Origin: Candidatus Woesearchaeota archaeon
GTDB taxonomy: Archaea; Nanobdellota; Nanobdellia; Woesearchaeales; UBA10216
Assembly (NCBI GenBank): GCA_016188155.1
Contig: JACPIH010000002.1
Coordinates: 1 to 63,398 of the forward strand
Reading direction: 5' to 3'
DNA: 63,398 bases
Part shown: positions 1 through 63,398 of the stretch, piece by piece
Layout of the letters: every line of letters begins with the position of its first letter
Position numbering within the stretch: the first letter of the stretch is position 1
Made by a program: the position numbers and the translations under genes
Notes under the pieces: model-generated
Told to the model about the DNA's origin: nothing
Database searches by the model: none
What the model saw: only the letters and a program-made list of their open reading frames with translations

Positions 1-1131
1 AAAGACATGCTAGCAGAAATGAGGAAATATTATAATGGCAAGATTGGCATTGGTGTTGTTGGTTCTTGGCGTGACTGTGACTATAATTTTAAAGAATATG
101 ACTATCTCACTTTCAGCGCTTACCCATCAAGATCCAGAGGGATAGATCCGTGGCTCACTCCAAACTTGAATGTTCCAGCTAACAGCGATGATGCTTTTAA
201 TCTAGCATTCCTCACAAGCTGGGCTAGAAAAGTAGCAGACAGGAGCGGAATTCAAACTTTGCACATAGGCGAAACAGGCGTACTCAACCCAACCGATCTC
301 AAAAGAGCAGATGCATCATCATATGCAGAAGGGGATAAGCAAAAAGAAGCTGAATTCTATCAAAAATTATTTGAACAAACAGCAGACAAAGTTAATGGAA
401 TTTCAGTATTCTACAATAGTTTAAATAATTATTTTAGTATTAATAGTGATCCAGCGGAAGAAGTTGTAAAAGAATGGTACAATAAACTTGGACCCGGTAT
501 AGAAAGCAAAGAAGAAACAACAAAATTAATTATAGCAAATCCACTTGACCTTTCACAAATAGCTCGCATTTCAAAATTCCGCAGCTGTTATGGCCACGAT
601 TATAGCGGATTAAACATCGAAGGAGAAAATGAAACATTAAGGTCTATGAAGCATTATATTGAATTTTCCTCGAAATTCCTCGGCTCTAAAAATGCAGTTA
701 AAGTTTTCGCCCCTTTTGAAGGAAAGATTGCAGAAATCCTGGAAGCTGGTGGTAAACAAATATTCATTTCTGCTGATAAAGATCCACAATGGAATTTTAT
801 TTTTTTCCATATAACCATTGAGCCAGACATCAAAGTGGGCACGGCTGTGAAAGCGGGTCAGCTGGTTGGTCATGCCTATGTGCGTGAATGGCCCAATTTT
901 GACTTTGCCTTAAAAGAGTTTAGTAGAACAGGGGAGACTTTTGAATCACCATTCCTCCACATGCAGGACTCTATCCTTGACGAATATGCTTCTTATGGCG
1001 TTACGCCAGAGAACATTATTGTTACTAGACAATTTAGGGATATCCATCCTTGCCCTATCAAAGGAGCTATAGATGGTGAAGAGGCTTTCACCGGAGAAAC
1101 TGAAAAGGAGGATTTTGTTGTCCTAAAATGA
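1..1131 (+). CDS. 5'-truncated protein: C-terminal part of a clan GH-A-like glycoside hydrolase TIM barrel fused to a peptidase M23-like (barrel-sandwich hybrid) domain
   Basis: Frame is open from base 1 (first ATG at 7). RKYYNGKIG..W..F..YDYLTFSAYP and LHIGETG resemble GH113/GH53-type barrels. VFAPFEGKIAEI..FFHITIEPDIKVGTAVKAGQLVG resembles the M23/hybrid fold. Visibly AT-richer than its neighbours. Confidence 0.5.
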   Translation, partial: KDMLAEMRKYYNGKIGIGVVGSWRDCDYNFKEYDYLTFSAYPSRSRGIDPWLTPNLNVPANSDDAFNLAFLTSWARKVADRSGIQTLHIGETGVLNPTDLKRADASSYAEGDKQKEAEFYQKLFEQTADKVNGISVFYNSLNNYFSINSDPAEEVVKEWYNKLGPGIESKEETTKLIIANPLDLSQIARISKFRSCYGHDYSGLNIEGENETLRSMKHYIEFSSKFLGSKNAVKVFAPFEGKIAEILEAGGKQIFISADKDPQWNFIFFHITIEPDIKVGTAVKAGQLVGHAYVREWPNFDFALKEFSRTGETFESPFLHMQDSILDEYASYGVTPENIIVTRQFRDIHPCPIKGAIDGEEAFTGETEKEDFVVLK

Positions 1132-1216
1132 CGGGTTTAATTTTATCAAGATAGGCGGGTTTTCGAATTACATTTAACTATAATTATGTAGCATTGTCTG
1201 CCGGGCTGCTGCGAAG

Positions 1217-1518
1217 GTGCAAATCAGTTACGCCGATTGCACAGGTCGGCAGTGGCCGACCGTGCAATCCTGCCGATGCAGGATTTGCACACAGCATCGG
1301 CAACAGCCGATGCGTATAGGCGGCGTAACCGCCTATATTCCGCATAGCGGAATTGTGTCCAGTGGCTTCTGAAGGCGTTTTTGCGGCTTCTTGTGAATAA
1401 AATGCTGAAAAACTTGCGGCTGACGTTAAAAGAATTTCGGAATTTTAGTGGCACTGGTCACTGGACAATACCACGTAGGGTATTTAAGCCAGAAGGCTGC
1501 ATAAACCGGTTATGCAGC
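1217..1518. repeat. Intergenic array of perfect GC-rich hairpins (composite palindromic repeat element)
   Basis: Stems at 1235-1269 (15 bp, one bulge), 1294-1313 (8 bp), 1315-1337 (9 bp), 1337-1353 (7 bp) and 1496-1518 (9 bp). Long-range pairings 1217-1225/1282-1290 and 1356-1364/1459-1467. Confidence 0.85.
1354..1421. repeat. ~68-bp dispersed direct repeat, copy 1
   Basis: tgtgtccagtggcttctgaaggcgtttttg... aligns with 6799-6866 tgtgtcaagtggcttcttcaggcgtttttg... Confidence 0.75.
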
Positions 1519-1554
1519 GGGTTATGGTCTTAGTGGCGCATGTAAACCATCACA

Positions 1555-1596
1555 TTTAAATACTAAAGCGTATTTTTGCGTATTTATGGGTACGCA
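1555..1596 (+). promoter_or_regulatory. TATA box and probable RHH operator of the mazF-type TA operon
   Basis: TTTAAATA at 1555-1562. GCGTATTT is repeated at 1568-1575 and 1578-1585 (10-bp spacing), with an inverted TACGCA at 1591-1596 just inside the antitoxin CDS. Confidence 0.55.
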
Positions 1597-1828
1597 GATA
1601 AGCTTGAAGCTGTCGGAGAAAATGCTGGTCATAGCAAAGAGGTATGCAAGAAGGCAGGGATACGATAACCTGCAGGACTTCATCAGGGAAATGCTAAGGG
1701 AGAAGCTATTTGACAGGGAAAATATCAGCGGGCTTAACACTTACAGAGCAAGCGAGGCATCACTTGCCAGAAACTGGCTGAGAAAAGAAGAGGACGAGGC
1801 ATGGGAACACTTACAAAGGGAGATGTAG
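1586..1828 (+). CDS. Ribbon-helix-helix (CopG-like) antitoxin
   Basis: 80 aa. N-terminal beta strand QISLKL followed by helices (..GYDNLQDFIREMLREKL). Acidic WLRKEEDEAWEHL tail. Overlaps the downstream toxin gene by 28 nt. Confidence 0.8.
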   Translation: MGTQISLKLSEKMLVIAKRYARRQGYDNLQDFIREMLREKLFDRENISGLNTYRASEASLARNWLRKEEDEAWEHLQREM

Positions 1829-2136
1829 TACTTTTCCCTTTTCCTTACACTGACTTGAGCGACAGAAAGCTCCGCCCCTGCCTGGTGCTCTCAGAGGAGA
1901 TGAGTGACGATATAATTCTGTGCCAGATTACCTCGCAGCGGCTGCGAAAGGATGAGTATTCTGTTGACCTGAAACCGGCAGATACGACAGATGGAACCAT
2001 AATGATTGACAGCTACGTCAGGGCAAACATGATATTCACCGCAGCCAAAGCGCAGATACGCAGGAAGCTGTGCAAAGTCAAAGATGATAAATATAAGCAG
2101 GTCACAAACATCATTACAAAAATAATTGCAAAATAG
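1801..2136 (+). CDS. mazF: PemK/MazF family type II toxin (endoribonuclease)
   Basis: KGDVVLFPFPYTDLSDRKLRPCLVLS...LCQITS is the typical PemK/MazF signature. 111 aa, directly downstream of an RHH gene. Confidence 0.9.
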   Translation: MGTLTKGDVVLFPFPYTDLSDRKLRPCLVLSEEMSDDIILCQITSQRLRKDEYSVDLKPADTTDGTIMIDSYVRANMIFTAAKAQIRRKLCKVKDDKYKQVTNIITKIIAK

Positions 2137-2204
2137 CTGCGAACTTCTCGACTTATCATGCAAGGCAATACCTATTTAAATGCCTGTAGCATGCTGCTTT
2201 CTGA

Positions 2205-3446
2205 ATGAGGGAGCTTTTGATAGTTGGGGTGGATCCTGGAACAACCGTAGGGTATGCTGCGCTTGACACCCACGGGAGAGTGCTGAAAACAAGGTCGTCA
2301 AAGCAGCTGGAGCTGAACAGCCTTCTTGAGGAAATTGTAAAGCTGGGAAGCATCCTTGCCATAGGAACAGACAAAGGAAAATGCCCATCGCTCATAGGGA
2401 AAGCCGCAGCAAAAACAGGAGCCAAGATAATTGTTCCAAAGGAAGACCTGCTCGTGGCTGAGAAAGACGCCCTCACAAAAGGCCGCATGTCAGGCAACGG
2501 GCACGAGAGGGATGCGCTGGCAGCAGCGCTTTACGCCTACAAGGAGCTTGAGCCGCTCCTGAACAGGATAGAAAAGGCCCTCGAAAGGGAAGGCAAGCAG
2601 GACATCTTCAGGGAAGTGACCGAAATAGTTGTGGCAACAGGAACAAACATAAAAGACGCAATAAGAGATGCTGATGGGAAAAGGAAAGAAGAGGCTGAGG
2701 TGCTTGAAAGGAGCTTAATAACCGCTGCGACTGCCGCAGCTGCCACTGACGCTTCTGAATTGAAAGAAAAAACATCACAGGAGAAAATGCAGGAAATGCT
2801 GCTGAAAAGGATGAAAAACGAAAACGAGATACTAAGGAACTACAACGACAAGCTGATAGCAAGGATAAAACTGGCAGGCAAAGAACTAAAAAAGGCAGCC
2901 AAAGCCAAGCTAAGGGAAAGCGCTGCAACTACTGATCTGAGAAAGCAGGAAATAGAAACACGGCACAGGCAGCTCCTTGCAAAGATGCAAGGCATCATAA
3001 ACCAGAAAAACACCAAGCTGGCAGGGCTCATGCACGAAAAAGAGCTTCTGGAAAGGATTCTGGCAGCAGAGGTTGTCGTGATAAAGAAGCTGGACACTTT
3101 AGGGTATGATGAGCTAAGACAGAAAAACAGCAGGCTTGGCCTGAAGGAAAATGACACAGTGCTTGTTGAAAACCCTGAAAGCTTCAGCCAGAAAACCCTT
3201 GAACAGCTGCAGCACAAAAACATCACAGTCATAGCAAGAAACAAGATAAACAGCACTGTTGCAAAAACGCTCCACGACTACGGGATTACAGCAGTTCCAG
3301 CTGCAGGGATACAGCTCATCGAATCAGAAAACTTTGCCGCCGCAGACAAAGAACAGCTTGAAAGGGCAAAAGAAAGACACGCTGACAAAAACATTGCCGG
3401 GCTGATAGAAAGCTACAGGGAAGAGAGGAAGATGCAATATGATTAG
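2205..3446 (+). CDS. DUF460 / COG2433-type protein (RNase H-like N-terminal domain plus coiled coil)
   Basis: LIVGVDPGTTVGYAALD N-terminus, HERDALAAA motif and a long K/E-rich coiled-coil region. Confidence 0.8.
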   Translation: MRELLIVGVDPGTTVGYAALDTHGRVLKTRSSKQLELNSLLEEIVKLGSILAIGTDKGKCPSLIGKAAAKTGAKIIVPKEDLLVAEKDALTKGRMSGNGHERDALAAALYAYKELEPLLNRIEKALEREGKQDIFREVTEIVVATGTNIKDAIRDADGKRKEEAEVLERSLITAATAAAATDASELKEKTSQEKMQEMLLKRMKNENEILRNYNDKLIARIKLAGKELKKAAKAKLRESAATTDLRKQEIETRHRQLLAKMQGIINQKNTKLAGLMHEKELLERILAAEVVVIKKLDTLGYDELRQKNSRLGLKENDTVLVENPESFSQKTLEQLQHKNITVIARNKINSTVAKTLHDYGITAVPAAGIQLIESENFAAADKEQLERAKERHADKNIAGLIESYREERKMQYD

Positions 3447-4458
3447 CAACGAACTGAAAAAGGCGCTGCTCTCAAACGGCTCCTTCACGGACATAATAGG
3501 CCAGGGCACAACGAAAGAACAACTCAAGTCAGCGCTGCTGTCAGAGAGAAACGTCATAATCATAGGGCCGCCAGGGATAGGAAAAACAACCCTTGCCAAA
3601 AACGTTGCAAAGCTGCTGCCGGACATGACAGTAAACGACTGCGGCTTCAACTGCCTCCCTGAAAAGCCCGTGTGCCAGCAGTGCAAATCCGGAGCCAAAA
3701 CAGCAAAGAAGAAAAGCAAAGGCTCGGAGCGGTTCATAAGGGTGCAGGGCAGCCCTGACTTAACAGCAGAGGACCTGCTCGGAGACATAGACCCGATAAA
3801 GGCGCTGAAGTTCGGGCCCACATCGCTGGAGGCGTTCTCGCCAGGCAAGGTATTCCGGGCAAACAACGGAGTCCTGTTCTTCGACGAGCTAAACAGGTGC
3901 CCGCAGAGGCTGCAGAATGCGCTGCTGCAGGTCCTGGAAGAAAAAAAGGCAACACTTGGCAGCTACAAGGTTGACCTTGATGCGGATTTCATATTCATAG
4001 GAACGCTAAACCCGTATGACACAAGCACAGAAAAGCTCTCCGACGTGTTTCTGGACAGGTTTGACCTTATCTACATGACTTACCCTGAGAATCACGAAAC
4101 AGAAAAAAAGATAGTCATTGAGAAAGGCAGAATTATTGAGCCGGTTGAATTCCCGCAGCAGCTCCTTGACTTCACCATAAGCTTTGTGCGGCAGCTGAGG
4201 GAAAGCAAAAAACTGGAGAAGCTGCCAAGCGTAAGGGCAACACTAGGGCTTTACGAAAGGGCACAGGCAAACGCCCTGCTCAGAAAACACAAACAAGTGC
4301 AGCAGGAGGATGTCAAGGACGCGATAATGTCAGTCCTTGCCCACAGGATAGGGCTGAAGCCCTCTGCGAGATATGCGATGAGCCCGGAAGAATTCATAAA
4401 GGAAGAGCTGGAAGACTTCTCGCAAGACCATAAAATGCTACAGGGTGATGGCCGGTAG
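3439..4458 (+). CDS. ChlI/MoxR-like AAA+ ATPase (chelatase subunit I-like)
   Basis: Walker A GPPGIGKT, Walker B LFFDELNR, sensor GTLNP, LDRF arginine finger and a CGFNC-x6-CQQC cysteine insert. Confidence 0.88.
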   Translation: MISNELKKALLSNGSFTDIIGQGTTKEQLKSALLSERNVIIIGPPGIGKTTLAKNVAKLLPDMTVNDCGFNCLPEKPVCQQCKSGAKTAKKKSKGSERFIRVQGSPDLTAEDLLGDIDPIKALKFGPTSLEAFSPGKVFRANNGVLFFDELNRCPQRLQNALLQVLEEKKATLGSYKVDLDADFIFIGTLNPYDTSTEKLSDVFLDRFDLIYMTYPENHETEKKIVIEKGRIIEPVEFPQQLLDFTISFVRQLRESKKLEKLPSVRATLGLYERAQANALLRKHKQVQQEDVKDAIMSVLAHRIGLKPSARYAMSPEEFIKEELEDFSQDHKMLQGDGR

Positions 4459-5635
4459 CTTAGATAACCGACCAAAAGAATTCTCACTGATAGACGAGCT
4501 GTCTGGAAAGCTGAAATCAGACCCTGAAGAAAAGCGGCTGATGAAAACAATCCTTGAAGACGACAAGGGAGCAACAGACGACGCCCACCTCATACTCGAA
4601 GCCATAAACCAGGGAATAGGGGCACTGACACCTGAGCTTATGCTTGAGCAGATAGTAAAAAACTACAAGCTAACAAAACAGCTCACCGGCGAGACCATCA
4701 TAAGAGCGCTAACCGGGTATGAGCCTGAGCAGATTGAAAGAAACCTCAACATTCCAGAGTTCAGGCAGGAGCTCAGAGAAAGGATAAGGCAAAAGCTGGA
4801 CCAGCTGCAGAAGCACAAGCTCATAGACACGCAGTACCAGCTCACAGACAAGGCACTAAAGCTCGCAGCGCTCATAATATTCACAGAAGAAATCGACAGC
4901 CTGGCAGCAAAAGGCTACGGCGAAAAACACAGGAAAAGAATCACGAGAACAGGAGAAACCGAAGAGACAAAGCCATACACCCGCGAAAGGTACAGGGACA
5001 TAGCAATAAGGAAAACGATAAAAAAAGCCGCAAAAAGAGGCCACACGGCTGTACAGATGGAAGACCTTGAAAGCCTTGAGCGCGAGTCAAAAGGCAGGAA
5101 CACGATAATCTACGCCCTCGACGCGTCAGGAAGCATGAAAGGAAAAAAGCTCGAGCAGTGCAAAAAAGCAGGAGTAGCGCTGGCATACAAGGCAATCGAA
5201 GGCAACGACCTAGTAGGCGTAGTGGTGTTTGGGAAGCAGGTAAGGGCAGAGGTAAACCCGACAAAGGACTTCAGCCACCTGCTGCACGAAATAGCCAGGA
5301 TAAAAGCCCTTGAGCAGACAGACATAGCAGCAACCATACGGAAAGCTGCAGAGATGCTGGAAAGGGAGAAAGCAGAGTCAAAAAAACACCTAACGTTGAT
5401 AACGGACATAATGCCGACAGCGGGGCAGGAGCCGGAAAAGGAAACGCTTGAAGCCGTATCGAAGATAGCATCAGAAGGTGTAACAGTATCGGTAATAGGC
5501 ATAAGCCCCGACGAGGAAGGCAGGAAGCTTGCGGAGAAAATTGTCGAGATAGGAAAAGGAAGGTTCCTGGTTGCGAAGAGCATTGAGGACGTTGACGTGC
5601 TGGTTCTGGAAGATTATTATGCAACAATAGCGTAA
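4445..5635 (+). CDS. VWA domain protein (ChlD-like partner of the AAA+ ATPase)
   Basis: MIDAS motif YALDASGSM, plus TDIAA and LITD. Overlaps the ATPase stop by 14 nt. Confidence 0.88.
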   Translation: MMAGSLDNRPKEFSLIDELSGKLKSDPEEKRLMKTILEDDKGATDDAHLILEAINQGIGALTPELMLEQIVKNYKLTKQLTGETIIRALTGYEPEQIERNLNIPEFRQELRERIRQKLDQLQKHKLIDTQYQLTDKALKLAALIIFTEEIDSLAAKGYGEKHRKRITRTGETEETKPYTRERYRDIAIRKTIKKAAKRGHTAVQMEDLESLERESKGRNTIIYALDASGSMKGKKLEQCKKAGVALAYKAIEGNDLVGVVVFGKQVRAEVNPTKDFSHLLHEIARIKALEQTDIAATIRKAAEMLEREKAESKKHLTLITDIMPTAGQEPEKETLEAVSKIASEGVTVSVIGISPDEEGRKLAEKIVEIGKGRFLVAKSIEDVDVLVLEDYYATIA

Positions 5636-5669
5636 AGTTTTAAATAGCGCCTCAACTGCAGCAACAACG

Positions 5670-6317
5670 ATGAAAAAACGCAAAATAAAAGCAGTTGCCA
5701 AACGAAAAATTCGAATCTTGGCATTCAGCGACCTGCACGGCAGCGAAAAGGCGCTGGGAATAGTTGCAAAAAAGGCAAAAAGAGCTGATGTCGTTGTTTG
5801 CGCTGGCGACTTCACGGTTTTTGAACACAACATACTGCGGATAATGCGAAAGATTGACTCAATTGGCAAGCCGGTTATGCTTGTGCACGGCAACCACGAG
5901 GACCAAATGCTCGTTGCAGAGATATGCAGGACGCTCAAAAACGTTAAGCAGATACACCGAAGAGTTTACGGCAACAATGAATTTCCGAATTATGTTTTCA
6001 TTGGCCACGGCGGGGAAGGATTTGACACTGTAAGCGAGGACTTTGAAAGGTTTGCAAGAGGAATTTCGTTCCGGCTGCAGCAGCTGCGAAAAAAAAAAAA
6101 AAAAATAATATTCATCACACATCAGCCCCCTCACGGCACAAAGCTGGACTACATCTGGAGCCATCACGGCAACAAGAGCTACACGAGGTTTATCAGAAAA
6201 GCGCAGCCGCTGCTGCATGTTTGCGGTCATTTGCACGAGACGCAGGGCAAGAAAGACAGGATTGGAAAGACGCTGATTATCAATCCGGGGCCGAAGGGGC
6301 AGATTGTTGAGGTTTGA
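5670..6317 (+). CDS. Calcineurin-like metallophosphoesterase (Icc/COG2129-like)
   Basis: SDLHG, AGDFT, HGNHE, ITHQPP and CGHLHE motifs. Confidence 0.9.
   Translation: MKKRKIKAVAKRKIRILAFSDLHGSEKALGIVAKKAKRADVVVCAGDFTVFEHNILRIMRKIDSIGKPVMLVHGNHEDQMLVAEICRTLKNVKQIHRRVYGNNEFPNYVFIGHGGEGFDTVSEDFERFARGISFRLQQLRKKKKKIIFITHQPPHGTKLDYIWSHHGNKSYTRFIRKAQPLLHVCGHLHETQGKKDRIGKTLIINPGPKGQIVEV
6089..6105 (+). repeat. A17 homopolymer within the metallophosphoesterase CDS
   Basis: 17 consecutive A, read in frame as R-KKKKK-I. Confidence 0.95.
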
Positions 6318-6323
6318 AATCTG

Positions 6324-6788
6324 ATGAATGAATACGAAAAGAAACTAAAGAAGTTTTTACAAGAAAACAATGTAAAAGGCGAGCATCTGCATTTTGAGAA
6401 CTCTGTGCATACCGTTGAGGATGCGTGCAGAGAAGTAAATGCTCAACCTGACGATTTTGTTAAAACTATCTGCATGATTGCTAACGATGGAAAAGTTATC
6501 GGTGCGCTTGTGTTGGGTTCGCATAGGGCTAGCACAGAAAGAGTGGCTAGTGTATTAAAGATAGAAAGACCGCATGTTGCCACACCGGAACAGGCTTTGA
6601 AGAAAACAGGATACCTTGTAGGCGGCACACCTCCATTCGGGTATGAGGCAACATTCCTAATTGACCCAAAAGTCATGGAGAAAGATATTGTGTACGTAGG
6701 TGGAGGAACTCCTAACGCCCTTGTGAAGATCAGCCCAGAAGAAGTACAGAGAATCGATCACGGCATAATTGCAAGGATTAGTAAATAA
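6324..6788 (+). CDS. ybaK: YbaK/EbsC family aminoacyl-tRNA deacylase (trans-editing)
   Basis: FVKTI, KTGYLVGGTPPFG and VYVGGG motifs. 154 aa. Confidence 0.88.
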   Translation: MNEYEKKLKKFLQENNVKGEHLHFENSVHTVEDACREVNAQPDDFVKTICMIANDGKVIGALVLGSHRASTERVASVLKIERPHVATPEQALKKTGYLVGGTPPFGYEATFLIDPKVMEKDIVYVGGGTPNALVKISPEEVQRIDHGIIARISK

Positions 6789-6798
6789 CCTTTTGGCC

Positions 6799-6866
6799 TG
6801 TGTCAAGTGGCTTCTTCAGGCGTTTTTGTTGGCTGCTGTGAGTGAAACGTTGAAATTCTTCCGGTT
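6799..6866. repeat. ~68-bp dispersed direct repeat, copy 2
   Basis: Homologous to 1354-1421. Lies between the converging ybaK and fic genes. Confidence 0.75.
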
Positions 6867-6906
6867 ATGGCTGGAAAAAAAATATCGTATGGGCACAATT
6901 TGAGGA

Positions 6907-7845
6907 TTATTGTTTTTTGCTGTGCCCGTAACTTCTTATTTGATCTATAATCAACCGCAGCATCCTGGAGACATATTCCTTATAATTGCCCTTATCAGCA
7001 AAATCCAATGATTGATAATATTCTTCTCTTTTCTCAAAAGGGATAAAGAACATAGGGAATCCTTTTCTCATCAGGATAAAATTCATAAGTGTTCTCGCAG
7101 TTCTGCCATTTCCATCTTCAAAGGGGTGTATCCAAGTTAATTTTGCATGAGCCAAAGCAGCTAATTCAAAGGGGTGCAGCTTATTTTTATTTGCACTATA
7201 CCACTTAAAGAAGTTAAGCATGTGTTTCTTGACTTCAGTATGCGGCGGTGGAACATGAGTTGAGCCCTGTATCTGCACATCAAAGAAGCGCATTCTTCCA
7301 CCATAAACCACGCCAGTATTTTTAGTAAGGATTCCATTTACTTTTTCAAGAAATTTAGTGTTTAATTCGCCTTTATACGATTTTATGTAATCTAAGCATT
7401 CTTTGCCGTTTATTGCCTCATTATAGTCCTCTGCCCTCACTCCAGAAGGGATAACTTTATCTTTTAGGATAAGGGCAGTTTGCCTTAATGTCAGCCTATT
7501 GCCTTCAATTGCGTTAGAATGATAGGTAAACCTAATTACAAAATCTTCATTCAGCTTTTCTTTAACACTTTTGGGAATCTGCTTAAGCCATGTGCTGTAA
7601 CTTCCTTTTAAATCCTGCAAAGTTTCTGCGTCATGCTCTGACAGGCAAGCGTAGTTTGATAATTTCAAGAATGGCTTTGCTTTATCTTCTATTTCTTTAG
7701 CATGTTTTTTTAGTTCTTCCTTTGAAGGTTTTTTATCTCCCAAGAAAATCCTGATTTTTTTCCATTTGTTTAAGCTGAGCCTTACATTTTTGGTAAAGTA
7801 GTAATATTCCTTATTATTCCGTTTTATTGTTTCTATGTAGGCCAT
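6907..7845 (-). CDS. Fic family protein (class II, internally autoinhibited AMPylase)
   Basis: Canonical HPFEDGNGRTAR motif, with the inhibitory SNAIEG [(S/T)xxxE(G/N)] motif N-terminal to it. Start placed at ATG 7845, about 23 nt below a TATA box (ORF track starts at 7863). Confidence 0.9.
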   Translation of the reverse strand: MAYIETIKRNNKEYYYFTKNVRLSLNKWKKIRIFLGDKKPSKEELKKHAKEIEDKAKPFLKLSNYACLSEHDAETLQDLKGSYSTWLKQIPKSVKEKLNEDFVIRFTYHSNAIEGNRLTLRQTALILKDKVIPSGVRAEDYNEAINGKECLDYIKSYKGELNTKFLEKVNGILTKNTGVVYGGRMRFFDVQIQGSTHVPPPHTEVKKHMLNFFKWYSANKNKLHPFELAALAHAKLTWIHPFEDGNGRTARTLMNFILMRKGFPMFFIPFEKREEYYQSLDFADKGNYKEYVSRMLRLIIDQIRSYGHSKKQ

Positions 7846-7854
7846 ACCATATTG

Positions 7855-7898
7855 TATGTGCACATAATATATAAATGTTTCGGTTATTTGTGCACATA
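7855..7898 (-). promoter_or_regulatory. fic promoter: TATA box flanked by two TGTGCACA palindromes
   Basis: TTTATATA on the minus strand at 7868-7875. Perfect palindrome TATGTGCACATA at 7855-7866 and a second TGTGCACATA at 7889-7898. Confidence 0.6.
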
Positions 7899-7977
7899 CA
7901 AATTTAGGCAGGCAAAGGTAAGTCTACACTCTCTAAGCAAAAGTTCTGGATGATTAAGAAGCCTAAATGGAAAAAGC

Positions 7978-10900
7978 TTAATTAAACGCCTCAGGAGGCC
8001 TTCCTCTCTGGTCCTGCTGTGGCTGTTGCCTGGACTGTTGGCCTCGCTGCGCCTCGTATTCCCTCACAATCTCTGCAGCTTCTTCCTCATCGGGCTTTGA
8101 AGAAGCAGCCCTCTTGCCGCCACCGCCGCCAAACTTCTTAAATGGGTTTGGGAGGCTGAAGCCGCCACCCATCCCACCGCCTTTCTTCTTGATAATAAAG
8201 AACACCCCACCTCCAACAGCTGCTGCAACAACTATAACGCCAATCACCACCAGAATTGTTGAGGAAAGGCCCTTGCCGCCAGGGCCCTTGCCTTTTCCTG
8301 TAGCGTTCTTTTCAGACTCGTTGCCAGCCAGCTGGCTGACATTTATTTCCGCAGACTCATTCCCAAGCTTCGCAAGCTTCTGCTCTTCAGGAGTTTTAAG
8401 CACAATGGCAAATATCGACAGCCCAGGCGAGGTTGCCGTAAAATAGTTGTACAGGACATCTGAGCGCGTGAAAGACGTGTCCAGGGAAGTCCAAAGGTCA
8501 TTGAAATAGCGCTGAAGCACGATATTCTTGACTGAGCCTGAGTTCTGGTCAAACCATTTCCTTTCAACCTTAAATTCAATCGTTACGTTAGAAATGTCAG
8601 CTTCCTTTATATTTGCCTTGTCAATCCTGATGTACTGGTAAACCTTGCCCTGAACATCGCGCTTCACCTTAGGAGCGCTGTCAAGCTTGGTAACAGTCAT
8701 TTCAGCACTCGTTGCTGAGTTGGCAATGGTGAAATCAATTGCCTTGAAGCCTATCTCATCCTTTGAAATTGTCATGGAGGCAGCACCGGCAGGGAGAACG
8801 TCCCACTTCTTTGAAACCTTAACGCCCTCGCTCACAGCAGGAGTGCCGCCACCGCCGCCTCCTCCGCCTCCACCAGAGGAGTCGCTGCTTCCAGTTGTAG
8901 CGGAGGTAGTAATATTGGCATAGTTGCCTGGGGTAAGGACTGAAAGGTTTACGTTGCCACCATCATCTGCAGTGACAACAGCAAAATGGTGCTTTGTTAC
9001 CTGGGAAAGCCCGGTAACCGTAGTTGAATTTGTTGCGGTTCCTGAGATGCTCTTGACAAAGGTTGTAAGGTTAGACAAGGTCACGTTGACCCCGCCAAGG
9101 TTAACAACAGACTGGTTAGCGTCAGAACGGTAGATGTAGTAAGTCAGGTTGTAAAAGTCAGCTCCGTTAAGGACGTCCTGGGTCACGTTAAGCCAAGTGA
9201 TGGTAACTGAAGTATCTGAAGCCGTAAGGGTAATATTTGCTGGCACCTTTGGAATGGCAGTATCATTAACGGTCACGTTGTAGCTGTTTGAAACGTTAAC
9301 CCCGCCGCCTAAAGAACTGTTCTGGAGGTTTCCGGTTGCGTCAACAGCAGCAACAGCGTAAAAGAAAACGCTGCCATTCAGCGTAGTGTTATCAATGTAG
9401 GTCTGTACGCCCTCGCCAATCCTGGCTGCAGACGTAAGGTTTGTGACGTTTATAACATAATTTATCCCGGAATAATTGGTAAGGTTATTCCAAAGCGTGC
9501 TGATGTTCGTAGCTGACCTGAAGATGATGTAGCCCTCGCCTGTCTCTCCAGGAACGTCTGTCCAGTTTATCATCACGTTGCCGCCAAGCGTTGCATTAAT
9601 TAAGATAAGCACAGGCGCCGCCGGAGGGGTAGTATCGCCGCCCTGCGGGCCACCCTCGCCATCAGAGAAATGCGGCAGGTTTACCCAAACATAGTTTGTA
9701 GTTGTGTTTACATAGCAAGTGGCATTCGTGGAGTTTCCGCCCTCACTGTTCGTGCAGGGCATGCCGCCAGAAGTTGTATTAAACCATCTCGTGTCATAAT
9801 CAGACCACTCTGACGGTATGCTTGAATTAGGGGTTTGGCTGCCATTCCACACCAACTGACCAGTGTCATCAAAAAGCCCGTTCATTGAAAAGTTAATGGG
9901 CTTTGAATCATCAAGGCGCGAATAATTGTAAGGAATGCCAACAAAAACCATGTCGTAAATGTTGGGTGCAGCGCTGCCAAACTTGAAGAACTCCTGATAT
10001 GAAGTGGTGTTGGTCTTTGTGCTCAAGGCACTATCGCTCATTGAAGCCTCAGGGGGGCCGGAAGCGAGCATGTCAACGCCGATGAAATAAACCTTCACGC
10101 CTGTAGTGTTAATCTCCATGAGCATGTTGACCTTTCCTGTTGCCATGACCTTCAGCGGGTTAAACCCGCCAGCGTCAAAGTCATCCTTGAACAGCCTGCA
10201 GCTGTCAATACTGGCATTAAACACGTTGCAGGCATCGCTGTTCCTCATGAAGGTAAGCCTGAACTGCCCTGCCTTGCTGCCAGAGAAATCCTCAAAGCTG
10301 CCGTTGGCATGGAACTTCCTGGGCTTGAAGGCATTCAGCGTGACCTTGATTATGCCATTCTGCTCTTTTGAAGCGTTAGTCACGTTGAGCTTGAACTTGA
10401 GAGGGGCAAATTGCCTGTTGAAAACCAGCACGGTAGCGTTGCTGCCGTTAAGGATTGGGAGGCTTATTATTCCGCCACTTAGCTGGTCAACCATGTAACG
10501 GAACGTTGGAAAATTCGTCTTATGGCCAACCATGTCAACCTTGATTTCGACATGCGCGTCATCCAGAGGCAGGCCGTTTGCGTCGCTGATGTTTACCCTG
10601 ATGAAGCTGGTGTTAAGGGCCGTTGAACCGCCGCTGCTAATGCTTGAATAATTGCCAGCTAGCCGTTTCAATGTCAGGTTGTGGGCGATATTCCCTGTTA
10701 CTGTGAAGTTGCTGAAATAAGCAAAGTATTCACCCATGCCTGAGCTGGTTGCGGTCGTATTTGCGCCGTAAATCTCGATAATCTGGTAAATGCCGGCTGC
10801 AGAGCCCAAAACAGTTGCGCTGAAGTTGGCAACGTAATTGCCACCGCCTGGTGTTTGGTTTATTGCAGTACCGCCGGGAATCTGCAGGTCAGAGTTTGGA

Positions 10901-11790
10901 GGCACCAGTCCAGCAAGGCCGAGCTTGACAACAATCTGGGTGACGTTAACAGCCGTTGAGTTACTGCCATCAACTGTTATGTTGCCCGAAATAATGTTCA
11001 GCGTGAATGCCAGGCTCTTGTTAAAGCTGATGACAAAGTCGCTACTTGAATAGTTTGACGCGTTCTGGACAGATATTGTCTGGGGCGGCAAGGCAAGGTT
11101 AAAGGGGTCAGGGTCGCCGGGGTTAAATTGCGGCGGCCGCATCATCATAATAGTATAGTTCTTAGCCCTTGGCACAACAATGGAAGTGTTGAAGCGGAGG
11201 GTTCTAAAGTCCTCAGAAATAGGAAAACCCAACGCGTCATCAAAGACGAGGTTGCTGAAATTAACCATGGCAGAGCCATTCCATGCTGTAAGGTTCAAAG
11301 TGACAGCAGGCTGAAGGTAAAGGGTGCTGTTGTCCATGAACGCCAGCAATGCACCCATCGGAACAGGAGGGAGCGAAGGACCGATTTCCCATGCGTTCAG
11401 GGTTGAAACGTTGTAAGCCACAACAGTCATAGTGTATAAGGTGAAACAGTTGCCAGAACTAACACCAAGACTGAAAGAGCCGTTATTTGAGCTCGTGTTC
11501 GTATGGTTAACGAATACCCTCTGGGGCTCGCCAAACTGGGAGAAGCTCATGTTGTAAATGGAAATGTTAACATTAGTGCCCCACATGGTTGCATTTGAGG
11601 TTGCGTTGTTGAAGCTGCTGTTAAGAACTGTCCCACGAAGGACAAAAGGACCTGACGTGCAAGGGGGAGGGCCATCCTGGCCGCTGCCAAAAGAGCTGAA
11701 CAACAGAATCAACACAGCAGCAAAAACTGCCAGCGCAGCAACAGCAGCCACTGAAAGACCTATAAGCTTGCCAGCCTTACTCATAACCAT
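7978..11790 (-). CDS. Large membrane-anchored surface glycoprotein with FN3/Ig-like domains and a PGF-pre-PGF domain
   Basis: N-terminal signal/TM, very many N-x-S/T sequons, DTTPPAAP..W.DV FN3-like modules and a poly-Gly linker. VQGKVYQY..SPGLSIFAIV marks the PGF-pre-PGF-like domain. C-terminal TM, basic cluster and Q-rich cytoplasmic tail. Confidence 0.75.
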   Translation of the reverse strand: MVMSKAGKLIGLSVAAVAALAVFAAVLILLFSSFGSGQDGPPPCTSGPFVLRGTVLNSSFNNATSNATMWGTNVNISIYNMSFSQFGEPQRVFVNHTNTSSNNGSFSLGVSSGNCFTLYTMTVVAYNVSTLNAWEIGPSLPPVPMGALLAFMDNSTLYLQPAVTLNLTAWNGSAMVNFSNLVFDDALGFPISEDFRTLRFNTSIVVPRAKNYTIMMMRPPQFNPGDPDPFNLALPPQTISVQNASNYSSSDFVISFNKSLAFTLNIISGNITVDGSNSTAVNVTQIVVKLGLAGLVPPNSDLQIPGGTAINQTPGGGNYVANFSATVLGSAAGIYQIIEIYGANTTATSSGMGEYFAYFSNFTVTGNIAHNLTLKRLAGNYSSISSGGSTALNTSFIRVNISDANGLPLDDAHVEIKVDMVGHKTNFPTFRYMVDQLSGGIISLPILNGSNATVLVFNRQFAPLKFKLNVTNASKEQNGIIKVTLNAFKPRKFHANGSFEDFSGSKAGQFRLTFMRNSDACNVFNASIDSCRLFKDDFDAGGFNPLKVMATGKVNMLMEINTTGVKVYFIGVDMLASGPPEASMSDSALSTKTNTTSYQEFFKFGSAAPNIYDMVFVGIPYNYSRLDDSKPINFSMNGLFDDTGQLVWNGSQTPNSSIPSEWSDYDTRWFNTTSGGMPCTNSEGGNSTNATCYVNTTTNYVWVNLPHFSDGEGGPQGGDTTPPAAPVLILINATLGGNVMINWTDVPGETGEGYIIFRSATNISTLWNNLTNYSGINYVINVTNLTSAARIGEGVQTYIDNTTLNGSVFFYAVAAVDATGNLQNSSLGGGVNVSNSYNVTVNDTAIPKVPANITLTASDTSVTITWLNVTQDVLNGADFYNLTYYIYRSDANQSVVNLGGVNVTLSNLTTFVKSISGTATNSTTVTGLSQVTKHHFAVVTADDGGNVNLSVLTPGNYANITTSATTGSSDSSGGGGGGGGGGTPAVSEGVKVSKKWDVLPAGAASMTISKDEIGFKAIDFTIANSATSAEMTVTKLDSAPKVKRDVQGKVYQYIRIDKANIKEADISNVTIEFKVERKWFDQNSGSVKNIVLQRYFNDLWTSLDTSFTRSDVLYNYFTATSPGLSIFAIVLKTPEEQKLAKLGNESAEINVSQLAGNESEKNATGKGKGPGGKGLSSTILVVIGVIVVAAAVGGGVFFIIKKKGGGMGGGFSLPNPFKKFGGGGGKRAASSKPDEEEAAEIVREYEAQRGQQSRQQPQQDQRGRPPEAFN

Positions 11791-11869
11791 AAAACGCCTC
11801 TTTCACACCTTTTTCCAACCAATAAACTGCAGAAACCGTATTTAAAGGTTTCTACAAAAAAGCCTTAAA

Positions 11870-14800
11870 TTACCTACGCCCTCTTCTAGATGACTCAGAA
11901 ACGAACTCGCTGATTCTTTCCTTTTCCCTCAATCTTCTGAAGATAATGAAAAACAGGATGATGAAAAAGAGCAAAACAGCAGCTGCAAAAGCTGCGGCAA
12001 GCCTGGCGTTACTTCCCGAAATTATTGAAGGCCTTCCAGGCTGCACAGCAGGCTGAGAAACGTTCGTTGACTCATTGGCAACCTTATGCTTAGCGGGAAC
12101 CGAAACGGTCCTGTTCACAGCAGCCTGCTCAGGAACAGCCTCTGCCGCAACAGCAAAAAGCGAGAACGCCGGAAGCTCAGCAGAGTAATAGTAATAAGAG
12201 CTGTCCTCGCCAATCAAAACAATCATCATCCTGTCCCAGGAACCGGCAGAGTGCCTCAGCAGGGAAACCCCTTTGGGCTTAAAGCTGTTCTGAACCAGCC
12301 ACAACTTTGGAACACGGAACTCAACGCCTGCATCAGCGATGTCAAGGAATGTGAGCTTTGTTGTCACGGAGAGATACTGGTAAGCCCTCAACCCAGGCAA
12401 AGGCATGCCTGCAATACCTGACTCGTTAACAATCTCAACGTCAACATTTATGTTGGATAGCGAAGACGCTGCGGTAAAGCGCAGCTTGGTAAATGAGATT
12501 GAAGAGCGGTTGATTTTCATAATGGCGGTATCGCCCTCCTTAATAGCCGTGAACAGCTGAGACGCCCTGCTTGCAGAGCCGCCTGTGCCTCCAGCACTGC
12601 CGCCACCACCGCCACCTCCGCTGCTTCCTGCACCTTGGACTGACGGACAGACAGCATCAGAACCTGAACAATCCTCATCAATGCCATTCCCGCACGTGTC
12701 AGCTGCGCCAGGGTTAATGCCTGAGTTACTGTCGTCGCAGTCATTACCGCTGCCGCAACTGGAAACGTAATAGTTGTCAGCATCTGAGTCAGCGCACTGC
12801 TCCTTCGCCGCAGTAAAGTTAGCGCCGGTAATTTTGTAATAAGCGCCATTATCAACCAAGGAGCAGTTGTAGCTGCCGCTAACGCCCGGGCAACTAACCA
12901 GCGTTTCATTGGCGCCGTTGCAGCTGAAGCTGATGTTGCCGAATGAGGAAACGTCAGCATCCTTTATGCAGGTGCTGTTAATCGTGTTGTTGAGCTTGCT
13001 TAGCGTTATGTTCTTGGCCTGCCCGGGCTGGAGGCGCAGCCCCTTTACTATTATGCCGCCAAAGGACGATGTTAAATTCTGTACGTCAACAGTAAAATTA
13101 AGCGAAAGGTTGCTGAGGCTGAAGTTCCAGTAAAACTCCACCAAGGGGCGGCTGCCGTTCGTAATATTAACAAAGAAGGTGCCATTTAGAAGCCTTGACA
13201 TGTTTGTTGTGCCGTTGACTGTTACATTAAAAGCGGCTGCGGCGAGAGTTGATGAGTTGATGCTCGTTATATTTCCAACTATTGAATCATCACCATCAGC
13301 AACGCCGTCATTATCATCATCAGAGTCGTAAATGTCAGGAATGCCATCACCGTCAAAATCATGTCTGTCAATCACTGTAACGTTGAAAAAGCCGATGCTT
13401 GAGCTGCCGAAGTCTGTAACGTTCACCCTGAACTGGTAAGTGCCTGAGTCAGAAAGATTAGTTTTCCAGCTGAAGTTTGCAGCAGACTGGTTCCTTGTTG
13501 TAAAGTTAAACCTGGCAGTGTCGTTGACTGTAAAATTGAGGAAGTCATTCTCAGCATCATCAGCAACTGCCGTGATATTGGCAAAGTCCGTCTCATTAAC
13601 CGTAATGTTGCTGATTGTGAACAGCATTGGAGTGTCGTTAACGGGGGTGATATTGACGAAAATAAACTCAGAGGCGTTAGCCAAGCCATCTGAGGCGTTA
13701 ATTGCGAGGTAGAAAATGCCGGAAAAGTTACCGGCTCCGGAAAGGTTAAATGTTATGTTCCCTGCTGTGGCGTTGATTGTAAAGTTCACTGTGTTATTGA
13801 TGAAGTAAGTTATTGAGTCATTATCCAAGTCAGCAGCAACGACCGTGAAATTTAGCGGTGTATCCTCAGCAGATGTTTGATTCACAAGAGCAGCCCAAAC
13901 AGGAGCCCTGTTCGTGTTATTAACAATCAATGTCCAGTTAATCTGCGTTGAGAGGCCGCCGTCCGAAAGAACTGCTGTGATGTTGTAGGTGCCGTTCCTC
14001 TGCTGCGCTGCCTGCGTGAAGTTGCCGAGGAACGTGAAATTGGTATTCCTGGCAGCTGCCTGAATGGTTCCGTTTACATACCAGTCAACAGTCAATGCGT
14101 CATTTTCAACATCAGTAAATGTGAGGTTGAAGGTTTGGTTATTTGGCTCTGCAACGTTGGGTGCAATGCTGGAAGGCAGAAACGTGTCAATCCTTGGAGG
14201 TGTGTTGTTTACCTGAACTGTCCTAAGCTCTGAGACGCCCAGGCGGTTGTTGGAATCATTGCCCCAGACCCTGTAGGTTATCACGCCAAGGCTGCTGGAG
14301 CTGTGATTCCTAGCCCAGTTAAGGGCTGAACCGTTCTGGACCATGCTGTAGTTGACGACGTGGGTATTGTTGTTCCACTCTAACAATGCAGAAGCCAAAA
14401 CCTCGTTGCTGGTGATGTTGACAAAGACGTTGGCTGAAGAAACGTTGGTGTTATTGGCAGGTGTCGGTGCAACAATGGTGATGTTCGGAGGGTCAGTGTC
14501 CAGGTAAAGAAGGGCCTTGTAAACGTTTATTCGCGCGAACTGTATGCCGCTGCCGCCAGTGTCTGTGAGGTTAACGCCGGTTGTGTTCAGCGCCAAGAAC
14601 GCGTCATTTGGGCTAATGTTCAAGCCAGTTGTAAGCTTCTTGAACTGGGCTAAAAGCGCAATGGCTCCTGAAACGTGAGGGGCAGCCATTGAAGTGCCGT
14701 CCTTTGAAGTGAAGCCGCCCTGGTAGTTGACAGACGTTATGCCGGTACCAGGCGCAAGCAGGTCTGTAATGTTGTTGCGGTTGTAAGGCGAGAAACCGTC

Positions 14801-15796
14801 AGACTTTGTTGTGGAACTGACGGCGGTAGCGTTTTTTATGCAGGCAGGAGCGCTCAGGTTTGTGGTAGAGCCTGCATTGCCGGCAGACACAACCACAGAG
14901 ATGTTTCTCACCACAGCGTCGTCAATAGGCCTGCGGAAAATACCCAGTGGGTTATCATTGTCACAGTACGTGTTGAGCGTCTGAGTGCTGCCAATGCTCA
15001 TGCTTATTACAGAAATATTAAACCTTGAAGCGTTGTTAACGCACCAGTCAATGCCTGATATTATATCGTCGCTTCCACAGTTTGCCGGGTTACCATCATC
15101 ACAAGCCTTGATGGCAATTAGCGAGGCATTGGGAGCCATTCCGCGGTAAGTGCTGTCAGTGGACGCTATTATGCCCCCCACGTGGCTGCCGTGGCCTTGA
15201 TTGTCCATGGGGTCAGAGTCGCTGTTCACAAAGTCATAACCAGAAGGCACCTTGGCACAGTTGCCATTTGCAAAGTCAGTCATGGTGCAGCCGCCAAGCG
15301 CAGCGTGGGTGTAGTTTATGCCTGTGTCAATCACACACACGCTTATGCCTGTGCCTGTGAGGTTGGTGGCGTTGTAAACAAGCCTGTTGACAACGGTCGC
15401 ATTCAGAAGCGGGCCGCTGCCGTCAAGGGCTGTCTGGAGCACTATGTTCTCGTAAACCTCCAGGTTGGGATCAGACCTAAGGCGCTCATACGCTGCACGG
15501 CTCACAGTAGCAGTAAAGCCATCAAAAGAGCTAAAGCGGTGCTTCTCTAGAACTTCGCCTTTAGGAATTGACTGTAGGACAGACTCAGCATTAACAGACG
15601 CAGAAACCGGAATAAAGCCCCTTACAAGCTTCGTTTCCTTAGCCCCTTCTTTCGCGTAAACTATGACCTTGACAGGAGCCTCAGGGGATGCTGAGACAGC
15701 TGAAAAAAGCTTCCCAAACAGGACAGCAGCCGCAACTACAGCCACAAGCAAAACAAGAAGCCTCAAAACCGCTTTACTGCCCAATTTTCCGAACAC
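11870..15796 (-). CDS. Cell-surface S8 (subtilisin-like) serine protease with cadherin/Ig-like, TSP3-like and MopE-like metal-binding motifs, PGF-pre-PGF domain and C-terminal TM
   Basis: Catalytic triad VIDTG / HGSHVGG / GTSMAAPHVSG and oxyanion SAGN, with an I9-like propeptide. Also DFDGDGIPDIYDSDDDNDG, DCDDSNSGINPGAADTCGNGIDEDC and LPAFSLFAV. GTG start. Confidence 0.88.
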   Translation of the reverse strand: MFGKLGSKAVLRLLVLLVAVVAAAVLFGKLFSAVSASPEAPVKVIVYAKEGAKETKLVRGFIPVSASVNAESVLQSIPKGEVLEKHRFSSFDGFTATVSRAAYERLRSDPNLEVYENIVLQTALDGSGPLLNATVVNRLVYNATNLTGTGISVCVIDTGINYTHAALGGCTMTDFANGNCAKVPSGYDFVNSDSDPMDNQGHGSHVGGIIASTDSTYRGMAPNASLIAIKACDDGNPANCGSDDIISGIDWCVNNASRFNISVISMSIGSTQTLNTYCDNDNPLGIFRRPIDDAVVRNISVVVSAGNAGSTTNLSAPACIKNATAVSSTTKSDGFSPYNRNNITDLLAPGTGITSVNYQGGFTSKDGTSMAAPHVSGAIALLAQFKKLTTGLNISPNDAFLALNTTGVNLTDTGGSGIQFARINVYKALLYLDTDPPNITIVAPTPANNTNVSSANVFVNITSNEVLASALLEWNNNTHVVNYSMVQNGSALNWARNHSSSSLGVITYRVWGNDSNNRLGVSELRTVQVNNTPPRIDTFLPSSIAPNVAEPNNQTFNLTFTDVENDALTVDWYVNGTIQAAARNTNFTFLGNFTQAAQQRNGTYNITAVLSDGGLSTQINWTLIVNNTNRAPVWAALVNQTSAEDTPLNFTVVAADLDNDSITYFINNTVNFTINATAGNITFNLSGAGNFSGIFYLAINASDGLANASEFIFVNITPVNDTPMLFTISNITVNETDFANITAVADDAENDFLNFTVNDTARFNFTTRNQSAANFSWKTNLSDSGTYQFRVNVTDFGSSSIGFFNVTVIDRHDFDGDGIPDIYDSDDDNDGVADGDDSIVGNITSINSSTLAAAAFNVTVNGTTNMSRLLNGTFFVNITNGSRPLVEFYWNFSLSNLSLNFTVDVQNLTSSFGGIIVKGLRLQPGQAKNITLSKLNNTINSTCIKDADVSSFGNISFSCNGANETLVSCPGVSGSYNCSLVDNGAYYKITGANFTAAKEQCADSDADNYYVSSCGSGNDCDDSNSGINPGAADTCGNGIDEDCSGSDAVCPSVQGAGSSGGGGGGGSAGGTGGSASRASQLFTAIKEGDTAIMKINRSSISFTKLRFTAASSLSNINVDVEIVNESGIAGMPLPGLRAYQYLSVTTKLTFLDIADAGVEFRVPKLWLVQNSFKPKGVSLLRHSAGSWDRMMIVLIGEDSSYYYYSAELPAFSLFAVAAEAVPEQAAVNRTVSVPAKHKVANESTNVSQPAVQPGRPSIISGSNARLAAAFAAAVLLFFIILFFIIFRRLREKERISEFVSESSRRGRR

Positions 15797-15850
15797 CTGA
15801 TTAGAAAAGTGAACAGTTGTTTATATTTTATGCGCTTTAAAACAGAAAAG

Positions 15851-15917
15851 CTTATATACCAAATATGGCACTTAAGTACTAAAAATGGTACTTAAGAACC
15901 AAAAATGGGACAAAATC
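15851..15917 (+). promoter_or_regulatory. TATA box and three tandem 20-bp operator-like repeats over the MNT start
   Basis: CTTATATA at 15851-15858. Repeats accaaatatggcacttaagt / actaaaaatggtacttaaga / accaaaaatgggacaaaatc at 15858-15917. Inverted pair CTTAAGTAC / GTACTTAAG at 15871-15879 / 15888-15896. Confidence 0.65.
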
Positions 15918-16394
15918 TTGTGGCTGCTGTTTGAGCACCCGGGAAAGAGATTCACTATAAGGCAGATTGCCAGCAAGACAGGAATCCCCCCCTCAAGCGT
16001 TCAAAGGTACGTAAAAGAGATAAGGAAAGAAGGGCTGGTGGCAAGCGATAACAGGGCTGCCAGCAGCCAGTATGCAAAGTTCATAAAAGCCGCGTTCATG
16101 ATAGATAAACTTTTTCAGTCAGGACTTATAGAATATCTGGATAAAAAGCTCTCGCCCTCGGCCGTAATAGTCTTCGGAAGCGCGAGAAAAGGGGAGTACG
16201 ATCAGGATAGCGACGTAGACGTCTTCGTAGAAACAACGAAAGAAGCAAAGGTTGAGCTGCAAGAATTTGAAAAAAAGATTGGACATTCAATACAGCTGTT
16301 CGCAGAGAAGGATATCAACAGCCTGCCGCCGCACCTGCTCAATAACGTGGTAAACGGCATGAAGCTTACAGGCTACTTCAAGGTGAGAAAATGA
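15885..16394 (+). CDS. HTH-fused minimal nucleotidyltransferase (MNT antitoxin)
   Basis: N-terminal wHTH (FTIRQIASKTGIPPSSVQRYVKEI) and GS-x10-DxD motif (GSARKGEYDQDSDVD). ATGA overlap with the next gene. Confidence 0.88.
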   Translation: MVLKNQKWDKILWLLFEHPGKRFTIRQIASKTGIPPSSVQRYVKEIRKEGLVASDNRAASSQYAKFIKAAFMIDKLFQSGLIEYLDKKLSPSAVIVFGSARKGEYDQDSDVDVFVETTKEAKVELQEFEKKIGHSIQLFAEKDINSLPPHLLNNVVNGMKLTGYFKVRK

Positions 16395-16819
16395 CTGACA
16401 TCATGGACTGGAAAGACTGCGAGGAAGGCTTTATCAGGCAGGTAGAAGCCGATAAAGAAAAAATAGAGTCGGTAATTGAAACTGCTGAAGCGAGGCTGAA
16501 GTTCCTAAAGGGCCTGCAAGCTGACAAGAATAACAGCTCGTTCATAGTAGAAGGATATTACGAGGTAATTAAGGAACTGCTAGTTGCGCTTCTCCTGTCA
16601 AAAGGGCTTCGCTCCAAAAACCACCAGTGCCTCATTTCCTACTTTTACCGCACTTATCCGGAATATGAAGCAGAAGCTTACCTGATAGCGCAAATGAGCT
16701 ACTTAAGGAACAGGCTTGACTATTACGGCGAAGGGATAGACTTTCTGTTTTACGAGAAAAACAAGGAGGAGTTTAACAAAATAGCGGAGTTGCTGAAAAG
16801 GCTTAATCAGGAGAAGTAG
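16391..16819 (+). CDS. HEPN domain protein (COG1895-like), partner of the MNT
   Basis: All-helical 142-aa protein with YY..IKELL.ALL..KG..SKNHQCL and LRNRLDY motifs. Coupled to the MNT gene. Confidence 0.8.
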   Translation: MTDIMDWKDCEEGFIRQVEADKEKIESVIETAEARLKFLKGLQADKNNSSFIVEGYYEVIKELLVALLLSKGLRSKNHQCLISYFYRTYPEYEAEAYLIAQMSYLRNRLDYYGEGIDFLFYEKNKEEFNKIAELLKRLNQEK

Positions 16820-16830
16820 ATCGCGATGCC

Positions 16831-18150
16831 TCACTTCATCGGCTTTTTCCTGGTTTTTATGAAGAGCCATCCCGCAACAACCAACAGGGCAACAATAACA
16901 GTCAAGGCAGCTGTGCTGACTGGCGTGGGCTTCTTAACCTCCTTCGGAAGGGCAGTTTCCACCTTCCCTTTTTCAGGAACTGCCGGGGCTGCAGGAGGCT
17001 GCACAGAAGGAACTGCCTCTGCCCGTCCCTGGACGCCAACAGTGGTTGTTCCTACGTTCCTGATGTCCTTGTTTACTGTGTAGCTAAGGTCCTTTGTAGT
17101 GCCCTTACTGACTTGCGAGAAGAACCACTTGACAACAGGGTCTGCCTCAAGCACTTGCGGCTTTTCGCCCTTAAAAGTGACCTGGTTAACGTTGCTGGCA
17201 GCAGCCTTGGGAATGACCTCAACGACCTCAACGTTCTTCAAGTCCTGGTTTCCAGGAGCAGTAATCGCTAGCTTGACAACCGAGACAATGATTTCTTCTT
17301 TAGTGACTGTGTTAGTTGCCTTGACCACTTCTATGGTCTTCTTAACAGACACCGCGGTTGCTCCGCCACTGGAAACAGCTTCCTGGATTGCGTTCAGAGC
17401 CTGCTTGGCTTCCTCTGTCTTAGCCAAATAGTCAACTGCGTACTCAATGGCTGAGGCAGCTGCCGCAGAACTGATAGGAACGGTCTTTATTTCAGGGGCA
17501 GCAACAGTGGTAATCTTAACGTTTCCCGCAGCATCAGCTTCCTTGAACGACTCGGGCAACGCCTCTTTCACAACATCCTTGGTATCCTGAGAAGGAGCAG
17601 GAGCAGGAGCAGGAGCTGCTGCACCGCCGCCACCGCCACCTCCGCTGCTTCCACCGCCACCTGTATCGGTTGTAGTGGTTGCTGCGCAGGTTGACTTGCA
17701 AGTGCCGCTTGATGTAGAGCTGTTAACCTGGGTCGTTCCGGAGCAGCAGACTGTACTTGAACAGGCGTTGCTGTAGCTGCAGGTGCCATCGTTGGCAACA
17801 AGCGAAACAGACAGGTTTGTGTTGTTGATTAAAATGTTACTGCACGTCCGCCATGTGGCGTTAATGCCCCATACCTTAAGGAAAGCTACGCTGCCAGAGG
17901 CACATTCAAAATCAAGGATATACCTGCCACTTCCAACAGAGTCTGGTTCTGAGCCAACCGTGTACGATGCTGCGGGGGAAGAAGCGCTCCCTATAAATGC
18001 ATCAACAACCGAGCCGTTTGCAGGAGCTCCTCCAATAGTGGCATTGCCTATAAAGGTGTTAATCTTCTCCTGGGCTGACACGCTTAATGATAGAAACAAT
18101 GACAAGCTCAAAATAAGGATTATTAATGCGAAATTTTTAGCTTTACCCAT
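16831..18150 (-). CDS. Membrane-anchored surface protein (signal peptide, Cys-containing N-terminal domain, Gly/Ala-Pro linker, C-terminal TM)
   Basis: Signal MGKAKNFALIILIL.., GSSGGGGGG linker, VEVVEVIPK..VVKWFF..DLSYTV beta domain and TM followed by KTRKK. Confidence 0.7.
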   Translation of the reverse strand: MGKAKNFALIILILSLSLFLSLSVSAQEKINTFIGNATIGGAPANGSVVDAFIGSASSPAASYTVGSEPDSVGSGRYILDFECASGSVAFLKVWGINATWRTCSNILINNTNLSVSLVANDGTCSYSNACSSTVCCSGTTQVNSSTSSGTCKSTCAATTTTDTGGGGSSGGGGGGGAAAPAPAPAPSQDTKDVVKEALPESFKEADAAGNVKITTVAAPEIKTVPISSAAAASAIEYAVDYLAKTEEAKQALNAIQEAVSSGGATAVSVKKTIEVVKATNTVTKEEIIVSVVKLAITAPGNQDLKNVEVVEVIPKAAASNVNQVTFKGEKPQVLEADPVVKWFFSQVSKGTTKDLSYTVNKDIRNVGTTTVGVQGRAEAVPSVQPPAAPAVPEKGKVETALPKEVKKPTPVSTAALTVIVALLVVAGWLFIKTRKKPMK

Positions 18151-18196
18151 GCAGATTCCCCTACTATGCCAAAGATAGAAGCTATTATTTATATTT

Positions 18197-21100
18197 TTAG
18201 TTTATCTCCAGCCTTTCCAATGCTGTTACGTTAATCCAGTACGTTGTCTGGTTGGTAAAGTTGATAAAGCTGTTGCTCGTACGCCCAACCACAAAGGTTT
18301 CCCACGAGTTACTGCTTGCTGTGTAAGCGTATATTCTTGTAAAGTTTCCTGCGACTGTGCCTGACAATAGTGAGGTAAGGACGTTTGTAACGTTGTAGCC
18401 GCCAACGGCAGATGCCAAGGTTGTCGACTCAAGCGCGCCTGTTGCAAGCACAAAGCTTGACCAGCCATTAGCGCTGCCACCAGATGCCGGCTGGAAGTAG
18501 TTTGGCCACTTGCTATCAGTCTTGCCCGGGATTGTGACGTTCCAGCGGGTTCTCGTGTCAACGCCGAACTGGAACTGGCTTGCAGCACCTTCAGCAGCCG
18601 TGAAGTTGCCGCTTATGTCCTTGCAAGCGTAGTATATTGTGTGGCCGCCGCTTCCTATGTCGCGCTGCGAACCAAAGTTTATCCTGTGCGCTCTGCTGAC
18701 ATTGTTGCTCATCGTGCTGGTCATGTCATCATAGTAAGTTACAGCCGTGTCAAGGGAGTACCTACATGTTGCATTAGCTGTTGTGTTAACAAGAAAGGTA
18801 TATGTATCTGTGCTGCTGTTGGCCAAGCCGTTCCAGAACCCTTCAAGGAAGGTCAGGTTCCTGGCCTTCACGCTGCTGGCTCCGTTCTGTACGGTAACAT
18901 CAACGTACACTGACGTGTTCTGGTTGCCAGCTGAATCTGTTGCGTTAATCCTGAGCTTGTAGTCGCCGTCAGTTAAGGTTGTGGTGACGTTTGAAGCGTT
19001 AAACACAACATTGTGAGGCTGGTTTACTGATTGGGATTGTAAGGAGTGGGTGCTCATTGGCAGCCAGGCTGTGGTGACTGAAGCGCTCTCAAAGCGGTAG
19101 AACACGCCAAAGCTGTTGCCTTGCGTGCTGGTGTTGCTGGCCATGCTGATGTTAACAGGAAGGTTTTCGGTTATGGTGGTGTTAAACGTCAAGGTGCCTG
19201 AAATTCCAGCCCCGCCACTCGGGGTAGGGGTCAAGTTGTTTACGGACAAGGCAACGCCCGGAGCAACGTTGTCAAGCATGATATTACTAACCCTGACGCT
19301 GTTGTTTTGGTTGCCGGCTGTGTCGTTAACCATGAACCTTATGTCGTAAAGGCCATTAGCCACAGAGCTGAAAGTGAAAGTCGCATTGGTCCTGTTAGAG
19401 TCTGTATTTGTCAGGTCCGTGGTTGCAAATCTCAACCCGAACCAGCTGCTGTTAAACGTTGCGTTCTCAAGCCTGAACGCTGAGCTGTTAATGTTTGAAG
19501 TGTTAATCCTGCCAGGGTTATTGTTCCATGAGCTGGTGTCGTTTATCGTCAGGTTAACAAAAAAGTCTCCGGTCCGGTTGGTTTTGTCAAGCGCGCCCAT
19601 TGCTGCAATCAGCGGCGGGTTGTTGTCGAGGAGAAGCGTGATGTAAACTGAGGCGTTCTGGTTGCCTGCCCTGTCTGTAACGTTGAGCTCGATGCTGTAG
19701 TTGCCGTCGAACAATGTTGGGGCAACTGTCAGGTTGATAAAGGTGCCGTTGAAAGAATTGGCAGCGCCTTCGGTCATTGGCGTCCAGTTGCCTATACTAC
19801 CGACAGCGCCTGTTTTGCTGCTGTCGTTAACCCACCTGAACCAGACGCCGGCCACGTTTGACTCGGTAACAGTGGAGTTCACTGTGAAGTTGCCAGTCAT
19901 GTTGTTGGCAAAGTTGTTAAGCGGGCTTATGAAAGAAATGCCAGGAAGGACAGTGTCAATCGTAAGGTTTATTGTCACTGAAGTGTTCTGGTTTCCTGAA
20001 GTGTCTGTAACGTTTAGCCTGACTGTGAAGTTGCCGTTTGTGGCGTTAGTCAGCTCCCCTCCCCAGTGGGTGAGGTTAGCATTGTTAGGGCTGAACAAAA
20101 CGCCTGTGGTAAGGCCGCCAAAGCTGCCATAAGTGACTGAAGGCACCCAAGGCCAGTTAAAGCTGCTGTTCTCAAGCCGGAAGCTGACGTTGAAAATACC
20201 TGACTGGTTGCCGAGTGCAGTGTTTCTCGACTCGTTGGCAACAGCAGTAATGTTAGTAGTGCCCCAGCCCGAAAATGTGGCATTGCCAATGTGGAAGGAG
20301 TTTGAGACAGGCGTCCTTATGCTCACGTTGAACGGCCTTGTGGAGTCAAATATCACTTGTGAAACAAACTGTGACGTGTTACTGTTGCCTCCGCTGTCCG
20401 TGGCGTTAATCTCAATGCTGTAGTTGCCGTCAACCAGTGCGCTTATGTCAAGCGTGCCTGTCCATGAGCTGTTGGTGCTGAACTGGTTGTTGGTGCCGGT
20501 GCTGAGCGTCATGGACTGCCAGTTGCTTACGTTGCCGCCGCCAGACTGGGTGCCTTCGCTAAAGGAGTTTGTGTTGTTTCTCCACCTGAACGAGACATTC
20601 CTAAGCGGGCCGACTGTGTCGTTCACTGAAACGTTAACCGTTAAAGTAGTTGAGTAGTTAGTAGCTGAGTAGTTAACAGGGCTCACTAGTGCGTAAACGA
20701 AAGGCGCTATTGTGTCAACAACCACGGTCAGGTTCAGGGTGTCGTTGAACCTGCCCAAAACGTCTGAGAAGTTGAAGCGGAAATTACATGTGCTGCCGTC
20801 AGCGCCGCTGAGGTCGCAGAATTCGCTCAGGTTATATGTGTTGTTACCACCGCCTATAGAGCCAGAAACATTAGTAGCATTACCTATCGTTATGTTCCAG
20901 AAAGAAGTGCCGGAAAGCGTACCACTTTCAAAAGTAAGGTTGTGTATCAGCCCCTTGTTTCCAAACACGCTTGCATTTCTGGTTAAGTTGCTAGCTATGT
21001 TGCTAACCGTCTGAAGCCTGAGAACAAATGAAGAGTTTAAAGTAAGGGCTGAAGTGACGTTGCCTTCCGAGAGTTTACCATCTATCGTGAGGTTTGAGGA

Positions 21101-22498
21101 AACAGAGCCTGTTGGCGGGGTATCATCAACTTCAATGGTTATGTTAGTTAGCCGCGCATTGCTTACATTGTCAGTAACCCTGAAGCTTAAGTTGTAAACG
21201 CCGTCACCGTTAAAGCCGCCAACGCGCTGGGCTAAATCGGTTATGTTGAACGCAACAAGGCCTGAACCGAGATCGGTGGTGTTCAGACTCCAGCTTGTCT
21301 GGCCGCTTGAGCCATTTGTGCCAGTGATTATGCCAAGGCTCATAAAGCCGCCAGTTCGGTTCATTACCTCAACTTTTGTCGTGCCTACGCCACCATCGTC
21401 ATTAACCAAAACGCTCACATTCAATGGAACAGTACTATTTAAAATACGGGCAACAGCGCTGCCAGGACTGGCTGATGTGTTAAGGGCTGACGTGTTTACG
21501 CTGCTGTAATTAGCAAGCAGGAAAACGTTAATTATTGGGGCAGCAGCGTCTATGGAGAAGTTCCAGCCGACTGTTGATGTCTTGTTTGAAACATTGCCGT
21601 TGCGAACCGTGTCGTTAGCCAAGATAGAGAAGAACACCTTCGAACCGTTGTAGAAATTGTTAGTTGATATCGTGTATGTGAAAATTCCTGGAGCGGCCGA
21701 ACTATTGGCCATGGGCACTACGCTGAAATTGGCAGGACCGCTTAAAAAGTACGTAGCGACAGGCGCCTGGGTGGTAAGGGGAATCGCATTAATATCAATT
21801 GTGTAATTGTAAATCAAAGTGACGTTGCCAACGCCTGAGCCGTTATCCACCACCTGGACAGCAACCACTATGCCACCACTGGCATTGTTAAGGAAGATTT
21901 GCGCCAAGCTGTCAAAGTTGGCAAGATTGCTTATGTTCCTCGCAGCAGTAGATATGTTAAGGAGCGTGATGGTTGGCGGATGAGCATCAACAGAAACATT
22001 GACGTTTGTGCTGTTAATGTTAGTGGTGCCACCTGTGTTCTCAAAAGTATCAATTGTGAAGGTTTGGTTGCCTGCCCCTGCGGGAGGTGTTATGTTGACG
22101 TTGAAGCCCGCTGATGAACCAGCTGCAAGGCCATCTGAGTTTGTGAACTTAACAAACACATCCCCGCTTCCCCTGACGCACGTCCATCCCGTTGGGCTAT
22201 TAGCTCCACACTCTATATTGCTTACACCACTTGGCTTTGTTATGTCAACCCTCTTTATTGCTGCAGGGCTGCTCGCATCGTTAGTTATTGTGACGTTAAG
22301 GGAAGCGTTAACAGCAGAAGCCTGAACCCACCTCGGGGAGAATGACTGGCTAAGCTCCCCGCTAGTGGAGAACTTGGCGCCGCTAACTGAAAGTATTCCA
22401 ATAACCAAGGCAAGCACAGCAACGAGCAGAACGAGGCTGTAAATTGCACCTGTTTTCTGTGAAGGTAAGGAACGCAGTGAACGCATGCTGAACAACAA
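18197..22498 (-). CDS. Very large secreted glycoprotein with tandem Ig-like (Big-type) repeats
   Basis: At least seven modules of the form D..P ... (D/N)G.Y.I.(L/I)N(A/V)TD..GNQN. Dense N-x-S/T sequons and a signal/TM at the N-terminus. No C-terminal TM; ends ..TYWINVTALERLEIN. Confidence 0.75.
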   Translation of the reverse strand: MLFSMRSLRSLPSQKTGAIYSLVLLVAVLALVIGILSVSGAKFSTSGELSQSFSPRWVQASAVNASLNVTITNDASSPAAIKRVDITKPSGVSNIECGANSPTGWTCVRGSGDVFVKFTNSDGLAAGSSAGFNVNITPPAGAGNQTFTIDTFENTGGTTNINSTNVNVSVDAHPPTITLLNISTAARNISNLANFDSLAQIFLNNASGGIVVAVQVVDNGSGVGNVTLIYNYTIDINAIPLTTQAPVATYFLSGPANFSVVPMANSSAAPGIFTYTISTNNFYNGSKVFFSILANDTVRNGNVSNKTSTVGWNFSIDAAAPIINVFLLANYSSVNTSALNTSASPGSAVARILNSTVPLNVSVLVNDDGGVGTTKVEVMNRTGGFMSLGIITGTNGSSGQTSWSLNTTDLGSGLVAFNITDLAQRVGGFNGDGVYNLSFRVTDNVSNARLTNITIEVDDTPPTGSVSSNLTIDGKLSEGNVTSALTLNSSFVLRLQTVSNIASNLTRNASVFGNKGLIHNLTFESGTLSGTSFWNITIGNATNVSGSIGGGNNTYNLSEFCDLSGADGSTCNFRFNFSDVLGRFNDTLNLTVVVDTIAPFVYALVSPVNYSATNYSTTLTVNVSVNDTVGPLRNVSFRWRNNTNSFSEGTQSGGGNVSNWQSMTLSTGTNNQFSTNSSWTGTLDISALVDGNYSIEINATDSGGNSNTSQFVSQVIFDSTRPFNVSIRTPVSNSFHIGNATFSGWGTTNITAVANESRNTALGNQSGIFNVSFRLENSSFNWPWVPSVTYGSFGGLTTGVLFSPNNANLTHWGGELTNATNGNFTVRLNVTDTSGNQNTSVTINLTIDTVLPGISFISPLNNFANNMTGNFTVNSTVTESNVAGVWFRWVNDSSKTGAVGSIGNWTPMTEGAANSFNGTFINLTVAPTLFDGNYSIELNVTDRAGNQNASVYITLLLDNNPPLIAAMGALDKTNRTGDFFVNLTINDTSSWNNNPGRINTSNINSSAFRLENATFNSSWFGLRFATTDLTNTDSNRTNATFTFSSVANGLYDIRFMVNDTAGNQNNSVRVSNIMLDNVAPGVALSVNNLTPTPSGGAGISGTLTFNTTITENLPVNISMASNTSTQGNSFGVFYRFESASVTTAWLPMSTHSLQSQSVNQPHNVVFNASNVTTTLTDGDYKLRINATDSAGNQNTSVYVDVTVQNGASSVKARNLTFLEGFWNGLANSSTDTYTFLVNTTANATCRYSLDTAVTYYDDMTSTMSNNVSRAHRINFGSQRDIGSGGHTIYYACKDISGNFTAAEGAASQFQFGVDTRTRWNVTIPGKTDSKWPNYFQPASGGSANGWSSFVLATGALESTTLASAVGGYNVTNVLTSLLSGTVAGNFTRIYAYTASSNSWETFVVGRTSNSFINFTNQTTYWINVTALERLEIN

Positions 22499-22562
22499 GC
22501 CTCAACACCTCTTTTGGAATAACGCAAACATACATGAAATATGACTTATACCTGACGTATGC

Positions 22563-22612
22563 CTTCAAGTATGATGAACACTTGAAGTTAAGTTGTATTT
22601 AAACTTTTTGGA
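22563..22612 (-). promoter_or_regulatory. BRE-TATA promoter of the 1433-aa surface gene with a downstream inverted repeat
   Basis: Minus strand reads CCAAAAAG-TTTAAATA (TATA 22596-22603). 8-bp inverted repeat CTTCAAGT-N9-ACTTGAAG at 22563-22587, over the expected transcription start. Confidence 0.55.
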
Positions 22613-22741
22613 AATGCGCTGATGCGCCTTGATTGGCTGAACGCACCCCCTTCAAAGACATGGCAAGGACAACAACAGCCGCCATATTTAAATTATTGTA
22701 ACTTCTTTAAAGTGGAAACTGATATGATGAGCGAGTATGTT

Positions 22742-23149
22742 TCAGTCGCTGGCCCTGCAGACGGTGATGCGCTTGCCGTTGCCTGTCTTCCTTTCAACAA
22801 CCTGCAGGAAGGCAACCTCGTCACCTACCTTAGTCTTGCTCTTCCTTATTGTGCCGGCAGGGAGCTCTATTACGTACTTTGCCTTTTTCGTTGGGGAATA
22901 AGTGGAGAAGGGCTCCATGCTTTCAGTCATCTCTGCAATACGCAGCCGGCTGTCGACAAAGAGTACATCGATAGGGAAAAACACAAAGAAGGTATGAAGG
23001 CTGATAATCGCTTCTGATGAGAATTTAAGAATCATGGCAGACTGCGCAGGCTTTGAAAACATCAGTCCAATGGAGCGGCCGAGCACAGACTCAGCGGTCT
23101 TAGAGCGCAGGGCAATAATAGTGTTTCTGGTAACGTTCTTTACAGGCAT
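22742..23149 (-). CDS. DUF192 (COG1430) family protein
   Basis: IGLMF, HTFFVFFPIDVLFVD and YVIELPAG motifs. Confidence 0.88.
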   Translation of the reverse strand: MPVKNVTRNTIIALRSKTAESVLGRSIGLMFSKPAQSAMILKFSSEAIISLHTFFVFFPIDVLFVDSRLRIAEMTESMEPFSTYSPTKKAKYVIELPAGTIRKSKTKVGDEVAFLQVVERKTGNGKRITVCRASD

Positions 23150-23229
23150 AGAATATCAAGCAGGCGGATTAAACAGGTTGTTATTAAGCTTTTTTGTTTT
23201 TTTGAAAAGAACAAGTGGGGACGCTGGGA

Positions 23230-23375
23230 CTTTCACAGCCCTTTTGTTCGCTGATGCTCACAAAAGCCCAAGACGCCTTTGAGGGCGTCTGGGCACAGTC
23301 GTCAGCTGACGACTTGTGCGCTGGCGGAAAAACGTTTTCCGTCAACGCTTTTTTCGCGCACGAAAAAAGGGTTGG
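23230..23375 (-). other. 146-nt non-canonical tRNA intron in the T loop (59/60) with a strict bulge-helix-bulge
   Basis: Central helix U54U55C56A57/UGAA, 3-nt bulges AA|C and AG|U, and outer helix CA(A)CCC/GGG(C)UG. The interior consists of five hairpins. Confidence 0.88.
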
Positions 23376-23396
23376 TTTGAACCCAGATCCGAGGCT

Positions 23397-23453
23397 TTCT
23401 TCTTATGGGTAAGTCATCGCCTTCGGTTTGCCGTTGGCTCAGTTCTCCAATCA
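23397..23453 (-). ncRNA. 57-nt canonical-position tRNA-Trp intron carrying a box D / box C-like kink-turn and a C34 guide
   Basis: UGAUUGGAGAA-CUGA-GCC-AA-CGG-CAAA-CCG-AA-GGC-GAUGA. The fifth nucleotide upstream of CUGA (G at 23447) pairs with C34. Confidence 0.65.
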
Positions 23454-23517
23454 CTGGAGGCCCCCATAATGCCGGGTTATACTACGTCCCCTTGAGTTTT
23501 CCAGCGCCACCACAGCA

Positions 23518-23525
23518 TATTTAAA
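23518..23525 (-). promoter_or_regulatory. TATA box of the tRNA-Trp gene
   Basis: TTTAAATA on the minus strand, 26 nt upstream of tRNA position 1. Confidence 0.7.
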
Positions 23526-23574
23526 TGTTGCTGCAAAATATGGTTAGCATTGTGCAAAAGAGGCTTAAATAACC

Positions 23575-24723
23575 ATGAACAAAAGATTCTTTGAAGCAGT
23601 TGCTACGCTAACCGGCACGACAATAGGAGCCGGTGTTCTTGGCATACCTTACGTTGTGGCAAAATCCGGCCTGGCCATAGGGCTGCTGCACGTTATAATA
23701 ATAGGCGTAGCTGTTATGCTTGTTAATCTGATGCTTGGGGAAGTGGTGCTAAGGACAAAAGGTAACCACCAGCTAACAGGGTATGCGGAGAAGTACCTTG
23801 GAAAGGCAGGCAAGAGCGTAATGACCCTGTCCATGGTGGCGGGCATATATGGGGCATTAATCGCCTACATTATAGGCACAGGCATATCACTTAATGCTGC
23901 ACTGCCGCAGCTACCTCCCCTGTATGGAAGCATAATATTCTTTGCTATAGCAGCAGCCATTGTCTACATCGGGCTTAAGGCAGTTGAGAAATCAGAGCTG
24001 CTACTGGCGTTCTTTACGGTTATGTTAATCACTATTATAATAGTGGCTGCGCTGGCATCTGACAAGTTCTCAGCTGCAAACTTCACAAAAACAAGCATAC
24101 AAAATATGTTCCTGCCATACGGCGTTGTGCTGTTCGCATTTTTGGGAGCGGTTGCAGTGCCTGAGATGAAGGAAGAGCTAGGAAACGGCAAAGGCAGAAA
24201 GCTGCTGAAAAAGGCGATAATAATCGGAGGCATTGTGCCGATAGCGCTGTATGCGCTATTTGCTGTCGCCATTGTGGGAATAAGCGGCGTTTCAACAAGC
24301 CAGATAGCAACAACAGACCTGGGCAGTAGGCTTGGCGAGCTGATGGTAATAATGGCAAATGCCTTTGCGGTTCTGGCAATGAGCACATCATTCATAGCTC
24401 TTGGCCTGGCACTAAAAGAAATGTACCAGTACGACTACAAGCTCGGCAAAAAAACAGCGTGGGCACTCACATGCATAATTCCAATAACCGCATTCCTGCT
24501 TGGGGCCAAGGGATTCATAGCCGTGCTTGGAATAGCAGGGGCAATTGCTGGAGGAACAGAGGGAATCCTGCTTGTCAGAATGCACGCTGCCGCTGCAAAA
24601 AGGAAAAAAAGCGAACTCAAGCCGGAATACTCAATCAACGGCAAGCGGATTCTATCAATTGCACTCGCCCTGATGTTCCTGCTTGGAATAACATATGCTG
24701 TGCTAAAGCTTATTAGAGGCTAG
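23575..24723 (+). CDS. Aromatic amino acid (Trp/Tyr) permease family transporter
   Basis: LTGTTIGAGVLGIPY, LPYGVVLFAFLG..AVPE and STSFIALG motifs; about 11 TM segments. Confidence 0.85.
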   Translation: MNKRFFEAVATLTGTTIGAGVLGIPYVVAKSGLAIGLLHVIIIGVAVMLVNLMLGEVVLRTKGNHQLTGYAEKYLGKAGKSVMTLSMVAGIYGALIAYIIGTGISLNAALPQLPPLYGSIIFFAIAAAIVYIGLKAVEKSELLLAFFTVMLITIIIVAALASDKFSAANFTKTSIQNMFLPYGVVLFAFLGAVAVPEMKEELGNGKGRKLLKKAIIIGGIVPIALYALFAVAIVGISGVSTSQIATTDLGSRLGELMVIMANAFAVLAMSTSFIALGLALKEMYQYDYKLGKKTAWALTCIIPITAFLLGAKGFIAVLGIAGAIAGGTEGILLVRMHAAAAKRKKSELKPEYSINGKRILSIALALMFLLGITYAVLKLIRG

Positions 24724-24726
24724 GAT

Positions 24727-25893
24727 CTATTTCCTGCCTTTGCGCTCAAGCATGTAAAGGATTCCAATGACCACCAAGAGTACGAAGATTCCTATGAAGA
24801 TGTAAAGGCGGTAAACAAAAAGAAAATTACGCACAGATATAAGCAGGCCGAATATTGCAGGGCCAGCATTTGACGGCAGATTGGCTGCCGCTGCCCTGGA
24901 AGCTGCGGCAAAACCACCAAGGTTGGCAAGCTTGTTCCTGAAAACAAAAGCTGCAACACCGCCGCAAACAACAGCTACCGCCAGGGCAATGACTAACGAC
25001 TTCAGCTTGTTCCTCATAATTGCGGAAGGAAGCGAGAAAAGCCATACCACCCAGCCCTTAACCCACAAAACCACCTCGCCAAGCTGGCCTGTCCTGTGAG
25101 ACAAGAAAACAGTTGTTGCAAGGACAACAGCGAGAACAGCTGCCGCAACGGATTGCCACACATTATATGGCACTTTTCCTATGCTGGACTTAATATCCGC
25201 CACAGACCTGCCGATTGAGCTGCGAACATTTGCAAAGGCTTTGCCAAAATCAGCCGGCTCAGTTTTTTCAGCAGCCTTGACATGTGCAACTTTAGCGGTT
25301 TCATTCCTTGCAGCAAAGACTTTCCTAAAGAAAGCTGATATGTTAATTTTAGAAACATTAGCGACAGGAACCTTCTCACTGATATTTGCAGTTGTAATTG
25401 CCGAAACATTCCTCGTTTCATTGGCCGTTTCGTTAGCGCCTACGAAAATAGAAAATTCCTTGAGCGTAGACGTAAAAAAGGAGAGAGCAACGAGAGCCAG
25501 GACAACTACTGCAACAACTGCGACAGCTTTAATGCCAGCGCCACTTTTTGGCTTGTCAACAGGAACAGCAAGCTTTTTGCGTGGAACCACAACAGCTGCT
25601 GCAGCAGCAGCAAACTCCTTCTGCTTGAATACGCCTTCCCAGGGATAATGCCTTGGCTTTGGAATGAATTCGCGCTTCCTCGCCGAAGCCAGGGCAACTA
25701 CTGCAATCAAGACAAAAATCAAGGGAACAACAAGAAGGCCTGCAGCAGCAACAGCCGCAATGCTGCCATAATCAAGCTGCGGCAATGGCAGGATTTTGAA
25801 GTAAAACGCGAACGCCAGAACAGGGATGGTTACGAGGAACAGGAAAAGGGCGACAACCAGCCAAAGGACAAAAGCATCGTTATTTCTCATCAA
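24727..25893 (-). CDS. Hypothetical multi-pass membrane protein
   Basis: 388 aa with several hydrophobic segments and N-x-T/S sequons in a central loop. GGGGG SD-like motif and TATA upstream. No family recognised. Confidence 0.6.
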   Translation of the reverse strand: MMRNNDAFVLWLVVALFLFLVTIPVLAFAFYFKILPLPQLDYGSIAAVAAAGLLVVPLIFVLIAVVALASARKREFIPKPRHYPWEGVFKQKEFAAAAAAVVVPRKKLAVPVDKPKSGAGIKAVAVVAVVVLALVALSFFTSTLKEFSIFVGANETANETRNVSAITTANISEKVPVANVSKINISAFFRKVFAARNETAKVAHVKAAEKTEPADFGKAFANVRSSIGRSVADIKSSIGKVPYNVWQSVAAAVLAVVLATTVFLSHRTGQLGEVVLWVKGWVVWLFSLPSAIMRNKLKSLVIALAVAVVCGGVAAFVFRNKLANLGGFAAASRAAAANLPSNAGPAIFGLLISVRNFLFVYRLYIFIGIFVLLVVIGILYMLERKGRK

Positions 25894-25980
25894 ACCCCCT
25901 CTTAAAAATCAGTTACTACTTCAAAATAGGTTCTATTATTTAAAGGTTTTGGGGGCGAATTAAGGTTATGCATTAAAGAA

Positions 25981-26022
25981 GGAAAAAATGAAATAAAAAA
26001 AGAAGAAAAAAAGGAAAGTTTT
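25981..26022 (-). terminator. Oligo-T terminator after the S-layer-like gene
   Basis: Minus strand reads TTTCCTTTTTTTCTTCTTTTTTTATTTCATTTTTTCC immediately after the stop at 26025. Confidence 0.65.
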
Positions 26023-26024
26023 CC

Positions 26025-27317
26025 TCAGTAGTATGTCTGGGTTCCTTCCTCTCCCTGGCCTGGGCCCTTCATTCGCCTGAAAGCAACAACAACGCCCACG
26101 ACAACGAGCACAACTATCAGGGCAATAAGGCCAAGCTGCAACAGCTGCACGGTGCTGCCAAGATTCGAGGCGCCAGCGCCTGCCGCAACAACGTTAGCAG
26201 ACAACGGGAACTCCTTTACAACGTCGCCTGCCTGGTCCTTTACCCTTACGACCAAGACCTGTGCTCCAGCTGGCGAATTCTTATTGGCCGAAACCATAAG
26301 GTAAACTGTCTGGCTGTCGCCACCCTTTACAGCTACAACGTTGCCCTGGCTTAACCTGACAGTTGCCCAGTCCGAAGCGGCTACAGACAAGCTGAAGCTC
26401 TTGCTGGTTGTGCCGTCGTTTGTTATCGTTATCGGGTATGAAACGGCTACACCACCTGCTACAACATCCTGCTGCTCCGGGGCGTATATCTTAACGCCGT
26501 TTGCCGAAACAGATGTTGAAGTTGCTGGTGTTTCGCATGCTCCCTTTGTAACAGTTATCTGCCTTGTGGCAGTTACCGTCTTGTCACCTTCCTCGAAAGT
26601 AACCTCGGCCTTCACATCATAAGTGCCAGGCTTTGCGCACGACTTAATCCTCAGGAAAAACTCTTCAGACGTTGCAGACTCTTCCGCATCAAGCTCGTCA
26701 ATAAAGTCAGGGTTATCTGTAACGCCAAGCTCAGGAATGCTGACCCTTACCTTAACGTCATCTTCCTGGCTGTCGCCAAGGTTCTTGACCCTGACAGTTG
26801 CCAGAACAACACTTCCTGCCTTCACCGTATCCTCCGGGTTGACGCTGAGGTCCTTGATTACAACCTCGTGGTCAGATGGAGTAACCTTTATCCTGAAGTT
26901 CTTGATAACCTCGTCGTTGTCCCTGCCAGCCACTATAATCCTAAGCCTGTACTTGTCCTCGTCAGCCCTCTCAGGCAGCTTGAGCTTCAAGGTCTTGACG
27001 TAGCTGACGTTTGTCTCAACATTGAAAGGCCTTGTCTCATCGCTGATGTCTTCAGTCTTTGAGAACTCAAAGCCGCTAACGAATGCCCTTATTTCAACAT
27101 CATTAGCATCGGCAGACGCCTTTACCTTTATCTTGACATCGAAAGCCTCTCCCCTTTCCAAATCCCTGATGTTAAGCTCAGAAGCGCTTAGCTCAAAATT
27201 GTCAATATCGACAGCCTCAATGGAAACAGGCACAGCTGCCGCAAGGGCAGAACCTGCCATAAGAACTCCGAACAGAATAACAACCAATGGCAAAAACAAA
27301 CTCTTTGACATCTTCAT
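26025..27317 (-). CDS. Putative S-layer / CARDB-type Ig-fold surface protein with C-terminal TM
   Basis: Signal peptide, three beta-sandwich domains (VRVKNLGDSQEDDVKVRVSIPELG; ITITNDG), TM and basic tail. GGGGTGG SD, TTTATATA at 27397-27404 and a strong terminator. Confidence 0.7.
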   Translation of the reverse strand: MKMSKSLFLPLVVILFGVLMAGSALAAAVPVSIEAVDIDNFELSASELNIRDLERGEAFDVKIKVKASADANDVEIRAFVSGFEFSKTEDISDETRPFNVETNVSYVKTLKLKLPERADEDKYRLRIIVAGRDNDEVIKNFRIKVTPSDHEVVIKDLSVNPEDTVKAGSVVLATVRVKNLGDSQEDDVKVRVSIPELGVTDNPDFIDELDAEESATSEEFFLRIKSCAKPGTYDVKAEVTFEEGDKTVTATRQITVTKGACETPATSTSVSANGVKIYAPEQQDVVAGGVAVSYPITITNDGTTSKSFSLSVAASDWATVRLSQGNVVAVKGGDSQTVYLMVSANKNSPAGAQVLVVRVKDQAGDVVKEFPLSANVVAAGAGASNLGSTVQLLQLGLIALIVVLVVVGVVVAFRRMKGPGQGEEGTQTYY

Positions 27318-27513
27318 TTTATAACCACCCCAACACTTGTTGATTTAATAATCGCTATGCTTTATGCACCGTATTCCAATCGATAAAGGAAGCTCCTATA
27401 TAAACATTTCGATTTTTTAGCATACAAGAGTAGTTACTTTTATTACTTATTATATAGTAGTTATGAACTTTGGGCTGCAATTCGCGATACTGTGACGTCT
27501 ATGCTTAGTCGAA

Positions 27514-27909
27514 TCATTGCAGGATTAACGGCCTGTACTTTACCCTTCTGCCATCGTCGCTGTTGAAGACAACCTTCACGAAGGGGTCAAATACGTCAGG
27601 GAAGGAGAGCTCGAAATGGACTGACTTCTTGTTTGTTTTTGAAAAATCAACGTTGCGCCTTTCCCTAAGCCCGAGCTCAGGAATGGAAACAGTTACCTTC
27701 GAGTCAGCGTTATCAGCCTTCGACTCAAGGCTTACAATCACGAGGGCTTCGGAGTTCTTGACTGCCGAAACCTTGCTTATTTTGACGACTTTCTCAACTG
27801 CCGCAACATCTAGCGCGGCTGAAACGACAGCAACGAGAAGAACAACGGAAATGAAGAAAAGCCTTAACGATGCCATTTTTTGACCCCCAGCAACAGCTGT
27901 TAAAAACAC
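27514..27909 (-). CDS. Small secreted protein with a single IPELG-type Ig-like domain
   Basis: Signal peptide; VTVSIPELG motif shared with both neighbouring genes. Confidence 0.6.
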   Translation of the reverse strand: MFLTAVAGGQKMASLRLFFISVVLLVAVVSAALDVAAVEKVVKISKVSAVKNSEALVIVSLESKADNADSKVTVSIPELGLRERRNVDFSKTNKKSVHFELSFPDVFDPFVKVVFNSDDGRRVKYRPLILQ

Positions 27910-27967
27910 TGAAGGATGAGCTATTATTTAAAGTTTTTGCAAGTGACGCTACTTTAGAATAGAAACA

Positions 27968-28047
27968 TGACCTTTTTAAGAACCCAAGTCGCCTCCTGCG
28001 ACTGGGCCCAATCGACAGATGTCGATTTGGGAAAGGTCAATCAAAAA
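27968..28047. repeat. Palindromic element: TGACCTTT...AAAGGTCAATCAAAAA shell enclosing two GC-rich hairpins
   Basis: tgacctttt-taagaa-[cccaagtcgc ctcct gcgactggg][cccaatcgac agat gtcgatttggg]-aaaggtca-atcaaaaa. Confidence 0.85.
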
Positions 28048-28051
28048 CGAG

Positions 28052-29497
28052 TTAACAGCTGCTGTCGACAACGAAAGTCCTGTGAACGGTCCTGCTGAAC
28101 TTGTTGTTGCTGATTGAAAAGCGCATGTAGTACGTGCCTTCCTCAGCGTCTTCTGGAATGTTAAGCCTCAATAGCTGCGTTAATTTGCCATTTGCCTTGA
28201 GCTTTACAGGCCCCTTGCTGATCCGTACGCCAAGCTCTGGCACTGTTGCCGCAAAACTAATATCTTTCAAAGCCGCCTTCGCCGTGTTCTGGACCTTAAC
28301 AGCCAGCAGGGCTGACTCGCCTGGCCTTACGCAGTCTGTGTCCGGGAAGTTCAGCGCGCGCATGAAAAGCGGCTGCAATGGAAACTTCACTGCTATGACC
28401 TGTAGCGGCTTGGGCATTTCTGCAACCTCAGCAGCAGGGGGCGTTATTGGAGGAGTAACAGGAGGCGGAGTTACTGGGGGCGGAGTTATTGGCGGAGGAA
28501 CAACTGGCGGAACAACAGGTGGTGGCACAACAGGCGGAACTGCAGGAGCTGCGGTGGTGGTGCCTGTTCCCGAAACAAAACCTGAAAGCTGATTCGCGGA
28601 GTCCTTGCTCCTTGCCTTGAAAGTGTAAGCTGTGCTAAATGCCGAAGGGGCAGTTACTGTAAAAGCATGGCTGCAGCTTGTCAGGATGCCAGCGCAGTCA
28701 AAAGGAGTGCCAATCTGAACATTGCTGCTGTCAAAAAGAAGCAGCTGCGAAACGTCCTTATCGTCATTGCCTGTAACCAGTATGCTTAGCTGCGAGCCTG
28801 GAGCTGCTGAAGCCGGAACATTAATAGTTGCTGTTGGGGCATTATCAACTACTGCCGGAGCAGGGCAAGAGCCGCAGAAGTTGCCGCAACTGTCAGTTTT
28901 ACCGCATCCGAGGGAAACGCACGAAACAACAGGCGTACATCCTTCGTCAGGAGCAGGTTCACAGCCAACAGGCAAGCCAGAGTCAGCCCAAATTTTCCTG
29001 CAACCATAAGCGCAAGTGTCAAGCGTTACCCATTCTTTGCTGCAGTCAGACTTCTGCTTTTCCCTCTGCCTGTCGTAGCCGTTTGTACCACAACGGTAGC
29101 TGTCAAGAAATTTTTCATCACAAGCACCGCAGTCTTTTGCACAAACCCCTTGCTCGCCAGAATCACAAAAGCCGTCACCGCAGAAAGGCTTTACATCACA
29201 GTCTGAGCACCAGCCACTTTCACCGGGGTCACAGAAGTTATCGCCACAGTAAGAAGGCACGGTGCAGTCTGAACACCACGTGCTTTCGCCAGGGTCGCAG
29301 AAACTGTCACCGCAGTAAGGGCTAACCGTATCGCAATCTGAACACCAGCCCTGCTCGTCTGGATCACAAAAGTTATCGCCACAAAGAGGAGCAACGTATT
29401 GGGCACTAACCGGAACTGAAGCTAACACCGAAACTGAAAGGAGGAAAAGCAGCAAAACGATGCTACCGACAACGCCGGGAATGAAAGCTGACCTCAT
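28052..29497 (-). CDS. Secreted protein with Cys-rich CGDxFCDxGExxWCxDC repeats, Ig-like domain, Pro-rich linker and C-terminal VPELG domain
   Basis: Four tandem CGD(N/S/G)FCD repeats, DNAPTATINVP Ig-like module and VVPP/VTPP repeats. Confidence 0.75.
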   Translation of the reverse strand: MRSAFIPGVVGSIVLLLFLLSVSVLASVPVSAQYVAPLCGDNFCDPDEQGWCSDCDTVSPYCGDSFCDPGESTWCSDCTVPSYCGDNFCDPGESGWCSDCDVKPFCGDGFCDSGEQGVCAKDCGACDEKFLDSYRCGTNGYDRQREKQKSDCSKEWVTLDTCAYGCRKIWADSGLPVGCEPAPDEGCTPVVSCVSLGCGKTDSCGNFCGSCPAPAVVDNAPTATINVPASAAPGSQLSILVTGNDDKDVSQLLLFDSSNVQIGTPFDCAGILTSCSHAFTVTAPSAFSTAYTFKARSKDSANQLSGFVSGTGTTTAAPAVPPVVPPPVVPPVVPPPITPPPVTPPPVTPPITPPAAEVAEMPKPLQVIAVKFPLQPLFMRALNFPDTDCVRPGESALLAVKVQNTAKAALKDISFAATVPELGVRISKGPVKLKANGKLTQLLRLNIPEDAEEGTYYMRFSISNNKFSRTVHRTFVVDSSC

Positions 29498-29513
29498 TTA
29501 GCTGCGCCTCCGG

Positions 29514-30533
29514 CTACCTTCCCTGCGTTATTATAGTAACATCCCCAACCCTGCTCGGGTTTTGCGTCAAGTAGCGCACCAGAAAGTTCGTTACCGTCTG
29601 TAACTGGACGGTAAAGGTTGCTGCCGCGTTGTTTTGCAGGTAAAACCTTGACCTGCCTGCAATCTCGTCAACAGCAACAGCTATGCCATTCAGTGGTGTT
29701 ACCTCGCCGTTAGCAGCATTCCCGTCAAACCAGCCAGGCACTTGAGACCTTGCAGCAGGCACAACTCCTAAAGCTGTGTAGAATCCTTCTGGGTTAGATG
29801 CGTGCATGTCCTTTGCCAAATTGTACGAGATTCCCCACCTAACGGCACTAACTATGGCGTCGAGATTTACCGGAGTTGGAGTGGCTGTAGGAGTCACGGT
29901 TGGCTGAGGCGTCGGAGTAGCGGTTGGTAGAGGAGTAGCTGTTGGCTGCGGAGTTGGAGTTGCAGTTGCATAAGGTGTTGGAGTGACGGTAGGTTGCGGT
30001 GTAGGTGTATGAGTAGGCGCTGGTGTGGCTGTTGCATAAGTAGTAGGGGTAGCTGTAGCTTCAGGAGCTGGCGTTTGCGTAACAACAGCTTCAAGCGTTG
30101 AAGTAGGTGTTCCTGTGGGAACAGCCGTAGCAATCGCGGCTGGAACTGGATAACTTTCCCAAATAAACCTTGTGCCTCTGTCGAAGCGGTCGTAAACGCC
30201 AGCAGTAACGAGTAACATTAAAGCTGACACAGCCACGGCACCGTTCCTGAAAATTGTTCTGCCGCGAATTGTAACGTTATTATAAGCATGCTTACTTGCC
30301 GAAACAGCGACGTCTGCAGCAGTTGCAACAGCTGCAAGCCCACCAGCAGTCACTAAGCTAGCCTGAAGAGGATGCTTGGTGTAGAAATCAGCGATTGATC
30401 CCAACAGACGACCAGGGGTAATGAGATCGAGAATTGGTAAAGCTATTGTGACACCGCCGGCAAGCAAAAGGGAATACTTAGTTAACCTCTGACCCAAATC
30501 AGGAGAACCTCCTAACGGACCTTGCGTAGCCAT
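29514..30533 (-). CDS. Hypothetical membrane protein with a long Thr/Pro (TPTP) linker
   Basis: Start placed at ATG 30533, behind a GGGGTGG SD (ORF track starts at 30617). Three hydrophobic segments, about 70 aa of ATATPT/TPTPQPT repeats, then a globular C-terminal domain. Confidence 0.65.
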
Positions 30534-30722
30534 CAAAAACCACCCCAACTGTTTGTAAATTAAATCGTGATTGGCAGGCGAAATGAACAGCAATATAAAA
30601 ACCTTTCGTTGTGTCACTATTATAAAATAGATACAAATTTGTCTCAGTCTGGTGGTGGTAAAGTTTCAACGGAAACAAAGCAGCAACAATTAAAAATACT
30701 GAGGCAATGCTGCCAAACGAAA

Positions 30723-31850
30723 ATGGTAAGAGTGGTTATTGTTGGAGCGGGGCCTGCGGGGGGATTCTCGGCTTATTTGCTGGCGAAGGCAGGGCATGAC
30801 GTGCAGGTTTTTGAAGAGCACGCAACAATTGGAGAGCCGGTTGCGTGCACTGGCGTCATAACCGGTGATGTAATGGCGCGGAGGCTGCAGCTGCCGAAAG
30901 AGCTAATTGTAAACAAGATTGCAAAGGCTAGGATAATTGCACCCAATGATGAGTTTATTGAAGTGAAGCTGAAGAACGACATAATAATAGACAGGGCAGG
31001 GCTCGACAGGCACATCTCGCAAATGGCAAAGGATGCCGGCGCAAAGTATTACATGAACAACAGGTTTGAAAATTTTGAAAATGTAAAAAACAAAGGCAAA
31101 AAAATTGTTGTGGCTGTGAAAGACAAAACGAAGAACGAAATCAAAAAAAATGAAACAGACTACGTGATTGGGGCTGACGGGCCAATAAGCTCTGTTGCGA
31201 AATCTGCAGGGCTGTTTGGCAGCAGGCAGTTTTATTCAGGCATACAGGTAACGATTCCTGTTGAGAATGACAACACCATTGACTTTTACCCGAGCGAGGA
31301 CGGAATAGCGTGGCTGGTTCCGGAGAATGAAAAAGTTGCGAGGGTTGGGATTGCTGCGAGAAAGGAGGCGAACTCATATTTCCGAAAATTTATCACGGCA
31401 GTCGTGGGAGAAGGATTTGAAAAGAAGATAATGGGATGGCAGGCCGGGCCAATACCACTTTACGACCCTAAGCTGAAATCAACGACAAAGGACGGAAAGG
31501 TGCTCCTTGTTGGGGATGCGGCAACAATGGTAAAGGCCCCCACACTGGGAGGGATAAACCAAGGCCTGATAGGAGCTGAAGCAGTCGCTGCCGCAATTAC
31601 TGAAAATAAAAACTACGAAGGTTTATGGAAGAAAAAAATGGGAACGGATTTGTACCTCTCACTGCTGATGAGGAAGGCAATGGAAAGGTTCAACAACAAC
31701 GAATACAACCAGCTTGTTGCAACGTTCAAAAAGGAAAAGAACAGGGCCATCCTGGAAAGTTATGACAGGGATGAGCCGAGGAAGTTTGCACTGAAGCTCC
31801 TGCTGAAGGAGCCAAAGCTGATTCTGCTTGCAACGAAGGCGTGGTTTTGA
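30723..31850 (+). CDS. Geranylgeranyl reductase family FAD-dependent oxidoreductase
   Basis: VVIVGAGPAGG Rossmann motif, PVACTG, IIDRAGLD, VIGADG, LVGDAA and GGI motifs. Start placed at ATG 30723. Confidence 0.88.
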   Translation: MVRVVIVGAGPAGGFSAYLLAKAGHDVQVFEEHATIGEPVACTGVITGDVMARRLQLPKELIVNKIAKARIIAPNDEFIEVKLKNDIIIDRAGLDRHISQMAKDAGAKYYMNNRFENFENVKNKGKKIVVAVKDKTKNEIKKNETDYVIGADGPISSVAKSAGLFGSRQFYSGIQVTIPVENDNTIDFYPSEDGIAWLVPENEKVARVGIAARKEANSYFRKFITAVVGEGFEKKIMGWQAGPIPLYDPKLKSTTKDGKVLLVGDAATMVKAPTLGGINQGLIGAEAVAAAITENKNYEGLWKKKMGTDLYLSLLMRKAMERFNNNEYNQLVATFKKEKNRAILESYDRDEPRKFALKLLLKEPKLILLATKAWF

Positions 31851-31879
31851 CCTTCTCTCGGAAACGGTAATTATCGTCG

Positions 31880-31919
31880 TTTTTGGATTGAACCTTTTTT
31901 TGCAAAAAGGGTCAAATCC
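31880..31919. repeat. Diverged, inverted copy of the TGACCTTTTT..AAAAAGGTCAATCAAAAA element; probable terminator of the GGR gene
   Basis: Minus strand reads ggatttgacccttttt-gc-aaaaaaaggttcaatccaaaaa. The T-rich strand follows the GGR stop. Confidence 0.55.
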
Positions 31920-31950
31920 GCAACTAATTTAAATAGCGTCCGAATTCGGC

Positions 31951-34900
31951 ATGGGAAGGAAACAGTTGAAAAGGGTTGAGGCAACAAGAGTGGCTGAAGA
32001 ACAAGGCAAAAAAGAAGAGAAAAGCGCAGGGAAAGACTTTGGGGAAGGCATCGAGGTCGTAAAGGCCGAGCCTCAGGAAGAGAAAGACATAGAGATAAAC
32101 TTTGGGAAAATCCTCTCATTCTTCAAGCAAAAGCCGGAAGAAAAAAAAGAAGCAGCCGAGCACAAGACAGAACACCTACCTCATCACGAAGGGCACCATG
32201 GTATGAAAACCGCAAAGGACGAACATGGGAAGGATGATGAAGGGGAAATAGACGTCGGCAAGCTTGTTTCTGGTATAAAGGGCATATTCAAAGGCGCGAA
32301 GGAACCTAAAACAGAAACGGGGAAAAAAGGGGAAAAAGAATCTGCCGAAGGCGAGGATGTTTCTCTCAACCCGCAAGCAGTGGTTGAGTTTCTCAAAAAG
32401 AGGGGGATGCTGATACTCCTAATAACAGGCATTCTGATAGCCATGGGCATCACTGCAAACGTGAGAACGCAGGTTGCAGGGCTGCCATTCACTTATGAAT
32501 GGGCCCGGAATTCTGTCTCCAACACAATACAAAGTGACATAAGCAGCGCCATAAGCCAGCAATACCCTAACCTCCCGGAAGCGAGAAAAAACCAGATACT
32601 CAGCGATGAGGTAGCAAAGGCCAAAAAAAGCAAGACATACGCATTCAAAACAGGCCAGTACACAGGCCAGACAATAAACATCCAGGACCAGGTTAAATCT
32701 ACAGCAGAATTCATAAAAGGCTTCTACAAAGACGAAAACGGCAGGTCATACAGCCCCGACATAGACCCGTACTACTGGTACCGCTATGCGAAAAACATTG
32801 TAGAGACAGACCACATTGGAGATGAGGTAAAAAATGGCGAGGAGTGGGACAACCACCAAGTTGCCCCACTTGGAAGGGGCATATCACCACAAGATAGATT
32901 CTTCCCATACTTCATCGCTTACCTGTACAAGACCATGAAGTTCTTCAACCACTCAGCAACGCTGTTTGAAGTGCAAACAAACGTCTACCCTGCGCTGCTA
33001 TCCGCGCTTACTGTGCTGTTCATCTTCCTCATAGGCAGGAAAATAGCAGGCAACGTGGCAGGATTCCTCGGCTCGCTAATGGCAGGGCTACACGCAGCTT
33101 TCGTCAACAGGACAATACACGGCGACAACGATGCCGCAGTCATGTTTTTTGCAATACTGACCCTATGGCTGTTCGTAGAGGCAATATACGCAAGTAAGGC
33201 ACTAGCCAGGCTCGCGCTTGCAACGCTCGCAGGGCTGGCTGCTGCCTTATTCAGCATTGGCTGGGGAGGATGGTGGTTCGTACTGGTGTTCATAACAATG
33301 GCCTCAGCAGCCGCAGTTGCAGCAGGCGCACTGAACAGCTTCATCTTCTCACTGACGAAAGGACGTCGTATAGCCGAAGCAGCAATTGATGGAATAAAAG
33401 CTGCCACAACAGGCGTAACGGGGAAACTTGTCACGATGCCAACAGTGGTCTTCATGATAGCTACGGCATTTTTCGTTGGCATATTGACGAACTTTGACAC
33501 AATCCTTCAACTGCCAAGGAACATATTCGGCATAGCCAAGCTGAAATCGGCAGTGCTCTCCCAGTCTTACTGGCCAAATGTTCTCACAACGGTCGCAGAG
33601 CTGAACGAAGGAAACTTCCAGCAGGTCATAAGCCAGATAAAGCCCGGAATATTCTGGCTCTCAGCGTTAAGCGCAGCACTGCTAATTGCGCTCGCTGCAA
33701 TACACTTCCTGCTGCCGCTGATGAAAAACCAAGCAAGCCAGAAGCTCAGGCAGCACTTCCAGCCAAAGGAAGAAAACGCGCTTTACTCGATATTCTTCGC
33801 AACACTTGTTGCAGTATGGTTCGTGGGAACAATTTACGCGTCAACAAAAGGAATAAGGTTTGTGCTGCTGCTAGCCCCAATGGCAGGGCTCGGCTTCGGA
33901 ATGACGCTAGGGCTCATATTCAAGACAGCAATGTGGACAAACGAAAACTTCCTGAAAATAAACAAGATAGCCACTGCAGCGGCAATATTCGCAGTCCTGA
34001 CAATGGCAACGTACTCAACCGATGTGATAAAAGACGCGTACAACGTAGCCAAGAACGACGTCCCAATAATGAACGACGCATGGTACGGCGCCCTTACGGC
34101 AATACGCGATGATTCAAACAGCACAACAAAGGACGCAATAATAACATCGTGGTGGGACTTCGGCCACCACTTCAAGGCCATAACAGACAGAAGGGTGACA
34201 TTTGACGGCACAACCCAGCAGGGGCCGCAGGCGCACTGGGTAGGAAAGTTCTTCATGACAAGCAGCGAGACAGAAGCTGCAGGCATACTAAGAATGCTTG
34301 ACTGCGGCAGCAACACCGCATTCGATGCGCTAAACAGCGTCAAGAACGACTATCCCAATTCCACAAAGATACTATACAAGATGACACAAATAACCTCAAA
34401 AGACGAAGCCAACAAGGTACTCACGCAGGAATACGGCCTCAATGCTGAGCAGGCAGCAAACGTCACCAGATACACGCACTGCGAACATCCTCCAGAGGGC
34501 TACGTCATAGCATCAGAAGATATGATAGGCAAGTCAGGGGTATGGGGCCACTTCGGAAGCTGGGACTTTGAAAAGGCAATAATATGGCAGGTCATGAGAG
34601 GCACGAGCGAGAAGGAAGCAGTAACCCAAATGAAAGAAAGATTCAACTACAGCGAAGAGAAAGCAAAATCGGTTTACAACGAGCTTAGAAGGATAAAAGA
34701 CGACCGCGAAGCAAACACGTGGATAGCGCCCTGGCCAAGCTTCTCAAGTGACATAAGCGGCTGCCAAACACTGGCCAATCCAGAAAACGAGCAGGAAAGA
34801 ATAGTAAGGTGCGGTAATGGGCTCACAGTAAACCTAACAACATACGATGCCTATTTCCAGGCGCAGGATGGCAGCGCTCTGCATCCCATATCACTTGTTT

Positions 34901-35169
34901 ACCTGTCAAATGAAACAGGAACGCAACAAGTTGTTGAAAAGATATACACAAACAACACAGTGCCGCAAAGGCTGTCAACAATACTAATACCGCAGGGAAA
35001 CAGCTACGCCAGCATACTGGCAAGCCCTGAACTCGCCTCTGGTATGTTCACGAAGATGTTCTTCTTCGGGGGAACAGGGCTGAAACATTTCAAGCTCCTG
35101 ACGCACCAAACAGGGCTGACAGGAACAAACGTATACGTCTACAAGACCGGCTGGGACAGCCTCAAGTAA
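31951..35169 (+). CDS. aglB: Oligosaccharyltransferase AglB (STT3 family)
   Basis: DIDPYYW, GDND, TVAE (TIXE-like), WWDFGH, TFDG and DMIGK (DK) motifs; about 13 TM segments; long charged N-terminal extension. Confidence 0.93.
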   Translation: MGRKQLKRVEATRVAEEQGKKEEKSAGKDFGEGIEVVKAEPQEEKDIEINFGKILSFFKQKPEEKKEAAEHKTEHLPHHEGHHGMKTAKDEHGKDDEGEIDVGKLVSGIKGIFKGAKEPKTETGKKGEKESAEGEDVSLNPQAVVEFLKKRGMLILLITGILIAMGITANVRTQVAGLPFTYEWARNSVSNTIQSDISSAISQQYPNLPEARKNQILSDEVAKAKKSKTYAFKTGQYTGQTINIQDQVKSTAEFIKGFYKDENGRSYSPDIDPYYWYRYAKNIVETDHIGDEVKNGEEWDNHQVAPLGRGISPQDRFFPYFIAYLYKTMKFFNHSATLFEVQTNVYPALLSALTVLFIFLIGRKIAGNVAGFLGSLMAGLHAAFVNRTIHGDNDAAVMFFAILTLWLFVEAIYASKALARLALATLAGLAAALFSIGWGGWWFVLVFITMASAAAVAAGALNSFIFSLTKGRRIAEAAIDGIKAATTGVTGKLVTMPTVVFMIATAFFVGILTNFDTILQLPRNIFGIAKLKSAVLSQSYWPNVLTTVAELNEGNFQQVISQIKPGIFWLSALSAALLIALAAIHFLLPLMKNQASQKLRQHFQPKEENALYSIFFATLVAVWFVGTIYASTKGIRFVLLLAPMAGLGFGMTLGLIFKTAMWTNENFLKINKIATAAAIFAVLTMATYSTDVIKDAYNVAKNDVPIMNDAWYGALTAIRDDSNSTTKDAIITSWWDFGHHFKAITDRRVTFDGTTQQGPQAHWVGKFFMTSSETEAAGILRMLDCGSNTAFDALNSVKNDYPNSTKILYKMTQITSKDEANKVLTQEYGLNAEQAANVTRYTHCEHPPEGYVIASEDMIGKSGVWGHFGSWDFEKAIIWQVMRGTSEKEAVTQMKERFNYSEEKAKSVYNELRRIKDDREANTWIAPWPSFSSDISGCQTLANPENEQERIVRCGNGLTVNLTTYDAYFQAQDGSALHPISLVYLSNETGTQQVVEKIYTNNTVPQRLSTILIPQGNSYASILASPELASGMFTKMFFFGGTGLKHFKLLTHQTGLTGTNVYVYKTGWDSLK

Positions 35170-35222
35170 CGCAACAACAATATTTTATTCCGGCAGCAGC
35201 AATAAGCGACAAAAAGGCAAAA

Positions 35223-35885
35223 ATGAACTTCTACATCATAATACCAGCCCATAATGAAGGAAAAAACATAGGGCGAGTAATAGAAAGAACCAAAAAGTTT
35301 GTTCCTGGCAACAGGATAGTTGTAGTTGACGACGGCTCGAGGGACGGCACAGCGGCTGAAGCTAAAAGGCATAACGTCGCTGTTCTGCGGCACCAGATTA
35401 ACCTTGGAAAAGGCGCTGCACTAAGGACAGGCTGCCAGTACGCCTACGCCAAAGGCGCAGAGGCTTTAGTCTTTATGGATAGCGACGGGCAACATGACCC
35501 TGAAGACTTGCCAAGGATAGTGGCTGCGCTGGCTGGAAACGACATCGTGTTCACTTATCGTGACAGGAGAAGCCAGCATATGCCCTTCGTCAAGAAATTT
35601 GGCAACGCATTCATCGACTTGGTGATGAAGCTTCTTTTCCACATAAACGTTACCGACACCCAGTGCGGCTACAAGGCCATGACCAGGGCTGCTTATGAAA
35701 AGCTTGGGCTGATGTCGAACGACTACAGCATAGAGTCAGAGATAGCCGCAAAGACCGGCAAATACCGGCTTAAGTTCACACAGCTGCTGATAAGGACATT
35801 CTACTCAGACAGGTACAAAGGCACAACAGTCTTCGACGGCATCAACATTGTGCTGAAAATGCTGTGGTGGAAGATTGCGAGGTAA
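35223..35885 (+). CDS. GT2 glycosyltransferase (dolichol-phosphate glycosyltransferase-like)
   Basis: IIPAHNE, VVDDGSRD, NLGKGAAL, FMDSDGQHDP and DTQCGYKA motifs. Confidence 0.9.
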   Translation: MNFYIIIPAHNEGKNIGRVIERTKKFVPGNRIVVVDDGSRDGTAAEAKRHNVAVLRHQINLGKGAALRTGCQYAYAKGAEALVFMDSDGQHDPEDLPRIVAALAGNDIVFTYRDRRSQHMPFVKKFGNAFIDLVMKLLFHINVTDTQCGYKAMTRAAYEKLGLMSNDYSIESEIAAKTGKYRLKFTQLLIRTFYSDRYKGTTVFDGINIVLKMLWWKIAR

Positions 35886-35946
35886 AGGCACAGGTAATTA
35901 ACAGTTGGCGAAAACAATATAAACAATAGACAAGGGGCTCTATAAC

Positions 35947-36327
35947 ATGGCACTAGGCATACAGGTATTCGGAATCGTGTTCGGGGCATTCATGCTTTAC
36001 ATGAGCTTCCTTCAGTGGAAGAAGAAAGAGTTCACGTTCAATGAGTGGGCGTTCTGGAGCCTATTTGCCTTGGCGTTTAGCGGAGTATCGCTTTTCCCAC
36101 AAATACTTGACCCTGTGATAACATTGCTGGAGCTAGGAAGGAAGCTTGACCTTTTCATCATCATTGGCTTCATGTTCCTGATAGCGTCCACATTCTACAC
36201 GTACAAGGTAGTAAGGAAAGTCCAGAAAGGGCTTGACGAGCTAGTAAGGCAGCTCGCATTGGAAAGGGCGCAGGAGCCTGACCTTTTTCCGAAAAAGGTC
36301 AATCAAAAAACTAAAAGAGAAAAATAA
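35947..36327 (+). CDS. DUF2304 family membrane protein
   Basis: Three TM segments, LFPQILD..LELGRKLD, and a C-terminal coiled ending ELVRQLAL. Typical position next to a DPM-synthase-like GT2. Confidence 0.8.
   Translation: MALGIQVFGIVFGAFMLYMSFLQWKKKEFTFNEWAFWSLFALAFSGVSLFPQILDPVITLLELGRKLDLFIIIGFMFLIASTFYTYKVVRKVQKGLDELVRQLALERAQEPDLFPKKVNQKTKREK
36279..36310. repeat. TGACCTTTTT-CCG-AAAAAGGTCAATCAAAAAA element embedded in the 3' end of the DUF2304 CDS
   Basis: Perfect 10-bp inverted repeat plus ATCAAAAAA tail; translated as DLFPKKVNQK. Confidence 0.8.
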
Positions 36328-36383
36328 AAACAACTGCTGCAAAAATACTTAGACGGCAGTCAAATTAATTAACTGGTGATTGA

Positions 36384-37148
36384 ATGCAAGTAGGAATAAA
36401 ACTGTGGAGCACAAATTCTGTCAAGTACGTCAACGACTCGGATTTTGCTGACTTCATAGAGGTTCTGCCCGTAAATGCGATAAGCCTTGGCAAATTCGCA
36501 AAAAGGAAGAACAACTACACCATCCATGTTCCTCACGAGTTATTTGGCTTTAACCCGATCCTTAACATGAAAAAAAGCCAAAAACTGCTGCAAAGGGCAC
36601 TAAGCGCTGCAAAAAAGCTAAAGGCTGAACTGCTGATAATGCATACAGGACGCGTTAAAGAAGAGCCAAACGAGGAATTCATCAGGGAATCAATCAAAGC
36701 TGCGGCGAAAATCGCAAAAACAGCAAGCTACGGCAGAATACTGATAGAGAACAGCTATCCGAAAAGTGCATTCAATATAGATAAGGGGAACTACTACCTC
36801 TGCTATGACTATGAACATATAAAAGAACTGCTTGAAATGTCCAGAGCAGGGTTCTGCCTAGACTTCGAGCATGCCGCAATCGCAGCCCACCAGCTGGGGC
36901 TTGACTACAAGAGGTTTGTTGCTGAGCTAATGAAGCTGAAGCCGGAGTATTTCCATTTTAGCGGCACAAGACTGCCAAAGCTTCCATCAAGCACTAGTTC
37001 AGAAGGGCACCACACGAGCATATTCGAAGGCGACGTAGACCTAGACTTCGTGAAAGAAACCGTGAAGAAGGCGAACAAGCCCGTATGCCTGGAAACGCCA
37101 GTAGACATAGGGCAAAGGAAAAGGGAAGTTGAGTTTTTGAAAGCGTAA
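36384..37148 (+). CDS. TIM-barrel sugar-phosphate isomerase / AP-endonuclease-2 family protein
   Basis: TIHVPH, IMHTG, LIEN, CLDFEHA, FHFSG, HTSI and CLET motifs. Confidence 0.75.
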   Translation: MQVGIKLWSTNSVKYVNDSDFADFIEVLPVNAISLGKFAKRKNNYTIHVPHELFGFNPILNMKKSQKLLQRALSAAKKLKAELLIMHTGRVKEEPNEEFIRESIKAAAKIAKTASYGRILIENSYPKSAFNIDKGNYYLCYDYEHIKELLEMSRAGFCLDFEHAAIAAHQLGLDYKRFVAELMKLKPEYFHFSGTRLPKLPSSTSSEGHHTSIFEGDVDLDFVKETVKKANKPVCLETPVDIGQRKREVEFLKA

Positions 37149-37199
37149 ATCAAAAACAAACACGTTTAAATAGCTGCAACAGCAACCAATTCTTTCAAG

Positions 37200-38369
37200 A
37201 TGAACATCCTATTCGTGATAGAAAACTACCTCCCGCACATTGGAGGAGTCGAAGTTGTTTTCAGGAACCTTGCAGAGGGGCTTGTCAGAAAAGGCCATAC
37301 TGCAACGATAATAACGCACCGAATGAAAGGGGCAGCCTCAGAAGAGACAATAAACGGCGTAAAAGTAAAAAGAATCAGCTGCCTTGGCAGCAGGTACTTA
37401 TTTACGTTCCTTTCAATTCCGGCAGCAATTTCTGCCGCAAGAAAAGCAGACCTTGTGCACACAACAACCTTTAACGGCTTCTTTCCTGCATGGATTGCTG
37501 CTAAAATAAACAGGAAACCGCTTGTTGCCACAATACATGAGGTATGGATTGGAAAATGGAGAGAATACACCGATTTTGGATTTTTAAAATCGCCGTTGCA
37601 CGACTTTATTGAACGGCTGATTTACTGGCTGCCGTTCGTGGACAAATACGTTGCGGTCTCAAACTCAACCCGAAAGCAGCTGCTGCGGATTGGAAAGAGC
37701 GAAAAGAAAACAGCTACGATTTACAACGGAGTTGATTACGACCATTTTAATCCGAAAAAACATAACGGGGAAAAGATTCGGAAGAAGTATTCGCTGCAGC
37801 AAAATTATGTACTGCTGGTCTATGGAAGGCCAGGTGCGAGCAAGGGAATCGAGTACGCCATAGCAGCAATGAAAGAGATAAGCCAAAAACTGCTTGCTGC
37901 AAAGATGCTGCTCATGCTGTCAAGGGATAAGCAGTATGCTGGAAAATACAAGCAATTACTGCAGCTGATAAGCAAACTAGGGTTAAATGGCAAAATAACA
38001 AGCATTGAGCCAGTGCCCCATTCTGAACTGCCAAGCTACATAAAGGCAGCAGACTGCGTGATTGTGCCATCAATAAGCGAAGGGTTTGGCTACACTGCCG
38101 CAGAGGCTGCTGCAATGGGGAAGCCAATCGTTGCAAGCAATACAACGTCATTGCCTGAAGTTGTGAGCGGAAAGCACATCCTTGTTGAGCCAAAGAACAG
38201 CAAGGAAATAGCAGATGCTGTTGTGAACATGTTCCACGGCAAATGCCACAAGACAAAGCTAAGAAAGTTCACGATTGAAGAGAACGTCAGGAGCTACCTT
38301 TCAGTATATGGAACGCTGGTGGAGGGAGCAGCAAAACGAACTCTCCGGTCTATTGGGCGCAATGTGTAA
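37200..38369 (+). CDS. GT4 glycosyltransferase
   Basis: YLPHIGGVE, IYNGVD, GRPGASKGIEY and PSISEGFGYTAAEA motifs. Confidence 0.92.
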   Translation: MNILFVIENYLPHIGGVEVVFRNLAEGLVRKGHTATIITHRMKGAASEETINGVKVKRISCLGSRYLFTFLSIPAAISAARKADLVHTTTFNGFFPAWIAAKINRKPLVATIHEVWIGKWREYTDFGFLKSPLHDFIERLIYWLPFVDKYVAVSNSTRKQLLRIGKSEKKTATIYNGVDYDHFNPKKHNGEKIRKKYSLQQNYVLLVYGRPGASKGIEYAIAAMKEISQKLLAAKMLLMLSRDKQYAGKYKQLLQLISKLGLNGKITSIEPVPHSELPSYIKAADCVIVPSISEGFGYTAAEAAAMGKPIVASNTTSLPEVVSGKHILVEPKNSKEIADAVVNMFHGKCHKTKLRKFTIEENVRSYLSVYGTLVEGAAKRTLRSIGRNV

Positions 38370-38731
38370 ATGCCAACTGCAGAAACGAATCCTGTGGAAT
38401 CTCCACCATTGGTAAGAACTGGAATCTGAACCACGGTTGGTAATATAAGAAGCTTGGGCCTGCCAGAAGCCGAGACACCTATGATGTGAGAAGGATTAGT
38501 CTCACCAACAAGCCCAACAACGCCTCTGCGATTCGCGTATTGAAGCGTGGCGAAGGCCGTGACCTGCTCGAGGCCATGAATCAAGCCACTGGCATCGTAC
38601 TGCGAGAAGATGGGAAACTCATTCATATGCACGTCCAAAGTAGAAGTAATAATGCAGCCGTACTTGTGAGCAATTTCAGAGGCTGAAGTGCGTATCACGA
38701 TTGAGGCCTTTTCGACAACAGACTCCAGCAT
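38294..38731 (-). CDS. Hypothetical protein
   Basis: 145-aa ORF filling an otherwise empty gap, with a TATA-like sequence upstream (~38755). Converges on and overlaps the GT4 3' end by 76 nt. Confidence 0.45.
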   Translation of the reverse strand: MLESVVEKASIVIRTSASEIAHKYGCIITSTLDVHMNEFPIFSQYDASGLIHGLEQVTAFATLQYANRRGVVGLVGETNPSHIIGVSASGRPKLLILPTVVQIPVLTNGGDSTGFVSAVGIYTLRPIDRRVRFAAPSTSVPYTER

Positions 38732-38809
38732 GCAACAGTTAAACCTTGGAGCTTATATTTATAGGTTATCATAAAAAGCTTTAAAAACACAGCAACCGGG
38801 TAAGGCAAC

Positions 38810-39076
38810 ATGCCACAAAAAAGAGGGAGCAAGCTAGCTGTCACTCTTTACTTCTCGCTGCTGCTGCTCATGCTTCTGATACTTGGCATTTACCTCTTCA
38901 ACCTATACCCTCTGCAGTCAGACTTCTTCGCAAGGTACCTCATAGCACTGCTGTTCGTGCTCATGCTGCTGCCCCTCATCCCAAAAATAAAGATATTCGA
39001 CATGATAGACATAAAGAGGGAAACAAGGATGTTCAAGGCCGCCACTGGGACAACTGCTGCAAGGAAAAAGAAGTAG
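38810..39076 (+). CDS. Small two-TM membrane protein
   Basis: 88 aa; two hydrophobic helices and a basic C-terminus. Confidence 0.6.
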   Translation: MPQKRGSKLAVTLYFSLLLLMLLILGIYLFNLYPLQSDFFARYLIALLFVLMLLPLIPKIKIFDMIDIKRETRMFKAATGTTAARKKK

Positions 39077-39115
39077 ATTTTTATACCATTTTCTCAATTC
39101 TGATTGTGAAGCAAA

Positions 39116-40168
39116 ATGAAAGTTGCCATACTCACCCCAACGTTCTCAAAGTTCTCAGGGCCCGACAGGGTAGTGCTCAATGAAGCTACGGAGTTAGCTG
39201 CTGCAGGAAACAAGGTTACGATACTAACTTTCAAAACAGACTTTGACGCTCGACAGCTGCAGCAGAAAAGGATAGAGGTTGAAGTCCTTGGAATGCCAAA
39301 AAGCCCCATGCTTGAGAGGATTTACAGGCTGCTTTTCTTTGCTGATTTATTGAAAGTAAATAAAATTGTTGGGAGACTGCGGCAGTTTGACGAAGTTATA
39401 AGCTTCCTTTACCCCATGACGCTTCCGGTAATGCTTGCAAAGAAAAGATACAAGGAAAAGCTAAAATACATTTACTATGACGTTGGAGTGGCTTACCCGC
39501 AGCTTTTTGACAGCATTCTAGAAAAGGCCTACATGAAAATATTTGCGGCTTTTACAAGAATGACGGTGAAAAATGCCGATGCTGCAATTTCAATAAGCAA
39601 GTTCTGCGGCAGCGAGCTCAAAAAAGAGACTGGGCTTGATAGCACAGTGAAGTACGTAAAAATAGATGTTGAGCGGTTTAACAAAAATGCGGCTGTGAAA
39701 TATAAAAAAGAAATTGCTGCCGTGATTAAAAAACACGGGCTGAAAAAGCCGGTGCTGCTATACGTTGGAAGGATATCACCCCACAAGGGAGTGCATCTGC
39801 TGCTGGATGCTTTCAGGATTATTAAACAAAAAATGCCTGCAGCGACGCTTGTTATTGTCGGGAAGCACACTTTCCCAAAATACTCAGGGCAGCTGCAGAA
39901 AATGGCGGCGGAGATTGGAGGGGTAGTGTTTACAGGATTCGTTGCTGACGAAGAACTGCCAGCATACTACGGCGCATGCGACGCTTATGCGACGTGCAGC
40001 ATGTGGGAGGGCTTTGACATCCCGATTGTTGAGGCGAATGCTGTCGGGAAGCCGGCTGTTGCCTTCAGGATAGGCTCGCATCCAGAGGTTTTGAAGAAAG
40101 GAACCCTTGTTGCTGCCGGGAATGTGCAGGAGTTTGCAACGGCTGTGATTAAGCTTCTGGCAAAATAA
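39116..40168 (+). CDS. GT4 glycosyltransferase
   Basis: FSGPDRV, YVGRISPHKG and SMWEGFDIPIVEA motifs. Confidence 0.92.
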   Translation: MKVAILTPTFSKFSGPDRVVLNEATELAAAGNKVTILTFKTDFDARQLQQKRIEVEVLGMPKSPMLERIYRLLFFADLLKVNKIVGRLRQFDEVISFLYPMTLPVMLAKKRYKEKLKYIYYDVGVAYPQLFDSILEKAYMKIFAAFTRMTVKNADAAISISKFCGSELKKETGLDSTVKYVKIDVERFNKNAAVKYKKEIAAVIKKHGLKKPVLLYVGRISPHKGVHLLLDAFRIIKQKMPAATLVIVGKHTFPKYSGQLQKMAAEIGGVVFTGFVADEELPAYYGACDAYATCSMWEGFDIPIVEANAVGKPAVAFRIGSHPEVLKKGTLVAAGNVQEFATAVIKLLAK

Positions 40169-40214
40169 ACTGCCCGCAAACTTTATAACATGCCAATAAA
40201 ACGCCAGTAAAGGA

Positions 40215-41942
40215 ATGGACAAGGAAACAGCAATAGAGACCGTACTGATAATTGCTTTCTTCACCGCAATACTTTTCCTCGGGCCGGCTGCTGCGTCAGA
40301 GCACAGGCTCAAGCACGACTACCCCGTTGGCTACGCGGCAAGTGACGCCTTTCAGCACCAGTCAAGGGCCGAGGGCATAAAGGGCATGGGCCAGTACAGG
40401 TACGAAGCGCCCTACATGATGTTCGGGCTTACTGATGTGATAGGCTTCTACCCGCCTGTGCTTTACCACGTAACAGTGCTATTATCGCACGTGAGCGGCT
40501 TGGAAACGTATGACGCATTGTTCCTTATTGTGGGATTTGCACTGGCACTGGGCGCTTTGGTCGCTTACCACTTGACAAAAAGCCTTGGCAAATCAGTTGC
40601 TGTTCTGGCATTGCCACTAGCCATTTTCACAACAACCGGAAAGCCATTCCTTGGGATGGCAACGTTCGGGCAGATGCCCTTCGTGCTGTCAAGCCTGTTC
40701 CTGATAACGACTGCATGGGCAATAACAAAGCTAAGCTTGCCAAGAAGCTATTTACTGGTGGCTGCGTTCCTGACAGGAACCATCATGACGCATACCTCTG
40801 AAACATTATTTTTAGCGATGATAATGGCAACAGCGTTCGCACTGATTACGGCATTGAAGGTTGCAAAGGAAAAAATGAGCACAGTGAAGAATGTGTTCAA
40901 AGAGAACAGGAAACTGCTTATCGCATTTGCAATAGCATCAGCAGCAACCCTATACTTCTGGCCGATGTTCATGGGGATTTGGCCAAAGCTGCAGCCGTAC
41001 AGGTTCAACGTCGAAAGGATAAGTGCGAGCTTTCCAGCAGCTTCCTTCTTCTTCAAAGACTTCGGATTTATGCAGTTCCTAATAATTGCAGGACTAATAG
41101 CCGCAGCCCTTTTTGCGGTGCAGAAAAGGAAAGAGCTCGAGACACTGCTGAACTCGCCAAAGCTTTTCACGCTGGCGTTCAGCGCGTACATGCTCCTGGC
41201 AGGCCTGGGCAATTACTTCGGCTTCGGCCTGAGGTCTTTCCAGACAAGGCTTTTTTGGCCAATCACCTTGGCACCTTTGGCTGGCTTTGGCGCCTACCAG
41301 CTCACAAAAATTGCCTGTACAGCTTCAGGGCGCGTCATGAAGTTAAAGGGCTTCAACCTTTTCGCAGTTGCTGTGGTCGTCGCTGCTGTGCTAAGCACGG
41401 CAATAACGGCAACGTATTATAATCCACCATCGAAGGGCTCAATGAACATCAACCACTGGGAAGCTATGAAGTGGCTTTCTGAAAATGCGCCAAAAGACGC
41501 AAGGGTGTACGTGCCTTACAGTCACGTTTACAGCCAGACCTCGGTGCTTTACAACACAGAGCGCGTAAGCTACTTCCTAGGGCTCGAAACGTTCATAGAC
41601 ATGATAAGGCAGCTTGTCAGCCAGGGAAGGTTCAACAAGACCATGATAGTGACAACTGCTGCCGATACAGGAGCAGGTCTGCCTTACAGGACAGGTCTTC
41701 TAAGCTTTGACCAGCACACAAAGCACGTTTCAGCAGAGGGAGCCAGGATAGACATCTGCACTGTAGACTATTACCTAATAGACAAATCCATGCCGGAACA
41801 GGCGCTGTCACAGGCAAACATGTTCCTGCTGCAGCGCTTTTTGGCATCTAACATGACGGTAGAGTACGATAACCCGTATGTTACCGTGCTTAGGAACACA
41901 GAGGCAAATAAGGCAGGCGGTGATTGCATTGGCCTTAGCTAA
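40215..41942 (+). CDS. GT-C-fold-like polytopic membrane protein (putative lipid-linked-sugar glycosyltransferase)
   Basis: Many TM segments, SDAFQH and FYPP in the first external loop, and a C-terminal soluble domain beginning AMKWLSEN. Confidence 0.55.
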   Translation: MDKETAIETVLIIAFFTAILFLGPAAASEHRLKHDYPVGYAASDAFQHQSRAEGIKGMGQYRYEAPYMMFGLTDVIGFYPPVLYHVTVLLSHVSGLETYDALFLIVGFALALGALVAYHLTKSLGKSVAVLALPLAIFTTTGKPFLGMATFGQMPFVLSSLFLITTAWAITKLSLPRSYLLVAAFLTGTIMTHTSETLFLAMIMATAFALITALKVAKEKMSTVKNVFKENRKLLIAFAIASAATLYFWPMFMGIWPKLQPYRFNVERISASFPAASFFFKDFGFMQFLIIAGLIAAALFAVQKRKELETLLNSPKLFTLAFSAYMLLAGLGNYFGFGLRSFQTRLFWPITLAPLAGFGAYQLTKIACTASGRVMKLKGFNLFAVAVVVAAVLSTAITATYYNPPSKGSMNINHWEAMKWLSENAPKDARVYVPYSHVYSQTSVLYNTERVSYFLGLETFIDMIRQLVSQGRFNKTMIVTTAADTGAGLPYRTGLLSFDQHTKHVSAEGARIDICTVDYYLIDKSMPEQALSQANMFLLQRFLASNMTVEYDNPYVTVLRNTEANKAGGDCIGLS

Positions 41943-42312
41943 CAAGCCAGCAACAGGGCTGGGTCGGTTAAGGGGTGAGTTAAAACTACTTGCCATCACG
42001 TTTTTTGTCGCTGCTGCCGCGTTGAAAATAGCTTACAACAAAGAAAGCATCATTGAAGTTGCGAAGGTTACAGCAGCATTGTTCTGGCTCTTCGTAATAC
42101 CCGGCTATTCGTTAATGTTGCACTGGAAGGACAGCCTGGGATTTTTGGAAAGGGCTGTTGCCGGCTCAATAGCGGCGATGGCAATAACCGGATTGGCAAG
42201 CTATTACCTAGGCCTGATTGGGCTAAAGCTCCAGAACCAGACAATAATACTGCCGGCAACAATAATTGCAATTTCGGCGGCAATTTATTTTAGAAGCAGA
42301 GGCAAAGGCTGA
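41929..42312 (+). CDS. Small multi-TM membrane protein (DUF1616-like)
   Basis: LFVIPGYSL..LERAV motif. Probable TTG start at 41929 behind a GGCGGTGA SD (ORF track starts at 41878). Confidence 0.55.
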   Translation: MALANKPATGLGRLRGELKLLAITFFVAAAALKIAYNKESIIEVAKVTAALFWLFVIPGYSLMLHWKDSLGFLERAVAGSIAAMAITGLASYYLGLIGLKLQNQTIILPATIIAISAAIYFRSRGKG

Positions 42313-42326
42313 ACAGATAACAAGAC

Positions 42327-43478
42327 TCAACCAAGCATCTCATCGTAAGCATTGCCCATTCTCTTCTTAATGACACCGTAATCCCACTCTTTCATCTTTT
42401 CCTTCAAGTAAGAGGTGTTCCTCTTAGCAAGGGCCTTATCCTCGTGGCAACGGAGAAGATTCTTAGCAAGGGTAACGTGATCTGTGACTTCGTGATAAAG
42501 GGCGTAGTCGCCAAAGACAGTAGTGTGAGTTCCAATGTTGGAAAGGCACAGTGGGACTCCCGCGGCTGCCGCCTCATAGCTAACAAGCCCCTGATACTCG
42601 TTGTCAGCGCCGTGGACAAAAGCGGTAGAGCCGTGCAGCAAAGCCCTGACAGTGGACATGTCCTGAAATCCTGTCCAGATTACTGAGTCCTCTACGCCAA
42701 TCTCCTTTGCGGTTGCCATTATGCCAGGCAAATTCTGGCGTGGAAGCCAGTCCTCGCCAACAGCCAAGAACTTCGCAGAAGGTATTTTCTCACGGATTAT
42801 CTTCAAAGCACGCATGACATCATCAAAGCGCTTGTGGCGCCTAATTTGCGCGATTGAAATGACAACAAATTCAGAATCGGCGTAGCCAAATTTCGCAGCA
42901 ACTGACTTCACGCCATCTGGTTTTGTGGAGAAAAAGCCGTAGTCAATCGAAAGAGGCACATGCCTTATCCTTTCCTCCTTAATGCCGGCCCTTTTGTAAA
43001 TGTCAATCTCATAAGGCGTGCAGCAGAAAACAATATCGTACTTTGGAACAGAAAGCCTTGTTAGGATTTCAACAGCCTTGTTGGAGCCAAGAAGATAAGT
43101 AAAAGTCCTCAGGGCCTTCTTCTGCGGAACAAAGAAAGGCGCAAACTGGGAAGGCGGGTAAGGCCTCAGGTGAACCTGCACAAGCGCACCACGCTGCTTC
43201 CTGATGTAGCTGAAAAGGGAAAGCATGTTCCCAAAGCGCCTGACAGGGTAGCCCTTGACCATTTCAAACTCAGGAGCGAGGTTGCCTGACTCTGTTTTGT
43301 ACTCAGGAGTAGGGGCTGTGTTGCGAAGCGTAACAAATTCAACCTCAAAGCCCTTCTCCCGCATTATATCAGCAGGCATCAGGAAATAATCCTCCTTGGG
43401 ATGCAGCTCATAAGGAGTCGGGTAAAAAGGAACAAGCTGGATAAACTTTCTTAGTATTTTCGGCATGAAAACATGCAT
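42327..43478 (-). CDS. GT4 glycosyltransferase
   Basis: IAQIRRHKRFDD and EYQGLVSYEAAAAG (E-x7-E) motifs. Confidence 0.85.
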   Translation of the reverse strand: MHVFMPKILRKFIQLVPFYPTPYELHPKEDYFLMPADIMREKGFEVEFVTLRNTAPTPEYKTESGNLAPEFEMVKGYPVRRFGNMLSLFSYIRKQRGALVQVHLRPYPPSQFAPFFVPQKKALRTFTYLLGSNKAVEILTRLSVPKYDIVFCCTPYEIDIYKRAGIKEERIRHVPLSIDYGFFSTKPDGVKSVAAKFGYADSEFVVISIAQIRRHKRFDDVMRALKIIREKIPSAKFLAVGEDWLPRQNLPGIMATAKEIGVEDSVIWTGFQDMSTVRALLHGSTAFVHGADNEYQGLVSYEAAAAGVPLCLSNIGTHTTVFGDYALYHEVTDHVTLAKNLLRCHEDKALAKRNTSYLKEKMKEWDYGVIKKRMGNAYDEMLG

Positions 43479-43537
43479 CTTGCCGAACGTTTATAAATTT
43501 TTTCAACACAAACAGCACAGCACAATAGAAACGTTTA

Positions 43538-43671
43538 TAGACAACTTTGATTATCCCCGTTATATGGCAAAGTTGTCTAAGAGAATGTCAGTGATAACTG
43601 ACATCCCTCAGCGATACGCTGAGAGAACTTTGAACAAAAATCATAAAATAGGTGATTATTCAAAGTTCTCT
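43538..43671. repeat. Cluster of three inverted repeats in the divergent GT4/GT2 spacer
   Basis: TAGACAACTTTG-N18-CAAAGTTGTCTA (43538-43579), ATGTCAGT-GATA-ACTGACAT (43585-43604) and AGAGAACTTTGAA-N24-TTCAAAGTTCTCT (43622-43671). Confidence 0.85.
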
Positions 43672-43698
43672 ATAATAAAAAACAGGAAACACACGGCC

Positions 43699-44721
43699 AT
43701 GGTTTTGAACGCTCCTGAAGTTTCCATAGTTGTCCTGAACTTCAACGGAAAAGAGTACTTGCGGAAGTTCCTGGAATCTGTAAGGAGACAGAGCTACAAA
43801 AACTTCGAGGTCATTGTCCACGACACAAAATCTGCTGACGGCTCGCTCGAAATGCTCAGGGACCTTTACCCCGAAGTAAGAGTCATACACACAGAGGAAA
43901 ACCACGGCGTTTCGAAAAGCTATAACGTAGGGACAGAACACGCCAAAGGCAGGTATGTTGCAACATTACCAAACGACTTTATTCTTGACAAAGACTGGAT
44001 AAAAGAGATGCTGGCTGCCCTTAAAAAAGACAAAAAGGCGGCCTCAGCAGGCTGTTACATAGAGAATAAGGAAGACGGGTACTATAAGGGTGAGAAATGC
44101 TATGGCTTCTACACAGACCTGCTTGGCAATCCTCTCACAATCCACCAGCCAGCAACAACATACATTTTCGGTTCCGCAGGGGTAATGTTTAGGAAAGACC
44201 TAATCGAAAAACCGTATGATGATGAATACTTCTTTTCAGGAGATGAAGTCTACCTGGGCTGGAAAGTGCTTCTGGCAGGCTACAAAACAATTGAAGTCAA
44301 CACGGCGAAGGCTTTTCACGAAGGCAGGGCCAGCCGAAGGGCTTCGGATTTCGTTGAGTTCCACGGAGAAAAAGACAAATACATGAACCTTTTAATATTT
44401 TACTCGGCTCCAATGCTGTTAAGGCTTCTGCCCCTTATTTTAGCTAACATTACTGTAACGATGCTTACTTCACTGTTCCGAATGAGGCTGCATGTGAGAC
44501 TCAAAGCCTACTTGTGGCTTATAACCCACACAGCCCTCATAGCAAGCAAAAGGAGGAAGATTCAGAAGCTTAGAAAAGTTGATGATGTGGAAATATTCAA
44601 GTACGTAAGCGCAAGAACTCCGTATGAACTGGGGGCATTTACGCCAATAGTAAATAAGCTGCTGCTGCTGTACTGCCTCATATTAAGTATACCGGTAATG
44701 GAACTGCAGAAAAGAAGCTGA
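43699..44721 (+). CDS. GT2 glycosyltransferase
   Basis: VSIVVLNFNG, VHDTKSADGS, LPND and FFSGDEVYLGW motifs. Start placed at ATG 43699. Confidence 0.88.
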   Translation: MVLNAPEVSIVVLNFNGKEYLRKFLESVRRQSYKNFEVIVHDTKSADGSLEMLRDLYPEVRVIHTEENHGVSKSYNVGTEHAKGRYVATLPNDFILDKDWIKEMLAALKKDKKAASAGCYIENKEDGYYKGEKCYGFYTDLLGNPLTIHQPATTYIFGSAGVMFRKDLIEKPYDDEYFFSGDEVYLGWKVLLAGYKTIEVNTAKAFHEGRASRRASDFVEFHGEKDKYMNLLIFYSAPMLLRLLPLILANITVTMLTSLFRMRLHVRLKAYLWLITHTALIASKRRKIQKLRKVDDVEIFKYVSARTPYELGAFTPIVNKLLLLYCLILSIPVMELQKRS

Positions 44722-44759
44722 CATTTTAAATGTTTCATTTAAGGCAGAAAATGCCTGCT

Positions 44760-46286
44760 CTACTTGCCTGACTCGACTACTGCCTCCATCACAGGCTCTA
44801 CTATTGCCTCTGGTTTTTCTTCGGGTAGTTTGGCAAACCCATTAGGCGCTCCATGCCCTTTGCCCGCCAGAACCTTCTTAAAAGCCATCTTTATCAGGTC
44901 ATTGCCCCCGAGGAAGTTAGCCCTAAAGTCAGTCCAGCTTCTAACCTTACTAAGCTTTCTGAGAAGAAACTTAGGCCTCAGATAGTACTCCAAAATAGCC
45001 CTGCCATTCCAGTACAGCAGCTGCTTGGAAGTAAGCTTCGTTGTCTTTATCAGAGCCTCGGTTCCATGAATAATATGGCCGTCAAAGTTTTCAGGCTGCT
45101 CGAAAAGTTTGTTTGCAACGACCTCATCGTAGACAGGAGTGCCCGGGTATGGGTTCAACAGGTTAAAGAACGTCAAATCAGCGTTAACCTCTTTGGCGAA
45201 CTTAATTGTAGCTTTAAGCTCCTCCTCGCCCTCCCAAGGGAAGCCCATAATGTAAGTTGCCTTGACCATGATGCCGTGCTTCTGCGCCATCCTGACCGCT
45301 TTTAGCACCATATCGCACGTGATAGGCTTGTTTATCTTCTTGAAGCCCTCTTCGTAGCCGGTTTCCACGCCGAAAAGAATGCTCTTGCAACCGGAACTCG
45401 CCATGGCACTGAGCAGCTCATCATCCATGTGATTGACTCTTGCCAAGCATTCCCACACCAGGTCCATCTTGGACTCCCTGATCTTATTGCATATGTCTAT
45501 GACGCGCTTATGATTAACAGCGAACTCATCATCCTGGAAATATATGTGCCTGATGCCATAATTATCATAGAGCAGCTTAATCTCCTCGAATACCTTCTCA
45601 GCCGACCTCTGGCGCCAGTACTTGGCCTGCAGCGAGCTTTGGCAAAAGTTGCACTTGAACGGGCAGCCCCTGGAACTTATCATTGTTGTGAATTTTCTGC
45701 CGAGGTTCAGCCAGCCATAAGAATGATACCTGTCCATGGGAAAAAGGTGATATGCTGGCATGGGCAAGGCATCCAAGTTTTTCACTACGCCACGCTCTGC
45801 TGTCCTAACCTTATTCTTGCCATCCATGTACACTATCCCTTTTATCTCGCTTAAAGGCATGTCACTCTTCCTGTAAATGTAGTTCAGCAGGTCAACTATG
45901 GTTTCCTCTGCTTCATTAATCACCACGTAATCAACAACACCCTTTTCCTCAAAAGCAGAGTCTGGGTTGACAGTAACGTGAGGACCGCCAATAATTGTAA
46001 TGACAGACGGGTTGAACTCCTTGGCTTTCTTTAAGACAGACATAGCTATCCTGAAATTTGCTGTAGAACTGCCCAAGAGAACCATCTTGGGATTATGCTT
46101 CTCAAGCTCCTTAGCCGCATCCTCTTCTGTAAGCTCCAGCCCGAAGCAATCAAGAATCTTCACATCATAGCCAAGGTCTTCTATTACGGCAGCTATTATC
46201 CCAAGGCCAAGATTAGGGCATTTTGGGCCCACAGAATCCAGCTTCCCATAGCTAAACGGCGGCACTACGCACAATATCTCTGTCAC
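44760..46286 (-). CDS. Cobalamin-binding radical SAM protein
   Basis: PNLGLGIIAA and GGPHVT B12-binding domain; SRGCPFKCNFC radical SAM triad; YFQDDEF, GVETG and PYPGTP motifs. GTG start. Confidence 0.92.
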   Translation of the reverse strand: MTEILCVVPPFSYGKLDSVGPKCPNLGLGIIAAVIEDLGYDVKILDCFGLELTEEDAAKELEKHNPKMVLLGSSTANFRIAMSVLKKAKEFNPSVITIIGGPHVTVNPDSAFEEKGVVDYVVINEAEETIVDLLNYIYRKSDMPLSEIKGIVYMDGKNKVRTAERGVVKNLDALPMPAYHLFPMDRYHSYGWLNLGRKFTTMISSRGCPFKCNFCQSSLQAKYWRQRSAEKVFEEIKLLYDNYGIRHIYFQDDEFAVNHKRVIDICNKIRESKMDLVWECLARVNHMDDELLSAMASSGCKSILFGVETGYEEGFKKINKPITCDMVLKAVRMAQKHGIMVKATYIMGFPWEGEEELKATIKFAKEVNADLTFFNLLNPYPGTPVYDEVVANKLFEQPENFDGHIIHGTEALIKTTKLTSKQLLYWNGRAILEYYLRPKFLLRKLSKVRSWTDFRANFLGGNDLIKMAFKKVLAGKGHGAPNGFAKLPEEKPEAIVEPVMEAVVESGK

Positions 46287-46507
46287 TGGACACCCCTCCA
46301 GCTCATTAATCCTTTTTTAATACGGTTAATGTGGCTTCACCATAGTGAATAATAATACTACTACACCGCTAGTTAATAAAATTATCGTTCTTACAGGCGT
46401 TCTTGCGGCAGCGGCAGCAGCTACCGGCATAACCCCCAAACCACACACACCACCACCACCCCACGAAGAAAATTTTTTAAACCGACGCAGGGCACCTAGG
46501 AAAGCAA

Positions 46508-47827
46508 ATGAAGAGACCAAGCCCCGAATTGAAGCTTATGCTTGTTTTACTGGTGCCTGTTGCAGCCATCCTACTCGTCCATTATTTCATGACAGGGTTT
46601 GTTGTTTACAACGACGGAAGGGGCTATTACACCTGGCTAAGATCGGCAGTTATTGACAGGGATGTTAATTTTACGAACGAGTGGACTTACTACAACACCA
46701 CCCACAGCAAGTTTGCATCAGGCCAAAGGGCAGAGAGCGTTTCCAGCCTGAAAACGCCGAAAGGCTACATGGTAAACATCTATCTTATTGGAAATGCCAT
46801 AATGTGGGCACCTTTCTATCTGACAGCCCATGCCGCTTCCCTGCTTTTAAACGCTGCAGGGTTTGCCGTCAGGACTGATGGCTACGGCTTCCTATACGAG
46901 ATGAGCGTAGGCATTGCAAGCCTAATTTACGGATTTTTAGGGGCATGGATGATTTACAAGTTCTGCAAAAAGTGGTTTGAAAGCAAAACGGCGGTGCTTG
47001 CCACAATTGCGGTCTGGTACGGAACTGCCTTCTTTTGGTACCACGCTGCTGAGCCAAGCATGTCCCACATGAACTCAATATTTTTAACGGCGCTGTTCAC
47101 TCACCTTTGGTATAACACCCTTGGGAAAAGGACAAAGGTGCAGTGGCTGGCGCTTGGGCTTCTGCTGGGGCTTATTTACCTTGTAAGGCAGCAGGAAGTC
47201 CTGTTAGGACTACTGCCGGCTTTTGAACTGATTAAAAGGCTGGCGAAAAAGGTTAATTTTGACACGATAAGAAAAACAGCTATTGCCTCTGCCCTGTTAG
47301 GCATTGGCATCTTCATAATAACCCTGCCCCAGATGCTGATATGGAAAAGGATGTACGGAAGTTACCTGGTGTATTCCTATGGTGACCCGGAGACACTAAA
47401 GTATTGGTACTGGACAATGCCGCAGATACTGCCTTTGTTCTTCTCACAGGCAGCCGGAATGTGGAGAGTGCCCATAATGCTGCTTTCCATCATTGGGCTG
47501 TTCCTCTTTGCAAAAAGGGTAAAAGGCGTTGCCTGGTACTTCGCGGCAGTTGTGCTTGCACAGGTGTTAATAGTTTCTGCGTGGACAGGATGGCCAATTG
47601 GCTACGGGGTGAGGTACCTCCTGGGAATGAGCATATTCTTTGCTTTGGGAGCAGCTCAGCTCATTAGAATGCTAAGAAGCAGGCTAAGCATGAAGGCAAT
47701 TTGTGCAATAGTTTTCTTATTAATCCTGGCAAACTTCATAAATATGCTGATTGTCATGCTTACTGAGATAACCTCAAGAATTCCACTGAGCGAGGTTCTA
47801 AGACTGCTCACCAAAACAGTGCTATGA
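46508..47827 (+). CDS. GT-C-fold-like membrane glycosyltransferase
   Basis: TM1 followed by NDGRGYYTWLRS..D.DVNFTNE; SMSH and VRQQ motifs; about 11 TM segments. Confidence 0.6.
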   Translation: MKRPSPELKLMLVLLVPVAAILLVHYFMTGFVVYNDGRGYYTWLRSAVIDRDVNFTNEWTYYNTTHSKFASGQRAESVSSLKTPKGYMVNIYLIGNAIMWAPFYLTAHAASLLLNAAGFAVRTDGYGFLYEMSVGIASLIYGFLGAWMIYKFCKKWFESKTAVLATIAVWYGTAFFWYHAAEPSMSHMNSIFLTALFTHLWYNTLGKRTKVQWLALGLLLGLIYLVRQQEVLLGLLPAFELIKRLAKKVNFDTIRKTAIASALLGIGIFIITLPQMLIWKRMYGSYLVYSYGDPETLKYWYWTMPQILPLFFSQAAGMWRVPIMLLSIIGLFLFAKRVKGVAWYFAAVVLAQVLIVSAWTGWPIGYGVRYLLGMSIFFALGAAQLIRMLRSRLSMKAICAIVFLLILANFINMLIVMLTEITSRIPLSEVLRLLTKTVL

Positions 47828-48577
47828 AACCCGACCAGCCTTTGGCTTTGCCGACATTGTCTTTACACACAATATTTGAAAGGCACGTTCAGGGTGCTTT
47901 CTCAAGAACAATTGCGTTAAGTCTGAAACAACCAGCCAAAAATACTTGGGCTTGAGCCTGATAGAGGTGAACTCTTCCCCAAATTTCCCCTCACACCCAC
48001 CCCACCTAAGAGGCTTAAAGCCGTTTACGCCCGTAACTTTGTAACCTCGCTTCCTCATTTCATTGACCGCCCATCCTGACTTGTGAAGTTGCCAAGGATT
48101 GCCCTCATATGCGGCCTGGGGCATAAAACCATTTGGTGTAAAGATAATCACCTTCCTCCTGGCAATTTTTTCCATCATATCCAACAGCTTATAGCCATCC
48201 TCTTTTGCAAGGTGCTCTATCACGTCAGAAGCGAGCACGCAATCAAAGGAACCCGGCTTAAACGCCTTCCCTATTTCTAATACGTCCATCACATAATACT
48301 TGTTATGCGTTTTTTCCCCTTTCGCCTTTTCAACGCTTGGCTTAAAGGCGTCCACCCCAACGCTATAAAGCCGATGCTGGAACAATTTGACGGGTGAATT
48401 TGAGCCGCACCCGACGTCAAGCAAGGTTTTGCAATCCCCAACGGCCTTTTCAAGCTCAACCGGGTAGTCAGGGAAAATCTTCCTGTAAAAGCCATAGTAC
48501 AGCTTTCTCAACAGTCTCATAGGCAGTACGCTGCCTATGCGCATCAGCTGCTGCCAATGCTGTTTAATCAAACCCAA
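47822..48577 (-). CDS. Class I SAM-dependent methyltransferase
   Basis: LLDVGCG, FDCVLASDVIEH and FTPNG motifs. Confidence 0.88.
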   Translation of the reverse strand: MGLIKQHWQQLMRIGSVLPMRLLRKLYYGFYRKIFPDYPVELEKAVGDCKTLLDVGCGSNSPVKLFQHRLYSVGVDAFKPSVEKAKGEKTHNKYYVMDVLEIGKAFKPGSFDCVLASDVIEHLAKEDGYKLLDMMEKIARRKVIIFTPNGFMPQAAYEGNPWQLHKSGWAVNEMRKRGYKVTGVNGFKPLRWGGCEGKFGEEFTSIRLKPKYFWLVVSDLTQLFLRKHPERAFQILCVKTMSAKPKAGRVS

Positions 48578-48583
48578 TCAAAC

Positions 48584-49372
48584 TCACCTTTCCTTTTTCC
48601 TGCACACCATGATTATGTGGCTTCCTATGTTGGGAGAGTAATCGCCCAGCTTTATGGCAAGCGACCTAAGGAGAGGGATGTTGTACTGGACAGGGAACAT
48701 CAAGTTGGAACTCAGCTTTTTAATTACTGAGAAATTATGTTCCCGTAATTGCTGCTCAAGAGCCGGGAACGTGTAGTTCCTGATGTGGCCTGCATTGTCC
48801 TTTCCAAGCCGAACCTCGCTGCCTACAGGAAGCTTCCCAAACAAGAGCATGACCCTATTAGAGAGCGAAGCAAGGTTAGGGGTGGTTACGATAAAAATGC
48901 CATTTGGCTTCAACACCCTCCAGACTTCCCCGATAAAAAAATCGGTGTCATAAAGGTGTTCTATAATGTCGCCAGCGTAAGCAGCATCGAAAAGATTGTC
49001 ATGAAACGGGAATGCCTCCTCTGCGCTGCCAACAAATGCCCTAATCCCCTTCTTCCTTGCCTTCGCAACCTCAATCCTGCTTATTTCAAGACCAGCAACG
49101 TCGTAGCCAAGCGACTTCAGGCGCAGCGCAAAGGTTCCGTCCTGGCAGCCAACATCAAGCAGCTTAAGCGGCTTTTCAGCATCGGCAGCAGCCGATGCGT
49201 ATTGGCTATCAGCCAATATCCCGTGGTTAAGCTTCCTGAAGATACTGTAAGCCTTTTCGCGGTAAATGTACACGGGCCGGCGCACAGGCTTAAGATTATA
49301 ATCGCCCTCGTAATAATCCTTTACGCTGCGCCCCTTATGCTTTTTTATCGGTTTCATAAGCATTGACGTCAA
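48584..49372 (-). CDS. Class I SAM-dependent methyltransferase (type 11) with an in-frame hairpin-repeat insertion
   Basis: LLDVGCQDG, GDIIEHLYD, RVLKPNG and TTPN motifs. The start may be ATG 49363. Confidence 0.88.
   Translation of the reverse strand: MTSMLMKPIKKHKGRSVKDYYEGDYNLKPVRRPVYIYREKAYSIFRKLNHGILADSQYASAAADAEKPLKLLDVGCQDGTFALRLKSLGYDVAGLEISRIEVAKARKKGIRAFVGSAEEAFPFHDNLFDAAYAGDIIEHLYDTDFFIGEVWRVLKPNGIFIVTTPNLASLSNRVMLLFGKLPVGSEVRLGKDNAGHIRNYTFPALEQQLREHNFSVIKKLSSNLMFPVQYNIPLLRSLAIKLGDYSPNIGSHIIMVCRKKER
49178..49219. repeat. Two-hairpin repeat module inside the methyltransferase CDS
   Basis: 49177-49202 matches 1292-1317 at 25/26 nt. Adjacent hairpin tattggct-atc-agccaata. The segment encodes ILADSQYASAAADA. 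Confidence 0.8.
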
Positions 49373-49402
49373 ATTACTTCATTTAAAAATTTTCTTTTAG
49401 TT

Positions 49403-50932
49403 CTATTTACGCTTATACACCTTAGTTCCGGTAACCTTATTCTCGTATACAGGAACAAAATCCCGCTCTATCTGCTGAAGATAGCTCGGCTGGACTATGC
49501 TCTCAGGTTCAAGCCTGAAGTCCTGATTGACCCACGCATAACCAGCCCTGTCAAGATCGTAGTTTGAGAAGCGGTGCGCGTTGTAGCTCATGCACTGCCC
49601 GTTGTAGCCAATCAGAGCATCCTTAGGCGTATTTTCCCTTATCCAGCCAAAATCAGAGCTATAGGCTGACCATGCGCTTGCTGCCACAACTGTTTTTGCT
49701 GTTTCAACAGCGGAAAATGCAAAAACGCAGCCAATGACAATTACTACGATGACGGCAAAGGATTTTACCCCAAATAATTTGTTGCTACTGAACTTTTTCA
49801 GGATTGAATCAAGGCCAAGAGCCCAAAGGAGCGCCACCGCAGGGGTTGCCGGCAGGAAATAGCGGGCAGAAACAAGCCCTGTAGTTGTGATAAAGGCGGC
49901 TTCTACAAGCAGGAAAGACAGGATCCAGCCGTAAAGGAAAAACGTGTGCTGCTTCCACTGCCTGACAAAAACACCAATGAAAGCCGGCAGGATGAAAAGC
50001 AGGGTCAGGGCAATCCAGACCGCAACAGCAACTCCCGGAAATGGCAGGTTAACAAATGACAACGCACCAAGGCTGCCGACCGGGGCTCCGAAAAGCTCAA
50101 AGTGGAACCTTGCAAGCCTGTCAAACGAAAACAAATGCCCAAAAGAAAACTGGGCATGCGCATTTGCAAGCTCAGGCAGAGGTAAGCCGCCAAAAAACTT
50201 TGACATAAAAGGCCATACAGGATTGCCAAAAAGGATGTAGTTGCGGACAAACCATGGAAGCCCGATAAGGGCAATGATTACTCCCGAAACCATCGACTTC
50301 GAAAAGAAAGCCTTTAAGTTGCCCTTGCAGTAAACCAGCAAAATAAGAAAGAAAAATGGCAACAGCACTAGCATAGTTTGCTTGGCCTCCAGGCTCAATC
50401 CGATAAACAGCGCTGATAGGAAAATCCTTCTGCAGAAAAGCAGGTATACCGCAACAACAGCCAAAAGGGTGGCTAACGAGTCAACAAAAGACACCGCACT
50501 GGAGTTTATATGCAAAGGCAGGAAAGCTACGAACAGGGTTGCAAAGAAAGCTACCCTGGAGTTGTACAGCTTTTTGCCAAGAAGAAAAACAAAAGGCAAT
50601 GCCAAACTTCCAAAAAACGGAGAGACCATCTTGAAAGCAAATTCCGCAGAGGCCGGGCTGAACAAGCTGAAAAACTTGTAAACAGCTGCTGCAATAAGGT
50701 GAAATAGGGGAGCTGCAGAAAAAAACTGCCTGTCAACAATGCCAAAAGGCTCTGCAAATGGGATCCTGCCGTTTTCTGCCATGAAGCGCGCAACAGAAAG
50801 GTGCCAGCATGCGTCACCAGCAGGATGGCTTACGGCTGCGAGTGCAAAACGCACAACAGCGCCAATTACTATGATGATCAATGCCAACTTGGCATAGTCG
50901 CCTTTAAGCTTGCTTAAAAATTGCATCCCCAT
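49403..50932 (-). CDS. ArnT/PMT-like (GT39/GT83-type) membrane glycosyltransferase
   Basis: GDACWH after TM1, APLFH, F.D, KQT, LPWFVRN..FGNPVWP and RYFLP motifs. Confidence 0.75.
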   Translation of the reverse strand: MGMQFLSKLKGDYAKLALIIIVIGAVVRFALAAVSHPAGDACWHLSVARFMAENGRIPFAEPFGIVDRQFFSAAPLFHLIAAAVYKFFSLFSPASAEFAFKMVSPFFGSLALPFVFLLGKKLYNSRVAFFATLFVAFLPLHINSSAVSFVDSLATLLAVVAVYLLFCRRIFLSALFIGLSLEAKQTMLVLLPFFFLILLVYCKGNLKAFFSKSMVSGVIIALIGLPWFVRNYILFGNPVWPFMSKFFGGLPLPELANAHAQFSFGHLFSFDRLARFHFELFGAPVGSLGALSFVNLPFPGVAVAVWIALTLLFILPAFIGVFVRQWKQHTFFLYGWILSFLLVEAAFITTTGLVSARYFLPATPAVALLWALGLDSILKKFSSNKLFGVKSFAVIVVIVIGCVFAFSAVETAKTVVAASAWSAYSSDFGWIRENTPKDALIGYNGQCMSYNAHRFSNYDLDRAGYAWVNQDFRLEPESIVQPSYLQQIERDFVPVYENKVTGTKVYKRK

Positions 50933-51054
50933 AACCGCAAAATGACATTTTGAAGAATATATAAAAGTTATCCAAGAAACGAGCCGGGGTTTACTTTATA
51001 CGTGCAAAAGAAAACATTTATAAAAATACGTTTTAGGCATTCTGGCAGCACAAA

Positions 51055-51840
51055 ATGAAAACAGCAATAGAAGCAGACTACTTTTATAGAGACAGGTATA
51101 AACCAAGGGAAAGGGTAAACTTGTTTGTTGAAAAGATTTTCCTGGCGTGGATTTCAGCAAATGCAAAAGGCAAAAAGGTCCTTGATTCGGGCTGTGGCAA
51201 TGGCATACGCACTGCCCAGCTAACCAAAGATTTTGATGTTACTGGGATTGATATTTCTGAAAACAACCTTAAGCAGGCACGAATGCTGGGGCTTAAAGCT
51301 ATAAGGCACGATTTTACCAAAAAGCTGCCATTCAGGGACGCAGAATTTGATACGGCAGTAAGCTGCCAAGTGATTGAACACGTTTACGATACGGATTTTT
51401 ACCTGTCAGAAATTCACAGGGTATTGAAAAAAGGCGGCACACTGCTGATAACAACCCCGAATGCCGTCAGTCTAACAGACCGCTTAAGAGTAATGTTCGG
51501 GAAGCTTCCCGTAACCTGCGAAGTAAGCCTGCATTACAAGATTGGCTCAAAAGAAAAACCAAACGGCCATATCAGGCCTTATACTTTTCCTGAACTGAGG
51601 CATCAGTTACAGCGGATAGGCTTTAAGGTTGTTGAAGAGCGAACGACAAACTTTCCTTTTCCAGTCTACTGGGCAATGCCTGCCGCATTGAAGAAGCTCG
51701 CCACTAGGCTGGGCGCATTAAAGCCTTCGTTTGGTGGTCAAATAATGGTTAAAGCTGTAAAAATAGTGCTTAGTCAACAGTACGGGCAGGAGCGGCAGCT
51801 TCTTCTCGCAGCCGATCGTGATAAACGTATAAGACAATAG
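51055..51840 (+). CDS. Class I SAM-dependent methyltransferase (type 11)
   Basis: VLDSGCGNG, QVIEHVYD, RVLKKGG and TTPN motifs; paralogue of 48584-49372. Confidence 0.88.
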   Translation: MKTAIEADYFYRDRYKPRERVNLFVEKIFLAWISANAKGKKVLDSGCGNGIRTAQLTKDFDVTGIDISENNLKQARMLGLKAIRHDFTKKLPFRDAEFDTAVSCQVIEHVYDTDFYLSEIHRVLKKGGTLLITTPNAVSLTDRLRVMFGKLPVTCEVSLHYKIGSKEKPNGHIRPYTFPELRHQLQRIGFKVVEERTTNFPFPVYWAMPAALKKLATRLGALKPSFGGQIMVKAVKIVLSQQYGQERQLLLAADRDKRIRQ

Positions 51841-51886
51841 ACAACTTTGAACAAAAATTATAAATGGGCAGTTATTCAAAGTTCTC
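51838..51886. repeat. AACTTTGAA-N23-TTCAAAGTT inverted repeat, homologous to the 43538-43671 cluster
   Basis: tagacaactttgaacaaaaattataaatgggcagttattcaaagttctc; contains a TTATAAAT TATA-like box upstream of the flippase. Confidence 0.8.
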
Positions 51887-51928
51887 AATAAATAAAATAA
51901 ATAGATGTTGCTAAAAGCACATACTTGC

Positions 51929-53359
51929 ATGTCAAACGCCGAGACCATAGCAAAAAACGCAGGATTCCTGTTCATTGGAGAAATAGTTACAAGAGTGCTC
52001 GCATTCGGCCTAGTTGTTGCAATAGCACACTACCTTGGCGAGATTGGGCTGGGGGCTTACTCTTTTGCGTTCGCCTTCACAGACCTTTTGCTCCAGTTTG
52101 TTGACCTCGGCATACCATCTTACATCATGAGGGAGATAGCAAGAGACAAAACGGCAACCCCCTCTTACATAAGCAACGCGCTTGGACTACGAACTTCTAT
52201 GCTGCCATTCATACTCCTGATAGGAGTAGCAGCCGCTTACCTAATCCAAGCAAAGTCAGCTGAAACAAGAATTATCCTACTGCTAGCAACAACTGGCATG
52301 GGGCTTAACTTCTTAACTGACCCTTTAAGGACTGTTTACCTTGCTTACGAGCAAAATTCTTACTACGCAGCACTCACCATTTTTGAACGGCTAATCTTCA
52401 CAGCAGGAGGGTTTGCACTACTCATAACTGGACAAGGACTAGTGCCAATCCTGGGCTTGTTTGTCGCGTCACAGCTGATTTCCTTTTTAACAAACGCGTA
52501 CATCGTAAGAAAAAGGTTCGCGAATTTCACGATCAGCTTTAACAAGGCACTCGTTATAGATACCATTAAACGTGCATTCCCGTTCTGGCTTACCAATCTT
52601 TTGAGGACAGTATACCTTAGAGCTGACACGCTAATGCTTTCGGCGATGAAGGGCTTTGCAACTGCCGGATGGTACAATGCAGCTTATAGGCCAGTAGAGG
52701 CACTAACGGCGATACCACTAGTCATTGTAGCATCAACCTTTCCGGCGATGAGCAGAATGCATGTGCAATCAAGAGAAACATTAAAAATCCTGTACGAAAA
52801 AACATTCTACTATTTACTAATAGCCGCCTTTCCTTTAGCTGCTGGCCTAACCCTCGCGGCTGACAGAATAATACTTTTCTTCTACGGCCAAACATTCTCT
52901 GCATCCATAATTGTGCTGAAAATGCTCGCGTGGGCAGAAGCACTCCTTTTCCTGCACTTAATCATGGGATTTCTCCTAAACGCAATTAACAAGCAGCACC
53001 TGTTCACAATAACAACTGCAACATACGCTGCAACGAATGTGGCGCTTAACCTCTTCATGATTCCGAAATATGGCCATATAGGAGCGGCAACGGCTGCAAT
53101 AATAACACAGGTAATTGCTGTCCTTATGCTTTACTATTTCTGCGCAAGAAATGGCTACGGGCTTAACCTGCTTAAACTCGCTTATAAGCCGATTATCGCT
53201 GTCTCTGCAATGAGCGCAGTGCTTATCGCGTCTAAAAACGTAAATCTGCTTGTTGCGGCACCAACGGCAGCAATAGTTTACGTTGCGATACTTGCACTGG
53301 TAAAGGGCATAGGAAAAGAGGAGTTAGGTCTAATAAGGAAAGTGCTTAGACTGGCCTGA
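51929..53359 (+). CDS. Flippase (Wzx/RfbX, MOP superfamily)
   Basis: IAKNA start, LG.YSFA, DLG, RADTLMLS..GWYNAAYR and PKYGHIGAA motifs; about 14 TM segments. Start placed at ATG 51929. Confidence 0.9.
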   Translation: MSNAETIAKNAGFLFIGEIVTRVLAFGLVVAIAHYLGEIGLGAYSFAFAFTDLLLQFVDLGIPSYIMREIARDKTATPSYISNALGLRTSMLPFILLIGVAAAYLIQAKSAETRIILLLATTGMGLNFLTDPLRTVYLAYEQNSYYAALTIFERLIFTAGGFALLITGQGLVPILGLFVASQLISFLTNAYIVRKRFANFTISFNKALVIDTIKRAFPFWLTNLLRTVYLRADTLMLSAMKGFATAGWYNAAYRPVEALTAIPLVIVASTFPAMSRMHVQSRETLKILYEKTFYYLLIAAFPLAAGLTLAADRIILFFYGQTFSASIIVLKMLAWAEALLFLHLIMGFLLNAINKQHLFTITTATYAATNVALNLFMIPKYGHIGAATAAIITQVIAVLMLYYFCARNGYGLNLLKLAYKPIIAVSAMSAVLIASKNVNLLVAAPTAAIVYVAILALVKGIGKEELGLIRKVLRLA

Positions 53360-55616
53360 AAATTATTGCCGACTGACCCTGATTGGCAACAGTGAAAAGG
53401 CCAGAAGAGGCAACAGCATCAATCATGGCTAATGTGCTGTTAAAGCTGTAAGTCTTTGTATCAATCCCGCCTATGATAAAATAATCGTAATTATTGTCCC
53501 TCATGAAGCTGTGCAGCTCCACAGGGGTGATGTTGTAGAAACGCTTCTTCATATCGTACTCAGGCTTGCACCAGCCGCAAGAGTACTTGTCAAACCCTAT
53601 AACCTGGTCAGGGCTGGAAAAGGTAAACACCCTTGTGTTAGTCGGAAGGCTCATAAGCCAGGAGAATGTGATAACCTCAGACTGTGTAACGCAGCCAGAC
53701 TCCTGGTCAAGAACAAGCTCTCCAGACCAGAAAGCCCCAGCAGGCCAGCAAGCGGTGTTGACATCGTACTTCTGCTTGGCAGACGTGAACAAAACACCAG
53801 CTACCACAATAGCAATTAAAATTACCTTCGCAGTTGTTGCTGTTGCCTTATCAAGCCTGAACAGGTTTATTGCGTTTAGTAAGGAAAAAAATCCTTCTGC
53901 AGCAATAAGAGCAACAGGGATTGCAAGAATCATCCAGAAGCGGAAAGCAAAAAGCCCAACAGGCAGGTTGAATGTTTTGTTGTTAACTCCCAAAAAGGCA
54001 AAAAGAAGCCAGCCCAGAAGGATTGCTATGAAAATAGGCCTGCTATCTGTGCCAGAGACACCTTCGACGCTGTTGCTGCCGCTACTACTGCCGCTACGAT
54101 GACTGGCGACAACAACAGAAACTAATGACAAAAGAAACGCTGCAGCCAAGGAAACAAGCACCAGGGACAATGCAAAAACTCCAGCATAGGAGGGAGGGTT
54201 AGCCCAGTTCTGCGATATAGCATACGGCCTAGCGACCTGGTCCTCCTCATAGAACTCCTTTTGAAACTCAAGCGTATTTGAAGCAATGATTGCAGCTAAA
54301 AATATGCACAAGACAACTGCCAATAAGGCAACTACTTTGGGCCTAGGCAAATGCTTCACAGATTCAGCAGCGAAGGAAAGGAAGCCAGCAAGTGCTAAGA
54401 TAGAAACAACCAAGCCAAGCCCTACCGGGTTGTTAATCATGTTCTGGCTGTGCACTACGACAAAGTCCCTAAGTGTGTAAGCCCTCGTAGCAGTCCCACT
54501 ATTAGGATTAAGTGCCTTGGTAATCAGGGCAAAAAACTTTGACAAAATGTTTGAAGTGCCTTGCAGCGTAGCAGTTGCCGCTTCGGCCCCTCCTTTAAAC
54601 CCGCCTTTGGCGGCATTTGCGAAAGCCTTCCACTTCAGTGCCCACCAGAAGAGCGAGAGAATAATGCCAAGAACAACAGCCTTGGCGTAATCGATGTTCA
54701 GCTTCAGCCATGACTTCCTGTCGGCAACAAACGATGAGAGAGCTTTAATTCCAAGGTAGATTGCAATAAAGCCAGAAAGCTTGACAGCGTGCGTTGGGTG
54801 GACAAGAAGTATTGAAGCAAGGCAAATTCCTGCAACAACCCACCATCTTTTGTCATTCCTAATCATCTCAAAAGCGTACATCGTCTGGAAGAAAACAGCC
54901 ATTGCAAGGGCAGGAGCCCAAATAAAGTGGCTCAGGTAAGCCGGGACAGAAGCCAGGACAAATGTAGAGAACAAAGCCTTCGCCCTGCTATTCAAGAATT
55001 GTTTCGCAAAAAAGTAAAAGAAAACAAGGCTCAGCGCTATAAAGAAGGCGTTAAAGAACTTAATGGTCCAGCTCATCGAGGGAGAGGTCTGGTGGAGTAT
55101 GCCAAAGGTCATGTCATAGCCAGGAGGGTAAGGGTCCATGTAATGGAAAGGGTAATACGACAGGGGAAAAGCTGTTTTCTCAATTGAAACGTATTTTACC
55201 GCAGAGGCATGCCCCCACGGGTCATCGTCTTCAAGGAAAGGATACTTGAAAGCACCTGAAACATACATGAACAGGGAAGCAAAGAAAATAATCAGGACAC
55301 AAACATTAATGAGGTTAGACAGCGTAACCTTTGCTGGAACACTGGGAAGATGCGAAAGCTGCCTGTACCCCTCTTTGAAAATGAGAAAATACAAAGGAAC
55401 AGCAACCGACAACAGCAGAAAAACCCGATAGTCCAAAGAAACACGCAACGTGTTAAGAACAATGCCTAACACGATAAAGGCTGAAAGGCCGAAGCCGACA
55501 CGCATAATGTTGCGCTCCAAGAAATTCTCGCTCTCCCTGACAAGCCTTGTAAGGGAAAAGCCGAGGCCCCAGGTGTACACGAAAAACAGGGCTATTGTGA
55601 ACAGCGAAGCAGGCAT
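53346..55616 (-). CDS. GT-C-fold-like polytopic membrane protein
   Basis: EDDDPWGHA and DPYPPGY in an early external loop; many TM segments; RFW motif; soluble C-terminal domain. Architecture resembles 40215-41942. Confidence 0.55.
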   Translation of the reverse strand: MPASLFTIALFFVYTWGLGFSLTRLVRESENFLERNIMRVGFGLSAFIVLGIVLNTLRVSLDYRVFLLLSVAVPLYFLIFKEGYRQLSHLPSVPAKVTLSNLINVCVLIIFFASLFMYVSGAFKYPFLEDDDPWGHASAVKYVSIEKTAFPLSYYPFHYMDPYPPGYDMTFGILHQTSPSMSWTIKFFNAFFIALSLVFFYFFAKQFLNSRAKALFSTFVLASVPAYLSHFIWAPALAMAVFFQTMYAFEMIRNDKRWWVVAGICLASILLVHPTHAVKLSGFIAIYLGIKALSSFVADRKSWLKLNIDYAKAVVLGIILSLFWWALKWKAFANAAKGGFKGGAEAATATLQGTSNILSKFFALITKALNPNSGTATRAYTLRDFVVVHSQNMINNPVGLGLVVSILALAGFLSFAAESVKHLPRPKVVALLAVVLCIFLAAIIASNTLEFQKEFYEEDQVARPYAISQNWANPPSYAGVFALSLVLVSLAAAFLLSLVSVVVASHRSGSSSGSNSVEGVSGTDSRPIFIAILLGWLLFAFLGVNNKTFNLPVGLFAFRFWMILAIPVALIAAEGFFSLLNAINLFRLDKATATTAKVILIAIVVAGVLFTSAKQKYDVNTACWPAGAFWSGELVLDQESGCVTQSEVITFSWLMSLPTNTRVFTFSSPDQVIGFDKYSCGWCKPEYDMKKRFYNITPVELHSFMRDNNYDYFIIGGIDTKTYSFNSTLAMIDAVASSGLFTVANQGQSAIIFRPV

Positions 55617-55781
55617 CGGCTGCCGAGCAGGCAGAACGGTATATAAAGTTATTCGGTGGAACGCATTGGTAAAAGAAGGGAGGGTAAATGAAGGCGGGTA
55701 ACGGCTGGCAAATATGGGCTGTAAAAAGTTTTAAATACCACCTTCTTAAACAGAACGTCAAATCTTTAAAGGGACTGGTAA

Positions 55782-56981
55782 ATGACAAATCCTGCGCGGT
55801 TTGACTTGGCCATAGTTGGCGGATTAGGGCATGTTGGATTACCTCTTGGCATAACCTTCGCAAACAAAGGGCTGAAGGTCTGCCTCCACGACCTTGACGA
55901 AAAAAATGCAGAACTGGTCAGGAGAGGAGCGATGCCATTCCTTGAATACGATGCAGAGCCTGTCCTAAAAAAAGTCATTGCAAACGGCAACCTAGCCGTT
56001 TCAACAGAACCTAGCTGCTTGTCAGAGGCGAAAACAATAATTATCGCGATAGGCACGCCTGTTGACGAATACTTGAACCCGAAAACGAGGCAGTTCCTCG
56101 AAATAATTCTTGGGCTGAAAAAATACTTCAACAAAAACCAAACAATAATAATACGAAGCACAGTCTACCCCCACACTTGCAAGCAGCTGCTCAAGCAGCT
56201 AAACCAGAATGGAAAGGAGCAATGGCACATCGCATACTGCCCAGAAAGGATAATGCAGGGCCATGCGATGAGAGAACTTTTGGAGCTGCCACAGCTCGTA
56301 GCAGGGCTGAGCGAGAAAGCAATAAAAGACTCAACAGAACTCTTCAGCATCATCTCACCAAAGATAATACCGGTCTCCATTGGAGAGGCAGAGCTGGCAA
56401 AACTTTTCGCCAATGCGTGGAGATACATCCAATTTGCAATAACAAACCAGTTCTACATGATAGCGCACAACTTCGGAGCTGACTACAACAAGGTCAGGAA
56501 GGCAATGATAGACGGCTACAAAAGGGCAGAAACGCTGCCAACAGCAGGATTTGCCGCTGGGCCGTGCTTGTTGAAAGACACAATGCAGCTTGCTGCCTAC
56601 AGTGGCAACAGCTTTCTTCTTGGCCATACTGCAATGATGGTTAATGAAGGGCTGCCACACTTCATAGTTGAAGACCTGAAAAAAAGGTGGGACCTGAGCA
56701 ATACGAAGGTTGGCATCTTGGGAATGGCATTCAAGGCAGACATTGATGATGTAAGGGACTCGCTGTCATTCAAGCTTGGAAAAATTCTGAGATTTGATGG
56801 GGCAAAAGTCTACTACTCTGATGAATATGCAAAGAATCCAGACTTTGTAACTAAAGAAGAGCTGATAAGAGAAAGCCAAGTGATAATCGTGGCGGTTCCA
56901 CACTCGCAATATAAAGGGCTCGTAATACAAAAAGGGAAAGAAGTCTTGGATCTTTGGGGCGTTATCAAGCAGGAACAGTAA
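55782..56981 (+). CDS. Nucleotide-sugar dehydrogenase (UDP-glucose/GDP-mannose dehydrogenase family)
   Basis: VGGLGHVGLP, IGTP, RSTV, YCPER, ELAKLFANAWR, GPCLLKD and GMAFKADIDDVRDS motifs. Confidence 0.92.
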   Translation: MTNPARFDLAIVGGLGHVGLPLGITFANKGLKVCLHDLDEKNAELVRRGAMPFLEYDAEPVLKKVIANGNLAVSTEPSCLSEAKTIIIAIGTPVDEYLNPKTRQFLEIILGLKKYFNKNQTIIIRSTVYPHTCKQLLKQLNQNGKEQWHIAYCPERIMQGHAMRELLELPQLVAGLSEKAIKDSTELFSIISPKIIPVSIGEAELAKLFANAWRYIQFAITNQFYMIAHNFGADYNKVRKAMIDGYKRAETLPTAGFAAGPCLLKDTMQLAAYSGNSFLLGHTAMMVNEGLPHFIVEDLKKRWDLSNTKVGILGMAFKADIDDVRDSLSFKLGKILRFDGAKVYYSDEYAKNPDFVTKEELIRESQVIIVAVPHSQYKGLVIQKGKEVLDLWGVIKQEQ

Positions 56982-57015
56982 ATTTAAATAATGATAGCTG
57001 GCACTCGCTGATAAA

Positions 57016-57789
57016 ATGGGTGGCAACAGTGTCGTGCGGATCTTGCTGACAGGAGGCTCAGGTACGCTTGGAAGGCACATCCTCAAGTCAGGACTCTTCA
57101 AAAACGTCACTGCACCAAGCCACCATCAAATGGACGTTACAAAGCAAGAATCTGTCGAAATGTTCTTCGCAGAAAACGATTTTGACGCGGTAATACACTG
57201 TGCAGCCCTTGCCAGGGTTAGCGAGTGCGAGCAGCAGCCCGAAAAGGCAATAGCAGCTAACGCAACAGGAACTTGCAATCTAGCCGCTGCCGTAATTAAA
57301 AAAGAAAGGAAACGGAATAAGAGCATAAGATTTGTCCACATATCAACAGACGCCGTTTATGAGTGCACGAAAGGCAACTACAACGAAGGAGACGCTACAA
57401 TTCCATACAACAAATACGGGTGGACGAAGCTCTGCGCAGAAGCGGCGGTAAACCTGCTTACAAACTTCTGCATCATAAGGACAAGGTTCTTTGACCCAGA
57501 AAACATAAAATACGACTCATACGCTACAGACACGCACTCTTCCCAGATACAAGCCAGCGAGCTTGTAAAAGCAATCGCTACATTGCTAGAAAACGGGTTT
57601 GTTGGAGTAATAAATGTTGGCGGTGAAAAAGTGTCGGATTATGACGCTTACAAAAGGTTAAAGCCCTCGATAAAACCGTGCAAACTCAAAGACATACAAG
57701 CAAAGGTAAGCTTCAAGCTGCCAGAAGACGCCACACTTGACACAACGTTGTGGAAGAAGATTGAAAAGCGACACAGGGAGAAAGCATGA
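57016..57789 (+). CDS. RmlD/RfbD-like NDP-4-keto-sugar reductase (SDR)
   Basis: LLTGGSGTLG, HCAA, HISTDAVY and YGWTK motifs. Confidence 0.85.
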   Translation: MGGNSVVRILLTGGSGTLGRHILKSGLFKNVTAPSHHQMDVTKQESVEMFFAENDFDAVIHCAALARVSECEQQPEKAIAANATGTCNLAAAVIKKERKRNKSIRFVHISTDAVYECTKGNYNEGDATIPYNKYGWTKLCAEAAVNLLTNFCIIRTRFFDPENIKYDSYATDTHSSQIQASELVKAIATLLENGFVGVINVGGEKVSDYDAYKRLKPSIKPCKLKDIQAKVSFKLPEDATLDTTLWKKIEKRHREKA

Positions 57790-57833
57790 AAAGGAAGAAA
57801 TACCTTGTGACCGGAGGAACAGGATTCATATGA
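57786..57833 (+). pseudogene. 15-codon abortive NAD-epimerase N-terminus (MKRKKYLVTGGTGFI*) terminated by a palindromic element
   Basis: ATGA-coupled to the upstream stop. Duplicates the KKYLITGGSGFI start of the next gene; the stop is the TGA of the repeat. Confidence 0.7.
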
Positions 57834-57863
57834 CCTTTTTAGAAAAAAGGTCAATCAAAAAAA
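57831..57863. repeat. TGACCTTTTT-AGA-AAAAAGGTCAATCAAAAAAA element
   Basis: Near-identical to 36279-36310. Confidence 0.85.
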
Positions 57864-58882
57864 TGAAGAAAAAAATGAAGAAGTACCTCATAACTGGCGG
57901 AAGTGGATTTATCGGGAGTGCCATAGTCAAAAAGCTTGTCTGGAATGGGCACAACGTAAGAGTGCTTGATAATAACCTAAGGGGCGCCTCTGAAAGGCTA
58001 AAGGAAGTGGCCGGAAAAATAGAGCTTGTGCAGGCAGACATACGCGATGCCGCAGCTGTCCAGAAAGCATGCAAGGGCGTTGACTCGGTAATACACCTTG
58101 CCTACCTTCAGGGAACACAGTTCTTCTACACAAAGCCAGAGCTTGTGCTCGACATAGGAGTAAAGGGCATGATAAATGTTATTGGCGGCTGCATCAAGGA
58201 AAACGTAAAGGAGATTGCAGTGGCATCAAGCTCGGAAGTCTACAACATGCCGCCAAAAATCCCAACAGATGAAACCGCTCCTCTTATGATTCCAGACCCG
58301 CTCAACCCCAGATACTCATACTCTGCCGGGAAAATAATAAGCGAGATTATGACGATAAACTACGGCAGAAAAAACTTTGACCGCGCATTGGTCTTCAGGC
58401 CGCACAACGTCTACGGCCCGGACATGGGATGGGAGCACGTAATACCGCAACTGGTTTTGAAAATAAGGAAAATCGCGGCTGCAACTGCGGAAAATAAAAT
58501 AAAAGTGCCTATCCAAGGCACAGGAAAAGAAACAAGGGCATTCATATTCATTGAGGATTTCGTAGACGGCCTGATGCTCGTGCTGGAAAAAGGCGAGCAC
58601 CTCGGAATCTACCATATTGGAACAATGGAGGAAATGCCTATAGCAGCTGTTGCGAAAGAGATAGGGAACTACTTCGGAAGGCAGGTTGAAATCGTGCCAG
58701 GAGAGGCTGCAAAAGGCTCGCCAGCAAGAAGGTGCCCGGACACAACAAAGCTCAAAAAGCTCGGGTTCAAGCCAAAAACGCCATTCAGGGAAGGGCTAAG
58801 GATAACTGCAAAATGGTACGGCCAAAACTCTGAAAAACAGCCAAAGATTTCCCAGAACAGAGGGAAGCTCTATGAGAAATAG
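57863..58882 (+). CDS. NAD-dependent epimerase/dehydratase (UDP-glucuronate decarboxylase-like SDR)
   Basis: ITGGSGFIG, ASSSEVY, YSAGK, RPHNVYGP and RRCPD motifs. In-frame starts at 57830, 57863 and 57875. Confidence 0.9.
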   Translation: MKKKMKKYLITGGSGFIGSAIVKKLVWNGHNVRVLDNNLRGASERLKEVAGKIELVQADIRDAAAVQKACKGVDSVIHLAYLQGTQFFYTKPELVLDIGVKGMINVIGGCIKENVKEIAVASSSEVYNMPPKIPTDETAPLMIPDPLNPRYSYSAGKIISEIMTINYGRKNFDRALVFRPHNVYGPDMGWEHVIPQLVLKIRKIAAATAENKIKVPIQGTGKETRAFIFIEDFVDGLMLVLEKGEHLGIYHIGTMEEMPIAAVAKEIGNYFGRQVEIVPGEAAKGSPARRCPDTTKLKKLGFKPKTPFREGLRITAKWYGQNSEKQPKISQNRGKLYEK

Positions 58883-60140
58883 CCCGGACAAGCTCGCATT
58901 CAACACAGGCACAAGCGTTGTTGTGGAACAATGCCAGGTATGCGACTATGCTGGGCTCGAGCCAATACTCTTCCTCGGATATTTGCCGCCGGTAAACACA
59001 ATGCACCCCATGGGAGCCAGACCGAGGGAGCAGCCAAGCTACCCGGCACAGATGCTATACTGCCCAAAATGCGGCATGGCACAACTAGGGCTAATCGTTG
59101 ACCCAAAAATACTCTTCCCCCCGGAATACCCGTACACGAGCAGCACAACAAAAATCCTGCGGGATAACTTTTCGGAGCTGTATCAGGAGTGCAAAACAGT
59201 TGTAAAGTTAGGCGCGAACGATTTGATAGTTGACATTGGCTCAAACGACGGCAACCTTTTGAGCAACTTCAAGGACAACCACCGCGTCCTGGGAATAACT
59301 CCGGAGGAGATAGGAAAAATAGCCATTGAACGCGGAATACCGACAATAATAAGCTACTTCAGCCATGACCTTGCAAGAAAAATCGCTGCAGAAAAGGGCA
59401 AGGCAAAAATAGTAACCGCTACCAACGTATTTGCTCACATAGAAAACATACACGGCATCCTTGACGGGATACTTGAATTGCTTGCGGATGACGGTGTTTT
59501 CATATCAGAATCGCACTACCTGCTCTCGCTGATACAAACACTGCAGTACGACACAATCTACCATGAGCACTTAAGGTATTACTCGCTGCACAGCCTCAAG
59601 TACCTGCTTGAAATGCACGGCCTGGAAGTTATCCATGCTAAAAAGATACCTACTCATGGCGGCTCAGTGAGGGTGTATGCTGCACGAAAGGGAAAATACC
59701 CTGTAAAGCAAACCGTTGCTGAACTGCTGGAAGAGGAAAAGCCTGTAGTGCTGGACAAGAAAAACTTGCTGGAATTCAAGAAAAGGGTAACAGTTTCAAA
59801 ACTTGCACTGCACTCGCTGCTGCATAAAATAAAGAAAGACGGAAAAAAGGTTTACGGCATAGGAGCGCCTTCAAGGGCAAGCACCCTGGTCAACTACGTT
59901 GGAATAGACGACGGCATAATGGACTGCGTGCTGGAAATAAAAGGCTCGCACAAGGTAGGGAAGTACATGCCCGGAACCCTCATACCAGTGCTGGATGAGG
60001 CAAAGCTCTACGAAGACCAGCCGGAATACGCTATGCTGCTGTCGTGGCACATAGCAGACGAACTAATCCCAAAGATACGGCAAAAAGGCTTTAGGGGGGA
60101 ATTTATTGTGCCGCTGCCGGAGCCGAGGATTGTGAAATGA
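58872..60140 (+). CDS. NDP-hexose C-methyltransferase family protein (EryBIII/TylC3/NovU-like)
   Basis: CQVC...CPKC Zn site, YPYTSS, DIGSNDG, NVFAH, YDTIYHEHL.YYS, HGGS and GIGAPSRASTL motifs. Confidence 0.88.
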   Translation: MRNSPDKLAFNTGTSVVVEQCQVCDYAGLEPILFLGYLPPVNTMHPMGARPREQPSYPAQMLYCPKCGMAQLGLIVDPKILFPPEYPYTSSTTKILRDNFSELYQECKTVVKLGANDLIVDIGSNDGNLLSNFKDNHRVLGITPEEIGKIAIERGIPTIISYFSHDLARKIAAEKGKAKIVTATNVFAHIENIHGILDGILELLADDGVFISESHYLLSLIQTLQYDTIYHEHLRYYSLHSLKYLLEMHGLEVIHAKKIPTHGGSVRVYAARKGKYPVKQTVAELLEEEKPVVLDKKNLLEFKKRVTVSKLALHSLLHKIKKDGKKVYGIGAPSRASTLVNYVGIDDGIMDCVLEIKGSHKVGKYMPGTLIPVLDEAKLYEDQPEYAMLLSWHIADELIPKIRQKGFRGEFIVPLPEPRIVK

Positions 60141-60229
60141 AACAGGACAAATTTCTGCTAGAAATACAGAAGCCAAAGATGAAAGAGCTTTGGGACAACA
60201 CCGAAGACGAAAAGTGGGAGCACACATAA
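60137..60229 (+). CDS. 30-aa ORF resembling the acidic C-terminal tail of MazF-type antitoxins
   Basis: MKQDKFLLEIQKPKMKELWDNTEDEKWEHT; ATGA overlap with the upstream stop. Its EDExWEH motif matches the antitoxin at 1586-1828. Confidence 0.5.
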   Translation: MKQDKFLLEIQKPKMKELWDNTEDEKWEHT

Positions 60230-60237
60230 ACTCGGCA

Positions 60238-61278
60238 CTACTCAAACAGCTTTTTATTCTCAGAAACAAACCCAACCAGCTTCTTCACGCCCTCTTCCGG
60301 AGAGACCTTGGGCTCCCAACCAAGGGCTGATTTTGCTGCGGAGATGTCGGCAACGAACACTTTCTGGTCGCTGGGGCGCCAATCGCTGAAGCTGAGCTTG
60401 CTGCGCTTGCCAGTAAATTTTTCCAGCAAATCGAGCAGCTGCAGCAATGACAGAGTATTTTTAGGACCGCCGCCAGTGTTAAAAACGCCGTGCTTAAGGC
60501 TGCTTTTCAGGAAGCGGTCATAAAGGTCTATAAGGTCGGAAACGTAGAGCACGTCCCTGACCTGCTTGCCATCGCCATATATCGTGAGAGGCTTGCCGAG
60601 AATAGTAGCGATGGCGAACCACGCAACCCAGCCTTGGTCCTCAACGCCAAACTGCCTGGTTCCGTAGATACAGCTCATCCTGAAAACGCCAGTCTTCAGG
60701 CCGTAAACATGCGCGTAGTCCTGGGCGTAAAGGTCACCGGCCAGCTTGGAAACGCCGTAAGGGGTATGCTCGCACATGTCAATTGAAAAAGGTTCAGGGA
60801 CACCGGCCTTGAATGAGGGCTCAAACTCATAATGGTCCTGCCTTTCAACAATCCGGATTTTGTTAACATTACTGCCAAAAACCTTGTTAGTTGAGCAATG
60901 GATGATGGATGTGTTTTTGCCAGACTTCCTGGCAGCCTCCATAACGTTAAAAGTTCCGACAATATTCGCCTCAAAATCTGGCCTGGGATCAGTAATTGAG
61001 GTGGTAACGGCCGTCTGGGCGGCAGCGTGAAAAATAACGTCAGTATCTTTCGCTGCTGCAGCGATTTCCTTCTCGTTCCTGATATCCCCCTTAATGAATT
61101 TGACATTTTTGAACTGCTCAAGGTACTTTTTGTTGTAGTCAGCGTGCCTGATGGGCTTTTTCAGCAGTTCTGAACGGGAAAGGTTGTCAAAAACAACGAT
61201 ATCATGGCCTTCCTTAGCGTATCTTTCCGCTATGTGGCTGCCGATAAAGCCAGCCCCGCCAGTAACAAGAACTTTCAT
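60238..61278 (-). CDS. rfbE: CDP-paratose 2-epimerase (RfbE/Tyv)-like SDR
   Basis: VTGGAGFIG, HAAAQTAV, STNKVFG, TPYGVSK and GVEDQGWVAWF motifs. Start placed at ATG 61278. Confidence 0.8.
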   Translation of the reverse strand: MKVLVTGGAGFIGSHIAERYAKEGHDIVVFDNLSRSELLKKPIRHADYNKKYLEQFKNVKFIKGDIRNEKEIAAAAKDTDVIFHAAAQTAVTTSITDPRPDFEANIVGTFNVMEAARKSGKNTSIIHCSTNKVFGSNVNKIRIVERQDHYEFEPSFKAGVPEPFSIDMCEHTPYGVSKLAGDLYAQDYAHVYGLKTGVFRMSCIYGTRQFGVEDQGWVAWFAIATILGKPLTIYGDGKQVRDVLYVSDLIDLYDRFLKSSLKHGVFNTGGGPKNTLSLLQLLDLLEKFTGKRSKLSFSDWRPSDQKVFVADISAAKSALGWEPKVSPEEGVKKLVGFVSENKKLFE

Positions 61279-61368
61279 TTCAGCGTCAGGCAAGGCAGCC
61301 AAAAAACGCACTATAAAAAGTTTATTGAACATAACATATTTAAATCGGCAGAAAGCCACAAAAACAGA

Positions 61369-62259
61369 ATGAACGTCGTAGTCAGCATACCGGCTTATAA
61401 TGAAGAGGCAACCATAGCTGCTGTAATCAGGAACATAAAGGGAGTCCTGGGGAAGCACAGCAGCTATGTATATAGGGTTCTGGTTGTAGATGACGGCTCA
61501 ACAGACAGGACTGCGGAAGTTGCCAAAAATGAAGGGGCAGTGGTTTACTCGCACCCAAAGAATTATGGGCTTGCTGAGGCATTCAGGACAGAGATACAGC
61601 AGTTCCTAAAGCTAAAGCCTGAAGCTGGCGTGATGGTGCACATTGACGCAGATGGGCAGTACAAGGCAGAAGAGATACCGCTGCTGCTGCAAAAGATAGA
61701 GCACGGCAACGACTTTGTTCTCGGCTCAAGGTTCAAAGGGCACATCGAAAGCATGCCCCTAATCAAAAAAATTGGGAACAAGGCATTCTCAAAGGTTATT
61801 TCTCAGATAACAAGGACAAAGGTGTCAGACGCGCAGTCAGGGTTCAGGGCGTTCACCCGTGAGGTTGCTGAGGCAATACCAATAATATCAGGCCACACAT
61901 ACACGCAGGAGCAGGTAATAAGGGTAATAAGGAACAAGTTCAGAATGGCAGAAGTTCCGGTTTACTTTGCCGAGAGGAAGGGAAAAAGCAGGCTCATAAG
62001 AAACCCGTTTGAGTACGCAATAAAGGCGTGGATAAACATACTGCGGATATACCGCGACTATGAGCCAATAAGGTTCTTCGGATTGGTTGGGGGAGCAACA
62101 TTCGCAACTGGCTTTGCCCTTGGGCTTCGGCTGCTGTACTTTTACTTCACAACAGGCATCGTAGGCCACACCCCAAGCCTCATACTAAGCGTGCTGCTGA
62201 TGAGCGTAGGGGTGCAAATAGTAACGTTCGGGTTTTTGGCGGATATGATAAAAAAATAA
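61369..62259 (+). CDS. GT2 glycosyltransferase with C-terminal TM helices
   Basis: IPAYNEE, VDDGSTD, HIDADGQY and DAQSGFRA motifs. Start placed at ATG 61369. Confidence 0.9.
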   Translation: MNVVVSIPAYNEEATIAAVIRNIKGVLGKHSSYVYRVLVVDDGSTDRTAEVAKNEGAVVYSHPKNYGLAEAFRTEIQQFLKLKPEAGVMVHIDADGQYKAEEIPLLLQKIEHGNDFVLGSRFKGHIESMPLIKKIGNKAFSKVISQITRTKVSDAQSGFRAFTREVAEAIPIISGHTYTQEQVIRVIRNKFRMAEVPVYFAERKGKSRLIRNPFEYAIKAWINILRIYRDYEPIRFFGLVGGATFATGFALGLRLLYFYFTTGIVGHTPSLILSVLLMSVGVQIVTFGFLADMIKK

Positions 62260-62268
62260 AACAAAGAA

Positions 62269-62643
62269 ATGGCAATCACATATAAAGTCCAGATAAAATT
62301 GGCAAAGACGCCACAAAAGCTAGATTTGACTCCGTTTCCCGATATGATGGATGTCAACATATATGTTATGTTCGGAGTTAGTGGACTAGACGAGATTTTT
62401 ATCTTTCTAAATGAGCATGATGATGAATTAAACTTTTTAAAAGATCTGGATGAATTCATAGGAAGACTGAAAAAAGAAACCGGAATCTTAGCCATTGACC
62501 TTGAAGATTTTGTAGCCCTCTGCAATTACGAACAGTTCTTTAATGATATCAAAAAAATGGAATTAAAGAACTTACCAACCAATGATGTCGGAAAAATAAA
62601 ATCAGAAAACAGACATATGCTAACAAAAGACATTTTAAAATAA
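62269..62643 (+). CDS. Hypothetical protein (AT-rich, acidic)
   Basis: 124-aa ORF tightly packed between GT2 and rfbF; no family recognised. Confidence 0.55.
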   Translation: MAITYKVQIKLAKTPQKLDLTPFPDMMDVNIYVMFGVSGLDEIFIFLNEHDDELNFLKDLDEFIGRLKKETGILAIDLEDFVALCNYEQFFNDIKKMELKNLPTNDVGKIKSENRHMLTKDILK

Positions 62644-62645
62644 AC

Positions 62646-63398
62646 ATGAAAGTCGTAATCCTGTGCGGCGGAAAGGGAACAAGGTTCAGGGAATACCCTG
62701 AAGAGATACCGAAGCCCCTGGCCCCTGTAGGGGGAAAGCCAATACTATGGCACATAATGAAAACCTATGCCCACTTTGGCTACAAGGACTTTGTCCTGTG
62801 CCTGGGTTATAAGGGCGACCTTATCAAAAAATACTTCCTGGAAGAAGAATGGAGAGCGGCTGACTTCACAATGAACCTGAAAGAGAAGAAGAGGGTAACG
62901 CATACAAGCGAGGAAGAAGACTGGAACATAACATTTGCAGACACAGGGGCAGAAACAAACACAGGAGGAAGGCTGAAGAAGATAGAAAAATACATTCCTG
63001 AGGGAGAGGACTTCTTCACGACATATGGCGACGGACTTGCAGACATAAACTTAAGCCAACTCCTGCAATTCCACTATAAACAGAGAAAGATAGCAACCAT
63101 AACCACGCTCAGGCCTTACTCGCAGTTCGGCATAGTGGAGACAGACGACGGCCTTGTGACCAGCTTCAAGGAAAAGCCGAAGCTTGACTACTGGATAAAC
63201 GGCGGGTTTTTTGTTTTCAAAAAAGAGATTTTCAGATACATTGATGAAAATGACGTGCTTGAGCAGAAACCTTTTGAAATGCTAGCTGCAAAAAAAGAAA
63301 TAGCAGCCTACAAGTTTGAAGGGTTCTGGCAGTGCATGGACACGTTCAAGGACTACCAAAGCTTTAACGAGCTGTGGGAGAAAGGGGCGCCGTGGAAG
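62646..63398 (+). CDS. rfbF: Glucose-1-phosphate cytidylyltransferase-like sugar nucleotidyltransferase, 3'-truncated by the window
   Basis: Not in the ORF track (no stop in window). Reads MKVVILCGGKGTRF..IPKPL..VGGKPILWHIMK.Y..G.KDFVLCLGYKG..., DTG.ETNTGGRLK, TYGDG, FKEKP, INGGFF and FWQCMDT. Confidence 0.85.
   Translation, partial: MKVVILCGGKGTRFREYPEEIPKPLAPVGGKPILWHIMKTYAHFGYKDFVLCLGYKGDLIKKYFLEEEWRAADFTMNLKEKKRVTHTSEEEDWNITFADTGAETNTGGRLKKIEKYIPEGEDFFTTYGDGLADINLSQLLQFHYKQRKIATITTLRPYSQFGIVETDDGLVTSFKEKPKLDYWINGGFFVFKKEIFRYIDENDVLEQKPFEMLAAKKEIAAYKFEGFWQCMDTFKDYQSFNELWEKGAPWK

Follow-up and report, generated by a model that had tools for sequence, protein, structure and literature searches.

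The window analysed here, a stretch of 63,398 nucleotides, comprises the first 63 kb of contig C36 in the genome of a Candidatus Woesearchaeota archaeon (G000; 1.07 Mb in 41 contigs, 48% G+C, 88.7% complete). Relatives are cited as genome:contig, and the assemblies compared were incomplete metagenome bins. Near the start of the window, a 454-bp spacer (1132-1585) separates a 5'-truncated M23-like gene from a two-gene antitoxin/toxin (TA) operon. The following features were identified:

1132 to 2160, plus strand: lineage-specific cassette of about 1.03 kb (regulatory element, RHH antitoxin and MazF), absent between the same flanking genes in G009 and G008
1586 to 1828, plus strand: RHH/CopG-like antitoxin (weak match to CopG_antitoxin, E 0.006)
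1801 to 2136, plus strand: PemK/MazF toxin (Pfam PemK_toxin, PF02452, E 4.9e-14, 52.9 bits)

The two ORFs overlap by 28 nt, and the PemK-fold toxin thus follows a small overlapping antitoxin gene, as in type II TA systems. Orthologous RHH-MazF operons were found in G004:C13 and G009:C2. The cassette occupies a short spacer between the M23-like gene and a DUF460 gene. In the congener G009 these two genes are just 50 bp apart. In G008, the closest relative, with a DUF460 protein 90% identical, the remnant of a VOC-family gene occupies the spacer, and both the TA operon and the hairpins are missing. Homology to relatives picks up again at GCAAGGCAATACCTATTTAAA, the DUF460 promoter near 2160. Based on this synteny and on the point where homology resumes, 1132-2160 was delimited as a cassette of this lineage. 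The comparison with the syntenic spacer in relatives, proposed in the first-pass annotation, found no conserved spacer.

Outside the hairpins described below, two parts of the spacer (1166-1216 and 1354-1500) recur in relatives. As aligned over 19 copies from 10 genomes, they are a conserved, multi-copy element of predicted promoter/regulatory function and not a hairpin repeat. Its parts, together with neighbouring promoter features and a second copy in the window, are as follows:

1166 to 1216, plus strand: left block CATTTAACTATAATTATGTAGCATTG, with a TATA-like sequence at 1171-1196, conserved in seven of nine aligned copies
1354 to 1451, plus strand: central conserved part, comprising GGCTTCTGAAGGCG, a T-run at 1378-1382, GTGAATAAAAT at 1393-1403 and ATTTCGGAAT at 1434-1443, with columns invariant or nearly invariant in the 19 copies
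1356 to 1364, minus strand: distal inverted heptad word TGTCCAGTG, the reverse complement of CACTGGACA, invariant in the 19 copies
1452 to 1467, plus strand: tandem-heptad box CACTGGTCACTGGACA, with one mismatch (A to T) to the consensus CACTGGACACTGGACA, 13 nt upstream of a TATA box
1481 to 1488, plus strand: TATA box of promoter P1, TATTTAAG, in the same architecture as at other box promoters
1496 to 1518, unstranded: perfect 9-bp hairpin GCTGCATAA-ACCGG-TTATGCAGC, located at the predicted P1 start or immediately behind it
1554 to 1562, plus strand: second TATA-like box ATTTAAATA, of a near-leaderless promoter P2, 24-31 nt before the antitoxin ATG
6798 to 6896, plus strand: partial second copy of the element, with the distal heptad variant TGTCAAGTG and without the box (nhmmer E 1.1e-18)

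The invariant blocks of the element read, in order, TAACTATAATTATGTAGCATTGGC, TGTGTCCAGTGGCTTCTGAAGGCGTTTTTG, GTGAGTAAAAT, GAAAGATTT(A/T)CGG, CACTGGACACTGGACA and GGTAT(A/T)TAAGC, the inverted single heptad lying about 95 bp further upstream of the tandem box. Transcription from P1 would start near 1505-1512, and the TA operon is probably controlled through the box, with P1 driving it in addition to P2. The box promoter is possibly not the main TA promoter, because the second TATA box adjoins the antitoxin start; the P2 box is conserved together with that start in G004:C13 and G009:C2. Further, the box of the window departs from the norm in its one mismatch and in its spacing to the TATA box (13 nt rather than 15 nt). 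The hairpin at 1496-1518 had no further copy in G000 (blastn) and none in the orthologous TA leaders of G004:C13 and G009:C2.

At the other end of the element, the left block may be part of a leftward or bidirectional promoter, and a divergent ORF begins 0-60 nt from it in G004:C13 and G009:C2. The hairpin nest of the window parts the distal heptad from this TATA-like block, which faces the divergent gene in the two relatives. A small RNA running from after the left TATA-like block to the T-run at 1378-1382 is a possibility; inspection of the 19-copy alignment by eye gave no consistent compensatory pattern in the GGCTTCTGAAGGCG segment.

Within the genus, the element stands ahead of accessory cassettes. 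Besides the RHH-MazF operons (G004:C13, G009:C2), the genes that follow it in relatives include a TA pair whose toxin is weakly BrnT-like (G005:C8, G008:C14), and Bro-N proteins with a weak DinD-like C-terminal part (G006:C41, G005:C42, G007:C14, G003:C2). The second copy in the window abuts the 3' end of a Fic gene (Pfam Fic, E 1e-20), an arrangement repeated in G005:C8a and G004:C217. It accounts for the likeness to a 68-bp repeat at 6799 that the first-pass annotation had reported: 1354-1421 and 6799-6866 are 79% identical over 66 nt (nhmmer E 1e-18).

The intervening sequence, 1217-1357, is of another kind. Repeat families in G000 were collected with blastn at a word size of 9, and the region 1132-1600 was compared by BLAST with 40 relatives, after which the matches were aligned. 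Judged from these copies, 1217-1357 consists of four small palindromic repeats nested in one another and is not a single RNA gene:

1217 to 1242, unstranded: hairpin H0, GTGCAAATCAGTTACGCCGATTGCAC, left half of the primary two-hairpin unit H0+H5, joined directly to H5 in 21 aligned units of the genus
1243 to 1290, unstranded: DH, a double hairpin of 48-50 nt (stems 1240-1264 and 1265-1287), inserted after the ...TTGCAC of H0
1291 to 1336, unstranded: two-hairpin unit H3-H4, inserted at the H0/H5 junction
1294 to 1313, unstranded: perfect H3 stem, GCATCGGC/GCCGATGC
1315 to 1337, unstranded: perfect H4 stem, TATAGGCGG/CCGCCTATA
1337 to 1357, unstranded: hairpin H5, ATTCCGC-ATA-GCGGAATTGTG, right half of the primary unit, abutting the heptad

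The units of the nest are 21-50 nt long, with termini GTGCA.../...TTGTG or CACA.../...TGTG, and the junctions read GCGAAG/GTGCAAATC, GGAATTGTG/TCCAGTG, TTGCAC/AGGTCGG and TTTGCAC/ACAGC. All of them had copies elsewhere in G000 and in all 10 congeners; the short-word self-comparison suggested earlier thus did find the modules at other loci of the genome. Elsewhere in the genus, H0 and H5 are joined directly, as GTGCAAATCGGC-loop-GCCGATTGCAC running into ATTCCGC-loop-GCGGAATTGTG. In the 21 aligned units, 99.5% of stem cells were paired. Compensatory changes were found at four pairs, with 13 cells altered on both sides, a level reached by none of 500 shuffles. The three-base termini also covary with the central CAC in three ways (GTG/CAC/GTG, GCG/CGC/GCG and GTA/TAC/GTA).

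For DH, two copies 92% identical to that of the nest were identified in G000 (C40:5813-5863 and C6:20392-20442), both of them in the loop of an H0-like hairpin. DH also occurs at C11 and C2, and congeners have no fewer than 15 copies. For H3-H4, G009:C6, G008:C10, G005:C8b and G006:C41 have the same 44-46 nt between H0 and H5, there without DH; G009:C6 is 99% identical to the window in this arrangement. H3 together with variant H4 stems was found at C14, C39 and C41 of G000 and at 49177 in the window. At this last place, a relative of H3-H4 lies inside the methyltransferase ORF (49177-49223), and the match of 1292-1321 to 49177-49206 (93%) bears out the previously noted likeness to a methyltransferase insert. 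A third likeness, of 1239-1265 to a tRNA-intron hairpin (23293-23319), proved weak: the two have no more in common than their overall shape and an outer GCACA/TGTGC stem, and the inner stems differ.

Relatives also carry this site without the nest or with parts of it. Six copies of the element are empty (G004:C13, G004:C11, G005:C8a, G002:C34, G009:C2 and G009:C3): they read ...GCAGGGTG directly followed by TCCAGTGG, passing straight from ...GCATTGGCT-N(about 15)-G(G/A)TG into TCCAGTGG, so that GG(G/A)TG runs on uninterrupted. Compared with these sites, the window has 138 extra bases, which can be placed as 1217-1354 or as 1220-1357 because GTG flanks both sides. As the units start and finish in GTG, insertion points were resolved to 3 nt at best, and the 3-nt GTG on both sides of H0+H5 is possibly part of the unit. 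Intermediates with H0, H3, H4 and H5 and without DH were found in G005:C8b, G006:C41 and G009:C6, which are otherwise collinear, and intermediates with H0, DH and H5 and without H3-H4 in G001:C41 and G001:C92.

Given these intermediate copies, the simplest history is the order H0+H5, H3-H4, DH. First, H0+H5 would have landed precisely on the edge of the distal heptad (GTG^TCCAGTG, with the insertion point at ^). H3-H4 would then have entered at the H0/H5 junction (GCAC^A), and DH at the new H0/H3 junction, again after GCAC. The nest is probably tolerated rather than functional, since it lies outside the interval from the heptad to the box.

The abundance of stems, which had drawn attention to the region, is real. 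At least six stems and two long-range helices had been described, and we found four perfect stems of 8-9 bp (1266-1285, 1294-1313, 1315-1337 and 1496-1518, in a repeat search and a perfect-hairpin census), three near-perfect stems (1217-1242, 1240-1264 and 1337-1357) and two long-range helices of 9 bp. The first helix (1217-1225/1282-1290) arises because DH ends in TTTGCAC, as H0 does, and the second (1356-1364/1459-1467) because of the inverted heptad pair. The census (stem of at least 8, loop of 3-7) counted 175 perfect hairpins in G000 against 49-62 in shuffles, and the richest 300-bp bin of the genome was the one with this region, with four perfect hairpins. RNA folding of 1195-1525 gave -147.4 kcal/mol (z -7.6) for the plus strand and -131.6 kcal/mol (z -8.3) for the minus strand. 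DNA folding of 1195-1355 gave a z of -7.4. In all three cases, no shuffle folded as strongly.

Such strong predicted folding, about 16 kcal/mol more stable on the plus strand, at an intergenic site upstream of an operon, would suit one large structured ncRNA encoded by the 300 bp, with the shorter modules elsewhere as its fragments or derivatives. The first-pass annotation had offered an RNA of this kind as the source of the modules. However, the minus strand folds with an equal or better z, as expected for DNA palindromes, and in relatives the element occurs with no hairpins or with just some of them. Each module also has its own family of copies and its own contexts, such as the ORF at 49177, and the spacer is missing at the syntenic place in congeners. 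Moreover, Rfam gave no match at the gathering threshold over the whole window; a permissive search of 1000-1800 returned Mahella-1 as the best hit, with 23.4 bits against a cut-off of 70.7, and ARAGORN predicted no tRNA in the window. The earlier statement that no RNase P, SRP or tRNA consensus is recognisable agrees with these searches, and no family was matched that would reclassify the region. We regard the ncRNA reading as highly improbable and have dropped it as the origin of the modules. The other option raised, a large composite repeat copy, fits the four-unit nest at 1217-1357 but not 1358-1518, which belongs to the promoter element with its box and TATA box. Separately, a tRNA half or split tRNA at 1517-1560 was considered and rejected, as neither a D-arm nor a T-arm can pair there.

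The box of the host element consists of two copies of CACTGGA followed by CA (consensus CACTGGACACTGGACA). Exact copies were found at 13 sites in G000, the window copy with its one mismatch being the 14th, and all 14 point toward a TATA box 13-15 nt further on. The genes behind them include radA (Rad51 family, E 7e-80), which is preceded by a small gene for a PC4-like protein, five LAGLIDADG genes, the MazF operon, a Bro-N protein, NreA and a fused primase. Others are a PD-(D/E)XK/Cas4-like nuclease followed by an ORF that resembles the RFC small subunit by eye, and a small protein of no assigned family followed by an HVO_A0114-type HTH protein. Of 41 related genomes, 35 contain the 16-mer, and most members of the family have 5-20 copies; a reversed control pattern gave a single match over the 41 genomes.

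Box coordinates were cross-checked against RadA match coordinates. In 20 or more genomes, representing at least 15 genera, the box precedes radA on the same strand at a distance of 50-670 nt. Among 15 aligned promoters of the radA operon, from 15 genomes, only the 16-mer and the TATA box are invariant and the flanks diverge. The mismatch variant of the window is itself the radA box of G040. The radA operon was the only box association conserved across the order; NreA and the primase, considered as further order-wide members, were rejected because only members of the genus have the box at these genes.

The box is most likely the binding site of a regulator of a DNA-repair, SOS-like gene set. 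Repair is not the sole reading of the regulon, because a tRNA-Met gene is preceded by a single-heptad version of the box. A comparable promoter motif is A(N)TTTC in the DNA-damage response of Sulfolobales (PMC5817253). Like this motif and the bacterial LexA SOS box, the heptad box is a short conserved word at the promoters of recombinase, nuclease, TA and DinD-like genes. It differs from both in being a tandem CACTGGA repeat at a fixed 13-15 nt upstream of the TATA box and in belonging to DPANN archaea. The literature searched contained no description of the 16-mer, and searches for archaeal radA promoter motifs gave only the Sulfolobus systems. No description of the present hairpins was found among DPANN palindromic repeats in the literature searched.

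The hairpin units and this box meet at the heptad. A total of 36 H5 units with the exact stem were identified, all in a single genus (g1) and none in the 30 other genomes of the order. As these 30 genomes have the box, the box is old and the hairpins are recent. Of the 36 units, 12 abut TCCAGTG. There are 114 TCCAGTG words on both strands of 1.07 Mb, giving a chance adjacency of about 5e-5 per oriented position, and the binomial P is about 1e-13 even for four independent events among 28. Independent insertions number fewer than 12, because one event can account for several heptad-adjacent copies through paralogy or orthology; this applies to the four host-element copies and perhaps to G006:C1, G010:C20 and G001:C64, the events having been counted by eye from their flanks.

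The insertion point of the nest is the boundary of the distal inverted heptad, with the unit on the 5' side of this single heptad. At no fewer than seven promoters elsewhere (G006:C1, G003:C11, G001:C55, G005:C47, G010:C20, G001:C64 and G009:C6), a box is split exactly between its two heptads. Split sites read TGTCCAGTG, then 44-90 nt, then TCCAGTG, or CACTGGA^CACTGGACA-N-TATA on the promoter strand, and they differ in their flanks, H0 stems and H0 loops. In G008:C1 the unit comes after the second heptad. Among the orthologous TA promoters, the one in G009:C2 is split between the heptads, and those in G004:C13 and G000 are unbroken. The unit brings no heptad along, since the number of heptads is equal in filled and empty sites.

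The association of H0+H5 units with heptad boundaries is new here. The claim is restricted to the H0+H5 family, because other hairpins failed a strict test: a hairpin ended within 3 nt upstream of heptad runs at one of 30 sites in G000, against 1.4% of random positions. Preferential retention of H0+H5 at heptads, in place of targeting, could also explain the excess.

Insertion polymorphism, nesting at fixed junctions, evolution that preserves structure and association with the heptad were all observed. We consider it probable that the region is a composite of two unrelated layers, namely a host promoter element and a nest of non-autonomous palindromic mobile elements that was built up stepwise within it.

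Retention leads to a different account, in which the hairpins are kept for a job in place, as a terminator or insulator for the M23-like gene, as an RNA-stabilising 3' end, or as cruciform spacers that tune the heptad promoter, and in which selection, not insertion preference, produced the association with the box. The nest indeed begins 85 nt beyond the upstream gene's stop codon, the interval lacks a clear oligo-T terminator, hairpin-type terminators follow tRNA genes in G000, and compensatory changes maintain the stems. Nevertheless, the nest has no T-run behind its hairpins, the same kinds of gene are also found downstream of element copies that lack hairpins, and units also occur in an ORF and in unrelated spacers, with a weak hairpin likeness in a tRNA intron. 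In addition, the units are limited to one genus, whereas the box and its promoters are order-wide. A role in place is accordingly improbable in our estimation.

Among mobile elements, the composite reading can be set beside several known systems. RPEs of Rickettsia are non-autonomous palindromic repeats without a recognisable transposase, inverted terminal repeats or target duplication; these bacterial elements are 100-150 bp long and can sit in frame in protein genes and also in RNA genes. The H3-H4 relative within the ORF at 49177-49223 is RPE-like, although the nest locus itself is intergenic. The units of the nest differ from RPEs in being 21-50 nt long, archaeal, modular and nested, and we know of no preference of RPEs for a regulatory heptad. 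Correia/NEMIS and other promoter-associated bacterial MITEs are similar in that they land in promoters and can alter promoter architecture. Correia elements are bounded by inverted terminal repeats, duplicate a TA target and contribute parts of promoters; in contrast, the present units split or flank a putative factor-binding box upstream and bring no recognisable promoter part.

The REP/BIME elements of Proteobacteria, associated with RAYT, are alike in their imperfect palindromes of 20-50 nt, their multi-unit extragenic clusters, their spread within a single lineage and the absence of a long target duplication. In the clustering typical of REP/BIME, 1217-1357 holds seven stems and is the densest hairpin bin of G000. 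PATEs and other IS200/IS605-derived elements share hairpins at both ends of the unit, here of H0+H5, a fixed orientation to a short target word, and a duplication of at most an ambiguous 3 nt. The hairpins could by these likenesses be REP/BIME-like or IS200/IS605-derived (PATE-like) elements moved by a Y1 HUH transposase (RAYT/TnpA), inserting beside a short word on single-stranded DNA. The short imperfect palindromes with conserved bulged bases cluster into arrays and keep a fixed orientation at a fixed short word (GTG/CAC at the heptad boundary), and Y1_Tnp genes were found in the congeners G002 and G005 as well as in some genomes elsewhere in the order.

However, a six-frame search for the Y1 transposase (PF01797) found none in G000 (88.7% complete) or in 8 of the 10 hairpin-carrying congeners, while positive controls responded, and no TnpB-type gene was found in G000; this absence is not proof, because the assembly is incomplete. 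No autonomous element related to the units was seen in these searches. The units have termini GTG.../...GTG, unlike the GTAG head of REPs, which is absent from them. They also differ from REP/BIME in occurring in ORFs, in nesting at fixed junctions and in favouring a promoter heptad, and from PATEs in that they insert at the edge of a 7-nt regulatory repeat or where earlier hairpins join. A Y1 system of this type is therefore, in our view, unlikely.

Within the composite reading, we favour movement of the units as folded single-stranded DNA, or their capture at a break or at a protein-marked site at the heptad. In a more speculative form, which we consider unlikely, the heptad box would be both a regulatory site and a landing pad. 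A heptad-reading protein would nick or break DNA there or hold it single-stranded, and hairpins would insert at this site and at junctions of earlier hairpins ending in CAC/GTG. The hairpins would then represent a novel class of mobile DNA in archaea, homing to the transcription-factor site of a repair regulon and able, by splitting the box, to switch promoters. The landing-pad protein could be a LAGLIDADG or HTH-LAGLIDADG protein encoded by a gene that itself has the box.

On the reading of two layers, a conspicuous 'RNA-like' region is accounted for without a new RNA. The locus and its relatives provide a rare stepwise record, from an empty site through intermediates to a nest of four units, in a reduced archaeal genome. 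Further, they link the hairpin units very strongly to one control word that is common to radA and to other repair, nuclease and TA genes in Woesearchaeota-type archaea. If this association is one of targeting, a mobile element would be tied to a regulon, and the heptad would offer a lead to both the mobilising enzyme and the protein that reads the box.

In the leader of the RHH-MazF toxin-antitoxin operon, a perfect 9-bp hairpin (GCTGCATAA-ACCGG-TTATGCAGC) was found at window positions 1496-1518, between both TATA boxes. No second copy was detected in the genome under study (G000), and the hairpin was missing from the orthologous toxin-antitoxin leaders of the congeners G004 and G009. In addition, hairpins matching the pattern GACC(C/T)TTTT-N3/4-AAAA(G/A)GGTC, about 30 in all, were distributed across G000 (for example, C13:33848, C16:13676, and C25:5090), several of them immediately 3' of tRNA genes. 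These are probably bidirectional terminators, and they form a family separate from the GC-rich mobile hairpins.

An incomplete copy of the host element, a conserved promoter/regulatory element, was identified at window positions 6798-6896; it carried the heptad variant TGTCAAGTG and lacked the box (tandem CACTGGA heptads, 13-15 nt upstream of TATA). This copy directly adjoins a convergent Fic gene (6907-7863, -) at its 3' end, so any RNA transcribed from the copy would be antisense to that end of Fic. The arrangement of partial host element and Fic 3' end was also conserved in G005:C8 and G004:C217.

The split-box promoter of G009:C6, in which the box is parted between its heptads, held the same H0+H3+H4+H5 composite of small palindromic hairpin units as the window. 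This promoter drives a two-gene operon resembling a further toxin-antitoxin pair, with the following genes (coordinates within locus L058, G009:C6:104200-107000):
612-944 (-), 110-aa protein
235-609 (-), 124-aa protein

Outside the window, five LAGLIDADG_3 genes of G000 were each preceded by an exact box and TATA:
C15:4133
C23:3450
C25:11014 (-)
C28:6530
C38:117 (-)
A leader of about 190 nt was conserved among the five genes; it begins with GGCTCGGAGGACCGCAGAGCTGCC about 25 nt past the TATA box and could be either a structured 5' leader or a piece of a mobile unit.

An upstream module of about 75 nt was common to the G000 primase promoter (C24:3323-3396, -) and the G008 radA promoter (L103), with the order CACTGGACA, hairpin, TATCCAGTG, second hairpin, and box. 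Promoters seem to exchange whole upstream modules, not the box alone. Further, RadA matches were interrupted inside open frames of about 800-850 aa in the related genomes G011, G015, G022, and G024, a pattern suggestive of radA inteins in several relatives.

Many tRNA genes of G000 were predicted to contain introns of 40-315 nt (ARAGORN, introns allowed); no tRNA gene was detected in the 63-kb window (ARAGORN, default settings). An 85-nt spacer within C38:13191-13330 (+), next to an apparent downstream duplicate of the 5' portion of a tRNA-Leu, was nearly identical to the spacer of a tRNA-Met locus on C27, where a further CACTGGACA-TTTCCGGAAAC copy was located 87 nt upstream. This tRNA-Met gene (locus C27:21034-21267, -) had a single-heptad form of the box promoter, and the box is therefore not confined to repair genes.

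Follow-up and report, generated by a model that had tools for sequence, protein, structure and literature searches.

The locus on the minus strand at positions 23216-23491 of the window (the whole stretch of DNA that was analysed, 63,398 nucleotides long) raised the question of whether DNA to which standard gene finders are blind encodes a working tRNA-Trp(CCA), and of how a tRNA interrupted twice, the second time within its T loop, would be matured. The sequence-only reading had proposed three exons assembling into a 73-nt cloverleaf with perfect acceptor and T stems and A73, introns of 57 nt at 37/38 and of 146 nt at 59/60, and a TATA box 26 nt upstream, and had supposed that standard annotation misses the gene. 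This description held in every particular: the coordinates of the exons and the positions and lengths of the introns were exact (Table 1), the TATA box was found where it had been placed and was conserved in the congeners, and both ARAGORN and the Rfam models were blind to the unspliced locus. We consider it highly probable that this is a working and apparently the sole tRNA-Trp(CCA) gene of the genome under study (G000), with two BHB introns, the first carrying a guide and the second inflated by repeats.

Table 1. Features of the tRNA-Trp(CCA) locus in the order of transcription, followed by the other 59/60 introns of the G000 genome. Positions are those of the window.
Feature	Positions	Strand	Length	Description
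TATA box	23518..23525	-		TTTAAATA; 26 nt between box and G1
Exon 1	23454..23491	-	38 nt	GGGGACGTAGTATAACCCGGCATTATGGGGGCCTCCAG; positions 1-37 with 17a; acceptor 5' strand, D arm, anticodon stem 5' strand, CUCCAG
Intron 1	23397..23453	-	57 nt	Canonical 37/38 site
Guide and D' box	23439..23450	-		UUGGAGAA, then D' box CUGA; read from sequence
C' box	23414..23418	-		GAUGA; read from sequences
Exon 2	23376..23396	-	21 nt	AGCCTCGGATCTGGGTTCAAA; positions 38-59; anticodon stem 3' strand, 4-nt variable loop, T stem 5' strand, UUCAAA
Intron 2 (59/60 intron of tRNA-Trp)	23230..23375	-	146 nt	T-loop position 59/60
Hairpin 1	23348..23369	-		CUUUUUUCG-UGCG-CGAAAAAAG; contains a U6 run; folds
Hairpin 2	23319..23347	-		CGUUGACGGAAAACGUUUUUCCGCCAGCG; folds
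Palindromic double-hairpin repeat	23267..23318	.		Two head-to-head hairpins, nested in intron 2
Hairpin 5	23241..23266	-		Module CUUUUGUGAGC..GCGAACAAAAG; ~11 loci in the genome
Exon 3	23216..23229	-	14 nt	TCCCAGCGTCCCCA; positions 60-73; U60, T stem 3' strand, acceptor 3' strand, ends in discriminator A73
T-rich trailer	23205..23214	-		UUGUUCUUUU; directly read
tRNA-Tyr 59/60 intron			63 nt	G000
tRNA-His 59/60 intron			100 nt	G000
tRNA-Pro(UGG) 59/60 intron			114 nt	G000
tRNA-Val(CAC) 59/60 intron			55 nt	G000
59/60 introns of four class-II or Ile-like genes			17-29 nt	G000

Joined in silico, the three exons were called by ARAGORN as a 73-nt tRNA-Trp(CCA), and its acceptor and T stems, of 7 and 5 bp, were perfect. 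U8, A14, G18G19, U33, G53, TTC, A58 and C61 were all present in the spliced tRNA, as was discriminator A73; the CCA end was not encoded in the exons. The archaeal/eukaryal TrpRS identity set consists of G1:C72 and discriminator A73, and these elements, together with the CCA anticodon, were all found in the spliced tRNA; G1:C72 and A73 were invariant in 16 of 16 distinct tRNA-Trp sequences. Unspliced, the locus gave no ARAGORN call and no tRNA match with the Rfam models, either at the gathering score or at E<=10. Rfam matches to wcaG and to a snoRNA at the unspliced locus (E>=1) were rejected as chance. The gene is missed by standard finders because two protein-spliced introns interrupt the tRNA.

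The upstream box 'CATTTAAATA' was kept at tRNA-Trp in all the congeneric loci. At the other end of the gene, the T-rich trailer is likely to be the transcription stop. The tRNA-Trp genes of the relatives end with T5-T8 at the trailer position, so oligo-T termination seems to be in use.

The locus was sought by DNA search in 60 related genomes and was present in 9 of 10 congeners; the homologue set comprised 19 loci, which gave 16 distinct sequences for the analysis of covariation. All 19 were tRNA-Trp(CCA) by ARAGORN after the equivalent in-silico splicing, their exons were conserved and their intron 1 site was filled. Exon 1 was 83-97% identical in the 9 congeners, and the changes in its acceptor strand were matched by exon 3. 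The T-loop site varied. G001, G002 and G007 carried no 59/60 intron and read CTGGGTTCAAATCCCAG / CAGGGTTCAAATCCCTG, that is, exon 2 and exon 3 joined; their uninterrupted T arms were CTGGGTTCAAATCCCAGCATCCCCA or the covarying CAGGG...CCCTG form, and exon 3 of the G000 gene was the uninterrupted T arm and acceptor of G001, save for one compensated change (C6:G67 to U6:A67). The six other congeners had a 59/60 intron which differed in sequence from that of G000 at the identical junction (32 nt in G006 and G008, 33 nt in G004, 42 nt in G003, 52 nt in G005 and 102 nt in G010). A further D-loop intron of 31-39 nt was found in the tRNA-Trp of six species, so that the genes of G005, G006 and G008 contained three introns, the published maximum per archaeal tRNA gene (PMC3239211). 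Outside the genus, G022 (another genus of the same family) had an 87-nt intron at 59/60, G013 and G020 (other genera) had a 30-36-nt intron at ~53/54, and the tRNA-Trp of six other-genus relatives had the 37/38 intron alone.

Covariation of the cloverleaf was pronounced. Among the 16 distinct homologues, 10 of 21 stem pairs were changed on both sides and 96.7% of the cells were paired; the two stems that reach across the introns, acceptor and T, were 100% paired, with 3 covarying pairs each. None of 500 shuffles reached the observed value, and slid controls gave at most 2 covarying pairs. The neighbourhood was conserved too: a gene of the Trp/Tyr-permease family lay upstream, and on the downstream side a conserved AAGCTTAATAA box was followed by a DUF192 gene; since both flanks were syntenic, a chimera at this place was excluded.

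The splice junctions were scanned for BHB motifs, defined by an outer helix, a central helix of 4 bp and bulges of 3 nt, each cleaved behind its second nucleotide; the known pairing of position 32 with the intron nucleotide third from the end served as the anchor. Intron 2 presented a strict hBHBh' motif with cuts exactly at 59|60. Its central helix H was formed by UUCA (54-57) and UGAA (intron nucleotides 141-144), with 4 of 4 Watson-Crick pairs; the bulges were A58-A59|C and A-G|U60, the outer helix h was the T stem itself (5 bp) and h' comprised 5 of 6 pairs, continuing into a U/A run. Seven strict candidates were obtained from ~40,000 junction pairs in the 276-nt precursor, and the 59/60 candidate was the sole one of the seven with a 5-bp outer helix. 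The same junction had a strict BHB in G000, G006, G008, G010 and G022, and relaxed versions in G003, G004 and G005.

Intron 1 was different. Its central helix (CUCC/GAAG) had 3 of 4 pairs, with a C34.A mismatch kept as C.A or C.U in the congeners; the outer helix, which is the anticodon stem, and both 3-nt bulges could be drawn, and no h' helix abutting the intron 1 bulge was found. The strict scan detected no BHB for intron 1 in G000 or the congeners and none for the D-loop introns of the relatives, so both kinds of intron were classed as relaxed motifs. The sequence-only reading had appealed to lineages with relaxed splicing endonucleases as the setting for introns of this kind. The strict hBHBh' at 59/60 means that no relaxed endonuclease is needed for the T-loop intron; for intron 1 and for the D-loop introns of the relatives, with their relaxed motifs, the appeal may still apply. 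The minimum free energy fold of the whole precursor recovered neither the cloverleaf nor the BHB motifs, and a fold constrained to cloverleaf plus BHB lay 10.5 kcal/mol above the unconstrained minimum; this gap was held to be uninformative because the BHB is a protein-recognised motif.

The splicing endonuclease of G000 was encoded by a single ORF of 198 aa (C28:41987-42580), in which both Pfam EndA domains were recognised along with the motifs RIY, DHA and STKK (the Tyr/His/Lys triad). Candidatus Woesearchaeota (DPANN) MAGs, for the most part from groundwater, supplied its close relatives. Among solved structures the nearest was that of the alpha subunit, the catalytic one, from Nanoarchaeum equitans (3IEY_A, E=4e-37). 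The NEQ (L3) and ASL/CSL loops of EndA have been described (PMC3488258). The NEQ-type loop, a 6-residue basic insert around the catalytic His, was absent from the G000 protein, which in this region had the same length as the alpha4 EndA of M. jannaschii; the ASL-equivalent region showed a one-residue difference and a Lys aligned with K161 of ARMAN-2, a likeness too slight for the specificity of the enzyme to be deduced from it. No paralogue or beta subunit was found in G000 by tblastn, and no second PF01974 match above the cut-off was found in the 10 congeners, all of these being draft genomes. The question of the type of EndA, which the sequence-only reading had posed, was thus answered by one alpha-type subunit with no NEQ-type insert and no credible paralogue in G000 or its congeners; with its single catalytic gene, its triad and the lack of a beta paralogue in these drafts, the enzyme appears to be of the alpha4 type, whose subunit typically has ~180 aa. 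By the published paradigm a single alpha-type EndA without the NEQ insert prefers strict motifs, and this counts against intron 1. Genes for RtcB, fibrillarin and TrpRS were all present in G000.

These elements suggest the following course of maturation. The TATA promoter would give a precursor of ~280 nt, in which EndA would cut two BHB motifs, the relaxed one at 37/38 and the strict one at 59/60; RtcB would join the three exons, CCA would be added and TrpRS would charge the product. The cleavage and ligation steps are predicted here from the junction motifs and from the gene content of the genome. Intron 1 would keep a single K-turn and the guide for C34 methylation. Intron 2 would belong to a family of T-loop introns present in many tRNA genes of the genus, in which splicing constrains the two ends only, and five hairpin modules, among them the palindromic double-hairpin repeat, would have swollen its interior to 146 nt. 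Such modules would be tolerated because the whole of intron 2 is excised.

The guide in intron 1 pairs with C32-A36, and its GGAG part with C32-C35, so placed that C34 lies opposite the fifth nucleotide upstream of CUGA. Box C/D RNAs direct 2'-O-methylation to the target nucleotide that pairs with the fifth guide position ahead of box D or D'; the intron 1 guide would accordingly be expected, from its pairing, to direct 2'-O-methylation of C34. The spacing of the guide was conserved in the relatives, and the same register was found in G018 and G020 despite different spacer sequences. The D' box CUGA and the C' box GAUGA formed a conserved K-turn-type pair and were linked by a GCC/GGC stem which covaried as GUC/GAC and GCU/AGC in the relatives. 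Terminal boxes C and D were not recognisable in intron 1 (5' end UGAUUG, 3' end AAGAAGAA), Rfam gave no C/D match at intron 1, and intron 1 held no guide for position 39, which is a G. With no terminal C/D boxes and no position-39 guide, intron 1 is at best half a C/D RNA.

The intron of tRNA-Trp is known to carry a box C/D guide for C34 and U39 (PMC4090602). In the Haloferax volcanii tRNA-Trp(CCA) intron, as outlined in the passages cited, this guide serves Cm34 and Um39 (Clouet d'Orval 2001, Singh 2004, in PMC4090602). Intron 1 is a homologue of the euryarchaeal tRNA-Trp intron. So far as those passages describe the latter, the two share the tRNA, the 37/38 site and a comparable length (57 nt against a median of 65), as well as the CUGA/GAUGA K-turn pair and the position of C34 opposite the fifth nucleotide upstream of D'; set against the Haloferax intron as described there, the intron studied here has no recognisable terminal C/D box, no position-39 guide and a mismatch at C34 in the BHB central helix.

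Intron 2 had company in its own genome. A genome-wide regex scan for 59/60 introns was noisy (107 matches); 9 matches were kept, each confirmed by ARAGORN after in-silico splicing, which makes nine G000 tRNA genes (Trp and at least eight others) with a strict BHB intron at 59/60 (Table 1). The frame CAGCCC...GCCCTGGGGGAAAA(C)G..GGCTACGAAAG was common to the tRNA-Val, tRNA-Tyr and tRNA-His introns of G000 and to the tRNA-Trp intron of G010, and a second 3' frame was common to tRNA-Trp and tRNA-Pro(UGG) of G000 and to tRNA-Val of G008. The last of these, the 59/60 intron of G008 tRNA-Val, was 206 nt long and contained two double hairpins and a strict BHB; intron 2 of tRNA-Trp is therefore the longest 59/60 intron of G000, not of the genus. 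The sequence-only reading had called 146 nt unusually long for a T-loop intron. This is right with respect to archaeal tRNA introns in general, for which a 2014 review gives 11-129 nt and medians of 12-25 nt (PMC4090602), but locally the length is not extreme, given the 206-nt intron in the tRNA-Val of a congener.

A broader proposal can be made tentatively, and we rate it as falling a little short of an even chance: that the 59/60 site of this genus is home to a family of BHB introns, modular in build and spreading horizontally, whose ends fit the universal T loop, whose interiors serve as landing pads for double hairpins, giving introns of 100-206 nt, and which is gained and lost between species. 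The fit to the T loop would lie in the pairing of the intron-end YGAA-AG against T54-R57, and the frames shared by Val, Tyr and His of G000 and by Trp of G010 would be members of the family in different tRNA genes.

In the fold of intron 2 (-65.9 kcal/mol), the inner BHB helix closed a set of five hairpins. Copies related to hairpin 2 were found at C19:1673-1697 and C15:56-71. Pattern matches to the palindromic double hairpin numbered 73 and 43 strand-wise across the genome and were mostly adjacent head-to-head pairs; one copy lay within the window at 27983-28031, others were situated in intergenic DNA, beside tRNA genes and inside other tRNA introns, and a near-identical copy adjoined a tRNA gene in G010. 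The tops of the double-hairpin stems covaried between copies. Most loci of the module that forms hairpin 5 fell within tRNA introns or adjacent to them (Val, Leu, Pro, Gln, Ala), in either orientation. The 146-nt length of intron 2 is due to these nested hairpin repeats, which may be mobile. No box C/D signals were seen in intron 2. The modules resemble the Rickettsia palindromic elements, short palindromic hairpins scattered over a small genome and tolerated inside functional sequences; they differ from them in that the host site here is a spliced tRNA intron, from which the insert is removed at the RNA level.

An interior of this kind might owe its presence to a function of its own, the excised intron, probably circular, persisting as a stable RNA which acts as a protein scaffold, as a source of small RNAs or as a checkpoint in tRNA-Trp maturation. 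The strength of the five-hairpin fold, stems that covary between copies where decay would have eroded them, and the concentration of the hairpin 5 module in and beside tRNA introns all point that way, and such a role would be compatible with the main explanation. We nevertheless consider it unlikely: some congeners do without the intron altogether or have 32-nt versions without any module, the same double hairpins are also intergenic, and the modules occur in both orientations relative to their host tRNA, which favours a palindrome at the DNA level over a function at the RNA level.

Repeats with copies outside genes could equally be read as damage, with hairpin repeats having killed the T loop of tRNA-Trp and left a pseudogene here, and a working gene residing in the ~11% of the genome that was not assembled. 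The G000 assembly (1.08 Mb in 41 contigs) is indeed 88.7% complete, and the RNA-like strand of intron 2 contains T6, T5 and T4 runs, oligo-T tracts which might serve as archaeal terminators within the precursor and so stop transcription in the insert; they weigh against the main explanation as well. This account is very improbable, because a strict BHB placed precisely at 59/60 delimits the insert, the 5-bp T stem is intact, a closing helix is present, and the exons match those of G006 and G008 exactly, with no sign of decay. At least eight other G000 tRNA genes carry such introns, including those of the single-copy isoacceptors Tyr and His. Every relative has one syntenic tRNA-Trp and no second copy. 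The sequence-only reading had made the need to remove both introns depend on there being no other tRNA-Trp in the genome, and none was found in the 88.7%-complete assembly: none of the 20 tRNAs given by the Rfam tRNA model was a Trp-like match at another locus, and neither ARAGORN with introns of up to 200 nt nor blastn-short with the mature sequence returned a second gene.

That the 146-nt block is a repeat-mediated chimera of metagenome assembly is scarcely credible, for although it holds genome-wide repeats at which assemblers can mis-join, nine congeneric assemblies, each from an independent sample, show both flanks and the three exons in the same order, six of those nine also have an insert at the exact junction, the BHB arises from pairing between the two ends of the block and of these ends with the T loop, which a random mis-join would not produce, and the locus lies on a 143 kb contig.

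The layout of this gene has precedents in archaea, where introns at 59/60 and 53/54 are established, as are genes with as many as three introns (PMC3239211). The closest is ARMAN-2, also a DPANN archaeon, in which a protein-spliced 59/60 intron hides a gene from standard finders; its tRNA-Pro(GGG) likewise shows the strict hBHBh' form, and its 53/54 site is also used in the relatives G013 and G020 (PMC3239211). The two systems differ in that the 59/60 intron of the ARMAN-2 pre-tRNA-Cys, tested in vitro, has 13 nt against the repeat-filled 146 nt here, and in that the ARMAN-2 EndA is a three-unit epsilon2 enzyme with the ASL loop, whereas one 198-aa alpha subunit was found here.

In the Thermoproteales, according to the passages cited (Sugahara et al. 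2008; Fujishima et al. 2010; PMC4033280, PMC4090602), a tRNA gene can hold as many as three introns, located at canonical as well as non-canonical sites, intron sequences that resemble one another recur at the same position in different tRNA genes (PMC4033280), and the presence and absence of introns turns over fast between close relatives (PMC4033280, PMC4090602), all of which resembles the present case. The phylum (DPANN, not TACK) and the EndA architecture are different, the introns described here are much longer and modular, and nested palindromic repeats are not mentioned for Thermoproteales introns in the cited portions of that literature. Many disrupted tRNA genes have been reported from DPANN genomes, including Woesearchaeota, and the incomplete predicted tRNA sets of some DPANN and Asgard genomes have been attributed to disrupted genes that went unidentified (Kaneta et al. 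2018, PMC5829648); the locus described here is one such disrupted tRNA gene. Its layout is thus already known in archaea, and what is less ordinary is the size of the T-loop intron, its modular repeats and the series, within one genus, from an empty site to 146 nt.

For the organism, the finding restores an essential gene, apparently the sole tRNA for the UGG codon, which routine annotation would report as missing. For archaeal tRNA introns more widely, it indicates that a non-canonical position need imply neither relaxation of the motif nor a special kind of endonuclease: a strict BHB bounds the 59/60 intron described here. Within the genus, the T-loop site of tRNA-Trp forms a natural series (empty, 32, 102 and 146 nt) which is suited to the study of intron gain, intron loss and inflation by repeats.

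Besides tRNA-Trp(CCA), eight further tRNA genes of the genome under study carried an intron with a strict bulge-helix-bulge (BHB) motif at position 59/60 of the T loop, and intron frames were common to several of them. Without prior splicing of the genome sequence, ARAGORN called none of the Tyr, His, Pro(UGG) and Val(CAC) genes; Rfam gave zero matches at the tRNA-Tyr, His and Pro(UGG) loci, and only a sub-threshold match at that of tRNA-Val(CAC). The tRNA-Val gene of the congener G008 (contig C15:17200-17700, minus strand) harbored a 59/60 intron of 206 nt, longer than intron 2 of tRNA-Trp; it contained two double-hairpin elements, and its BHB was strict.

Features in the genome under study (C-numbers, contigs; repeat, the palindromic repeat nested in intron 2 of tRNA-Trp)
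Feature	Location	Strand	Description
tRNA-Tyr 59/60 intron	C9:2366-2428		strict BHB
tRNA-His 59/60 intron	C32:9207-9306		strict BHB
tRNA-Pro(UGG) 59/60 intron	C34:24912-25025		strict BHB
tRNA-Val(CAC) 59/60 intron	C37:46946-47000		strict BHB
59/60 introns of four class-II or Ile-like tRNA genes	C14:14315-14343, C38:13488-13504, C40:7705-7729, C40:2046-2067		strict BHB
Trp/Tyr-permease-family transporter gene	window 23575-24723	+	divergent from tRNA-Trp; PF03222, E=3e-33
Repeat copies, double- or single-hairpin	window 27983-28031 and 1240-1264		same contig as tRNA-Trp, intergenic
Repeat copy, double- or single-hairpin	C36:123682-123729		same contig as tRNA-Trp, intergenic
RtcB insert, 32 nt	C15:3814-3845, outside the window	−	frame-shifting; strict BHB

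The 5' ends of many tRNA introns in this genome consisted of CCCUUUUU(U), an oligo-U tract (window 23363-23368, minus strand, among them); such tracts are normally an archaeal termination signal. On C19 (1560-1800, plus strand), GCGGGTTCAAA was followed by CAGCCCTTTTT and by hairpin modules like those in intron 2 of tRNA-Trp. This region is a candidate for one more disrupted tRNA; its cloverleaf could not be closed, and it may therefore hold several introns.

The pairing of tRNA-Trp with a Trp/Tyr-permease-family gene was also found in other genera (G013 and G015), in tandem orientation there, and its retention suggests a conserved tryptophan-related neighborhood.

The gene for RtcB, the tRNA-splicing ligase, was itself interrupted. 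The BHB of its insert showed a fully paired central helix (AAGG/CCTT, 4/4) and inner helix (6/6), and in-silico deletion of the insert regained ...MPDAHEGYGFPIGGV..., with a Tyr codon spanning the junction. Among the congeners, the gene was uninterrupted in G009, split at the same site in G002 and G005, and in three pieces in G004 and G008; in G006 it carried an insert, about 1.4 kb long and in frame, that resembles an intein. G007 and G010 each gave RtcB matches on two contigs, with the N-terminal 50-63 residues encoded apart from the remainder. The two coding parts may belong to a split gene or be separated by a large insert; a break in the assembly could also account for the arrangement. 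In the genome under study, the RtcB mRNA apparently depends on a splicing pathway whose last step is RtcB itself.

Follow-up and report, generated by a model that had tools for sequence, protein, structure and literature searches.

The palindromic module shared by a tRNA intron and an intergenic spacer of a Woesearchaeota genome most probably belongs to a family of small palindromic mobile DNA elements, non-autonomous and specific to this lineage, which insert precisely and nest within a second palindromic repeat; we put the probability of this reading at roughly 0.8. The window, i.e., the whole stretch of 63,398 nucleotides that was analyzed, belongs to a 1.07-Mb genome (G000), for which a Candidatus Woesearchaeota MAG is the closest record bearing a name, in agreement with the DPANN host named in an earlier note on this DNA. 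Congeners are designated G001, G002, etc., and contigs by C numbers; all genomes used are MAGs, 67–92% complete.

The shared module, the double-hairpin (DH) repeat, is 46–53 nt long and consists of two adjoining hairpins whose bases are conserved and whose inner stems vary but are always self-complementary. Its skeleton is CCCA-A-nTCG..loop..CGAn-TGGG followed directly by CCCA-nTCG..loop..CGAn-T-TGGG. It is a real element resembling Rickettsia palindromic elements (RPEs) or MITEs. A covariance model (R2), trained only on six DH copies, one each from six other genomes, was run over the 63-kb window with filters off, and the following sites were matched:

23267-23318, no strand: DH copy A, 52 nt, inside the tRNA intron; R2 57.9 bits, E ~8e-11, rank 2
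27983-28031, no strand: DH copy B, 49 nt, canonical; R2 66.9 bits, E ~1e-12, rank 1
1240-1338, no strand: intergenic cluster of four hairpins, found as perfect hairpins and by R2

Copies A and B were thus located where the earlier note had placed them, as members of one family, each recognized by a model from other genomes. Copy B matches the skeleton perfectly. Copy A carries compensated variants (ACG/CGT in place of the family's TCG/CGA, and CACA/TGTG in place of CCCA/TGGG), and its alignment, checked pair by pair, is free of non-canonical pairs. In the earlier note's alignment, identity extends to 37 of 49 ungapped columns; at four stem pairs both partners differ, one Watson-Crick pair replacing another (A-T>T-A, A-T>C-G, G-C>A-T, T-A>A-T), with all other differences in loops, as had been stated. 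For the third site, at 1239-1265, the proposed membership in the family stands, though the copy is weaker and diverged, while its assignment to the second hairpin does not: the 5' arm bears a bulged A and the hairpin is therefore of the hairpin-1 type. Here, 1240-1288 is a diverged DH (CACA-A..., CAATCC...; 30.3 bits, E 7.5e-5), the score of 1295-1337 is 22.3 bits, and additional hairpin modules lie at 1294-1313 and 1315-1337; copies 89% identical to 1239-1265 are present at C6:20392 and C40:5837.

Distribution, insertion sites and nesting

A search of the whole genome and its relatives yielded many further copies: approximately 49 loci in G000, 13–113 strand hits per congener in 10/10 congeners, and 29 metagenome contigs, with Hainich groundwater among the sources. 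DH was also detected in 5/14 other genera of the family, with 0/16 in other families of the order, and no copies were found on viral contigs. In these tiny groundwater archaea, the repeat resides in spacers, in tRNA introns and in frame within enzyme genes. Many copies lie directly after stop codons, beside T-runs, or in tRNA leaders and trailers.

In-frame copies are read in PurL, DTD (D-aminoacyl-tRNA deacylase), a DHH-family protein, Elp3, FtsY and a phospholipase-D-like protein, the host proteins being confirmed by Pfam. The DTD gene of G000 alone contains an exact DH insert of 48 nt that adds 16 residues, the empty site reading GGAA^AAGG in all 8 congeners where the gene was found and the filled site GGAA[48 nt]AAGG. 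Likewise, exactly 50 nt are inserted at AAAAA^GCTCA in the tRNA-Pro(CGG) intron when G000 is compared with G005. Neither of these two exactly defined empty sites has a target-site duplication; short flanking repeats of 2–4 nt occur in 10 of 19 cases versus 4.7 expected, an excess due to insertion into A/T runs. Of 50 target sites, 44 have A at L-2, and purines occupy L-1 at 49 sites and R+1 at 46. PurL carries a 72-nt composite insert in frame (24 extra residues) only in G000 and G001, and both its inner stems and its reading frame differ between the two genomes, a difference that calls for rapid compensated change or for exchange among copies. Precise deletions could account for part of the presence/absence differences.

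DH is usually nested in a second small palindromic repeat, HR (TGACCTTTTT-loop-AAAAAGGTCAATCAAAAAAC), and the PurL insert is such an HR+DH composite. Occurrences of the HR tail motif number 63 in G000 versus approximately one in shuffles; 21/63 HRs lie in or ≤120 nt from tRNA genes, at least 12 G000 tRNA introns have HR as their body, and the tails within tRNA genes are in sense orientation in 8/8 cases. The earlier note had described one modular palindromic repeat family; the modular mobile repeats are there, as two nested families, DH and HR, rather than one. Both states of HR, filled and 'empty' (without DH), occur in the window, the empty ones being identified by pattern search:

27968-28048, no strand: composite intergenic element of HR head TGACCTTTTTAAGAA, DH copy B and HR tail AAAGGTCAATCAAAAAC
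31877-31916, minus strand: empty HR, GGTTCAATCC variant
36277-36313, plus strand: empty HR TGACCTTTTTCCGAAAAAGGTCAATCAAAAAAC
57829-57866, plus strand: empty HR

The copy B composite lies downstream of a 481-aa ORF on the minus strand, at a distance of 3 nt from its stop codon, and is entirely missing from the orthologous spacer of G002 and G007. Relatives of it are 94% identical at G000:C12:22545-22626 and 98% identical in G008, and such identity at different loci points to recent copying.

Based on these sites, DH would enter purine runs (RAAR^RR) precisely, leaving no target-site duplication, with the A-run of HR as the preferred landing site, and would survive only where harm is small, i.e., in spacers, in-frame protein surface loops and tRNA introns.

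Constraint on the palindromes and search for a mobilizing enzyme

Two perfect palindromes of one family always look compensatory when compared; pairing among many copies was set beside shuffled and slid controls, and it exceeded both. In 15 G000 copies, all 265 cells are paired (100% versus 90% in shuffles, with 0/500 shuffles reaching the observed value), pairs changed on both sides number 8 versus 2.9 expected, and slid partners are paired in only 23–50%. Among 59 distinct metagenome copies, whose alignment was fitted to the model, 99.7% of 1,047 cells are paired and both-side changes occur in 100 cells versus 26.6 expected.

The DH stems are essentially 100% Watson-Crick. Predicted minimum-energy folds of both strands contain 1281 GC, 597 AT and 13 GT pairs (G-T 0.7%), only 3 of the 1,047 metagenome cells are G-U, and each G000 locus is matched on either strand. 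Strand symmetry and the rarity of G-U pairs together indicate a constraint on DNA, alike for both strands, and the earlier description of the family as structure-selected, if meant for RNA, does not agree with it. We infer that palindromy of the stems is maintained in the DNA itself, most plausibly because a trans-acting enzyme would use a single-stranded hairpin or cruciform form as its substrate or because one arm may serve as template for the other.

A functional RNA structure, such as a protein-binding, stabilizing or processing signal selected as RNA and recurring by need instead of mobility, would also be consistent with the strong covariation, the very stable fold and the many copies just past stop codons, by T-runs and in tRNA leaders or trailers, and bacterial REP elements have acquired such roles. 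We nevertheless consider this explanation improbable. A G-U content of 0.3–0.7% and a skeleton equally good on both strands would be uncommon under selection on RNA, in-frame copies are translated in PurL, DTD and the other proteins named above, insertions are lineage-specific at orthologous sites, and no Rfam family matches: Rfam 15 gave no match over the window at the gathering threshold and only chance-level hits within 23100-23600.

Candidate mobilizing enzymes were also sought. The Pfam model Y1_Tnp/RAYT (PF01797) had no match in G000 and in 8/10 congeners, with positive controls working; an HUH/RAYT enzyme, which the earlier note had suggested looking for, is thus absent from G000 by this search, and it is also missing from the DH-rich G001, G008 and G009. 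RVT_1 had no match in G000 and 7/10 congeners, and IS110 was not found in the whole genus. The search for a parent autonomous IS covered Y1, IS110 and reverse transcriptase and found none; in MAGs of this completeness, an enzyme gene could have been missed.

These results bear on whether DH is a REP/REPIN-type element moved, as in bacteria, by a RAYT, a Y1 transposase of the HUH type whose domestication started from IS200/IS605. Like REP/REPIN elements and IS200/IS605-derived palindromes, DH is an inverted doublet of hairpin-based palindromic units without target-site duplication, with conserved bases at the hairpin feet and a short motif beside the insertion. However, most DH-bearing genomes lack a Y1/RAYT gene, and of the two congeners with Y1_Tnp neither is the DH-richest and one is DH-poor. 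Furthermore, the DH hairpins fold separately, with inner stems unlike within a copy, and do not pair mutually into a joint long hairpin; no GTAG-like 5' motif is present, and copies inside genes are common. Mobilization by a RAYT is therefore very improbable. Chance or convergence of unrelated GC-rich hairpins, which might have been suspected when just two copies had been seen, is refuted by the E values of ~1e-10 to 1e-12 from the model of other genomes and by a skeleton common to dozens of loci, including its bulged A/T positions.

Palindromic repeats in tRNA introns

Copy A lies within a hidden tRNA gene with two introns, and its neighborhood is arranged as follows:

23216-23491, minus strand: hidden tRNA-Trp(CCA) gene, spliced sequence called by ARAGORN
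23491-23454, minus strand: exon 1
23453-23397, minus strand: intron 1, 57 nt, canonical position 37/38
23396-23376, minus strand: exon 2
23375-23230, minus strand: intron 2, 146 nt, T-loop position 59/60, five hairpin modules
23229-23216, minus strand: exon 3
23241-23266, no strand: hairpin CTTTTGTTCGCTGATGCTCACAAAAG, an HR-type core of T-run, inner hairpin and A-run
23319-23369: two other intron hairpins, CGCTGGCGGAAAAACGTTTTCCGTCAACG (23319-23347) and CTTTTTTCGCGCACGAAAAAAG (23348-23369), in the minimum-free-energy fold

The gene was missed by ARAGORN at default settings and by Rfam; with both introns removed, the remaining 73 nt are called as tRNA-Trp(cca). The fold of the pre-tRNA has z = -6.9. 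As the earlier note had proposed for the intron around copy A, a BHB is readable at both ends of the 59/60 intron, comprising the T stem CTGGG/CCCAG, a 4-bp helix TTCA/TGAA and two 3-nt bulges, AA^C and AG^T; its inner helix, CAACCC/GGGCTG, contains a single A-C mismatch. This BHB was read from the sequence, and the minimum-free-energy fold did not return that local structure. Since DH lies within this BHB-bounded intron, the mature tRNA should lose it through the action of splicing endonuclease and ligase; an EndA gene is encoded in G000 (PF01974, 95.7 bits, C28:42011-42271).

Copy A directly follows the A-run end (AAAAG^) of the CTTTTGTTCGCTGATGCTCACAAAAG hairpin, and DH would thus sit inside an HR-type module. 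On contig C38, a CTTTTGTTCGCTGATGCTCACAAAAG-type module also adjoins DH in two introns, those of tRNA-Leu(CAA) and tRNA-Pro(CGG). The CTTTTTTCGCGCACGAAAAAAG hairpin is perfect, with 9 bp, and the tRNA-Leu(GAG) intron holds a related GCGTCAACGGAAAAACG stretch. The 37/38 intron is box C/D-like, with a GAUGA box and UUGGAG, complementary to the anticodon loop, before CUGA, and its conservation is 83–97% across the genus. Read from the letters, its guide register would put C34 five positions upstream of CUGA; a box C/D guide in a tRNA-Trp intron is a known precedent, cited in PMC4090602.

In relatives, the tRNA-Trp 59/60 position holds no intron (three congeners and one outgroup), unrelated introns of 31–42 nt (four congeners), a 52-nt HR-only intron (one congener) or an intron of ~110 nt with a different DH (one congener); an equally long unrelated intron was not present among the relatives compared. 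Orthologues of tRNA-Pro(CGG) range from no intron through HR and HR with inner hairpin to HR with inner hairpin and DH, a series that may reflect gain or loss. The TGACC end of HR falls exactly at the 5' end of the intron in tRNA-Trp of G005, in a C34 intron at position 59/60, and in tRNA-Pro(CGG) of both G000 and G005.

It is conceivable, at somewhat less than even odds, that new tRNA introns in these Woesearchaeota arise as HR inserts where a BHB can form and then grow by nested palindromes such as DH. HR would land at the DNA level, without target duplication, at a potential BHB position, its complementary arms would supply the helix beside the BHB, and further palindromes would insert within it. 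HR could instead merely accumulate in introns already present, and HR-free introns do occupy the tRNA-Trp 59/60 position in the four congeners noted above. Birth of introns from HR, if true, would provide a concrete, testable mechanism for the gain and 'transposition' of archaeal tRNA introns.

Comparison with known systems

DH resembles MITEs in being small, multicopy and non-autonomous, in keeping terminal inverted repeats (CCCAA...TTGGG) and in its presence/absence differences between relatives, but lacks a target-site duplication at the two empty sites. At ~50 nt, it is much smaller than familiar examples such as the ~150-bp RPEs. The palindromic repeat elements of Methanocaldococcus jannaschii, named in the earlier note, are likewise archaeal, have coding potential and enter coding genes. 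Archaeal MITEs from Sulfolobus and Halobacterium are included in PMC10969869.

The analogy with RPEs, drawn in the earlier note, holds because of the in-frame insertions in PurL and DTD. RPEs are bacterial, ~100–150 bp long, encode a conserved peptide and, according to the earlier note, are also inserted in RNA genes. They are short dispersed palindromic repeats without a known transposase, inserted in frame in unrelated housekeeping genes and translated (PMC10969869). DH is similarly dispersed, multicopy and palindromic, with in-frame translated inserts in unrelated genes and without stop. In contrast, DH measures 46–53 nt and is archaeal (DPANN), its PurL insert is read in different frames in G000 and G001, its inner stems are variable and self-complementary, and it is found nested in another repeat and within tRNA introns. 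DH was therefore rejected as a member of the RPEs and is regarded as an analogue, set apart by its size and its Woesearchaeota host.

The mechanism of archaeal tRNA intron gain has been described as unknown (PMC4090602; 10.64898/2026.10.13.758758), and a recent Asgard study found no route of intron arrival (10.64898/2026.10.13.758758). For transposed tRNA introns in Thermoproteales (Fujishima et al. 2010, summarized in PMC4090602), gain would take place at the DNA level, by a mechanism described as unknown. Unlike those introns, the intron body in Woesearchaeota (HR with or without DH) also occurs outside tRNA genes, in spacers and coding genes, and orthologous series show it present or absent and growing by nested insertions.

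A repeated double hairpin and its pairing

The earlier note had recognised, from the sequence alone, a hairpin module common to a tRNA-Trp intron and an intergenic spacer. Its positions for both sequences were correct, with 37 of 49 ungapped columns identical in its alignment, and a pair-by-pair check of its compensatory changes showed that exactly four stem pairs differ, all of them on both sides and from one Watson-Crick pair to another. The two copies share the skeleton CCCA-A-nTCG..loop..CGAn-TGGG followed by CCCA-nTCG..loop..CGAn-T-TGGG, i.e., two adjacent hairpins, with a bulged A on the 5' arm of hairpin 1 and a bulged T on the 3' arm of hairpin 2. Because of these two bulges, the reverse complement of the whole double-hairpin repeat (DH) gives the same skeleton. 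Searches of the window used a covariance model, R2, which was trained on six copies from six other genomes to avoid circularity and was run with filters off.

Repeat-related features of the window, with one neighbouring protein
27983-28031: copy B, intergenic; R2 rank 1, 66.9 bits, E ~1e-12
23267-23318: copy A, in the tRNA-Trp intron; R2 rank 2, 57.9 bits, E ~8e-11
1240-1288: lower-ranking R2 match, 30.3 bits
1295-1337: lower-ranking R2 match, 22.3 bits
49177-49218: two perfect hairpins inside an ORF, GCATCGGCAGCAGCCGATGC and TATTGGCTATCAGCCAATA, closely resembling the intergenic ones at 1294-1337; weak R2 match at 49180-49223, 15.9 bits
2205-3446: DUF460 protein, ~900 nt downstream of the hairpin cluster 1240-1338

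In the 1.075-Mb genome that contains the window (G000), the simple skeleton pattern found 14 perfect DH loci and a first covariance model, built before R2, about 49 loci (93 strand hits). Covariation was scored at variable pairs lying outside the search pattern. Among 15 copies from G000, 265 of 265 pair cells held standard pairs, compared with 90% in shuffles and 23–50% in slid controls, and two-sided pair changes numbered 8 against 2.9 expected. For 59 distinct metagenome copies from 29 public contigs, in an alignment fitted to the model and with both strands of each locus counted, 99.7% of 1,047 cells were paired, and 100 cells carried two-sided changes compared with 26.6 expected. The covariation that the earlier note proposed to test against shuffled hairpins exceeds both shuffled and slid controls. 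Perfect hairpins are also in excess genome-wide (175 vs 96 in a shuffle); since DH stems carry bulges, this excess is uninformative on DH.

Both strands score at every DH locus. When the 49 loci were folded in each orientation, the minimum-energy structures contained 1281 G-C and 597 A-T pairs and only 13 G-T pairs, mostly closing loops, while the metagenome set had three G-U cells among its 1,047. G-U pairs are normally tolerated in structures selected in RNA only, and because they are nearly absent here, the constraint on DH is taken to operate at the DNA level or to weigh equally on the two strands. Deeply nested composites occur at C14:8205-8345, C30:44554-44662 and C2:106-200 of G000, where the loop of DH hairpin 2 (CCCATTCGC...GCGAATTGGG) holds two to four further hairpins of the related CGCA/TGCG and AATC/GATT families; one inner arrangement, ending ...GCGCAGTCGGCTGC.GCCGACTTGCGCCATAGGCGA, recurs at two loci.

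Insertion sites, the second repeat and distribution

DH usually nests in a second palindromic repeat, HR, whose tail motif occurs 63 times in G000 compared with about once in shuffles. There are 21 'empty' HR copies of the form TGACCTTTTT-loop-AAAAAGGTCAATCAAAAAAC, three of them inside the window. The usual position of DH is the A-run/GGTCA junction of HR, and copy A directly follows an HR-type module, CTTTTGTTCGCTGATGCTCACAAAAG^, at its A-run end. Copies of HR begin 1–2 nt past the 3' ends of tRNA-Gln and tRNA-Arg (C13:33848 and C25:5090), so that each tRNA is immediately followed by a T5-6 run, and T-runs are present on both strands of HR; termination of transcription may be a native or a co-opted role of the repeat. 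A role of HR as a general stop-codon donor was rejected, as an ORF of at least 80 aa terminates at only 6 of the 42 TGA ends.

Four orthologous comparisons show DH or a DH composite precisely present or absent. The D-aminoacyl-tRNA deacylase (DTD) gene has exactly 48 extra nt in G000 alone (C13:24144-24191), and all eight congeners where the gene was found, one with a 90% identical protein, have the empty site GGAA^AAGG; comparison of G000 with these eight revealed no duplicated target sequence. PurL contains a 72-nt in-frame composite of HR and DH in G000 and its congener G001, which differ in its reading frame and inner stems, and the composite is missing from seven other orthologues. For copy B, the whole 81-nt composite (27968-28048) is absent from the orthologous spacer of two congeners (G002 and G007), and composites 94–98% identical to it are present at other loci. 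The fourth comparison, tRNA-Pro(CGG), involves an intron.

The tRNA-Pro(CGG) intron in G000 and four congeners
G003: no intron
G004: intron equal to a plain HR unit
G005: HR with an inner hairpin
G000 (C38:47035-47219): intron of the G005 type, enlarged by a DH of exactly 50 nt at AAAAA^GCTCA
G007: different double hairpin at the point where G000 has DH

An extra D-loop insert of ~30 nt, ACAGCGTGAACTTGGGTTGCGCTGGAGCAA, is carried by this gene in G004 (C182, L120) and G005 (C37, L129) and not in G000, G003 or G007, and represents another polymorphic, non-canonical intron.

The flanks of DH form a purine run: across 50 non-redundant sites, position -2 is A in 44, and purines occupy -1 in 49 and +1 in 46. 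Short flanking repeats were seen at 10 of 19 sites (4.7 expected) and are apparent only, owing to this target preference. Enrichment of DH in tRNA genes relative to non-coding space was marginal (P = 0.047), so tRNA targeting is not claimed for DH itself.

The earlier note had suggested looking for a nearby mobilising enzyme of the HUH/RAYT or TnpA kind. In MAGs that are 67–92% complete, and with positive controls that worked, Y1_Tnp/RAYT was missing from G000 and from 8 of its 10 congeners, the DH-richest genomes among them, RVT_1 (reverse transcriptase) from G000 and 7 of 10 congeners, and IS110 from the entire genus. The two congeners with Y1_Tnp/RAYT include a DH-poor one, and the hypothesis of such an enzyme is unsupported. 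DUF460, which we take to be a predicted archaeal nuclease-like family, was assumed to be too widely conserved for a specific mobilisation candidate. Nearby DH/HR pairs were also considered as flanks of an autonomous element and rejected: they enclose ordinary genes, signal-peptidase-like and TRAM-domain-like as judged by eye from their translations.

The search for further copies, also proposed in the earlier note, extended the family well beyond the ~49 loci of G000 to relatives and metagenomes. All 10 same-genus genomes have DH (13–113 strand hits each), as do 5 of the 14 remaining genera in the family; the 16 genomes representing the order's other families gave no hit. Metagenomes of other sites, Hainich groundwater among them, carry it; a skeleton search of viral contigs gave no match.

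Introns of tRNA-Trp and other tRNA genes

Neither ARAGORN (default) nor Rfam (gathering and E-value thresholds) reported a tRNA or RNA family in the window, and the tRNA-Trp gene was assembled by hand. Removal of two minus-strand introns leaves 73 nt that ARAGORN identifies as tRNA-Trp(CCA).

Introns of tRNA-Trp in the window
23453-23397, minus strand: 57 nt, after position 37
23375-23230, minus strand: 146 nt, after position 59 (T loop)

A canonical bulge-helix-bulge motif (BHB) can be read where the T-loop intron meets its exons: after the T stem CTGGG/CCCAG, exon TTCA pairs with intron TGAA in a 4-bp helix that has the 3-nt bulges AA^C and AG^T on either side, and the inner helix CAACCC/GGGCTG comes next. 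The minimum-free-energy fold did not return this local structure. The fold of the pre-tRNA is much better than that of shuffles (z = -6.9) and has five hairpins inside the T-loop intron, both DH hairpins among them. A gene with an EndA catalytic domain is present in G000, and we infer that the T-loop intron would be spliced out of tRNA-Trp.

The 37/38 intron is 83–97% conserved across the genus, and a shorter version occurs in G032, from another family. It resembles a box C/D guide: CUGA is preceded, at a distance of 2 nt, by UUGGAG, a complement of the anticodon loop CUCCA, and followed by a GAUGA box. In this register C34 takes the fifth position, which agrees with the archaeal tRNA-Trp intron guide already known.

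The tRNA-Trp 59/60 site across genomes
G001, G002, G007 and G032: no intron
G003, G004, G006 and G008: unrelated 31–42-nt intron
G005: 52-nt intron, an HR unit without DH
G010: ~110 nt, different DH
G000: 146 nt

The earlier note had considered that relatives might carry an unrelated 59/60 intron of equal length; the unrelated ones are far shorter. The nearest relatives have no DH-less version of the G000 intron, which therefore looks replaced rather than merely enlarged. T-loop introns on contigs C32, C35 and C34 of G000 have the same ends and modules, and the likeness of ends to those on C32 and C35 would fit intron transfer between tRNA genes via T-arm homology. In the tRNA-Trp genes of six congeners (G006, G005, G008, G002, G001 and G007; L016, L017, L018, L021-L023), the expected 5' acceptor strand GGGGAYG is not found within 40 nt upstream of the D arm; these genes may be split, or an additional intron may interrupt them close to the junction of acceptor and D arm.

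G000 has at least 12 HR-type canonical introns in its tRNA genes. Eight HR tails fall within tRNA spans, every one of them in the sense direction, and a further 13 are located no more than 120 nt from a tRNA gene. For T-loop introns, a census by generic regex gave too much noise to be used. With intron search, ARAGORN reported only 33 tRNA genes in G000, among them several whose anticodon is doubtful ('SeC', 'Stop', Phe-aaa). It missed or mis-called at least four genes with T-loop introns, and therefore the annotation of tRNA genes in these MAGs is incomplete.

Relation to known repeats and introns

Small palindromic mobile repeats (REP, RPE, MITEs) are well described in bacteria and, to our knowledge, hardly described in archaea. 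Our literature search found no published description of such repeats in DPANN archaea, nor of the DH family. DH is unusual in being very small, in inserting at purine runs with no target duplication, in forming nested copies, and in a stem sequence that varies while pairing stays perfectly Watson-Crick. It thrives in genomes of ~1 Mb without the usual transposases, which points to mobilisation by some other means. Annotation of DPANN genomes is affected as well: standard finders miss tRNA genes that contain these elements, and enzymes gain extra peptide segments from them.

Through common modules, of which most tRNA introns of G000 are built, the DH/HR family ties mobile DNA to tRNA introns. 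Orthologous tRNA genes present the intron absent, then plain, then enlarged stepwise, and these palindromes may create tRNA introns. How tRNA introns came to be in archaeal genes has long been asked, and the question thus becomes directly testable; a 2026 preprint on Asgard archaea did not find the route of arrival (10.64898/2026.10.13.758758).

DH is similar to REP/IS200-type hairpin elements in lacking target duplication but fails the RAYT test for REP, and it fails the target-site duplication test for MITEs. In function it recalls Rickettsia palindromic elements, as both enter genes in frame and lack a known transposase (PMC10969869), but it differs from them in the defining size and host. 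On the intron side, the likeness of DH/HR is to the transposed introns of Thermoproteales, for which the literature gives no mechanism (PMC4090602).

Follow-up and report, generated by a model that had tools for sequence, protein, structure and literature searches.

A recently gained T-loop intron built of palindromic repeats in the tRNA-Trp gene of a Woesearchaeota archaeon

We have analyzed a stretch of 63,398 nucleotides of a Candidatus Woesearchaeota contig (the window), in which a tRNA-Trp(CCA) gene is interrupted twice, by an intron in the anticodon loop and by a second one in the T-loop (Table 1). Our preferred reading of the T-loop intron, to which we would give about three chances in four, is that it is a real bulge-helix-bulge (BHB) intron, gained recently between nucleotides 59 and 60 of the tRNA, which has been passively accumulating mobile palindromic repeats and the interior of which would have no function of its own.

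The unspliced locus gave no ARAGORN call and no Rfam match (gathering threshold; E<=1). Once the T-loop intron was removed in silico, ARAGORN called a 74-nt tRNA-Trp(CCA) with the 57-nt intron in its anticodon loop. An intron-less orthologue from another family of the order spans both junctions in an end-to-end alignment (73 nt, 82% identity, E 1.4e-14), and the exons are intact, with 82-97% identity to their orthologues. The anticodon-loop intron, which has UUGGAG-AA-CUGA ... GAUGA inside, is kept throughout the genus according to the comparison of orthologues. The TATA-like box is also kept upstream of the tRNA-Trp genes of congeners and, going by the known layout of archaeal promoters, it is presumably a promoter element. 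The contigs orthologous to this locus come from groundwater Woesearchaeota MAGs. The genome itself (G000 in what follows) is a metagenome-assembled draft of 1.08 Mb in 41 contigs, with 47.9% GC and 3.9% contamination. BLAST of the spliced sequence found no second tRNA-Trp in the assembly, although being estimated as 88.7% complete it could be missing one, and the same applies to a second subunit of the splicing endonuclease or to a transposase.

Table 1. Parts of the tRNA-Trp(CCA) gene, the splice motif of its T-loop intron and the hairpins inside; positions refer to the window.
Feature	Position	Strand	Evidence or remark
TATA-like box TTTAAATA	23518..23525	-	27 nt upstream of mature 5' end; sequence reading
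tRNA-Trp(CCA) gene, two introns	23216..23491	-	ARAGORN once the T-loop intron is excised in silico; BLAST with the spliced sequence
Exon 1: acceptor 5' strand, D-arm, anticodon stem/loop to CCA	23456..23491	-	ARAGORN; BLAST (query 1-37 = 23455-23491, 100% identity)
Anticodon-loop intron, 57 nt	23399..23455	-	ARAGORN; orthologues; splice register ambiguous by one A
Exon 2: anticodon stem 3' strand, variable loop, T-stem 5' CUGGG, T-loop UUCAAA	23376..23398	-	ARAGORN; BLAST (query 37-59 = 23376-23398)
T-loop intron, 146 nt, between nucleotides 59 and 60, strict hBHBh'	23230..23375	-	Sequence reading, splicing in silico, folding; first nucleotide C 23375, last nucleotide G 23230
Exon 3: U60, T-stem 3' CCCAG, acceptor 3' CGUCCCC, discriminator A73	23216..23229	-	Sequence, ARAGORN
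T-stem 5' strand CUGGG	23386-23382	-	Sequence
BHB central helix strand UUCA	23381-23378	-	Sequence
5' bulge AA|C	23377-23375	-	Sequence
Inner helix CAACCC with GGGCUG	23374-23369 with 23241-23236	-	One A.C mismatch
BHB central helix strand UGAA	23235-23232	-	Sequence
3' bulge AG|U	23231-23229	-	Sequence
T-stem 3' strand CCCAG	23228-23224	-	Sequence
H1: CUUUUUUCG-UGCG-CGAAAAAAG, perfect 9 bp	23348-23369	-	MFE fold
H2: GCGUUGACGGAAAACGUUUUUCCGCCAGCGC	23318-23348	-	MFE fold
H3, includes 18-nt perfect palindrome 23297-23314	23295-23317	-	MFE fold
H4	23266-23294	-	MFE fold
H3+H4: 52-53-nt double-hairpin palindromic module, secondary insertion	23266..23318	-	Covariance model R1
H5: CUUUUGUGAGC-AUCA-GCGAACAAAAG, tandem G.A internal loop	23242..23265	-	MFE fold, BLAST

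At the junctions of the T-loop intron the sequence reads CUGGG-UUCA-AA|C-CAACCC ... GGGCUG-UGAA-AG|U-CCCAG. This is a strict hBHBh' motif, by which we understand two 3-nt bulges on opposite strands, a 4-bp helix between them and flanking helices of at least 2 bp. Cutting at both bulges yields the canonical T-loop UUCAAAU, which fixes the position of the intron at 59/60. A first-pass annotation of this DNA had described the same motif, with its UUCA/UGAA helix and its bulges AA|C and AG|U, and both the geometry of the sequence and the tRNA-Trp that ARAGORN calls after excision bear it out.

We have looked for the enzymes that would act on such a motif. G000 encodes a single EndA of 198 aa (PF01974 and PF02778; contig C28, region 42011-42271) that aligns gap-free to residues 50-198 of the alpha4 EndA of M. 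jannaschii. Its best relative of solved structure is the catalytic subunit of N. equitans, without the insertion that the latter carries between the catalytic Tyr and His, and its homologues at 84-91% identity are from Candidatus Woesearchaeota. The search with PF01974 found no second subunit in this 88.7% complete assembly. One candidate, at C9:19342-19422 (E 0.007, 16.5 bits), was rejected, being an open frame of 31 aa outside any same-strand ORF of at least 60 aa. An alpha4-type EndA is expected to require a strict BHB (PMC5829648). The ligase RtcB is also encoded (PF01139, 517 bits). We propose that the precursor would be transcribed from the TATA-box promoter, and that the T-stem, the UUCA/UGAA helix and the CAACCC/GGGCUG helix would form the strict hBHBh' within which the M. 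jannaschii-like single-subunit EndA would cleave both 3-nt bulges. RtcB would then ligate the exons to give the T-loop UUCAAAU and would probably circularize the intron.

The 146-nt intron has a minimum free energy (MFE) of -65.9 kcal/mol, against -42.2 +/- 3.9 for shuffled sequences (z -6.16), and none of the 200 shuffles was as stable. The MFE fold consists of five adjacent hairpins, H1 to H5, and agrees with the five hairpins, the 18-nt perfect palindrome and the 9-bp perfect stem that had been noted before. When the T-arm was folded together with the intron, the MFE (-73.7 kcal/mol) was a BHB closing a six-way junction with the five hairpins. Pairing across the intron (CCCUUUU/AAAAGGG) reached -72.4, only 1.3 kcal/mol above, and retained the BHB; the earlier suggestion that these arms may pair either locally or across the intron, with the BHB intact both ways, is in line with these two values. 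The accompanying claim that the fold preserves the BHB stands for the T-arm plus intron, and the full 276-nt precursor gives the one result against it. Here the unconstrained MFE (-119.1) has two local hairpins, pairing GGGUU/AACCC and GGGCU/AGUCC, in place of the BHB, and the fold that contains the BHB (-113.9) is 5.2 kcal/mol less stable. We do not take this as a refutation because the nearest-neighbour model omits the tertiary contacts of the tRNA and the binding of the enzyme. In circular form the intron folds at -63.3 kcal/mol and keeps all five hairpins. Since both EndA and RtcB are encoded and archaeal tRNA introns are known to circularize, it is a reasonable inference that the excised intron would be a highly stable circular RNA, and a molecule of such stability may have some secondary role in spite of a passive interior.

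Inserts at 59/60 also interrupt other tRNA genes of G000. Scans with acceptor/T-arm patterns were by themselves very noisy and became usable after the split T-arm candidates were spliced in silico and re-tested by ARAGORN. In this way we found at least eleven tRNA genes with a 59/60 insert. The long inserts are those of Tyr (63 nt), Val (55), His (100), Ala (102), Pro (114) and Trp (146), and the short ones, of 17-29 nt, are found in five class II tRNAs. The central helix has an intron strand that matches T-loop nucleotide 57 of the host in each of the six long introns as well as in four introns from congeners: six of the ten have UUCA/UGAA (Trp, Tyr, Pro and Ala of G000, Met of G005 and Ile of G009) and four have UUCG/CGAA (Val and His of G000, a tRNA of G008 and Gly of G009). 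This covariation between exon and intron at nucleotide 57 provides comparative evidence that the central helix forms. The BHB at 59/60 is selected for, and the concentration of inserts makes this site a hot spot.

The T-loop introns of Tyr, Val, His and Ala in G000 have a common scaffold (GCCCTGGGGGAAAACGGCTAYGAAAG) that we call type A. Its motif CCTGGGGGAAAA occurs four times in the genome, exactly the number of type-A T-loop introns that carry it. We also observed T-loop-like loci without a recognizable BHB on two contigs of G000, C19 (around 1650) and C25 (around 12000). The one on C25 is a Leu-like tRNA with a lone H3+H4 module located exactly at 59/60; its lack of a BHB and its poor stems indicate that it is probably a dead gene.

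The C25 locus, where a module has apparently disrupted a tRNA-like sequence, together with the MFE of the full-length precursor and the nature of the assembly (a metagenomic draft with some contamination), might lead one to consider the Trp locus itself as a pseudogene or an assembly chimera, the supposed intron being a repeat insertion that killed the gene. We find this hardly credible. It is the sole tRNA-Trp found in the assembly, its exons are intact and close to those of the orthologues, the strict BHB lies in a register that gives back a perfect UUCAAAU loop, congeners share the promoter box, and ten more 59/60 introns of the genome obey the same rule.

The comparison of orthologues bears on the age of the intron. 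The flanks of the orthologous tRNA-Trp genes are syntenic, and the interior of the intron is not conserved between them. A scan with the exons added one metagenome contig and four outgroup genomes to the set. The T-loop intron is absent from three genomes of the same genus (G001, G002 and G007), from G024, G030 and G032, and from four further outgroups, L020, L021, L022 and L028. G004, G006 and G008 have a form of around 32 nt that is unrelated to the intron of G000. In G005 and in the metagenome contig L019 the site is occupied by 48-55 nt in which a genome-wide base element, 'TGACCTTTT-loop-AAAAGGTCAATCAAAAAC', is joined to a tail providing the BHB strands. Finally, the form of G010 is 118 nt long and has the scaffold of type A (AGCCC-U5..A4 ... 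GCCCUGGGGGAAAACG..GGCU), in which H3+H4 is found in inverted orientation. The intron-less state of three congeners and all the outgroups indicates that absence is ancestral and that the site has been filled several times by different sequences. As judged from this distribution, the T-loop intron of tRNA-Trp was gained recently, within the genus.

Each of the five hairpins belongs to a repeat family that is also present outside the Trp intron. BLAST of the intron against G000 found H5 at no fewer than seven other loci and pieces of H1-H4 elsewhere. Copies of H1, H2 and H5 are present in either orientation within further tRNA introns and between genes, and the two halves of H2 recur as the modules GCGYTGRCGGAAAAC and ACGTTTTTCCGSSRGCGC in other introns and in intergenic arrays. 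Among the copies of H5 the tandem G.A internal loop is conserved, and alignment of the module copies revealed compensatory differences in their stems. For the double hairpin we built a covariance model, R1, from eleven H3+H4-like examples. It gave 95 strand matches in G000, at about 50 loci, and the copy in the Trp intron scores 62.2 bits (rank 11), as is typical of the family. The family is found in all 11 genomes of the genus, with 11-114 strand matches each, and in five other genera of the same family, and had no match in 16 genomes from other families of the order. Of the 51 R1 loci of G000, eight are found within open frames of 300 aa or more, at a depth of 200 nt or more; about seven are in or beside tRNA genes and the remainder are intergenic.

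The base element, TGACC(T/C)TTTT-loop-AAAAGGTCAATCMAAAAAC, gave 18 matches, about 15 of them clear copies, and several carry H3+H4 or larger arrays nested in the loop. A sliding-window MFE scan returned 189 regions and was informative only once stability on both strands was demanded, giving about 40 hairpin arrays across the genome. Other searches were of less use. The scan for perfect-stem hairpins (stem of at least 8) missed the intron because its stems hold G.U pairs and mismatches, and the regular expression for H3-type hairpins failed because of a conserved A.G mismatch. Searching repeats with nhmmer and single hairpins was too insensitive, and exact patterns of the intron ends had no match in the metagenome and genome collections.

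Comparing introns that share these modules, we could distinguish filled from empty sites. The T-loop intron of tRNA-Met(CAU) in G005 is composed of AGCCC-U6..A6 (H1), GCCC..GGAAAACGUUUUCCGCCAGCGC (H2), UUUUGCGAG..CGAGCAAAA (H5) and GGGCUG-UGAAAG, i.e. it has the H1-H2-H5 layout of the Trp intron without H3+H4, and the same 3' end, GGGCTGTGAAAG. Its alignment with the Trp intron has a single clean gap of 52 nt that corresponds to H3+H4, at ...CCAGCGC|TTTTG..., so that the Met intron marks the empty site. The T-loop intron of tRNA-Pro in G000 also has the H1-H2-H5 layout with H3+H4 missing at the same junction, and the empty site CCGCCAGCGC|TTTTG appears in both. In G008, a T-loop intron carries an independent copy of H3+H4 with other loops at the same GCGC|TTTTG junction, and a second copy is found elsewhere. 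There is no evident target-site duplication at the H3+H4 insertion; the GC that precedes the insert could be a duplication of 2 nt or nothing.

The modules are shared more widely among tRNAs. The T-loop intron of tRNA-Ile(UAU) of G009, 93% identical over positions 2-42 of the Trp intron, has an H1 with an identical 20-nt core, and the anticodon-loop intron of tRNA-Gly(GCC) in the same genome contains CAACCC-U5..A6-GCGUUGACGGAAAA, a variant of the H1 module. G010 has a copy of H3+H4 outside introns, beside tRNA-Val, in which H3 is identical and H4 differs mainly in the loop (90%, positions 44-115). Orientation varies as well: the double hairpin of the G010 Trp intron is inverted relative to that of G000, it is antisense at the His, Ala and C25 loci, and H5 has opposite orientations in the Val and Tyr introns and in those of Trp and Pro. 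Similar intron sequences are thus found across different tRNA identities (Trp, Ile, Met, Pro and Gly), which is the mark of a transposed intron family. The sharing of modules, the empty sites and the mixed orientation indicate that the hairpins are palindromic elements at the DNA level rather than a designed RNA.

We suggest that palindromic DNA repeats specific to this lineage have been nested into one another to give the mosaic that fills the intron. H1 would form, together with the 5' half of H2, the module 'CAACCC-U6-loop-A6-GCGUUGACGGAAAAC'; H5 and the 3' half of H2 would be a second composite, and the 52-nt H3+H4 would have been inserted later between both, at ...CCAGCGC|UUUUG.... The Trp intron would be one of several T-loop introns with sequence in common among different tRNAs, as expected from intron transposition. 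Everything located between the bulges is discarded provided that the BHB forms, making an intron a safe landing site for repeats. Of the origins that the first-pass annotation had offered, passive repeat insertion is the one that our data strongly favour: all the hairpins fall in families found outside, in both orientations, one block of 52 nt is cleanly inserted in comparison with homologous introns, and the intron is missing in three congeners and all the outgroups.

That annotation had also considered a functional RNA. According to this alternative, the excised intron would be a structured RNA maintained by selection, such as a circular sponge, a regulator or a scaffold, an idea to which the exceptional stability (z -6.2), the fold preserved in circular form, the compensatory differences in the stems of module copies and the conserved tandem G.A internal loop of H5 lend some appeal. 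However, compensatory changes in stems are equally expected from DNA palindromes. Besides, the intron is absent or replaced in the tRNA-Trp orthologues of the same genus, the modules are found within introns in both orientations, and the same modules appear in intergenic DNA and inside open reading frames. The intron had no match in Rfam even at E<=1, and a box C/D guide RNA was rejected, as there is no C box (RUGAUGA) and the sole CUGA sits within the H3 palindrome. With an interior that is not conserved between orthologues, we judge a selected function improbable.

We have also examined the enzymes that might mobilize the repeats. The Y1 transposase (PF01797) is absent from G000 and is present in two of the 11 genomes of the genus, G002 and the repeat-rich G005, its presence being unrelated to repeat copy number. 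A REP mobilized by a RAYT was accordingly rejected, for an assembly that is 88.7% complete. No reverse transcriptase was found in G000, and retro-transposition was rejected as well; the three of the 11 genus genomes that have one (G002, G003 and G007) are among the poorest in repeat copies. Taken together, the carriers of these two genes are for the most part low-copy genomes. These data also bear on a spread at the RNA level, in which the circular intron would be reverse-spliced or ligated into a different tRNA, the product being then reverse-transcribed and recombined; the first-pass annotation had likewise proposed the excised RNA as a transposition intermediate. Related introns at 59/60 in different tRNAs and species would fit with such a route, as would the match of the BHB strand to the T-loop of the host, but the distribution of reverse transcriptases does not, nor do the two orientations of the modules and their presence at sites that are non-transcribed or have no BHB. 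In Thermoproteales, intron transposition is viewed as probably acting on DNA (PMC4090602). We therefore consider spread through RNA very improbable, and it is at the DNA level that the repeats would have spread.

A different question is whether the repeats were themselves the agents of intron gain, by DNA-level insertion after UUCRAA, as single units or as repeat-built cassettes with their own YGAAAG 3' end, in an introner-like fashion and not as later colonizers of an older intron. Insertions would persist where a BHB can be made with the universal UUCR of T-loops. The T-loop introns of G005, L019 and G009-Gly are almost wholly base element and start exactly at its TGACC end. The ancestral tRNA-Trp was intron-less and congeners have at least four forms of intron at 59/60, one module is common to anticodon-loop and T-loop introns, and the lone H3+H4 of the C25 Leu-like tRNA sits exactly at 59/60. 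Yet the motif CCTGGGGGAAAA, with its four occurrences in G000 equal in number to the type-A introns, behaves as an intron family and not as a general repeat. Most copies are intergenic, and some in coding sequence, with no BHB; the C25 case has neither a BHB nor good stems; and neither the Y1 transposase nor reverse transcriptase was found in G000. For the intron studied here this origin seems to us rather unlikely, and passive accumulation in a gained intron remains our preferred reading. As a broader and tentative proposal, doubtful as it still is, palindromic repeats could be vehicles of the birth and turnover of tRNA introns, with cassettes ending in YGAAAG that enter T-loops after UUCRAA and also anticodon loops. 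Pairing with the universal T-loop sequence, such cassettes would give rise to a BHB and be removed by splicing, which would explain the repeated independent gains at 59/60.

These observations bear on how archaeal tRNA introns are gained and moved. One single site, 59/60 of tRNA-Trp, is empty or occupied by around 32, around 50, 118 or 146 nt depending on the species, which makes it a clear natural experiment, and common modules are found in introns of T-loops and of anticodon loops, between genes and within coding sequence, in genomes with a plain alpha4-like EndA. With filled and empty sites and shared repeat modules, one can directly test how selfish palindromic DNA relates to the gain of introns. 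If true, repeat-born introns would be a prokaryotic analogue of the eukaryotic introner elements. At least 11 tRNA genes of G000 are invisible to ARAGORN and Rfam without a BHB-aware search, suggesting that tRNA sets of DPANN are probably under-called.

There are several known systems with which this intron can be compared. The tRNA-Trp of Haloferax volcanii has an intron that acts as box C/D guide and is stable as a circle, and excised tRNA introns of Sulfolobus are circular as well (PMC3326292). Our case is similar in the tRNA-Trp host and in the long structured intron. However, in H. volcanii the C/D guide is located in the anticodon-loop intron, whereas the T-loop intron described here has no C/D boxes and is not conserved between species.

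Among repeats, the bacterial palindromic families REP/BIME, Rickettsia palindromic elements (RPEs) and prokaryotic MITEs (PMC3184786, PMC3733652) are also short imperfect palindromes in tens of copies, clustered or nested, in both orientations and with a copy number strongly variable between close relatives. The R1 loci deep inside open frames may be comparable to RPEs, which are tolerated in frame. As to the differences, G000 has no RAYT/Y1, and its repeats showed neither a GTAG/CGTC tag nor terminal inverted repeats nor a target duplication. Besides, the host is an archaeon, and a marked share of the copies, at least seven of about 50, are in or beside tRNA genes.

A survey of DPANN that included a Woesearchaeota genome described more disrupted tRNA genes, and took incomplete tRNA sets to imply undetected disrupted ones (Kaneta et al., 2018, PMC5829648); its passages on DPANN tRNA mention no repeat-built introns or hot spot at 59/60. 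Non-canonical BHB introns, intron transposition and palindromic repeats were all known before. In the literature searched we found no tRNA intron family built from palindromic repeats, in Thermoproteales or elsewhere, and no case of congeners with a plain alpha4-like EndA in which 59/60 is a hot spot of repeated gain.

The closest parallel is provided by Thermoproteales, for which non-canonical BHB introns and 'tRNA intron transposition' have been described (Sugahara, 2008; Fujishima, 2010, as cited in PMC4033280 and PMC4090602), the transposition being probably at the DNA level by a mechanism that is not established (PMC4090602). Both systems have introns outside 37/38 that are defined only by the BHB, several introns per tRNA, closely similar introns in different isoacceptors and positions, rapid lineage-specific gain, and genes that are missed by standard finders. 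However, Thermoproteales belong to TACK and have an (alpha-beta)2 EndA with a Crenarchaea-specific loop, whereas the host described here is a DPANN archaeon, with a single M. jannaschii-like subunit that has no insertion over residues 50-198. Here, moreover, one and the same site, 59/60, is occupied in at least 11 genes, by introns the interiors of which are built from palindromic repeats found throughout the genome.

Besides tRNA-Trp, we have found T-loop inserts between nucleotides 59 and 60 (the 59/60 site) in 10 more tRNA genes of the studied genome, G000. Before the inserts were excised in silico, the majority of these genes were missed, mis-called or scored below the Rfam threshold when searched with ARAGORN and Rfam; three genes with short introns were detected by one or the other program without excision. 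The tRNA sets of genomes of this kind are probably under-called.

Outside the window, a lone copy of the 52-nt H3+H4 double-hairpin module sits precisely at the 59/60 site of a Leu(CAG)-like tRNA. At this locus no UGAA partner and no recognisable bulge-helix-bulge were found, and the acceptor and D stems are both poor. It is probably either a tRNA gene inactivated by the repeat or the carrier of an unrecognised splice motif.

In the congener G009, one tRNA-Gly(GCC) gene combines an anticodon-loop intron that houses a repeat module with a T-loop intron made almost entirely of the base element, another genome-wide repeat, indicating that the same modules occupy introns at differing positions. 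In G010 the module CAGCCC-TTTT-GCG-AAAA-GCGCTGGCGGAAAAC, which is also the start of several T-loop introns, begins 2 nt beyond the 3' terminus of a tRNA-Val gene, suggesting that it favours tRNA-gene contexts. The copy number of the double-hairpin family varied tenfold among the congeners G001-G010 (11 to 114 matches on either strand to its covariance model), and the low-copy genomes were the main holders of reverse transcriptase and Y1 transposase genes.

The tRNA-Trp of six congeners carries an additional D-loop intron of ~36-40 nt (context GGGGAYGTAGTAYAA|...|ACCCGG), absent from that of G000, G004, G010 and the metagenome contig L019, so that the number of tRNA-Trp introns is one to three depending on the species.

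Coordinates of introns, inserts and repeat copies
Feature	Genome	Location	Strand	Remark
tRNA-Trp anticodon-loop intron	G000	window 23399-23455	-	kept genus-wide
59/60 inserts, 10 further tRNA genes	G000	C9, C10, C14, C32, C34, C35, C37, C38, C40
Short-intron genes detected without excision	G000	C38:13419-13518, C40:7691-7805, C40:2054-2143
Leu(CAG)-like module	G000	C25, ~11986-12037
Open-frame copies	G000	C1:8349, C6:1537, C8:36789, C11:4060, C13:24144, C22:2527, C28:33582, C40:5814
tRNA-Gly(GCC)	G009	C4:14400-14750		L043
tRNA-Val module	G010	C34:1-400		L045
tRNA-Trp with D-loop intron	G001, G002, G006, G007, G008, G005	L003, L004, L007, L008, L012, L013

In the tRNA-Trp anticodon-loop intron there is a UUGGAG stretch that complements the anticodon loop, along with AA-CUGA, a GCC/GGC stem and GAUGA. 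With these motifs, the intron looks like one half of a box C/D guide of the kind found in euryarchaeal tRNA-Trp introns. Eight G000 loci have a double-hairpin copy 200 nt or more inside an open frame (313-996 aa); like the Rickettsia palindromic elements, these copies are apparently read through in frame.
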